Shown piece after piece: positions 1-32,000 of a stretch of DNA of 32,000 bases. The first letter of the stretch is position 1, and each line of letters opens with the position of its first letter. Below the pieces are notes generated by a model that was not told the origin of the DNA, did no database searches, and was given only the letters and a program-made list of their open reading frames with translations. Origin of the DNA: Kineococcus radiotolerans SRS30216 = ATCC BAA-149 (lineage in GTDB: Bacteria; Actinomycetota; Actinomycetes; Actinomycetales; Kineococcaceae); NCBI RefSeq assembly GCF_000017305.1, contig NC_009664.2, forward strand, positions 1,200,001 to 1,232,000, given 5' to 3'. The position numbers were made by a program, and so were the translations under genes.

Positions 1-1
1 C

Positions 2-1135
2 CTGCTCGGGGCGGAGGGCGCCCGCACCTACCTGGTGGCCTTCACCAACCCCGCCGAGATCCGCCCGGTCCAGGGCATCGTCGGCGCCTACGCCTACCTG
101 GCCGTGGAGGGCGGGCGGATCTCGCTGACCCGGACCGGGACGGACAACGACCTCTACGACGCCCGCGCCGACGTCGCGGCCGCGGGGGCGGAGTTCGCCG
201 CGCTCTACGGCGAGGACGCCGCCATCGTGCAGAACGTCACCACCGGCGGCAGCGCCGACGAGGCCGGGGTCCTCACCTCCTCCCTCGTCGCCGACGCGGG
301 GCTGCCCGTGCCGGACGTCGTCGTCTTCGTCGACCCGGTCGGCCTGGGTCAGCTCCTGGGCCCCGACCACGCGCCGCTGCAGCTGGGTCCCTTCGGCGAC
401 GTCGCGACGGCCGACCTGGCCAGGGTCCTCATGTACGACGCCTACGTCACCTACGGGGCCGACAACGACGCCCGCAAGCTGTTCCTGGCCGCGACCTCGG
501 CGGCCGCCTTCGAGGCCGTCCTCTCCGACGGGCTGTCCACCGCGGCGCTCGACGGCGCCCGGACCGCCGTCGACTCCGGCCACCTGGCCGTCTGGTCCTC
601 GCGGGCGGAGGAGCAGGCGGCGCTGGTGAGCGCGGGGGTCGCCGGGGTGCTGGGCGACCCCGCGCAGGCCGGGCCGGTCGCCCGGATCGGGCTCACCAAC
701 ACCGAGCCCTCCAAGCTCGACTTCTGGTTGCAGCCCGCCGTCGAGGTCTCCGCCCCCTGCGCCACCACCGGCACGGGACGCTCCTCGGTGCAGCTGACGC
801 TGACGAACACCGTCCCCGAGGACATCCCGGCCTACGTGGCCAACGCCACGGCGCGGACGGCGGCGGGCAAGCGCACCGCGCAGGACACCGTGTCGCTCTG
901 GGTCGCGCCCTGGGTGGGGCTGGACCGGGTCACCGTCGGCGGGCAGCCCGTCGCCACCGCCGTCGACGCGGAGGAGGGCTGGCGGCTGGTGCGCCTCACC
1001 GTCGACGTGCCCCCCGGCGCCCCGGTGGTCGTGCGCTGGGAGCTGAGCGGTGCCGCCGAGGACCTCCCGCGGACGGTGACGGGGCCCACCACCGCGATCG
1101 CACCGGCGGTGACGACCGGTGCCTGTGCTCCGTGA
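2..1135 (+). CDS. DUF4012 domain-containing protein, C-terminal part (5' end lies upstream of the window)
   Basis: The frame is open from base 2 (LLGAEGARTYLVAFTNPAEIRP...), so the listed ORF 35..1135 is only the in-window part. The TYLV.F.NPAE.R motif and the Ala/Gly/Val-rich remainder resemble DUF4012, a family that accompanies actinobacterial envelope-polysaccharide loci. Assignment is from memory, not searched. GC3 is very high, as in the core genome. Confidence 0.6.
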   Translation: MLGAEGARTYLVAFTNPAEIRPVQGIVGAYAYLAVEGGRISLTRTGTDNDLYDARADVAAAGAEFAALYGEDAAIVQNVTTGGSADEAGVLTSSLVADAGLPVPDVVVFVDPVGLGQLLGPDHAPLQLGPFGDVATADLARVLMYDAYVTYGADNDARKLFLAATSAAAFEAVLSDGLSTAALDGARTAVDSGHLAVWSSRAEEQAALVSAGVAGVLGDPAQAGPVARIGLTNTEPSKLDFWLQPAVEVSAPCATTGTGRSSVQLTLTNTVPEDIPAYVANATARTAAGKRTAQDTVSLWVAPWVGLDRVTVGGQPVATAVDAEEGWRLVRLTVDVPPGAPVVVRWELSGAAEDLPRTVTGPTTAIAPAVTTGACAP

Positions 1136-1289
1136 GGGTTCACCCGGACGTGTGGATGTCGTCGCTCAGGTCTCGACACGCGCACGGATGGGCTCGACCG
1201 GCTGGACTCACGCGTGACGTTCCGTCATCCTGGGGTCCGTCTCGCGATCACTGGGTTCGGCGAGGCTTCGAATGTGGGGGGAACACACC

Positions 1290-1664
1290 GTGCGCAAGAC
1301 CACCGCTCGACTCGCAGCCGCCGGGGCTCTGACGGTCGCCGTCATCGGCTCGACCGGCGGCGCCGCCTTCGCCGGCAACTACGCGCCGGCCACGCCGACG
1401 CCGTCCGTCTCGGACGTCGTCACGCCGTCCGCCAGCCCGACCACCGGCGGGTCGACCCCGTCGGCCTCCGTCTCGCCCTCCGTCTCCGGGGTCGCGACGA
1501 CCACCAGCCGCACCAGCACCCCGGGTGCCGTCGCCGACAGCGGTGACGAGCTGGCCTACACCGGCGCCGACGTCCTGCCCTGGGCGGCCGCCGGCACCGT
1601 GCTCGTCCTCGGTGGCGCCGCGATGGTCGTGGCCGGTCGCCGCAAGCCGGGCCGCTCGCACTGA
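1290..1664 (+). CDS. Small Ser/Thr/Pro-rich LAxTG (class E sortase-type) cell-wall-anchored protein
   Basis: The ORF runs 1272..1664. The GTG at 1290 is preceded by GGGGGGAA, so it is the likelier start. N-terminal signal peptide (RKTTARLAAAGALTVAVIGSTGGAAFA). About 70 aa of low-complexity TPS/SVS-rich stalk. C-terminal sorting signal: LAYTG, a hydrophobic helix, then RRKPGRSH. Confidence 0.75.
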   Translation: MRKTTARLAAAGALTVAVIGSTGGAAFAGNYAPATPTPSVSDVVTPSASPTTGGSTPSASVSPSVSGVATTTSRTSTPGAVADSGDELAYTGADVLPWAAAGTVLVLGGAAMVVAGRRKPGRSH

Positions 1665-1683
1665 CGCGACACCGAACGCAGGA

Positions 1684-1709
1684 GGGCCGCCAGGAGATCC
1701 TGGCGGCCC
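1684..1709. terminator. Bidirectional GC-rich hairpin between convergent genes
   Basis: Perfect 11-bp stem gggccgccagg (1684-1694) / cctggcggccc (1699-1709) with a 4-nt loop, followed by ttcct on the plus strand. It lies between the LAxTG gene (+) and the end of the minus-strand operon. Confidence 0.6.
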
Positions 1710-1839
1710 TTCCTCGTGGTCCGTGATCGCATCCAGGTTCCGGTCCTGCCCGTATCATGTCCAGTGTCACCTGGGCAGCCGAGCCGGTCGCTCACGTGGC
1801 AGCGACCTCGTGGAGATCTGCTGAGGCTCCGGCAAGGCC

Positions 1840-3042
1840 TCAGGAACGTGCCTCGATGAGCTCATCGAGTTGGTGGTCGAAAGAGGCGGCGACAGCCTCC
1901 CATGTGAAGTTGTCCACGAGCCGCGCCCTCCCGTGGTCCGCGAGGCGCTCGCGCAGCCCGCGGTCCTCCGCCATGCGCCGCAAGGTCTGGGCCAGTTCGA
2001 TGGGTGAGTTGGGCCTAGCCAGCAGCGCTGTCTCGCCGTCCGCGACCACCGACGGGATCGCCCCGATGTCGGCACTGACGACCGCCATGCCGGATGCCCA
2101 CGCCTCGAGGAAAACGGTGGGGAAAGCATCATTCGCGGTCGTCGGGTAAGTGATCATAACTTCTGCTTCACGCAGCAGGTCGAACTTCCGAGCTCCTTCA
2201 GCATGACCGACGAAGGTGACGAATCGCTCGAGGCCCAGCGCCTCCGCCTCCCGCTCGTACCGGGTACGACTGTCACCGTCACCGATGACCACAAGATCCA
2301 CGTCCAAAACGCCGTACAGCTGCCGGTAGCTGTCCAGTGCCTGCAGCACGAGACTCAGCCCTTTCCAGCCATGGGTGGCGTCCAGTCGAGCCAGGAACGC
2401 CGCGGTGAACCTCTGCTCCCGGAGTCGATGAGCGACGGGAGCCACGAGACGTCCATTGAGCGCGTTGGGGAGCACATCCACGGTGCGCCCTGAACGTTCC
2501 TGCAGTCGGTCGGCCACGAAGGGGGATACCGCCAAGACCTGATCCGCTCGACGCAGGAGACCTCGCTCGACCAATCCGTAAATGGAGATCAGCACGTTTA
2601 GCAGGCGTGCGTCGTCCTTGAGCAGAGAGGCTGCGTGGTAAGTGACGACGAGCGGCACTGGGCTCTGAGCAGCCACCAGGTCGGCCAATCCCGGAACGGG
2701 TGTGTGAACGTTGATGACGTCGAACTTCTCCCGCGCGAGGAACTGACGGACCCAGAACGGCCAAAGAGGGTGCAGTGGCGTGTACGACACCTTGAACAGC
2801 ACCGGCAACCTGAGAACGGAGACGCCTTCCACTGCATCCTGCGCGGGGCGCTTGAGCCCAAGGGAACCCGTGGTCAAGACCGTCACCCGGCATCCCCTGG
2901 CGCTCATGGCCTTGGCGAGCCCCAGTACATAGCTTTCCACACCGCCGACAGCCGGCGGGAAGTACGCGGAGACGATGAGGAGTCTCTTTCCATTCCCGGA
3001 GCGGCGGGCCGATTCAGTCTGACCTTGGGGCACGAAGGCCAT
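1840..3042 (-). CDS. Glycosyltransferase family 4 (GT-B fold), last gene of the island operon
   Basis: 400 aa. N-terminal KRLLIVSAYFPPAVGGVESYV. C-terminal EX7E-type motif FPTVFLEAWASGMAVVS. Lower GC than the flanks. A 7-bp hairpin (1821-1843) overlaps the stop codon. Confidence 0.85.
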   Translation of the reverse strand: MAFVPQGQTESARRSGNGKRLLIVSAYFPPAVGGVESYVLGLAKAMSARGCRVTVLTTGSLGLKRPAQDAVEGVSVLRLPVLFKVSYTPLHPLWPFWVRQFLAREKFDVINVHTPVPGLADLVAAQSPVPLVVTYHAASLLKDDARLLNVLISIYGLVERGLLRRADQVLAVSPFVADRLQERSGRTVDVLPNALNGRLVAPVAHRLREQRFTAAFLARLDATHGWKGLSLVLQALDSYRQLYGVLDVDLVVIGDGDSRTRYEREAEALGLERFVTFVGHAEGARKFDLLREAEVMITYPTTANDAFPTVFLEAWASGMAVVSADIGAIPSVVADGETALLARPNSPIELAQTLRRMAEDRGLRERLADHGRARLVDNFTWEAVAASFDHQLDELIEARS

Positions 3043-3072
3043 TGAACCACACCGGAAGCCCTGAAACGGGAG

Positions 3073-4269
3073 TTACCCGACGTTCGCTTGACGAAAAGCC
3101 GCGTACGCTGGTTTAGGCGAACCATCGACCCGACGAAGGCCGAAGAAGTTCTCGATGGTCGAAGAGTTCTGACCCAGGTCTTTCCATGAGTACCAGTACA
3201 AGCCTCCGATCCTCGGGTCCGCCTTGATGGTGCGGATGACATCCTCGGCCATCTTCGCCTGGAGCTGTTCGGTCACGTGGGTCGTCGTGCTCGGAATTGC
3301 CCCGGGCAATCCTCCGGATGCGGTGCCCGGGCCGCCGGTCGGCGCACCGAACTCCGTGATCCAGATCTGCACACCCCGAACTCCGAAACGGTCCAGAACA
3401 GCCTTCAACTCCCCGATCTGACTCCAGGGCGTCTTCCACGTCGCCTGCAGGCTCGGCAGGAAGGGAAAAGTGTAGGGGTGGAAAGCAACGCCGTCAAAGG
3501 TCTTGCCGGTCTGAGCCACTACCTGGGCCAGGAAGTCGGCAGCTCCCAACCTGCCCTGCCCGGCTGGTGCCGCCGTGAGCCCACCCATCAGGACCCGCGC
3601 GCTCGGGTCCACGGCGCGAATGGCCGTCCTTGCATCCCGCAGGAGCTTCGCGTACGCCCGAGGGTTGACGGCAGGTGCCCAGAAGGCCGGGGCGTTCTGT
3701 TCGTTCCACACTTCCCACTGGTGAACACCCAGGGGGCCGTACCGGGCGCTCGCCGCTCGAGCGAACTTCGCGAAAGCAGCGGTATCCGCCGGCGCGCACT
3801 TGTCGCCGCTCGTGCAGCCGGCGGGGCGCGCCCAGGTGGGGGTGTACGCCAGGATGGGCAGCACGGTCAGCTTTCTACTCCGGGCGGCGGCGACGACTCG
3901 GTCGAAACGACTCCAGTCGAATGCATCCGGGCCGGCTGTCTGCACCTCGGACCAGCTGAGGTCGGCGCGCACGGACGTCACACCAAGAGCCGCGGCGTCA
4001 TCGAACGCAGCCGTCAGCTGCTCCGCGGGCATCCAGGACAAGGTCCCCCCGAACGCCATCCCCACGGTCGGCGAGGTGGTCACCGGTGCTGCAGCGGTCG
4101 ACGCACTTCCCGCCAGAGTCCTGTAGGTGCGCGGCCCACGGGTGTCCTCGACACTCGCTGCAGCCGTCGTCGCCGACTGGCCCGACAACAGCAGCGCCAT
4201 CGCGAAGAGGACGCAACCGCGAACGATCCGCCCGGCTGCCGACCCCCGAAGCGCATTACCTGAGCCCAT
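3073..4269 (-). CDS. Secreted clan GH-A glycoside hydrolase (GH5/GH39-like)
   Basis: 398 aa. Signal peptide (VLFAMALLLSGQSATTAAAS). Acid/base motif WEVWNEQN and nucleophile motif IWITEFG, typical of (beta/alpha)8 clan GH-A enzymes. ATG start with GCAGAGG upstream. Confidence 0.8.
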   Translation of the reverse strand: MGSGNALRGSAAGRIVRGCVLFAMALLLSGQSATTAAASVEDTRGPRTYRTLAGSASTAAAPVTTSPTVGMAFGGTLSWMPAEQLTAAFDDAAALGVTSVRADLSWSEVQTAGPDAFDWSRFDRVVAAARSRKLTVLPILAYTPTWARPAGCTSGDKCAPADTAAFAKFARAASARYGPLGVHQWEVWNEQNAPAFWAPAVNPRAYAKLLRDARTAIRAVDPSARVLMGGLTAAPAGQGRLGAADFLAQVVAQTGKTFDGVAFHPYTFPFLPSLQATWKTPWSQIGELKAVLDRFGVRGVQIWITEFGAPTGGPGTASGGLPGAIPSTTTHVTEQLQAKMAEDVIRTIKADPRIGGLYWYSWKDLGQNSSTIENFFGLRRVDGSPKPAYAAFRQANVG

Positions 4270-4314
4270 GCCTCTGCATCGGCGACCGGCGTCAGCACCT
4301 TGAGCGGACTCCCG

Positions 4315-5517
4315 TCAGTCATGACGCGCGGCGTGAGGTGCTGGTGGGCGAACCACGTCTGCGAAGACTCCCACGAGGCCGCGAGCCTCCTCGTCGATGG
4401 AGAAGCGCTGCGCGGAACGGTGAGCCGCGATCCCCAGACGCTCAGCGAGAGAAGCATCAGCGAGCACCCGCAACAGGGCCTCCGAAAGGTCCTCGACATC
4501 ACCGGGCTCGACGATTAGTCCGTTGACCTCGTGCTCCAACCAGTCGAACACCCCTCCGACGCCCGATGCCACCACGGGACGTCCAACGCTCAGCGCTTCG
4601 ACCCCTGCCTTGCCGAAGGTCTCGGGCCACACGGACGGCATCGCCACCACCCTGCTGCGGGCATACAGGTCCGCCACACCGTCCAGGTCCAGTTGACCCA
4701 GGAAGCGGACGTGTTCGCCGAGCCCGAGATCTTCGACCATCCGCACCAGGTCCTCCTGGTAGGAGCCGGTCCCCGCGATCTCGAGGTGAACTTCCGGAAA
4801 GGACCTGCGCACGTGGGCGAGGGCGCGGATAAGGTAGTGGACTCCCTTCACCTTCTCGAGGCGCCCGGCGTAAGCGATCGTGGTCGACTCGGGGGTCAGC
4901 GGCCGAAATCCGTTGAGACGGATTCCGTTGTTCACGCGCCCGACCGGGCTGCGCCCCTCTTCCTGGAGCACTCCCTGCGTGTAAGTGCTGAAGGCGACAA
5001 AAGCGGAAACCCCGCGCAGAGCCAGCTCGAGCAGGGGCTTGCAGACAGCGCGCAGGTAGACGTAATGCACCCACCCGAGGGCGGAAAGACTGCTCAACGC
5101 GTAGGAGTCGCCGCGGAAGTCCGTCCGGGGTAGGCACCACGGCAGGAGTCTCTTTACGTAAATCTCCGGCCCATGGACGCACACCACCCTGGGGACGCCG
5201 CGTGCAGCGACGAGAGCGGCCGCCGTCGGCTCCCCCAGCACGTGGAAAGACACGACATCGGGCGCGAACTCCCGCACGCTGGCCCGCACGGTTGTGAAGG
5301 CGGAGTGGTTCCACGCGTGCTGGATCAAACGCCTCCACCCCCCCGTCGTCGGTTGCCGGAAGGTGCGGTCACTGAAGTGGTCAGGGCTCCATCGGCGGTC
5401 ACTGGCCACGAGCATCACCTCGTGACCCTCTTCGACCAGGAGTTTCTTTATCTCCTGCAGGCCCGTCTCGACGCCACCTTCAGGCCAGCCAGCGCTGGTC
5501 ACGAACATGATCCTCAC
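4315..5517 (-). CDS. Glycosyltransferase family 4
   Basis: 400 aa. MRIMFVTSAGWPEGGVETGL start region. EX7E-type motif WPETFGKAGVEALSVGRPVVAS. The GTG at 5517 overlaps the upstream stop as GTGA; an alternative ATG lies at 5508. Confidence 0.85.
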   Translation of the reverse strand: MRIMFVTSAGWPEGGVETGLQEIKKLLVEEGHEVMLVASDRRWSPDHFSDRTFRQPTTGGWRRLIQHAWNHSAFTTVRASVREFAPDVVSFHVLGEPTAAALVAARGVPRVVCVHGPEIYVKRLLPWCLPRTDFRGDSYALSSLSALGWVHYVYLRAVCKPLLELALRGVSAFVAFSTYTQGVLQEEGRSPVGRVNNGIRLNGFRPLTPESTTIAYAGRLEKVKGVHYLIRALAHVRRSFPEVHLEIAGTGSYQEDLVRMVEDLGLGEHVRFLGQLDLDGVADLYARSRVVAMPSVWPETFGKAGVEALSVGRPVVASGVGGVFDWLEHEVNGLIVEPGDVEDLSEALLRVLADASLAERLGIAAHRSAQRFSIDEEARGLVGVFADVVRPPAPHAARHD

Positions 5518-6422
5518 TGGATCAACTCCCCTTCCTGCTGTTCCTGGCGAGACACCGCGAACGCTCCTGCGCGCGGCACCTGCCGCACTGCCCCCGACGC
5601 GGGGCGGGCAGAGCGCCGCACCAAACGGACCCTCATCGCTCGGAAGCCGACCATGCGTTGAAAATCACGCAACCCGTTGGGCAGGTAGCTGGGGGGAGTG
5701 CCGTCGAACACGAACGAGACTCCCTCCTTCCTCAGCTCCTCCACCATCGCGGCCGAGAGCATGTACCGAGCGTTGCTGAACGTGTTGCCGTGCCCGAGCG
5801 TTCGGAAGTACCGCAAGTAGGCGGCGCCGTTGGCGATCGGCAGGACAGCCAGCAGCAAGGGCTCACCCGACGGCCCGAAGCCGCCGAGCCAAAACCGGTG
5901 GCCCAGGATGCCGGCGTTCTGCGGACGGCTGTTCCGGTAGTTCGGGTCCGAGTGCTCCATCTCCACACGGTCGGCGAGCGCCAGCAGTTCCCGCCGCTCG
6001 ACCGGGTCCTCGATGCGTCGGTAGGTGACACCGTCCCTCTGCGCCGCTCGGATCTTCCGCCGCAAGGTCTGCTTGCGCGCCCCGCTCAGGTAGTCGGATT
6101 GCGTTCCCGGGACCGCCAAAACAGACATCCCTATCCAGGAGGACCGCAGAACTCGGAAGAGAGGGACCTTGAGCGCCTCCTCGATGACCTTGGACTCCAC
6201 GCCCCCGCCAGCGCGCCAACGCAGTAAAGGCAGCCTCGCGACGGCCACAGCGGCGCAGAGGACTCTCACCGGGTGCCTCGTGGAGTAGCGAAAGGCATTG
6301 TGACCTGAGGCTCTGCGCTGGTGGTAGAAGGTGGACAACGCAGCCTCGGTCGTTGCGGACTCGACCTCGCGGAGGAGTCGTCCCCCCCACTCCCCCACGG
6401 CGCGGACGCGGATCGTCCTCAC
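5514..6422 (-). CDS. GNAT-fold acyltransferase, FemAB/CelD(BcsL)-like (Acetyltransf_6-type), putative glycan-modifying enzyme
   Basis: The track ORF 5514..6659 is over-extended. The GTG at 6422 overlaps the flippase stop (GTGA) and is preceded by GGAGGAGG, giving 303 aa. The segments YLSGARKQTLRRKIRAAQRDGVTYRRIED and AAYLRYFRTLGHGNTFSNARYMLSAAMVEELRKEGVSFVFDG look like the PF13480-type family. Assignment is by eye. Confidence 0.6.
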   Translation of the reverse strand: MRTIRVRAVGEWGGRLLREVESATTEAALSTFYHQRRASGHNAFRYSTRHPVRVLCAAVAVARLPLLRWRAGGGVESKVIEEALKVPLFRVLRSSWIGMSVLAVPGTQSDYLSGARKQTLRRKIRAAQRDGVTYRRIEDPVERRELLALADRVEMEHSDPNYRNSRPQNAGILGHRFWLGGFGPSGEPLLLAVLPIANGAAYLRYFRTLGHGNTFSNARYMLSAAMVEELRKEGVSFVFDGTPPSYLPNGLRDFQRMVGFRAMRVRLVRRSARPASGAVRQVPRAGAFAVSRQEQQEGELIQ

Positions 6423-7690
6423 GCAGCCTCCTCCAATGACGAAAATCCATGCTGACGTCGCCGGCGCATGTGACGAGCGATGAAAGCAGCGCCCAGTGCC
6501 CCCGACACGAGGTACCCCGAACTCCAGGCCAGGCCGGTGTACGTCAGATCGGCATCCTTGAATGCCAACGTCAGACCGACGGTGACGAGGCAGTACACCA
6601 GGTTGACAAGCATCATCGGACGCAGCAGGTTGAAGATGAGCAGGACGTTGGTGGCCCAACTCTGGAGAGCCACACCGATTGCTCCCACAGCCAGAACCTG
6701 CAGCAAGTTTCTGGCACCTTCGCTGTACTCGGAACCGAACAGGCTAAGGATCAATCCGCTCAGCAGGACGGTGACGAGACCCGCTGGCACCTGACTGAGC
6801 AGCATCAGCCAGGCTGCTCGCCTCACGAGCGCAGGGATGGGTGCCCCCTCCTGCGAGGCTTCTGCGAGGACTGCTTCCCCCACCGCGCGGGCCAGAGCGT
6901 ATAGGAGCGTTGCGATCTGCAGCGCGACGGCGAAGTAGGCGGCCTCGGCCGCACCGTGATGGTGGACGACGATAACCGGGATCGCCATGGTGGGCAGCAG
7001 GGCGAACAGTCGGGCCGCGTAGTTGGACAGGGAGTACCGCCACTGATCCGCGACCGCGGTCCGTGCGTGCCCCATCTTCACCTTGAGTCCGAGCCTCGTC
7101 CGGATCAGGTACAAGGACAGGATCAGCGCAGCCGCGAAGCCGAGCCCTGTCGACATCACGATCCCCATGGTTCCCAGAGCGACGAGGAGCGGTGCCGCAG
7201 AGATCTTCACGAGTCCTGACAAGATCCCGTTGGCGACCACGTTGAACTGCGCTCGACGCAAGGACACGAAGACGAAATCGGTGAGGAGGTTCGCACTGGC
7301 GACCACCGCGCTGAGCAGGAACAAGGCAATGAGGAAGGGGTCACTCGTCAGGACGCTGAGCTCGCTCGAGAAGGTCAAGGCGACGATCAGGTAGACCCCG
7401 CCGGTGACGAGGCCTGCGAACGACACCACAGCGAGAGCCTGACCCACGAGTACGCCTCGTTGCGACGAGGCCGCGAGGAAGCGAAGCGTCGTACCGTCCA
7501 TCCCGAGGAGTGCGACGTAGCAGAGCACTGACAGGGCTGCGGTGAGAGTGGTCGCGATCCCGACGTCGCTGGCCGAGTAGGCTCGGGCGACGATGACCCA
7601 GAAGACGAATCCCGTGCCAGCTGTGGCTGCCGCTGTCGCTACCGAGAAGACGGCTGTACGGAGGAGGTGGTCGAACGATCTCAGTGACAC
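6419..7690 (-). CDS. Wzx-type polysaccharide/oligosaccharide flippase (MOP superfamily)
   Basis: 423 aa, hydrophobic throughout with about 12 predicted helices. Length and N-terminal pattern (LLRTAVFSVATAAATAGTGFVFWVIVARAYSASDVGIATTL) are typical of Polysacc_synt/Wzx proteins. GTG start at 7690. Confidence 0.8.
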   Translation of the reverse strand: MSLRSFDHLLRTAVFSVATAAATAGTGFVFWVIVARAYSASDVGIATTLTAALSVLCYVALLGMDGTTLRFLAASSQRGVLVGQALAVVSFAGLVTGGVYLIVALTFSSELSVLTSDPFLIALFLLSAVVASANLLTDFVFVSLRRAQFNVVANGILSGLVKISAAPLLVALGTMGIVMSTGLGFAAALILSLYLIRTRLGLKVKMGHARTAVADQWRYSLSNYAARLFALLPTMAIPVIVVHHHGAAEAAYFAVALQIATLLYALARAVGEAVLAEASQEGAPIPALVRRAAWLMLLSQVPAGLVTVLLSGLILSLFGSEYSEGARNLLQVLAVGAIGVALQSWATNVLLIFNLLRPMMLVNLVYCLVTVGLTLAFKDADLTYTGLAWSSGYLVSGALGAAFIARHMRRRRQHGFSSLEEAA

Positions 7691-7802
7691 GCTGGTGACG
7701 TCCCTTGGAGTTGCGAGGCGATCCCGGACGACCGGGGACCAACCATTGCTGTTGGGCAGGACGCGCCGGCGTCAGGCCCGTCGGTCGGCTTCGGGGCTCA
7801 CC

Positions 7803-10154
7803 TCACCCGTATACCTCAGCGCCCCCGTTCGCGTATAGGAGATCCTTTTCTCGATCGAGGAGCCCGAGCGGGTAACGGTAAGTGATCAAACTCCCCTTGA
7901 AGTTGATCGTCGAGATGCCCTTCTCCATCGTGGGAGTTCCGAGGAACACCAACGCGTCCGTCCGCACTAGAGGGGGGAAGATGTCTGTCGCCTTAGGCAG
8001 GGGTAGGACCGATCGCACACGGTTGATCGTGTATCGATCCGAGGAGATGTCCACCTGGACGTTGTCACGAGCAGACTTCTCCGCCTCTCGACGGAGCCAC
8101 TCGGTACCTGCGATCTCCCGGGCGTTGACGTAGTAGATGTTGTAGTACAGCCCCGAGTTGTTGAGGTAGAGCTGCGGGGAGAAACCACCGAGGACCTGCG
8201 ACGATGCGCCGGAGAGAGCCGGCAGGAGCCCGATCAGTAAGGCCGCAGGAAGCACTGCACCCGCCCGTCTGCCCAAGAGGCTGCAGAGCTGAGTCACGCC
8301 AAGAGCCATCACGGGTGCCAGCACGAGCAGGGCTTGCTGCAGGGCTCTGAAGACTCCGTACTCCACGGAGAGGGCGGGCAGGACGGCGATCACCGCAACC
8401 GTCGCTGCTCCCCCAACAGCGAGCCCGTACACCGCTCCTTGGTCGTTCCCGCCGGAGGAGCGTCGCCGCCAAGCCATGACGAGACCCAGCAGGATCAGGA
8501 CCTGGAAGCCCGCGGCAGCCGACCGTTTCACGGTGTAGCTCACCGTGTAGAGGTCGACTCCCCGGTCCTGGATCAGCCTGCCCACCGGGCTCACGGGCAC
8601 CACTTCCTCCGGCGCCTTGGTCACCGGGTAGGCCGAGAGGACGTCCAGCGGGAGGTACTGCCCTTGCGCTCGCTCGGCGGCAGTACCGCTCAGCGACTCC
8701 TCCTCGTACTCGGCGAGTAGCTCATCGTTGCTCGGCCTAGCCGCTGACCACAGCGCGTACGAAGTGTCGGCGGAACGATCCGCCGGGGACCCGGTCAGCT
8801 GTGCGACCGTCGCACTCAAGGATTCACGGACCTGCCCACCGGTGTGCGTGACGGGGCCGGCCCATAAGTAGGCCGCTGCCGCGAGCACTGCGACCTCGAG
8901 TAGTCCGAATCCGAACCTCCCGCCCAGCGCGTTCTGGACCCGGGAGTCGTTCCGCCGGCCCACGGGCAGCCTCAGGCCGACCATTCGCACACAGAGAGCG
9001 CCCAGCATGATCAGGATGAGGACGTAGGTCGTCGAGTAGTGGGAGAGGACGCTGGCGATCGAGAGGCACGTGATGGTCGCGCGACGAAGCCAGAGCGGCC
9101 AGTCCACCTGAACAGCGACAGCCACCAATAACCCGACGAAGAAGAGCGCAACCTCCTGGCGGACCAGGAAAGGCATGTCGTTGTAGTACGTGGGAAAGAT
9201 CATGAAAAAGGTCGCACCCAGTACGGACATCTTCCGCCCCAGGAACCTTCGACCGATGAGGTAGACCACGATCGGGCACAGGGCGAACAGCAATTGAGCC
9301 AAGACTTTGAAGATGTACAAGCCGGGGAGGCCAGTGATGTTCTCGATGACCGTCGGGAGAATTGTGATGCTCAGGCAGGCGTTGTAGGCGTTGCGGAAGC
9401 TCGTGACGTTCCAGGCTCCAGCCGCGTTGGTGTAGGTGAACATCTGGTACTCGAACTGGATGTCGTGGCCTGTGATGAACCAGCCGCGAAGAGAGGTCAT
9501 GAGCAGCAGCGCGACACCTGCGGTGTAGATGCAGGAGATGACCACGATCTCGCGGACTCGAGCGGCAAGGACGACCAGCAGGACGAGCAGGACGAGGACC
9601 AGGGCCAGCATCACCAGCGTGACGTTGCCCGACAGGCCGTTGTTCAGGCGTGTAGGACCGGCGATGGAGAGGACCAGGACGATCGCACTGAGAGCTGCGA
9701 GCCACCGCTCCCCGCCCGACAAGGGGATCCTCCCGCCGCGAGGAAGGCCGGGCGTCGCATCGCGTCGCCAAGCGGTGAGCGCGACCGCCACCACGTTGGC
9801 GACGACGAGAAGCGGGACCTTCGAAAGGGGACGATCGATTCCGGCCAGGGGCAAGACGTAGTTCATGACGAGAGCGGGGATGACGAGCAGCAGGAGAGAC
9901 CCCGCGATGCTCAGGAGCAGCGCGAGCAGACCCCGGTCGGGCCACGGGACCTTCGAGAACAGGAGGAGGGTGGGTAGAGCGATGAGCAGCCAGACACCAC
10001 CGGCAACGTTGAGCGGTGTCCAAGGGGAGACCACGAGCACGTTGCCCACGACGATGGTGATCGCAAGGGCGACCAGAGGACGGAGAGGTGCACGGCCGAC
10101 GACCGCCAGAGCGTGACCGCTGACGGGCGGTTCGTCTTCCGTCTCAGAGCTCAT
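7803..10154 (-). CDS. 783-aa polytopic membrane protein, DUF2206-like; candidate GT-C-like transferase or non-canonical polymerase
   Basis: ATG with a GGAGAT RBS. There is a block of about 13 helices in residues 1-430, containing the acidic motif GHDIQFEYQ. A soluble insert of about 130 aa follows, then 3-4 more helices. The C-terminal extracytoplasmic domain of about 120 aa ends in LLYANGGAEVYG. Resemblance to Pfam DUF2206 (mostly archaeal) is from memory. The gene itself is solid; the family call is tentative. Confidence 0.7.
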   Translation of the reverse strand: MSSETEDEPPVSGHALAVVGRAPLRPLVALAITIVVGNVLVVSPWTPLNVAGGVWLLIALPTLLLFSKVPWPDRGLLALLLSIAGSLLLLVIPALVMNYVLPLAGIDRPLSKVPLLVVANVVAVALTAWRRDATPGLPRGGRIPLSGGERWLAALSAIVLVLSIAGPTRLNNGLSGNVTLVMLALVLVLLVLLVVLAARVREIVVISCIYTAGVALLLMTSLRGWFITGHDIQFEYQMFTYTNAAGAWNVTSFRNAYNACLSITILPTVIENITGLPGLYIFKVLAQLLFALCPIVVYLIGRRFLGRKMSVLGATFFMIFPTYYNDMPFLVRQEVALFFVGLLVAVAVQVDWPLWLRRATITCLSIASVLSHYSTTYVLILIMLGALCVRMVGLRLPVGRRNDSRVQNALGGRFGFGLLEVAVLAAAAYLWAGPVTHTGGQVRESLSATVAQLTGSPADRSADTSYALWSAARPSNDELLAEYEEESLSGTAAERAQGQYLPLDVLSAYPVTKAPEEVVPVSPVGRLIQDRGVDLYTVSYTVKRSAAAGFQVLILLGLVMAWRRRSSGGNDQGAVYGLAVGGAATVAVIAVLPALSVEYGVFRALQQALLVLAPVMALGVTQLCSLLGRRAGAVLPAALLIGLLPALSGASSQVLGGFSPQLYLNNSGLYYNIYYVNAREIAGTEWLRREAEKSARDNVQVDISSDRYTINRVRSVLPLPKATDIFPPLVRTDALVFLGTPTMEKGISTINFKGSLITYRYPLGLLDREKDLLYANGGAEVYG

Positions 10155-10220
10155 GACGCTTGATCTCCATCTTCTTCACCGAACTGGGCAGTGTCGCGCG
10201 GCGAGTCCGCCGCCCAGCGC

Positions 10221-10694
10221 TCAAGAGGACTCTCGACTTTCCACCGAGGCGTGGATGAGCAGCGACTGCTCGGGCAACGTCACCACGACCTTCAAAGGAC
10301 CTGATGGTTGAGCCCCCGTCTTGAGGGTCGCCTGCACCACTTCAGACTGACCCGGTTCGAGTACACCGGTCCGCCCTCGGAGAGCATCCACAGTGGTGGT
10401 GCCGTCGATGAGATCGGCGCTGTAGAAGAATGTCTTGGGTTCCTCGTAGTGGCTTGATACGACGATCTCGACGAGAGTTTCGCCACGCGCCTCCTCGAGC
10501 CGAGGGGCAGATCCGAAGGAGAGCTCGACGAAGTCTCGCGGGCGTTCCGTGAAGGAAAGACTGAGTTGCCGCGATATCGGGGATCTCCAAACGGTTCCCG
10601 CCACGATCAGCACTACAAGGATCAGGAGGGCAGCAGGCAACTTGCGTCGCGACAGGAGTGCCCCCGGCAGGACGCTCCTAACTTTCGAGAGCAT
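10221..10694 (-). CDS. Single-pass membrane protein with beta-rich extracytoplasmic domain (function unknown)
   Basis: 157 aa. N-terminal anchor RRKLPAALLILVVLIVAGTVW, then alternating beta-strand-like segments (LVEIVVSSHY, TFFYSADLI, LKVVVTLPEQ). Same strand and composition as its neighbours. No recognisable catalytic motif. Confidence 0.6.
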   Translation of the reverse strand: MLSKVRSVLPGALLSRRKLPAALLILVVLIVAGTVWRSPISRQLSLSFTERPRDFVELSFGSAPRLEEARGETLVEIVVSSHYEEPKTFFYSADLIDGTTTVDALRGRTGVLEPGQSEVVQATLKTGAQPSGPLKVVVTLPEQSLLIHASVESRESS

Positions 10695-10776
10695 GCTTGA
10701 AACCTACTCGCCGAGGTTCCCCTCGGTCCAACTCGAGTCGGCGAGGATTGGTTCTCTCGTGTTGGTCAACGAGGAC

Positions 10777-11556
10777 TCAGTCCAGGGCCAACGCCTTGCT
10801 CGCGGTCGTGACGTTCTCAAGGCTGACTGCGGGCTCAGGCAGGACGATCACAGAGGCATTCGCCGAGACGCGACGGGCGCGGACCCGGTGCGCCAGCAAC
10901 TGCCAACCATTCTGGAGTCCGTCCTTGGTCGCATTGAGCTTCACCTGACCGCCACGAGTGCGGTACTCGATCGAGACCTCTCCGCAACAAAAGCCCTTGA
11001 GGAACGCCTCGTTTTTGATCTCCTGCGAGAACTGCATCCCGTTCGAACGGACGTCTAGGTGCTCCCAGATCGCCCGGCGGAAGATCCACATCCCCGACTG
11101 ACTGTCCCGGAAGGGGGACCGCGGGAAGAGAGTCTTGCTCGCAGCAGTCAGGAGGTGGTTGCCGACGATGTGGGAGGTCTTCATCGCGGAATGGTTCGCA
11201 CGACCCAGTCGATTCGTCGACATGAAATCGAACCCCTGAAGCTCGAGCTCCAGGATCAACGTGGGGAGCGCATCGAAGGGGTAGGTGCAGTCCGCGTCGC
11301 CCGTAGCGATGACATCCCCGGTCGCTGCGGCGAAACCTGCGTGGTAGGCGTTTCCGTAGCCTCGATTCGGCTGGTGGACCACGATGGCCCCCAGTTCGGC
11401 CGCAATTCTCGCCGTTCCGTCCGTCGAGGCGTTGTCCACTACGATCACTTCCAGGTCCCACCCCTGCTGCCGCAGCGCCTCGGCAGGAATCTGACCGAGA
11501 ACCCGCGGCATGTTGGGCTCTTCATTCAGCGCAGGAATGACTACGGACAATTTCAT
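10777..11556 (-). CDS. Glycosyltransferase family 2, soluble Dpm1/ALG5/GtrB-catalytic-domain-like (putative polyprenyl-phosphate sugar synthase); first gene of the operon
   Basis: The ATG at 11556 is preceded by GGGGGAG (track ORF starts at 11577). Motifs seen: MKLSVVIPALNEE, VVDNASTDGT, the DxD-type motif TGDADCTYP, and QSGMWIFRR. About 259 aa with no TM segment. Confidence 0.85.
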   Translation of the reverse strand: MKLSVVIPALNEEPNMPRVLGQIPAEALRQQGWDLEVIVVDNASTDGTARIAAELGAIVVHQPNRGYGNAYHAGFAAATGDVIATGDADCTYPFDALPTLILELELQGFDFMSTNRLGRANHSAMKTSHIVGNHLLTAASKTLFPRSPFRDSQSGMWIFRRAIWEHLDVRSNGMQFSQEIKNEAFLKGFCCGEVSIEYRTRGGQVKLNATKDGLQNGWQLLAHRVRARRVSANASVIVLPEPAVSLENVTTASKALALD

Positions 11557-11807
11557 GACTCCCCCAATTTCACGCAAAAGCGCGCAAGACCGCGATCGAC
11601 TACTGCTAAATCTTCACAGCCACGTCACGAGCCCAGCAACCAGAACGCCAAAATGTGAGGGGGGTCACAGTCAAAACCTGCCCCTAGACCTTGATTTTGC
11701 GTCTCCCGGAACCTGATGGAGCATTCTTGTGACGCGAGGTGTCAGCCCGACTACATACTGTTAATAGTTTCAACTGAACACTCGTTCCCTCAGCGCCCCT
11801 GTCCTAA
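11557..11807 (-). promoter_or_regulatory. AT-richer upstream region of the glycan operon (promoter/5' leader expected here)
   Basis: This is the least GC-rich stretch in the window (e.g. ttaatagtttcaactgaaca, aaatcttcaca). It lies directly upstream of the first operon gene and is bounded by the IS right end at 11808. I could not pick a convincing -35/-10 pair by eye. Confidence 0.3.
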
Positions 11808-11846
11808 CCGAGCTCTTTCCAGGAGCGGCGTGAGGGTCGCATCCCG

Positions 11847-12475
11847 TCACGTCGTGCGGCCGTGCTGGAGGTGCAGCACGACGAGCACCGCAGCGGTGAC
11901 GACCCCAATCCATCACGGACAGGGCGTCACCTTGTGCCGAGCCCGGTAGTTCTTCAACCAAGCATTGCCCTGCTCCGCGGGCGCGGATGTGGGCGGGGAC
12001 GAGGTTGAACCGGCGTTCGTCCTCGGACAGCTCCCGGTCCTCGACCGTCTTGTGCGGGCAGGTGAGGTGGTGGTGTTCATCTTCGCAGCTCAGCTCAGCG
12101 AGGACCTCGCGGCCGGCGGCGGTGAACTCCTCCGGAGCGGGCAGCAGGTCGACCGGATCCTTGCGCAGGTGGTGTCGTGCTCACGGCCGGAGCGCACCGC
12201 TGAGACGTAAATCGACCATTCAACGGAGGCGGTGAGGACTTGGACGTCGCCGCCGTGGCGGTGACGAGGGCGCCGTTGCCGCGGGCCAGGTCAGCGATGC
12301 GGGTCGCGTCCAGCAGGTAACGGCAGATCAGGACCGCGTGGGCGAAGACCCCCGGGGCCCGGCGTCCGGTGCGGGTGCCCAGGTGGAGGCGCTGGCGTTG
12401 CAGGAGTGCGGCGATGTGCTGGACAGTGGTCCGGGAGGTGAGCAGGACGGCGGTATAGGTGGCAAGATCAGGCAC
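11847..12475 (-). pseudogene. DDE_Tnp_4-type transposase pseudogene (frameshifted, internally deleted, in-frame TGA)
   Basis: Pieces sit in three different minus-strand frames. N-terminal HTH-like piece: TRTGRRAPGVFAHAVLICRYLLDATRIADLARGNG. Core piece: DVQVLTASVEWSIYVSAVRSGREHD. C-terminal piece: LSEDERRFNLVPAHIRARGEQGNAWLKNYRARHKVTPCP-stop-WIGVVTAAVLVVLHLQH, with the TGA at 11913-11915. Total length is about 630 nt against about 800-900 nt expected. The region holding the first catalytic Asp is missing. Confidence 0.7.
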
Positions 12476-12490
12476 GGTGGAGCTCCGATA

Positions 12491-12616
12491 GCGCAGGTTG
12501 CTGCAGGAGGCTTTCCGTTTACCGGGGTTCCACCCCTGGCCGCCACCTCGGTCCTTGCGGCGGCATCGCCGACGTCACCGTCCGTGATCGTCAGGCCGCT
12601 ACCGAGAAGAGCTCAC
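12491..12616. repeat. 126-bp direct repeat, copy A (left-end region of the decayed IS)
   Basis: Aligns without gaps to 14167-14292 at a constant offset of 1676 bp, with 7 mismatches in 126 by my count (about 94%). Confidence 0.9.
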
Positions 12617-12654
12617 TGAGCACTCCGACAACCAGCCGTCAGGACGGTGCACTC

Positions 12655-13830
12655 TTGAAGGTCGTTCTCATCAGCACGTACTTCCCTCCGCACCTCGGAG
12701 GAGTCGAAGTCGTGGCAGCCGATCTCGCTTCGGCCCTTGTCCGCGCCGGTCACGACGTGACCGTCGTGACCACCGGACGCTCCGCCGAGACGGGAGCGCA
12801 CGAAGTGATGGACGGCTACCGCATCGTCCGGCTCTCCGCTTGGAACGGCATCGAGGAACGCACGGGCATACCGTTCCCCCTCTTGAGTCCATCGGCCCTC
12901 GAGGTGCTTCACCAGCTGATCTGTTCCGCCGACGTCGTGCACGTCCACGACTTCCTTTACCCCCCGTGCCACGCAGGGATCGCTCTCACTGCGCTGACGG
13001 GCCGACCGCTGGTCCTGAGCCTGCACGTCGCCCGGGTTCCCCACACCAACCCCCTGACTCAACTGGCACAAGGTCTCATCGCCGCCAGCATGGGGAGGTT
13101 TGCGGTCAAACGTGCTGCTCGAGTGATCGTGCACAACGAGAACGTCGCCGCTTTCGCCGAAAAGCTGGGAGCCCCTCCCCGCCGGATCAAGCTCGTCCGG
13201 ACAGGCGTGTCCGTGTCGGAGTTCACCCCCTCCACTCATAAGGAGAAACGCGCCGCCCTCGTGCGCTTCGGGCTACCGCTGGATCGCCCGGTGGTCCTCT
13301 TCGTCGGGCGACTGGTTCCGAAGAAGGGGTACCTGCAAGTGATCGAGGCAACGAGCCCCGACATCCACCTGGCGCTGGCAGGCAGTGGGTCACTGGATGG
13401 CGTGGTTGATCACGTGACGTGGCTGGGACCGGTCGCGCGGGGCAAACTCGTGGAGTTGTACCGGGCAGCGAGCGTCCTGGTGGCTCCTTACGATCGTGAA
13501 CCGTTCACTCTCGTGCTCCAGGAAGCCATGGCCAGCGGCATCCCCGTCATCACTACCGAAGAAGCGGAGTACCACGCTGCCGGCTTGGGCTTCCCTGCCG
13601 TCAAATTCGCTCGACGAACCAGCTCTGCCCTTCGGTCGGCCATCGACGAGGTCATGGGGGACGCTTCCTTGGCGGTCACCATGGCCCGAGCGGCTCGCCG
13701 CTACGCCGAAGAAAACTTCGACAAGAGGTTGCACGTACAGGCCGTGCTGGAAGCCTACGTCACGGCGGTCCGTCCGCGACGGCATCACGCGCGTGAAGGC
13801 GACGCTGAGGCTGGGCTTCGGCACCATTGA
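12655..13830 (+). CDS. Glycosyltransferase family 4 (divergent from the main operon)
   Basis: 391 aa with a TTG start at 12655. MKVVLISTYFPPHLGGVEVVAADLA start region. EX7E-type motif REPFTLVLQEAMASGIPVITT. Bracketed by the two 126-bp repeats. Confidence 0.85.
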   Translation: MKVVLISTYFPPHLGGVEVVAADLASALVRAGHDVTVVTTGRSAETGAHEVMDGYRIVRLSAWNGIEERTGIPFPLLSPSALEVLHQLICSADVVHVHDFLYPPCHAGIALTALTGRPLVLSLHVARVPHTNPLTQLAQGLIAASMGRFAVKRAARVIVHNENVAAFAEKLGAPPRRIKLVRTGVSVSEFTPSTHKEKRAALVRFGLPLDRPVVLFVGRLVPKKGYLQVIEATSPDIHLALAGSGSLDGVVDHVTWLGPVARGKLVELYRAASVLVAPYDREPFTLVLQEAMASGIPVITTEEAEYHAAGLGFPAVKFARRTSSALRSAIDEVMGDASLAVTMARAARRYAEENFDKRLHVQAVLEAYVTAVRPRRHHAREGDAEAGLRHH

Positions 13831-14166
13831 AGAGGAGGAACCCTCTCACCCCACCAGCAGGTCCGGCAACCCATCCCACACCCCCGCGGGGACAGCGCGG
13901 GGCCGACGTGGCGCCGCACCGGCGCAGGGACGCGCCCAGACAGCGTCAGCGGCGCCGGGCACTCGGTGGAGAACATCGCGACGGTCGCCGGCCACCCCCG
14001 CTCGGCGAGCGCCTGCCGCAGGTTCCCGCAGGACGGCACGCCGTCGTCGGGTGGGGTATCAGCACGATCCATCGGGAGGGCCCGCGGACGTCGAGGTGTC
14101 GATGACAGGCTGGCCGTCGTGCACACCGCTCATCCTGCCGCTCACACTCCCACGAGCCGCCGGTAA

Positions 14167-14292
14167 GCGCAGGTTGCTGTAGGGGGCTCTCCGTCTACCG
14201 GGGTTCCACCCCTGGCCGCCACCTCGGTCCTCGCGGCGGCATCGCCGACGTCACCGTCCGTGATCGTCAGGCCGCTACCGAGAGGAGCGCAC
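14167..14292. repeat. 126-bp direct repeat, copy B (solo IS left-end fragment next to pth)
   Basis: Same orientation as copy A. It ends 13 bp from the pth stop codon (14306-14308). The sequence inward of it (13831-14166) is unrelated to the transposase remnant. Confidence 0.9.
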
Positions 14293-14305
14293 CAGGGATG
14301 CGCGT

Positions 14306-14902
14306 TCAAGCCGGGGCGTGGAACTTCTGCTGCGCCGCTTCGAACCCCTTGATGACGAGCTCCTCCACCGCGTCGGCGGCGTCCATCACCAGGAACGGCA
14401 TGTCCTTCTTCTCCGTGCTGGAGAACTCCTTGAGCACGAAGTCGGCCGGGTCCTGCCGGCCGGGCGGGCGGCCGATGCCGACGCGCACCCGGGCGTAGTC
14501 CTTGTCGCCCAACGACTTGGAGATGGATCGGAGGCCGTTGTGGCCGCCTTCGCCGCCGCCGCGCTTGAGGCGCACGGAGCCGAAGGGGACGTCGAGCTCG
14601 TCGTGGACGACGACGAGGTGCTCGACGTCGACGTCGAAGTACTTCGCCAGTCCGGCCACGGGGCCGCCGGAGACGTTCATGTAGGACGTGGGCGCCGCGA
14701 GGACGACCCGCGGCCCCGGCGCCCCGCCGGGCGCGACGCCGAGGCGGACCTCGGCGGTGCGCGCGCCCGTGCGGTGGCGCTTGAAGGACCCCCGCGTGCG
14801 CGACGCCAGCTCGTCGAGCACCATCTGGCCGACGTTGTGCCGGGTGCGCTCGTACTCGGCGCCGGGGTTGCCCAAGCCGACGACGAGCCAGGCGTCGCTC
14901 AC
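14306..14902 (-). CDS. pth: Peptidyl-tRNA hydrolase
   Basis: 198 aa. WLVVGLGNPGAEYERTRHNVG motif. Conserved position downstream of rplY. Confidence 0.95.
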   Translation of the reverse strand: MSDAWLVVGLGNPGAEYERTRHNVGQMVLDELASRTRGSFKRHRTGARTAEVRLGVAPGGAPGPRVVLAAPTSYMNVSGGPVAGLAKYFDVDVEHLVVVHDELDVPFGSVRLKRGGGEGGHNGLRSISKSLGDKDYARVRVGIGRPPGRQDPADFVLKEFSSTEKKDMPFLVMDAADAVEELVIKGFEAAQQKFHAPA

Positions 14903-14928
14903 GGGATCAGTGCCTCAGCGGTCGAGGC

Positions 14929-15558
14929 TCAGGCGTTCTCGCCCTCGACCGGGGTGTGCTCCTCGCGCACGATGCCGGCGTCGGCCTCGAGGGCCTCCAG
15001 CTCGGCCTCGGCCTGGGCGGCGGTCGCGGCGGCGGTGATGACGACGACGAGCTGCTCGGGGTCACCGGCGAGGGTGGTGCCCTCGGGGAGGGTCACGTCG
15101 GAGGCCGCGACGTGCGTGCCGGCGGTCAGGCCCTCGACGGAGACGGTGACGGCGGTGGGGATGGCGGCGGCGTCGGCCTCGACGGAGAGGGTGTTCAGCT
15201 CCTGCTGGACGACGGTCTCGGGGGCGGCGTCGCCCTCGACGTGCAGCGGCACGTCGACGGTGACCTTCTCGCCGCGGCGCACGACGAGCAGGTCGACGTG
15301 CTCGATGAAACCCTTGATCGGGTCGCGCTGGACGTCCTTCGGCAGCACCAGGTGCGAGGTGCCGTCCACGTCGATGTCGAGCAGCACGTTGGAGTTGCGC
15401 AGCGCGATCATGGTCTCGTGGCCCGGCAGCGTCACGTGCACCGGCGCCTCGCCGTGGCCGTAGACGACCGCGGGGATCTTGCTGGCGCGGCGGATGGTGC
15501 GGGCGGCGCCCTTGCCGAAGCTGGTGCGGACCTCGGCGGTGAGCTTGGTCTCGGCCAT
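14929..15558 (-). CDS. rplY: 50S ribosomal protein L25 / general stress protein Ctc
   Basis: The ATG at 15558 has a GAGGAG RBS (track ORF is over-extended to 15666). MAETKLTAEVRTSFGKGAARTIRRASKIPAVVYGHG. Acidic Ala/Glu-rich C-terminal tail. Confidence 0.95.
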   Translation of the reverse strand: MAETKLTAEVRTSFGKGAARTIRRASKIPAVVYGHGEAPVHVTLPGHETMIALRNSNVLLDIDVDGTSHLVLPKDVQRDPIKGFIEHVDLLVVRRGEKVTVDVPLHVEGDAAPETVVQQELNTLSVEADAAAIPTAVTVSVEGLTAGTHVAASDVTLPEGTTLAGDPEQLVVVITAAATAAQAEAELEALEADAGIVREEHTPVEGENA

Positions 15559-15696
15559 GGTGGATCTCCTCGTTCTCGGGGCTTCCTGATTTCGACCCCG
15601 GGAGGACGCGACGGCGCGAACATCGTCCACTCCACCGCGTCGATCACGGTGACGCTCGCGCGTCACCCTCGCCGAGGCAACCGCGCACCAGCATAA

Positions 15697-15726
15697 CGGC
15701 TCGCCGGGGTCGCCCCCGACGAGCCG
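15697..15726 (-). terminator. GC-rich hairpin just downstream of prs (candidate terminator/attenuator)
   Basis: cggctcgccgggg (15697-15709) pairs with ccccgacgagccg (15714-15726): 12 bp, one mismatch, 4-nt loop. Only a weak U-tract follows on the minus strand (GUUAUGCUGG). Confidence 0.35.
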
Positions 15727-15747
15727 CCGTCGCTCAGCGGCGACCGC

Positions 15748-16725
15748 TCAGCTGTGGCCGTCGAACAGGCTGGTGACCGACCCGTCGTCGAAGACCTCGC
15801 GGATCGCGCGGGCCAGCAGCGGGGCGATGGAGAGCACCTTCAGCTGCGGGAACTGCTGGGACTCGCTGATCGGCAGCGTGTTGGTCACCACGAGCTCGGA
15901 GATCGGCGAGTTCTTCAGCCGGTCCACCGCCGGGCCGGACAGCACGGCGTGGGTGGCGGTGGCGATGACGTCGGCGGCGCCGTTGGCCTTGAGCGCCTCG
16001 GCCGCCTGGACGATGGTGCCGGCGGTGTCGATGAGGTCGTCGACGAGGACGCAGGTGCGGCCCTCGACGTCACCGACGACCTCGTGCACCTTGACCTGGT
16101 TGGGCACGTTGGGGTCGCGGCGCTTGTGGATGATCGCCAGCGGGGCGCCGAGGCGGTCCGACCACAGGTCGGCCACCCGCACGCGCCCGGCGTCCGGGGA
16201 CACGATGGTGATGTTGGAGCGGTCGACGCGCTTGCCGACGTGGTCGGCCAGCAGCGGCAGCGCCCACAGGTGGTCGACGGGACCGTCGAAGAAGCCCTGG
16301 ATCTGGGCGGTGTGCAGGTCGACGGACATGAGGCGGTCCGCGCCGGCGGTCTTGAACATGTCCGCGATGAGGCGGGCCGAGATCGGTTCGCGCCCGCGGC
16401 CCTTCTTGTCCTGGCGGGCGTAGCCGTAGAACGGGGCGACCACGGTGATCCGCTTGGCCGACGCGCGCTTGAGCGCGTCCACCATGATCAGGTGCTCCAT
16501 GATCCACTGGTTGACGTTCGAGGTGTGGCTCTGGATGACGAACGCGTCGGAGCCGCGGACGCTCTCCTCGAACCGGACGTAGATCTCGGAGTTGGCGAAG
16601 TCGTAGGCGCTCGTGGGGACGAGTTCGGCACCCAGGGCGGCCGACACCTCCTCCGCGAGCTCCGGGTGCGCCCGTCCGGAGATGAGCACCATCCGCTTCT
16701 CGCCCGTGGTGGTGATTCCGGTCAT
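15748..16725 (-). CDS. prs: Ribose-phosphate pyrophosphokinase
   Basis: The ATG at 16725 overlaps the glmU stop (ATGA), giving 326 aa. Motifs [19 protein letters not shown] and [12 protein letters not shown]. The N-terminal 398 aa of track ORF 15748..17922 is an Arg-rich shadow frame over glmU. Confidence 0.95.
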
Positions 16726-18197
16726 GGCTGGATCTCCCTGTCCGTGCTGGCGGTGGTGCCAGTGCTCTCGTCGTTCGCCCGCTGCGCCGCTTCGGCGGCG
16801 GGAGTTCCTGGGCGCTTGGCGAGGGTCCAGCCCTCGAGGTTGCGCTGGGGGGCCACGTTGATCGCGAGCGCCCCGGCGGGGACGTCCTTGCGGATCACGG
16901 TGCCGGCCCCGGAGTAGGCGCCGTCGCCCACGGTGACGGGGGCCACGTACATGTTGTCCGAGCCCATCCGCACGTGGTCGCCGACGGTGGTGCGGGCCTT
17001 GTTCACCCCGTCGTAGTTCACGAAGACCGACGCGGCCCCGATGTTGGAGTGCTCGCCGATGGTGGCGTCGCCGACGTAGGAGAGGTGGGGCACCTTCGAG
17101 CCGCGCCCGATGGTGGCGTTCTTCGTCTCGACGAAGGTGCCGATCTTGCCCTCGGCCCCCAGCCGGGTGCCCGGCCGCAGGAACGCGAAGGGGCCGACCT
17201 GCGCGCCCTCCCCGACGACCGCGGAGGAGCCGTGGGTGCGTTCGACGAGCGCCCCGGCGCCGACCTCGACGTCGGTGAGGGTGGAGTCGGGTCCGACGAC
17301 GGCGCCGGTGGCGACGCGGGTGGTCCCGTGCAGCTGCACCCCGGGACGGATCGTCACGTCGGGGGCGAGCTCGACGTCGGCGTCGATCCAGGTGGTGGCC
17401 GGGTCGGCGATCGTGACCCCGGCGAGCATCCAGCGCCGCAGGGTGCGGCGGTTGGCCTCGGCGGCGAGGTCGGCCAGCTGGGCGCGGTCGTTGACGCCGC
17501 GGATCTCCCACTCGTCCTCGAGGGCGAGTGCCTCCACCCGCCCGCCGGCGGCGCGGACCAGGGACAGGACGTCGGTCAGGTAGACCTCGCCGGCGGCGTT
17601 GTCGCGCCCGACCCGGCCGAGGGACTCGCGCAGGGCCGCGGCCTCGAAGGCGTAGACCCCGGAGTTGACCTCCCGCACGGCGAGCTGCTCGGCGGTGGCG
17701 TCCTTCTGCTCGACGATCCCCGTCACGCCCGTCCCGTCGCGCAGCACCCGGCCGTACCCGGTGGGGTCCGCCAGCAGCGCGGTGAGCACGGTCACGGCGT
17801 TGCCGCCGGCGGCGTGGGCGCCCGCGAGCCGCTGCAGCGTCGCGCTCGACAGCAGCGGCACGTCGCCGTAGGTGACGAGCACGGTGCCGGAGAGGTCGGC
17901 GGGGAGGGCCTCCAGCGCGCACTGGACGGCGCGGCCGGTGCCGGGGACGTCGTCCTGCAGGGCGACGAGGACGGAGGGGAAGTCCCCGGCCAGCGCCTCC
18001 CGCACCCGGTCGGCCTGGTGGCGCAGCACGACGACGAGGTGCTCGGGGGCGGTCCCCCGCGCGGCGCGCAGGGCGTGCCCGACCAGCGGACGACCCCCCA
18101 GGGGGTGCAGGACCTTCGGGGTGGCCGACCTCATGCGGGTGCCCTCGCCCGCGGCGAGGACGATCACAGCTGCGGGGACGGCGGGCTGGGTGGTCAC
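16722..18197 (-). CDS. glmU: Bifunctional UDP-GlcNAc pyrophosphorylase / GlcN-1-P N-acetyltransferase
   Basis: 491 aa. [14 protein letters not shown] motif. C-terminal left-handed beta-helix hexapeptide repeats. Synteny with prs. Confidence 0.95.
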
Positions 18198-18284
18198 GCG
18201 GGGCGCGCTCCTAGCGGCTCGGGTGGCGTCGGAGGACGTGCCGAGGATAACGGCCCCCGCAGGCGGCGACGGACACCCGCAGAG

Positions 18285-18356
18285 CTCCCGGGAGAGGATT
18301 CGAACCCCTACTGGACGGGACCAAAACCCGCCGTGCTGCCGTTACACCACCCGGGA
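18285..18356 (-). tRNA. tRNA-Gln (anticodon UUG)
   Basis: The minus strand folds as a cloverleaf. Acceptor stem TCCCGGG/CCCGGGA. Anticodon stem GCGGG/CCCGT with loop TTTTGGT, so the anticodon is TTG. T-arm AGGGG-TTCGAAT-CCTCT. 72 nt, no encoded CCA. Same position relative to glmU as the tRNA-Gln in mycobacteria. Confidence 0.9.
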
Positions 18357-18409
18357 CAGCTGTCGCCGGACCATCCTGCCAGTCCCGGTCCGCGCGCCGG
18401 TCCCCACCC

Positions 18410-19123
18410 GTGCGACCACCCGTCCGGCGCAGCAGGCAGGATGGGGTGGTGACGGCAGCCGCGAGCGGACGGTCCCGGTCCCGCATGACCGGCGGCGAGC
18501 GCCGGGAGCAGCTCATCGGGGTCGGGCGCGGCCTGTTCGCGGCCAAGGGCGTCGAGGGCACGACGGTCGAGGAGATCGCCGCGGCGGCGGGCGTGTCCAA
18601 GCCGGTCGTGTACGAGCACTTCGGCGGCAAGGAGGGTCTCTACGCCGTCGTGGTGGACCGGGAGATCGCCGCCCTGCTGGGGTCCATCACCCGCTCGCTG
18701 TCGGGGCGCGGCAGCCCGCGCACGCTGCTGGAGCGGGCCACCATCGCCCTGCTCGACTACATCGAGGGCTCCACCGACGGGTTCCGCATCCTGGTCCGCG
18801 ACTCCCCCGTCACCCAGACCACGGGCACCTTCGCGAGCCTGCTCTCCGACATCGCCCGCCAGGTCGAGCACCTGCTCGTGGACGCGTTCGCCGCGCGCGG
18901 CTACCCCCCGGAGCGGTCGGGGATGTACGCCCAGATGCTCGTGGGCATGGTCGCCATGACCGGTCAGTGGTGGCTGGACACCCGGGAACCGGACCGGGAG
19001 GAGGTCGCGGCGCACCTGGTCAACCTCGCCTGGAACGGGCTGACGGGACTGGACGCCGAGCCGCGCCTGTCGGCGCGGGCCCGGGACGCGGACGAACCGG
19101 AGCCGCCGCGTGAGCACGCCTGA
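18410..19123 (+). CDS. TetR family transcriptional regulator
   Basis: HTH segment GTTVEEIAAAAGVSKPVVYEHFGGKEGLY. The start is uncertain: GTG 18410, GTG 18446/18449 (AGGA upstream) or ATG 18485. Confidence 0.85.
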   Translation: MRPPVRRSRQDGVVTAAASGRSRSRMTGGERREQLIGVGRGLFAAKGVEGTTVEEIAAAAGVSKPVVYEHFGGKEGLYAVVVDREIAALLGSITRSLSGRGSPRTLLERATIALLDYIEGSTDGFRILVRDSPVTQTTGTFASLLSDIARQVEHLLVDAFAARGYPPERSGMYAQMLVGMVAMTGQWWLDTREPDREEVAAHLVNLAWNGLTGLDAEPRLSARARDADEPEPPREHA

Positions 19124-19676
19124 CGCCGTCCACGGCGCGGACGGGACGGCCGCACCCGGCGCGGAGGCGGTGGCCGCTGCCGGCGCGGACGAGGTCGACC
19201 TCATCGTCGCCGCCTGGCGGCGGGAGGCCCCCCAGCTCGACGTCGAGCCGCTGGAGGTCCTCTCGCGCGTGGCCCGGCTGGCCCGGCACCTGGACCGGTT
19301 GCGTCGCGGCGCCTTCAGCGCCCACGGGCTGGAGACGTGGGAGTTCGACGTGCTCGCCGCGCTGCGGCGGGCCGGCAGCCCCCACGAACTGTCCCCCGGG
19401 CAGCTGCTGGTCGAGACGCTGGTGACCAGCGGGACGATGACCAACCGCGTGGACCGGCTCGCCACCCGCGGGCTGGCCGAGCGGCGCCCCGACCCCGACG
19501 ACCGGCGCGGGGTGCGGGTCCGGCTCACCCCCGCGGGGGCCGCCGTCGTCGACGCCGCGATGGCCGACCTCGTCCGGGCCGAGCACCGGATGCTGGACGT
19601 CCTGCCCCGCGAAGAGCGCCGAGCGCTCGCGACGCTGCTGCGTCGCGTCTCGGCGCCCTTCGAGCAGGGTTCCTGA
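19110..19676 (+). CDS. MarR family transcriptional regulator
   Basis: 188 aa. Winged-helix segment LSPGQLLVETLVTSGTMTNRVDRLATRGLAERRPDPDDRRGVRVRLTPAG. The GTG start overlaps the TetR 3' end by 14 nt. Confidence 0.85.
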   Translation: MSTPDAVHGADGTAAPGAEAVAAAGADEVDLIVAAWRREAPQLDVEPLEVLSRVARLARHLDRLRRGAFSAHGLETWEFDVLAALRRAGSPHELSPGQLLVETLVTSGTMTNRVDRLATRGLAERRPDPDDRRGVRVRLTPAGAAVVDAAMADLVRAEHRMLDVLPREERRALATLLRRVSAPFEQGS

Positions 19677-19677
19677 G

Positions 19678-19693
19678 CCCCGGCGGACCGGGG
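19678..19693. terminator. Short GC hairpin between convergent MarR and sugar-transferase genes
   Basis: ccccgg (19678-19683) / ccgggg (19688-19693) with loop cgga. It sits in the 30-bp convergent spacer. No U-tract. Confidence 0.3.
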
Positions 19694-19706
19694 TGGCCCG
19701 GGGGCG

Positions 19707-21452
19707 TCAGTACGCCCCGCGGCCCCGCAGCACGGCTCCGGCGGTCTTCCACAGGATCATGAAGTCGAACGTGAAGGACCAGTTCTCGACGTAGCGCACG
19801 TCGAGGCGGACCGACTCGTCCCAGTCGAGGTCGGAGCGGCCGTTGATCTGCCACAGCCCCGTCAGACCGGGCTTGACCAGCAGGCGGCGACGCATGTCGT
19901 AGCCGTACTCGTCGACCTCCTTCTGCAGCGGCGGGCGCGGCCCGACCAGCGACATCTCGCCGCGGAGGACGTTGATGAGCTGGGGCAGCTCGTCGATCGA
20001 GTAGCGGCGCAGGACGCGGCCGACGCGGGTGATGCGCGGGTCGACCTTCATCTTGAACAGCACGCCGTTGCCGTCGGTGGCGTCGCGCAGGTCGATGAGC
20101 AGCTTCTCCGCGTCGGTGACCATCGAGCGGAACTTGAACATCGGGAAGGTCTTGCCGTCCTTGCCGACGCGCTGCTGCTTGAAGAACACCGGGCCCCGGC
20201 TGTCGAACTTGATGACCAGGGCCAGCACGAGCAGCAGCGGGCTGAGCACGACGAGCGCGGTGCCGGCCGCGACGCGGTCGACGGTCGTCTTCGCCAGCCG
20301 TCGCACGCCGGTCAGCTCGGGTCGTTCGACGTGCAGCAGCGGCAGGCCGCAGACGGGCCGGATGGCCACGCGCGGGCCGATGACCTCGGTGAGCGCCGGG
20401 GCGACGAGCAGGTCGGCGCGGGTGGCCTCCAGCTCCCAGCCCAGCCGGCGCAGGCCGGGGCCGTCGAGCTCGGGCGAGGCGGTCACGAGGACCACGTCGG
20501 CGTCGACGCTGGTCACGGCGTGCCGGACCTCGTCGAAGCTGCCGATGATCGGGATGCCGAGCTCGTCCAGCTCCGCGTCCTCGGCGGCGCTGCCCCGCCC
20601 GCCGGGGACGCAGGCCCCGACGATCCGCATGCCGTGGTAGCTGGCGCGGTGCAGCTGGCGGGCCATGCCGGCGACGGCGGCGCGGTGGCCGACGGCCACG
20701 ACGGTCTGGCCGGCCTCGCCGCGGGTGCGCTGGGCGTGCAGCTGCTGGCGCAGGGCGTAGCGGCCGATCAGGGTCAGCAGGGTGGCGATCGGGAACGCCA
20801 CGACGACGTAGCCGCGGGCGATCTCGAGGTCGAAGGCCCAGGACGTCGTCCCGACGAGCGCCACGAAGGCCAGCGCGGCGGTCAGGACGCGGTGGAACTC
20901 CTCGGAGCCGACCCCCAGGAAGCGCGGCTCGTAGGTGCGCAGGGCGCCCATGGCCACGACCCACAGGACCGGCAGCAGGACCGCGCAGGCCACCACGGCG
21001 CGCCCGGAGGTCGTCTCCAGGTTGGCCGGGCTGGTGTTGAAGCGGGCGAAGAAGCCGACGAAGGCGGCAAAGGCGGCGGCGAGGGCGTCGACGGCGACGA
21101 CCTTGAGGACGTAGGTGCGCTGCCACGCCGGTGTCCGCTCGGCGAAGCCGAGCGAGTTGCGCTGACGAGGGACGAGCAACCGCTCGCGCCGGACGGGATC
21201 GGCCACGCCGTCGGCGGGCGAGGTGCCGAGGAGCTTCTCCTCGATCTCCCCCCGTGACGTTCTGGCTCCGGGTACGTCGCTGATGCTCAAAGTCCCCCCT
21301 GGACTGGTACCTCGCGCCTGGTCACCAGGCACGGCACCCGCGGTCGACGCCCCCACGTAGGGACCACCGGTGCGTGGCTCAGCGTAGGGGACAGCCACCC
21401 GAACGACGCAAGACGTGACAGGTCGCTGCGGGATCCCCCCGCAGGAATGCAC
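19707..21452 (-). CDS. Polyprenyl glycosylphosphotransferase (WbaP/bacterial sugar transferase family), priming enzyme
   Basis: C-terminal domain motifs: KFDSRGPVFFKQQRVGKDGKTFPMFKFRSM and SIDELPQLINVLRGEMSLVGPRP. The N-terminal half holds several TM helices and a Rossmann-like linker. The start is uncertain: the maximal ORF begins at 21452, and TTG 21290 follows AGGGGGGA. Confidence 0.9.
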   Translation of the reverse strand: MHSCGGIPQRPVTSCVVRVAVPYAEPRTGGPYVGASTAGAVPGDQARGTSPGGTLSISDVPGARTSRGEIEEKLLGTSPADGVADPVRRERLLVPRQRNSLGFAERTPAWQRTYVLKVVAVDALAAAFAAFVGFFARFNTSPANLETTSGRAVVACAVLLPVLWVVAMGALRTYEPRFLGVGSEEFHRVLTAALAFVALVGTTSWAFDLEIARGYVVVAFPIATLLTLIGRYALRQQLHAQRTRGEAGQTVVAVGHRAAVAGMARQLHRASYHGMRIVGACVPGGRGSAAEDAELDELGIPIIGSFDEVRHAVTSVDADVVLVTASPELDGPGLRRLGWELEATRADLLVAPALTEVIGPRVAIRPVCGLPLLHVERPELTGVRRLAKTTVDRVAAGTALVVLSPLLLVLALVIKFDSRGPVFFKQQRVGKDGKTFPMFKFRSMVTDAEKLLIDLRDATDGNGVLFKMKVDPRITRVGRVLRRYSIDELPQLINVLRGEMSLVGPRPPLQKEVDEYGYDMRRRLLVKPGLTGLWQINGRSDLDWDESVRLDVRYVENWSFTFDFMILWKTAGAVLRGRGAY

Positions 21453-21532
21453 CGGTTGGGCTCACCCGTTCGACGCAATGGTCATGCCACACGACTGTCA
21501 GTGATCAAAACGGGGTGCGGGCCCTCACCGGC

Positions 21533-23352
<1,820 letters not shown>

Positions 23353-23353
<1 letters not shown>

Positions 23354-24330
23354 CAGGACCTCCCTCCGGGAGACGGGGTGGAGACGGCTTCGAGGACCCG
23401 GGCACCGGGGGCCGGTCCGGTGGCGGTGCGCAGCCGCTCGGCCCCGAACAGGGGTTCGAGGTCGAGGGCGAGGCGGCGGGCCGCGGCGGGCGAGCGGGCG
23501 AGCAGGGCGACGGTGGGCCCGGAGCCGGAGACGATCCCGGCCACGGCCCCGGCGCGGCGCCCGGCCGCGACGGTGCCGGCCAGGGCGGGGTCCAGCGCGC
23601 AGGCGGCGTCCTGCAGGTCGTTGGACAACGCCGCGCCGAGGGCGTCGACGTCCCCGCCGCGCAGGGCCGCCTCGACGGCCTCCAGGCGTCCCGGCGGCGC
23701 GTCGTGGCCGGTGGCCTCGCGCCGGCGGTCGCACTCGGCGAAGACGGCCGGGGTGGAGAGGCCGCCCTCGGCGAGGACGAACACCCACGCGGAGGAGGCG
23801 CCGGTCAGCACCGGGACGAGGTGCTCGCCGCGCCCGGTGCCGACCGCGGTGCGCCCGTGCAGGCCGAAGGGGACGTCGGAGCCCAGCTCGGCGCCCAGCT
23901 CGGCGAGGGCGTCCAGGCCCAGGCGCAGGCGCCACAGGGAGTCGCAGGCCACGAGGGCGGCGGCGGCGTCGGCGGAGCCGCCGGCCATCCCGCCGGCCAC
24001 GGGGACCTCCTTGCGCACGTGCACGTGCACGGCCCGGTCCACCCCGGCGCGCTCGGCGAGCAGCCGGGCGGCGCGCAGGGCCAGGTTCGTCCCGTCCAGC
24101 GGGACGCCGCCGACGTCGGTGCCCCCGACCCCCTCGACGGTGATCCCGAACTCGTCGGCGGGGGTGACGGTCACCTCCTCGTGCAGCGAGACGGCCTGGA
24201 AGACGGTGACGAGGTCGTGGTAGCCGTCGTCGCGTCGGGGGCCCACCTGCAGCAGCAGGTTGACCTTCGCGGGGGCGCGCGCGGTGACCGAGGCGAGCTC
24301 GGGGGGCGCGGGGTCGGGACTGCCGGGCAC
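23353..24330 (-). CDS. ispE: 4-diphosphocytidyl-2-C-methyl-D-erythritol kinase
   Basis: 325 aa. APAKVNLLLQVG and VPVAGGMAGGSADAAAAL (GHMP kinase motif). Synteny downstream of rsmA. Confidence 0.95.
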
Positions 24331-24341
24331 GAGGGACGACC

Positions 24342-25244
24342 CTACGGCGTCCCGGCGGGCTCCCCCGCCGCTCGCGCGCCCCCCGGCCGGTGCGCGGCGA
24401 TGCGGGCGAAGTCCGCCACGCCCAGCTGCTCCCCGCGCACCGAGGGGTCGACCCCGGCGGCGCGCAGCGCCTCCTCTGCGGCGGCCGGCGACCCGGCCCA
24501 GCCGGCCAGCGCCGCCCGCAGCGTCTTGCGGCGCTGGGCGAAGGCGGCGTCGACGAGGGCGAAGACCTCCTCGCGGCCGGCGGTGGTCTCCGGGGCGGGG
24601 CGGCGGGTGAAGGAGACCAGCCCGGAGTCCACGCGGGGCACGGGCCAGAAGACCGGCGGGGGCACCGACCCGGCGCGCTTGGCGGAGGCGTACCAGGCGG
24701 TCTTGACGCTGGGGACGCCGTAGGTGCGGCTGCCGGGGGGCGCGACGAGGCGGTCGGCGACCTCGGACTGCACCATGACCAGGCCCTGGCGCAGGCTGGG
24801 GAAGCGGGCCAGCATCGTCAGCAGCACGGGGACGGCGACGTTGTAGGGCAGGTTCGCGACCAGGGCCGTGGGCGGGGGGCCGGGCAGCTCGGCGAGCTGC
24901 ACGGCGTCGGCGAGGACGACCTCGAAGGAGGTCCCGGGCCGGCCGCGGGCGGCGACGGTGGCGGGCAGCTCCGCGGCCAGCACCGGGTCGATCTCCACGG
25001 CGACGACCCGGTCGACGGCCTCCAGGAGGGCGAGGGTGAGCGAGCCCAGCCCGGGCCCGACCTCCACCACGACGTCCTCGGGGGTCAGGTCGGCGACCCG
25101 GACGATGCGCCGGACGGTGTTGGCGTCGACGACGAAGTTCTGGCCGAGGGTCTTCGTCGGACGGATGGAGAGCCTGTCGGCCAGGTCACGGACGTCCCTG
25201 GCCGACAGGAGGGAGCTCAGAGCTTCTTGCCGCACACGGGCCAT
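24342..25244 (-). CDS. rsmA: 16S rRNA (adenine1518/1519-N6)-dimethyltransferase
   Basis: The ATG at 25244 gives 301 aa. Motifs [20 protein letters not shown] and [10 protein letters not shown]. It overlaps the rpfB 3' end by 28 nt. The rest of track ORF 24342..26522 is a shadow frame. Confidence 0.95.
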
Positions 25245-26404
25245 TGTCCGGCACCGGCGCGCTGGTACAGCAGCTGGGCGCGGTGGGTCTGCTCGGCGGG
25301 GGAGGCCTGGCTGGGCAGGCCGCTGCCGCCGACGGCCCGCCAGGTCGAGACGCTGAACTGGTAGAGGCCGTGGTACTTGCCGCTGCTGGAGACGATGGAG
25401 GGGTTGCCGCCGGACTCGCAGGCGGCCAGCGCGCCCCAGTTCAGCCCGTCGGAGGTGGCGGGCGCGCCGCCGGAGGACGCGGCGGCCTTCGGGGCGGCGA
25501 CGGGGACGGGCTTGGGCTTGGTGCCGACCTGGACGACCTCCTCGACCGGGGCCACGTCCACGACCTCCCCGGTCACGTCGTGCTGGCTGCGGACGCCGTC
25601 GCGGAAGACGTCGGCGTAGGTGACGGTCTTGGACCCGTCCACGCCCGCGGTGACCACCTTGCGCTCGCCCGCGAAGAGGGTGTCCGTCTCCTCGGTGCGG
25701 CTGCCGTGCGGGAGGGCGACGGTCTCGGTGCTGGGGGCGCGGTCGACGCGCACGACGGTGACGCCGAGGCCGGGGGTGACGCGGTCGGTGACGGGCACGG
25801 AGACCTCGTCGCCCTCGCGGACGGGAACGCCGGCCTCGGCGAGCAGGCCGGCGACGTCGGTGGCGGTGCTGGTGAGGGGGCGGGTCTGGCCGTCGGCGAC
25901 GACGGTGACGTCCTTGGGGGTGGTGACGTCGAGGGCGAGGCCCTGACGGCCGAGGGGCTCGGCGCGGGAGGCGGACAGCTTGGCGCCGTCGGCGCGCACG
26001 TCGAGGTCGGACAGGGCCGCGTCGACGGTCTGCGCGGTGGTCCAGTGGGTCTTCGTCTCGCCGTCGACGGTGAGGGTCAGCTGCCGCCCGTAGCGGACGA
26101 CGATGGTCTGCCCGTCGGAGAGCTCCGTGTCGGCGGCGGGGGCGACGAGGTCGTGCTCGCCGACGGTGATGCCCTGGTCCTCGAGCACGTCGGCCACGGT
26201 GCCGCCGAAGGCGCTGGCCTGGGTGCGGTGACCGTCGGCGTCGATCACCACGTCCTTGTCGAGGGCGGTGAAGGCGGCGGTCCCGCCGAGCACGGCGGCG
26301 AGGCAGGTGCCTCCCGCGGCGATGCGGACGGTGCGGGACGTCTTGCCGGCGGCGGTCAGGAGGCGGAACGGCACGAGGGATCCTTCGACGATGGGCCCGG
26401 GCAC
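25217..26404 (-). CDS. rpfB: Resuscitation-promoting factor RpfB-like (3x DUF348, G5, Rpf transglycosylase domain)
   Basis: C-terminal domain motif [35 protein letters not shown]5-like segment lies upstream of it, preceded by three repeated about-50-aa modules. An N-terminal membrane anchor is present. The likelier start is GTG 26374, which has GAAGGA 7 nt upstream; the maximal ORF starts at 26404. Confidence 0.9.
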
Positions 26405-26624
26405 GAGATCCGGACGCGGGCCCGCTCGGAGGGACCCCCGTCCCCGCGCGAACCGTGTGGTCCGGCCACCTCGATCCGGCCGACAGGAGCGGACCGTAAC
26501 CGCTCCGAGACCTCTTCGACAAGCCGCTGTGATCCCTGGAGCCCGCCCCCGGGGCCCGGGCCCGCCCCGTCCGGGCCGGACCCGTGCTGCTGGGCCGATC
26601 GGGTGGCCCCGGTCGTGACGAACC
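26405..26624 (-). promoter_or_regulatory. About 220-nt GC-rich, hairpin-dense leader between tatD and rpfB
   Basis: Minus-strand hairpins seen: GGAGCGG-uuacggu-CCGCUCC (perfect 7 bp); a nested CGCGGG...(GGGAC-gggg-GUCCC)...CCCGCG; and a palindromic GGGCCCGGGCCC run. No protein-coding signal. Confidence 0.3.
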
Positions 26625-27449
26625 TCACCAGGGCCCGTAGACGCTCTCCGTCGTCGCGGTCAGGGTGGCGCAGAGCTCGTCGAGGTCCGCTCCCAGCGTC
26701 CGCGCCATCGCCCGGACCGTGAGCGGGACGAGGTAGCCGGCGTTGGGCCGGCCCCGGTGCGGGACGGGGGTCAGGTACGGGGCGTCGGTCTCGACCATGA
26801 CCCGGTCCCGGGGGGCGGCGCGCAGCGCCTCCCGCAGCGGGTCGGCGTTCTTGAAGGTGACCGTCCCGGCGAAGGAGAGGTAGTACCCGGCGTCCCCGCA
26901 GACCCGGGCCATCGCCGCGTCGCCGGAGAAGCAGTGGAACACCGTCCGCTCCGGGGCGCCCTCCTCGGCCAGGACCCGCAGGACGTCCTCGTGGGCGTCG
27001 CGGTCGTGGATCTGCAGCGCCAGGCCCAGCTCCTTGGCGAGGCGGACGTGGTCGCGGAAGGCGTCCTCTTGCAGGGCCCACTGCTCCGGCGGGGTCCGGA
27101 AGTGGTCCAGCCCGGTCTCCCCCACCACCCGCACCCGCGGGTGCGCGGCCAGCGCCCGGATCTCGGCGAGCGCGGCCTCGTACTCCCCCGCCGCGACGAG
27201 GTCGGGGACCTCGTTGGGGTGCAGCGCGACCCCGCCCAGCAGCTGGGGGAAGCGGTCGAGGGCGGCGACCGTCCACCGCGCGGCGGGCAGGTCGCAGCCG
27301 ATCTGGACGCTGCGCGGGACCCCGGCCGCCGCGGCGGCCGCCAGCAGCGCCTCCACGTCCTCGGGGGTCTCGGAGTCCAGGTGGGTGTGGTTGTCGACGA
27401 CCGCGACGGCCAGCGGCTCCGGTGCGGGCGGGCGTTCGCCCCGGCTCAC
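26625..27449 (-). CDS. tatD: TatD family metal-dependent DNase/hydrolase
   Basis: The GTG at 27449 overlaps the metG stop (GTGA), giving 275 aa. Motifs [27 protein letters not shown] and VETDAPYL. Confidence 0.9.
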
Positions 27450-29248
27450 CGCTGCAACCGCCCCAGCTCCTCCTCGACGACGGCCGCGACGTCGAGCTTG
27501 GTGAAGACCGGCGTCGGCGCGGCGACGGGCGTCCCCGGCACGACCGGGTGCGAGGCCCACTCCGGCAGCGTCTCGCCCCGGCGGTAGTCGCCCGTGAGGA
27601 CCGGGTAGGGCCGCCCGTCGTCGAGGTCGGTCACCTCGCGCAGCTCCGGCAGCGGCGACACCGTGCCCACGCCCCCGAAGGCCTGGTGGACCTTCTGCGC
27701 CGAGTGCGGCAGGAACGGCGAGAGCAGGGTGCGGCAGTCGGAGACGGCCTGGGCAGTGACGTGCAGGACCGACTTCATCCGCTCGGGGTCGGAGTTCTTG
27801 ATCTTCCAGGGCTCCTGCTCGGTGAGGTACTTGTTCACCTCGCCGACGACGCGCATGGCCTCGCCGATCCCCGCCCGCTGCCGGTGGGCCTCGATGAACC
27901 CGCCGACGGTGGAGAACCCGCCCGACGTCGTGGCCAGCAGGTCGCGGTCGGCGTCGGTGAGCTCCCCCGCGGCCGGGATCTCGCCGACGTTCTTCGCGAT
28001 GAGCGACGCGGTCCGGTTCACCAGGTTGCCCCAGCCCGCGACGAGCTCGGAGTTCGTCCGGGTGGCGAACTCCTGCCAGGTGAAGTCGCTGTCGTTGTTC
28101 TCCGGGCCGGCGGCGGAGATGAAGTAGCGCAACGCGTCCGGCTGGTAGCGGGCCAGGACGTCGCGCACGTAGATGACGACGCCGCGGCTGGAGGAGAACT
28201 GCTTGCCCTCCATGGTGAGGAACTCGCTGGCGACGACCTCGGTGGGCAGGTTGAGGTTCCCGAAGGGACCCGGCTGCCCGCCCGCGCTGCCGCGCCCGTC
28301 GTAGGCGAGCAGCTCGGCCGGCCAGATCTGGGAGTGGAAGGTGATGTTGTCCTTGCCCATGAAGTAGTACGACTCCGCGGCCGGGTCGGTCCACCACGCC
28401 TTCCACGCGTCGTCGTCGCCGGAGCGCCGGGCCCACTCCACCGAGGCGGACAGGTAGCCGATGACGGCGTCGAACCACACGTAGAGCCGCTTGGCGGGGT
28501 TGTCCTCCCAGCCCTCCAGCGGGACCGGGATGCCCCAGTCGATGTCGCGGGTCATGGCCCGCGGCTTCATGTCCGCGAGCAGGTTCTGGGAGAACTTCAG
28601 GACGTTGGGGCGCCAGCGGCCGGTGTCGGCGCGGGTCTGCAACCACGACCCGAGGGCCTCGGCCAGGGCGGGCAGGTCGAGGTAGAAGTGCTCGGTCTCG
28701 ACGAACACGGGCGTCTCGCCGTTGATGCGGCTCCTGGGGTTCTTCAGCTCGATGGCGTCGAGCTGGTTGCCGCAGTTGTCGCACTGGTCCCCGCGCGCGC
28801 CGTCGTAGCCGCAGATCGGGCAGGTGCCCTCGACGTAGCGGTCGGGCAGGGTGCGGCCCGTCGACGGCGAGATCGCGCCCATGCCCTTCCGCGCGACCAT
28901 GTACCCGTTGCGGTGGACGGTGCGGAACATCTCCTGCACCACCGCGTAGTGGTTGGCCGTCGTGGTGCGGGTGAAGAGGTCGTAGGACAGCCCCAGCCCG
29001 TGCAGGTCCTCGGCGATGACGCGGTTGTAGCGGTCGGCGAGCTGCTGCGGGGTCAGGCCCTCCTGCTCGGCCTGGACGAGGATCGGCGTGCCGTGCTCGT
29101 CGGTGCCCGACACCATGAGGACGTCGTGACCCGCCATCCGCATGTACCGGCTGAACACGTCGGAGGGGACGCCGAAGCCGGCGACGTGGCCGATGTGCCG
29201 GGGCCCGTTGGCGTAGGGCCAGGCCACCGCGGAGAGGACGTGGGTCAT
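27446..29248 (-). CDS. metG: Methionine--tRNA ligase
   Basis: 600 aa. HIGH motif (PRHIGHVAG). Zinc knuckle [23 protein letters not shown]-equivalent GKQFSSSRG. Confidence 0.95.
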
Positions 29249-29316
29249 GGCAGGAGTCTAGGGCGGCGGGACGTCGCCGACGGGCGGGTGTCGGAGCCCC
29301 GCCGTACGGTCGCCCC

Positions 29317-29535
29317 GTGAGCGAGAACACGCAGAACCCCGACCCGACCACCAGCGCCGAGAAGGACCCCGAGGACTGGGTCACCGGCGACGAGCCCATG
29401 ACCGGCCCGCAGCGCAGCTACCTGCAGACCCTGGCCCGCGAGGCCGGCCGCGACCTGCCCGAGGACCTCGACAAGGCCCGCGCCTCGGAGCTGATCGACG
29501 AGCTGCAGCAGGAGACCGGCCGCGGCAACTCCTGA
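29317..29535 (+). CDS. DUF3072 domain-containing small protein
   Basis: 72 aa with a GTG start. KDPEDWVTGDEPMTGPQRSYLQTLAREAG...ASELIDELQ matches my memory of the DUF3072 family. Confidence 0.8.
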   Translation: MSENTQNPDPTTSAEKDPEDWVTGDEPMTGPQRSYLQTLAREAGRDLPEDLDKARASELIDELQQETGRGNS

Positions 29536-29581
29536 CCACGGACGACCACCGGCCGACCACGGGCCGGCCACGGGTCGGCCG

Positions 29582-30343
29582 GTGGCGCCGGCCGGTAGCG
29601 TCGGCGCCGTGGACAGCCGCCTGGTGAACCTCGTCGTCGACGCCGCCGACCCGGCGGGCCTGGCCCGCTGGTGGCGCGAGGCCCTGGGGTGGCGGGCGGG
29701 GTACGCCGACGACCACGAGAGCGACGTCGTGCCGCCCGAGGGCGAGCCCGGTCTCGACCTCGTGTTCGTCCCGGTGTGCGACCCCAAGCTCGTGCCGAAC
29801 CGGATCCACCTGGACCTGGACTCCTCCTCCCCCGCCGAGCAGCGCGAGACCGTGGCGTTCCTGCTCGACCTCGGCGCCACCCGCGCCGACGTGGGGCAGG
29901 GCGAGGTGCCCTGGGTGGTCCTGGCCGACCCGGAGGGCAACGAGTTCTGCGTCCTGGACCCGCGCCCGGAGTACGAGGGGACGGGCGCGATCGCGGCCGT
30001 CGTCCACCAGGCGCGGGACCCGTGGGCCATGGCCGGCTTCTGGGGCCCCGTGTCCGGCTGGCGGACGGCGCGCTCGGGCGCGGGGGTGGTGGCGCTGCGG
30101 GACGGGTCCACGGGGCCGTTCCTGGAGTTCGTCGCGTCCTCCACCCCGCACACGGTGAAGAACCGCTGGCACCCGGACGTGCGCGCGACCCGTTCCGGCC
30201 GCGGCCGCGAGCGGGTGATCACCGAGGCGCTGGCGGCCGGGGCGCGCCCGGCCGACGTGGGTCAGGGCGCCGGGGTGCCCTGGACGGTCCTGGCCGACCC
30301 GGAGGGCAACGAGTTCTGCGTGCTCTCCGGGGCCGTCGACTAG
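29582..30343 (+). CDS. VOC (glyoxalase/bleomycin-resistance-like) family protein with two tandem domains
   Basis: 253 aa. Two homologous halves, each ending ADVGQG..VPW.VLADPEGNEFCVL. The start may be GTG 29609 (VDSRLVNLVVDA). Confidence 0.75.
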   Translation: MAPAGSVGAVDSRLVNLVVDAADPAGLARWWREALGWRAGYADDHESDVVPPEGEPGLDLVFVPVCDPKLVPNRIHLDLDSSSPAEQRETVAFLLDLGATRADVGQGEVPWVVLADPEGNEFCVLDPRPEYEGTGAIAAVVHQARDPWAMAGFWGPVSGWRTARSGAGVVALRDGSTGPFLEFVASSTPHTVKNRWHPDVRATRSGRGRERVITEALAAGARPADVGQGAGVPWTVLADPEGNEFCVLSGAVD

Positions 30344-31305
30344 GGCACCAGCAGCAGCTTGCCGGTGGTGCGGCGGCCCTCGAGGTCCTCGTGGGCCCGG
30401 CGCGCCGCGGTCAGCGGGTAGGTGCCCCCGACCCGCACGTCCAGGCGCCCGGCGGTGATCCAGCCGAACACCTCCTCGGTGCGGGCGAGCAGCTCGGCGC
30501 GGTCGCGGGTGTAGGACCTGAGCGTGGGCCGGGTGAGGAACAGCGACCCCTTCGCGTTCAGCCGCTGGACGTCGAAGGGCGGCACCTGCCCGCTGGACCC
30601 GCCGAAGACGACCATCAGCCCGCGCGGGCGCAGGGCGTCCAGGCCGGCGTCGAAGGTGTCCCTCCCGACGCCGTCGTAGACGACGTCCACCCCGAGACCG
30701 CCGGTGAGCTCCCGGGCCCGGGGGGTCGCCCCCGCGTAGCCCACGACGACGTCGTCGGCGCCGGCGGCGCGCGACAGCTCCGCCTTCGCCGGGGTGGAGA
30801 CGGTGGTGAGGACGTTCGCCCCGCGCAGCTTGAGCACCTGGGTCAGCAGCAGCCCCACCCCGCCGGCCCCGGCGTGGACCAGCGCCCAGGTGCCCGCGGC
30901 GGCGGGGAAGGTGTCGGTGGCCAGGTAGTGCGCGGTCAGGCCCTGCAGCAGCACCGCGGCCGCCGTGGTGGCCCCCACCGCCTCGGGGACGGGCACGAGC
31001 TCGGCGGCGGGCACCAGGACCTGCTCGGCGTAGCTGCCCGGCGCCTCCTTCCAGGCGACGAGCTGCCCCGCCGCGAACCCCTCGACGCCCGGCCCGGGGC
31101 GGGCTACCCGGCCCGCGCCCTCGCTGCCCAGGACGGCCGGGAGGTCCAGCGGGTAGACCCCGCCGCGGCGGTAGGTGTCGATGAAGTTGACGCCGGCGGC
31201 CTCCACGTCGACGAGGACCTGCCCCGGCCCGGGCTCCGGCGCGGGGAGGTCGGTGACGGTGAGGACCTCGGGTCCTCCGGTCCGGTCGATCCGCACGGCG
31301 CGCAC
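30340..31305 (-). CDS. qor: NADPH:quinone oxidoreductase (zeta-crystallin-type MDR)
   Basis: 321 aa. MRAVRIDRTGGPEVL...VEAAGVNFIDTYRRGGVYP...LVHAGAGGVGLLLTQ. Its stop overlaps the VOC gene stop within CTAG. Confidence 0.85.
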   Translation of the reverse strand: MRAVRIDRTGGPEVLTVTDLPAPEPGPGQVLVDVEAAGVNFIDTYRRGGVYPLDLPAVLGSEGAGRVARPGPGVEGFAAGQLVAWKEAPGSYAEQVLVPAAELVPVPEAVGATTAAAVLLQGLTAHYLATDTFPAAAGTWALVHAGAGGVGLLLTQVLKLRGANVLTTVSTPAKAELSRAAGADDVVVGYAGATPRARELTGGLGVDVVYDGVGRDTFDAGLDALRPRGLMVVFGGSSGQVPPFDVQRLNAKGSLFLTRPTLRSYTRDRAELLARTEEVFGWITAGRLDVRVGGTYPLTAARRAHEDLEGRRTTGKLLLVP

Positions 31306-31369
31306 GGGACGAGCCTGCCAGAGGCGGGCCCGGCCCCCCGCGGTCGACCCGGCCCGCCGTCCCGGCGGG

Positions 31370-32000
31370 TCAGCCCCCGGAGCTCTCCCGGACCACCAGC
31401 CGCCCGCCCACGGTCAGCAGCCGTTCCGGGCCCTGGTGCCCGGCCAGGCGGTCCGCGAGCATCCCCAGGGCGAGGTCGGCCATCTCGGAGCGGTCCAGCG
31501 CGATGGAGGTGAGCGTGGGCGCGCTGTAGCGGGCCTGCTCGACGTCGTCGACGCCGACGACGGCGACGTCCTCGGGGACCCGGCGGCCCAGCTCGCGCAG
31601 CGCGTGCAGGGCGCCCACGGCGACGAGGTCGTTGGCGGCGAAGATCGCGTCGACGTCGGGGCGGGCGGCCAGCAGCGCCCGCGCCCCGTCGTAGCCGTGG
31701 CGCAGCTCCCACTCCGGCAGCGGCCACAGCAGCCCCGGGTCGAACTCCAGCCCGGCCCGCTGCAGGGCGTTGCGGTACCCCTCGATGCGCTGGGCCGCCA
31801 CCGGCGGGCGCAGCTCCTCCGAGGACTTGTCCCCGAGGAAGGCGATCCTCCGCCGGCCCGTCTCCAGCAGGTGCTGCACCCCGAGGTCGCCCAGCGCGAC
31901 GGAGTCGATGGTCACCCGGTCGTAGCCGGAGCCCTGCCCGTGCTCGCCGATGAGCACGGCCGGGGTGGAGTCGCGCCGCTGGGCCAGCTCCCCGCCGGGC
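31370..32000 (-). CDS. LacI family transcriptional regulator, C-terminal sugar-binding domain (5' end beyond the window)
   Basis: The frame stays open to the window edge (LAQRRDSTPAVLIGEH...). Periplasmic-binding-protein-like segments: RRIAFLGD, IFAANDLVAVGALHALRELGRRVPEDVAVVGVDD. Confidence 0.8.
   Translation of the reverse strand, partial: PGGELAQRRDSTPAVLIGEHGQGSGYDRVTIDSVALGDLGVQHLLETGRRRIAFLGDKSSEELRPPVAAQRIEGYRNALQRAGLEFDPGLLWPLPEWELRHGYDGARALLAARPDVDAIFAANDLVAVGALHALRELGRRVPEDVAVVGVDDVEQARYSAPTLTSIALDRSEMADLALGMLADRLAGHQGPERLLTVGGRLVVRESSGG

Follow-up and report, generated by a model that had tools for sequence, protein, structure and literature searches.

A 32,000-nucleotide window of DNA from Kineococcus radiotolerans was found to contain three neighbouring genes, encoding a GT2 glycosyltransferase, a small single-pass protein and a 783-aa polytopic protein of the DUF2206 family, which may form the core of a self-standing gene cluster (approximately 1.8-13.8 kb) for an envelope glycan. 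In the pathway proposed here, to which we give about an even chance of being correct, the product of the GT2 would be flipped and then used outside by the DUF2206 protein on an acceptor built by GT4 enzymes.

Organisation of the gene cluster

All three genes are located on the minus strand, in the order GT2 (positions 10777-11556, 259 aa counted from ATG), small protein (10221-10694, 157 aa) and DUF2206 protein (7803-10154, 783 aa). Products of identical size (259, 157 and 783 aa) are listed for this organism in a public assembly whose genes were called independently, in agreement with the open reading frames described in the earlier note. These are real genes and not chance reading frames of high-GC DNA, as follows from their Pfam matches, hundreds of homologues, synteny in 80 related loci, and confident structural models (pLDDT 83 and 82). 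The ATG of the GT2 gene is preceded, 5 nt upstream, by a GGGGGAG ribosome-binding site; an alternative TTG start at 11577 would yield 266 aa. The intergenic gaps are 82, 66 and 112 bp long, and no terminator-like sites were found between the genes, the regional count of such sites corresponding to chance. The short gaps and the lack of intergenic terminator-like sites make an operon arrangement plausible. Direct reading of the sequence points to an AT-richer non-coding stretch upstream (11557-11830, minus strand) as the presumed operon promoter or leader, in which a simple scan revealed no sigma-70 consensus.

Further genes of the cluster on the minus strand include one for a 423-aa flippase of the MOP superfamily (6419-7690), Wzx/PelG-like and matching PelG (PF16933, 36.7 bits) in its C-terminal part only; its homologues are present in 74 of the 80 loci and are annotated as Polysacc_synt (PF01943) in other genomes. 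The adjacent called gene (5514-6422) encodes a 302-aa protein whose faint matches to Acetyltransf_6 and LPG_synthase_C (E 0.1-0.2) hint, very weakly, at a possible acyl- or acetyltransferase; no homologues were found in the 80 loci, and the protein appears specific to the Kineococcus version of the cluster. Two GT4 enzymes of 400 aa each are encoded at 4315-5517 (Glycos_transf_1, 130.8 bits, and Glyco_transf_4; homologues in 74/80 loci) and at 1840-3042 (Glyco_transf_4, 102 bits, and Glycos_transf_1, 91 bits; 77/80). Between them lies a gene for a predicted GH5-like glycoside hydrolase of clan GH-A (3073-4269; Cellulase PF00150, 45 bits; 53/80), and inspection by eye suggests that translation from 4269 would give a signal-peptide-like N-terminus. 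A divergent 391-aa GT4 with Pfam GT4 domains is encoded on the plus strand (12655-13830) and has homologues in 78 of the 80 loci, where its orthologues are mostly found +0 to +1.5 kb past the DUF2206 stop codon, usually immediately downstream.

Predicted functions of the core proteins

The GT2 contains the motifs VVIPALNEE, DNASTDGT and GDADCTYP, with D87-A-D89 as the DXD motif, and a scan of hydrophobic segments revealed none above the transmembrane (TM) threshold. It matches PF00535 with 94.5 bits, and its top NCBIfam matches are the Dol-P-hexose transferase, AglJ, ArnC and PpgS families, all under their curated cut-offs; the two best, AglJ and the haloarchaeal Dol-P-hexose transferase, are far under them (103 versus 375 and 102 versus 325 bits). 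A profile of the cluster-linked GT2s aligned over the full catalytic domain with Pyrococcus DPMS (5mlz, E 6e-28, positions 1-221) and ArnC (positions 1-208), whereas other GT2s matched only positions ~1-107, the N-terminal nucleotide-binding half; on these grounds a processive or glycan-directed GT2 was rejected. Polyprenyl-phosphate sugar synthases such as DPMS and GtrB typically carry C-terminal TM helices, and in eight related loci the positional counterparts of the GT2 possess 2-4 such helices. The window GT2 lacks a TM segment, as does the catalytic domain of mycobacterial Ppm1. The full-domain match, the best family matches and the TM-bearing counterparts together suggest a putative polyprenyl-phosphate hexose synthase of the DPMS/ArnC/AglJ type, as had been proposed in the earlier note from the motifs.

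The 783-aa protein scores 27.6 bits against PF09971 (DUF2206), which falls short of the gathering score (35.6). The family is nevertheless matched by each of the 25 aligned homologues (best 5.4e-24), and no other Pfam family is common to all of them at E<=1. PMT_2 was found in seven of the 25 at the same threshold and exceeds its gathering score in two homologues that are fusion proteins, while DUF6541 was found in two and EpsG in one (E 0.092); the 783-aa protein has no match to the STT3 family. By these profile matches the protein is a member of DUF2206, as had been suspected. The family had been expected to be mainly archaeal, which did not hold: 379 relatives were found in species-representative genomes, along with 4570 clusters at 50% identity, and the named or placed ones in this analysis are all bacterial, mostly Actinomycetota, in which the family is abundant. 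A literature search found no paper on DUF2206 and no characterised member.

In the AlphaFold2 (AF2) model of the protein (pLDDT 83, pTM 0.87) a GT-C fold is recognised, since the top 19 Foldseek matches in the PDB are all GT-C enzymes, starting with AftA (8if8, E 3.5e-5) and followed by STT3, PglB, ArnT, AglB and DPY19, although with modest TM-scores of 0.34-0.45. The donor of AftA is a polyprenyl-phosphate monosaccharide. At the sequence level, no match to the PDB and no relationship to AftA, Emb or Mpt enzymes was found, comparison of the DUF2206 profile with an actinobacterial Pmt found nothing, and the WWDxG oligosaccharyltransferase motif is absent. Identity with Wzy or WaaL was rejected, as neither Pfam nor Foldseek searches against the PDB revealed such similarity.

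About 17 TM helices are predicted, with the N-terminus inside. They fall into two blocks, 24-435 and 535-648, each followed by a non-membrane domain (436-534 and 649-783, respectively) that is predicted to lie outside. The acidic motif GHDIQFEYQ, singled out in the earlier note, occupies residues 229-237, of which G229, H230, D231 and E235 are invariant in the 25-sequence alignment, along with R223, W225, D326, R332, Q333 and H372. The loop 222-277, carrying R223, W225, GHD229-231 and E235, is a putative catalytic loop. A positive-inside count using the AF2 helices places the K/R-rich loops 129-146 and 394-417 inside, and all the invariant polar residues are then outside or at the outer boundary, which suggests an outward-facing active site. 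Natural GT4-DUF2206 fusions, including GT4-GT4-DUF2206, indicate that the DUF2206 N-terminus is cytoplasmic and connect the GT-C reaction with those of the GT4s.

The small protein is modelled (pLDDT 82) with residues 19-35 as a TM helix and 56-151 as a beta-sandwich, and is predicted to be a single-pass (N-in) protein with an extracytoplasmic seven-strand Ig/Fn3-like sandwich; in Foldseek it matched the Fn3-like domain found in GH3 beta-glucosidases, and this fold is a generic one. The membrane-anchored, beta-rich character proposed earlier is thus retained, but the supposed lack of any known motif is not, because PF07760 (DUF1616) is matched by two of 10 family members, with a best E of 7.8e-5. 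For the window protein there is no such match, and the relationship to DUF1616 appears remote. DUF1616 proteins have been described as archaeal membrane glycoproteins (PMC8241124). An iterated HMM search detected the small-protein family in 76 of the 80 loci, in 75 of them on the DUF2206 strand, while the four other loci are on short contigs. The protein may serve the GT-C enzyme as an accessory subunit.

Conservation of the cluster

The 80 loci belong to Actinomycetota, Saccharimonadia and one Acidobacteriaceae MAG, and share a recurring set of genes: GT2, small protein, DUF2206 protein, three to five GT4s, a MOP flippase and usually GH5. Apart from the last, these components each occur in 69-78 of the loci, across several classes and phyla, so that the triad of the earlier note is not confined to this genome. 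The GT2 was detected in 69 loci, in 49 of which it is 49-69% identical to that of the window, with identity of up to 69% across classes. Direct adjacency of the three genes, as in the window, is the minority layout, for in 50 of 75 loci the small gene and the DUF2206 gene are 300-2000 bp apart, and the gene called there, if any, is a GT4. In no case did the triad occur without GT4s and the flippase.

The earlier note recorded no normal Wzy, Wzz or ligase, and the 80 loci likewise revealed no conserved family of these types or of phosphoglycosyl transferases; in seven Pfam-annotated contexts these enzymes and ABC transporters were absent. The only other families present in at least six of the 80 loci are an extra GT4, an epimerase and an ATP-grasp protein. 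In Kineococcus the cluster forms a low-GC island, and it is also present on a Kitasatospora plasmid and in reduced-genome Saccharimonadales, indicating that it moves as a unit and is horizontally mobile.

Possible pathways of glycan synthesis

Dpm1, ArnC, GtrB and AglJ transfer hexose to polyprenyl phosphate. By homology, the GT2 would do the same at the cytoplasmic face, with a nucleotide sugar as donor, and the lipid-linked sugar would be flipped by the MOP-family protein of the cluster or by an unlinked flippase. Outside, the DUF2206 protein, given its predicted GT-C fold and topology, would pass on the sugar in a single or a processive reaction. Its acceptor would be a glycan or glycolipid that had been assembled inside by the three to five GT4s and then exported. 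The small Ig-like protein may assist in acceptor binding or length control, and the secreted GH5 may trim the product. Sugar transfer outside by DUF2206 is suggested by the GT2 class, the GT-C fold, the outward active site, the gene linkage and precedents in which a synthase operates with a MATE-family flippase and a GT-C enzyme with a C-terminal carbohydrate-binding module (PMC11127046), as well as CsbB/GtcA/YfhO (PMC7389260) and AglD/AglR/AglS (PMC3871713).

The GtrA/GtrB/GtrC and CsbB/GtcA/YfhO systems (PMC7389260) resemble the window in linking a polyprenyl-phosphate sugar synthase to an outward-facing GT-C, and the Citrobacter GT136 polyprenyl-phosphoribose system (PMC11127046) additionally shares a linked MOP/MATE flippase and a GT-C with a C-terminal non-membrane domain. 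In contrast to three-component systems, the window cluster has no GtrA-type four-helix flippase, its small protein crosses the membrane once and bears an Ig-like ectodomain, its GT-C belongs to DUF2206, its GT2 lacks TM helices, and the module is always embedded among GT4s, usually with GH5. The same three enzyme classes, with the same division of work, are found in mycobacterial and corynebacterial PIM-LM-LAM and arabinan assembly, where PimA/PimB' (GT4) act inside, and Ppm1 (GT2) together with PimE/MptA/MptB and AftA/Emb (GT-C) act outside; the window genes differ in forming one compact mobile cluster with a Wzx-type flippase and GH5.

Several points speak against the proposed pathway. The cluster has a single flippase for two lipid-linked species and no small GtrA-type flippase, and the triad, unlike typical decoration modules, was always found with the GT4s and flippase. 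The GT2 has no membrane anchor and a low NCBIfam score, and the GT-C TM-scores are modest. Retaining GT4s and an inverting GT-C acting on Pren-P-beta-D-sugar would produce alpha-D linkages, while the clan of the conserved GH5 is specific for beta-D or alpha-L linkages.

A serious, though rather unlikely, alternative is that the AglJ-like GT2 primes polyprenyl monophosphate with the first hexose, and the GT4s then elongate this primer into an oligosaccharide. Once flipped by the MOP protein, the oligosaccharide would be transferred by DUF2206 en bloc, or polymerised, onto an acceptor (protein, cell wall or glycan), so that DUF2206 would replace the phosphoglycosyl transferase and Wzy/ligase of classical pathways. 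This is the only scheme without a need for parts outside the cluster, consistent with its movement as a unit, the absence of classical components from the annotated contexts and the few other shared families. It also agrees with AglJ among the best GT2 matches, with STT3, PglB and AglB among the fold matches, and with the GT4-GT4-DUF2206 fusions, which resemble an assembly line. However, the best fold match, AftA, is a monosaccharide-donor enzyme, the 783-aa protein lacks both WWDxG and an STT3 match, and an initiating enzyme such as WecA may be encoded elsewhere. In bacteria, no precedent is known to us for the elongation of a polyprenyl-monophosphate hexose by GT4 enzymes. The archaeal precedent is N-glycosylation in Haloferax volcanii (AglJ, AglG/I/E, AglB; AglD/AglR/AglS), where glycans are built on dolichol monophosphate with AglJ acting first, and Wzx-like AglR/Agl15 handles monophosphate-linked sugars and a GT-C operates outside (PMC3871713, PMC3892788). 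Here, in contrast, the cluster occurs in bacteria, its soluble transferases belong to GT4 and not GT2, the AglB/STT3 signature is absent, and the GT2 is far from the curated families.

It is improbable that undecaprenyl diphosphate is primed by a phosphoglycosyl transferase encoded elsewhere, that the GT4s build a repeat unit flipped by the MOP protein, and that DUF2206 takes the place of Wzy as a non-orthologous polymerase, with the GT2 product serving only side-chain decoration or another pathway. Like Wzx/Wzy operons, the loci combine a MOP flippase, several cytoplasmic glycosyltransferases and modification enzymes (pyruvyl transferase, deacetylase and methyltransferase in related loci), with no polytopic candidate polymerase other than DUF2206. 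By established stereochemistry, a PP-alpha-linked donor used by an inverting GT-C would yield a GH5-cleavable beta-linkage, and an N-terminal TM-150 aa-TM extension in two relatives (P0240 and P0253) resembles a chain-length regulator in architecture, although HMM searches do not support this. This scheme would nevertheless require an unlinked initiating enzyme in every host, Saccharimonadales included, leaves the tightly linked and very strongly conserved GT2 without a transferase partner, and finds no Wzy or WaaL likeness in DUF2206. That the 783-aa protein is a glycan scaffold, exporter or anchoring protein with GT-C likeness by ancestry only is very improbable: the low TM-scores and the failed PDB and Pmt sequence comparisons would allow it, but the invariant R223, H230, D231, E235, D326, R332, Q333 and H372 at the predicted outer membrane boundary form an active-site rather than a scaffold pattern, and two homologues reach the PMT_2 gathering score.

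Overall, the interpretation of the three genes as an extracytoplasmic glycan-transfer module is supported, its biochemical function being deduced from homology and predicted structure, and the DUF2206 cluster is widely conserved, yet unstudied.

The DUF2206 protein and its GT2 partner

The gene at 7803-10154 (minus strand) is an open reading frame for a polytopic protein of 783 aa, with a 100% identical database entry from Kineococcus radiotolerans that is listed as a hypothetical protein. The only Pfam family it matches is DUF2206 (PF09971), over residues 551-782, with a score of 27.6 bits (E 1.7e-6) that falls below the gathering score of 35.6 bits. The same family is matched by all 25 aligned homologues (34-41% identical; best E 5.4e-24), and a precomputed PF09971 match is found, among the matches listed, for 120 of 120 database relatives. 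By transitive homology, and not by the curated score, membership of the 783-aa protein in DUF2206 appears secure.

Neither this protein nor any of the 25 homologues matched Wzy_C, O-antigen polymerase or WaaL models (PF04932, PF14296) at E<=1, and no Wzy or WaaL entry was present among the 50 best PDB fold matches of the 783-aa protein. Its fold resembles that of oligosaccharyltransferases (STT3/PglB/AglB, GT66), but the STT3 model (PF02516) found no match in it or in the 25 homologues, the similarity to TIGR04154 was limited to 40 residues and 14.7 bits against a cut-off of 450, and the WWDxG motif is missing, with no WWD or WW anywhere in the sequence. By signature, the protein is thus neither of the Wzy/WaaL type nor an oligosaccharyltransferase of the STT3 type.

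The AlphaFold2 model, built with the homologue alignment, is confident (pLDDT 83, pTM 0.87). In a Foldseek search of the PDB with this model, ranks 1-19 were all GT-C enzymes, comprising AftA (the best match, E 3.5e-5), STT3 in OST complexes, PglB, ArnT, AglB and DPY19, with probabilities of 0.77-1.0 and modest TM-scores of 0.26-0.45, while the matches after rank 19 were unrelated folds with probabilities below 0.25. A GT-C fold was defined as at least eight TM helices combined with a fold match to solved GT-C enzymes, and the 783-aa protein has both. At the level of family models, PMT_2 (PF13231), a GT-C family, was matched by 7 of the 25 homologues (best E 2.1e-5), and its gathering score of 26.1 was just exceeded by two relatives from the exhaustive profile search, P0170 (26.7) and P0198 (26.3). 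The 783-aa protein itself had no PMT_2 match in Pfam, neither it nor its profile gave a meaningful match to PDB chain sequences, and comparing the DUF2206 alignment, as a profile, with an actinobacterial Pmt revealed no similarity (probability 0.1). The link of DUF2206 to GT-C enzymes rests on the fold and the PMT_2 HMM matches.

About 17 TM helices and a cytoplasmic N-terminus follow from the helices of the model. In this predicted topology two K/R-rich loops, 129-146 and 394-417, are on the inner side, and the GHD loop (222-277), the RLNN loop (169-172), D326, H372 and the domains 436-534 and 649-783 on the outer side. Residues invariant in the alignment (n=25) are S221-L-R-G-W225, G229-H-D231, E235, Y257, C260, D326, R332-Q333 and H372-Y373. 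Of these, D231 and E235 lie in loop 222-277, which follows the TM helix 202-221 and was placed outside by helix parity and positive-inside count, and they are the putative catalytic acidic residues. GT-C enzymes are marked by conserved acidic residues located in such an external loop, after an in-to-out TM helix and with juxtamembrane helices, and the 783-aa protein has this feature in its predicted topology. Natural fusions of 1150-1783 aa (P0170, P0172, P0174, P0176 and P0198) carry one to three GT4 modules on the DUF2206 N-terminus, which places this terminus in the cytoplasm independently of the topology model; the fusions also tie cytoplasmic GT4 steps physically to the GT-C protein. The model and its topology thus describe the 783-aa protein as a GT-C-fold enzyme with a putative outward-facing active site.

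Other relatives bear different N-terminal extensions. Residues 1-205 of P0240 and P0253 form a TM helix, about 150 soluble residues and a second TM helix fused to DUF2206. A reading of this extension as Wzz-like, after the architecture of polysaccharide co-polymerases, found no Pfam match at E<=10 and is a lead only. In P0193 the extension is a soluble segment of 255 aa, and its PAS-like match is faint.

The GT2 gene (10777-11556, minus strand) is an open reading frame of 259 aa with a good ribosome-binding site before its ATG. The product matches Glycos_transf_2 in Pfam with 94.5 bits, and its best NCBIfam matches are all polyprenyl-phosphate sugar synthases: haloarchaeal dolichyl-phosphate hexose transferase (103 bits against a curated cut-off of 375), AglJ (102 against 325), ArnC (57 against 529) and PpgS. 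No cut-off of a named NCBIfam equivalog was reached, and with scores so far below them the GT2 is not an orthologue of any named enzyme. Among PDB sequences, ArnC and Pyrococcus DPMS match it best. A profile of eleven cluster-linked GT2s aligned with DPMS (5mlz) over positions 1-221 (E 6e-28) and with ArnC over 1-208, whereas chondroitin synthase, GpgS and other GT2s matched it only at about 1-107, the N-terminal, nucleotide-binding half; the acceptor half is therefore specifically DPMS/ArnC-like. The DXD motif, D87-A-D89, is invariant. The GT2 thus combines a GT-A domain bearing DXD with similarity through the acceptor (lipid-phosphate) half, the two features by which a synthase was distinguished from other GT2s.

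TM segments are absent from the GT2 of the window and from all 49 close orthologues, while eight of the more divergent GT2s that occupy the corresponding place in related loci have two to four C-terminal TM helices, the DPMS/GtrB architecture. Members of the synthase class without TM helices include human DPM1 and the catalytic domain of mycobacterial Ppm1. On the basis of its sequence, the GT2 is taken here to be a polyprenyl-phosphate hexose synthase.

The small protein and the conserved cluster

A DUF2206 scan of one genome per species recovered 379 relatives, and the best 80 loci were analysed. Their hosts are Streptomyces, Kitasatospora, Streptacidiphilus, Actinoplanes, Pseudonocardia, Amycolatopsis, Mycobacterium, Streptosporangiaceae, Acidimicrobiia, Thermoleophilia, Saccharimonadales/Patescibacteria and one Acidobacteriaceae MAG. 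An exhaustive profile search collected 4570 clusters (50% identity), and 2428 of these had E<=1e-30. The taxonomic spread given for DUF2206 in the earlier note, as a mainly archaeal family, needs correction in view of these bacterial relatives.

DUF2206 is always at the centre of the same cluster of 8-11 genes. Searches with tblastn found the GT2 in 69 of the 80 loci (49 of these being 49-69% identical), the flippase in 74 and the three GT4s in 74-78. When all ORFs of the 80 loci were clustered, no other family was common to at least 20 loci, only an extra GT4, an epimerase and an ATP-grasp protein occurred in 6-19, and no phosphoglycosyl transferase, Wzy, Wzz or ligase appeared as a conserved neighbour. 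Seven contexts annotated with Pfam contained the same set, accompanied by variable pyruvyl transferase, CE4 deacetylase, methyltransferase and Acetyltransf_6 genes; phosphoglycosyl transferase, Wzy, Wzz, ligase, ABC transporter and GtrA-type flippase were absent from all seven. Most often the genes run GT2, small protein, GT4, DUF2206, GT4, flippase. The linkage of the triad noted earlier thus extends to other genomes, but the direct GT2-small protein-DUF2206 adjacency of the window is a minority layout.

The gene for the small protein (10221-10694, minus strand) is an open reading frame of 157 aa. It had been described as having no known motif, which holds for the protein itself, without a Pfam match, but not for its family, where 2 of 10 members match DUF1616 (PF07760; best E 7.8e-5); the window protein gave no match to PF07760 at E<=10. 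The AlphaFold2 model (pLDDT 82) has a TM helix (19-35) followed by a beta-sandwich of seven strands (56-151). In a Foldseek search it matched the Fn3-like accessory domain of GH3 glucosidases, which is a generic fold. In our own reading, the basic residues before the TM helix would place the sandwich outside the cytoplasm. An iterated HMM detected the family in 76 of the 80 loci; in the four others the contig is short, and little of it lies upstream of the DUF2206 gene. The small gene is also kept where the GT2 bears TM helices itself, frequently at a large distance from this GT2. A role as membrane anchor of the GT2, as DPM3 has for DPM1, is unlikely because the folded domain is predicted to lie outside and because the gene is retained beside such TM-bearing, often distant GT2s. 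The small protein is read instead as a probable extracytoplasmic partner of the GT-C enzyme.

Among the plasmids searched with tblastn, the cluster was detected on a single Kitasatospora megaplasmid (Kitasatospora sp. NBC_00070, 772 kb, NZ_CP108248.1; locus L032), which has a full copy with the DUF2206 gene annotated as 'hypothetical protein'. The cluster is also present in a reduced-genome episymbiont of Actinomycetota, a Saccharimonadales MAG (locus L044). Just upstream of DUF2206, this locus encodes a CE4 polysaccharide-deacetylase domain fused to a GT4 (5638-7557) and an adjoining GT4-GT4 fusion (7554-9794). The CE4-GT4 fusion points to cytoplasmic de-N-acetylation of a lipid-linked intermediate.

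Genomic setting of the island

The three genes of the triad, with the coordinates, sizes and motifs quoted in the earlier note all present, were also obtained as the same three products by an independent gene call on the public K. radiotolerans assembly. The gaps between them are 66-112 bp, and a terminator scan found no terminator-like sites above chance in these gaps; terminator and promoter scans of the region gave counts at chance level and are uninformative. Downstream on the same strand are genes for a MOP-family flippase, a 302-aa protein, a GT4, a GH5-like hydrolase and a further GT4, and the third GT4 of the window cluster is divergently transcribed. The 302-aa gene (5514-6422, minus strand), located between the flippase and GT4 genes, has faint Acetyltransf_6 and LPG_synthase_C matches and no homologue in the 80 related loci; its product may be a strain-specific acyl modification enzyme.

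The island, at about 1.8-14 kb, has a G+C content of 61-67% against 70-79% in the flanks. Flanking genes on the plus strand encode the C-terminal part of a 572-aa DUF4012 protein (35-1135), a 130-aa ORF (1272-1664) and a 381-aa ORF without a Pfam match (14318-15463). Conserved actinobacterial housekeeping genes lie around the island, mfd on one side and, on the other, prs, a GlmU-like gene and ORFs with KsgA (RrnaAD) and TatD domains. In Streptomyces sp. NPDC049915 the cluster directly follows genes with TatD, RpfB-type, KsgA and GHMP-kinase (ispE-like) domains. The neighbourhoods in the window (1-32000) and in the related locus L083 (1-10000) suggest a recurrent integration region. At 12013-12258 (minus strand), the DNA is 68-80% identical to 'transposase family protein' genes of Pseudonocardia and Streptomyces plasmids, with a translation broken across frames and a faint DDE_Tnp_4 match (E 0.06). 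The stretch, which separates the GT2 promoter region from the divergent GT4, is probably what remains of a degraded insertion sequence, consistent with horizontal acquisition of the low-GC island.

Possible routes of glycan assembly

The preceding results establish fold, topology, conservation and linkage, and the chemistry proposed from here on is inferred. The best-supported reading, with about an even chance of being correct, follows a known scheme in which a GT-C enzyme is paired with a lipid-phosphate sugar synthase. The GT2 would charge polyprenyl phosphate with a sugar inside the cell, the lipid-linked sugar would be flipped across the membrane, and on the outer side the DUF2206 protein would transfer it to an acceptor that the GT4s had built. 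Such a pairing of a synthase with a large polytopic protein, for transfer at the outer face, had been proposed in the earlier note, and the present data support it. Four tests by which it might have been refuted were set in advance, and none went against it: the 783-aa protein is not an ordinary Wzy or ligase, it has both DUF2206 and a GT-C-like fold, the triad co-occurs outside this genome, and the GT2 is of the lipid-phosphate synthase type.

This reading matches the division of labour among GT4, Ppm1 and GT-C enzymes in mycobacteria, and it fits the logic of three-component glycosylation (PMC11127046, PMC7389260). Unlike Gtr-type systems, the cluster showed no GtrA, a small multi-pass flippase (PF04138), in the seven annotated contexts; the small protein linked here crosses the membrane once and carries a beta-sandwich ectodomain. 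One recently described three-component system, the GT136 system, includes a MATE-family flippase and a GT-C enzyme with a C-terminal carbohydrate-binding module (PMC11127046), and the cluster likewise has a MOP-family flippase instead of GtrA.

In a haloarchaeal-style route, the main rival, which is possible but rather improbable, the GT2 would prime, the GT4s would extend, the flippase would flip and the DUF2206 protein would transfer the product en bloc. Against it, we know of no bacterial precedent for a glycan made in this way. The route needs nothing from outside the cluster, which clearly travels as a unit, and Haloferax offers a precedent (PMC3871713, PMC3892788); for a second pathway of this kind in Haloferax volcanii, the transferase is yet to be identified (PMC8241124). 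The most novel proposal, likewise rather improbable, is that DUF2206 would represent a new bacterial GT-C class that transfers or polymerises whole oligosaccharides assembled on polyprenyl monophosphate, a Dpm1/AglJ-like GT2 initiating and GT4s extending the primer. Less likely than the two leading models are a role of the DUF2206 protein as a replacement for Wzy, which is doubtful, and a non-enzymatic role, which is very improbable.

Alpha-D linkages are expected from retaining GT4s together with an inverting GT-C whose donor is Pren-P-beta-D. GH5 enzymes, of clan GH-A, cut beta-D or alpha-L linkages. No simple reading of the cluster glycosyltransferases yields the linkage expected for the GH5-like hydrolase (3073-4269, minus strand; homologues in 53 of the 80 loci), which fits neither leading model.

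The superfamilies of the parts (GT-A, GT-C, MOP, GT-B, GH-A) are known and their logic resembles known systems, pairs of GT-C and Dpm1-like proteins are familiar, and DUF2206 occurs commonly in Actinomycetota. Literature searches found no relevant paper for DUF2206 or PF09971, one passing mention of DUF1616, and nothing for GT-C with Saccharibacteria or Streptomyces. New are a GT-C family for which no characterised member was found in the literature, the small partner protein, and a fixed, widespread cluster lacking the usual initiating and polymerising enzymes.

The cluster is a good experimental target, in which the invariant residues and GT4 fusions offer targets for mutagenesis and for structures of a possible cytoplasmic-periplasmic assembly complex. 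Its study would test whether bacterial glycan assembly can take place on polyprenyl monophosphate, with neither a phosphoglycosyl transferase nor Wzy. If the proposal of a new GT-C class is true, it would be a fifth bacterial route of surface-glycan assembly, without phosphoglycosyl transferase, Wzy, ABC transporter or synthase, which both Actinomycetota and the Saccharimonadia living on them as episymbionts would use and whose mechanism would parallel N-glycosylation in haloarchaea. The DUF2206 reaction, once worked out, would give a function to a whole GT-C family, a large one with its 4570 clusters and 379 species-level genomes, and would identify a surface glycan of Streptomyces, Actinoplanes, Pseudonocardia, some mycobacteria, Acidimicrobiia and Saccharimonadia. 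This glycan could matter for phage adsorption, for contact between episymbiont and host, and for desiccation and radiation tolerance in Kineococcus.
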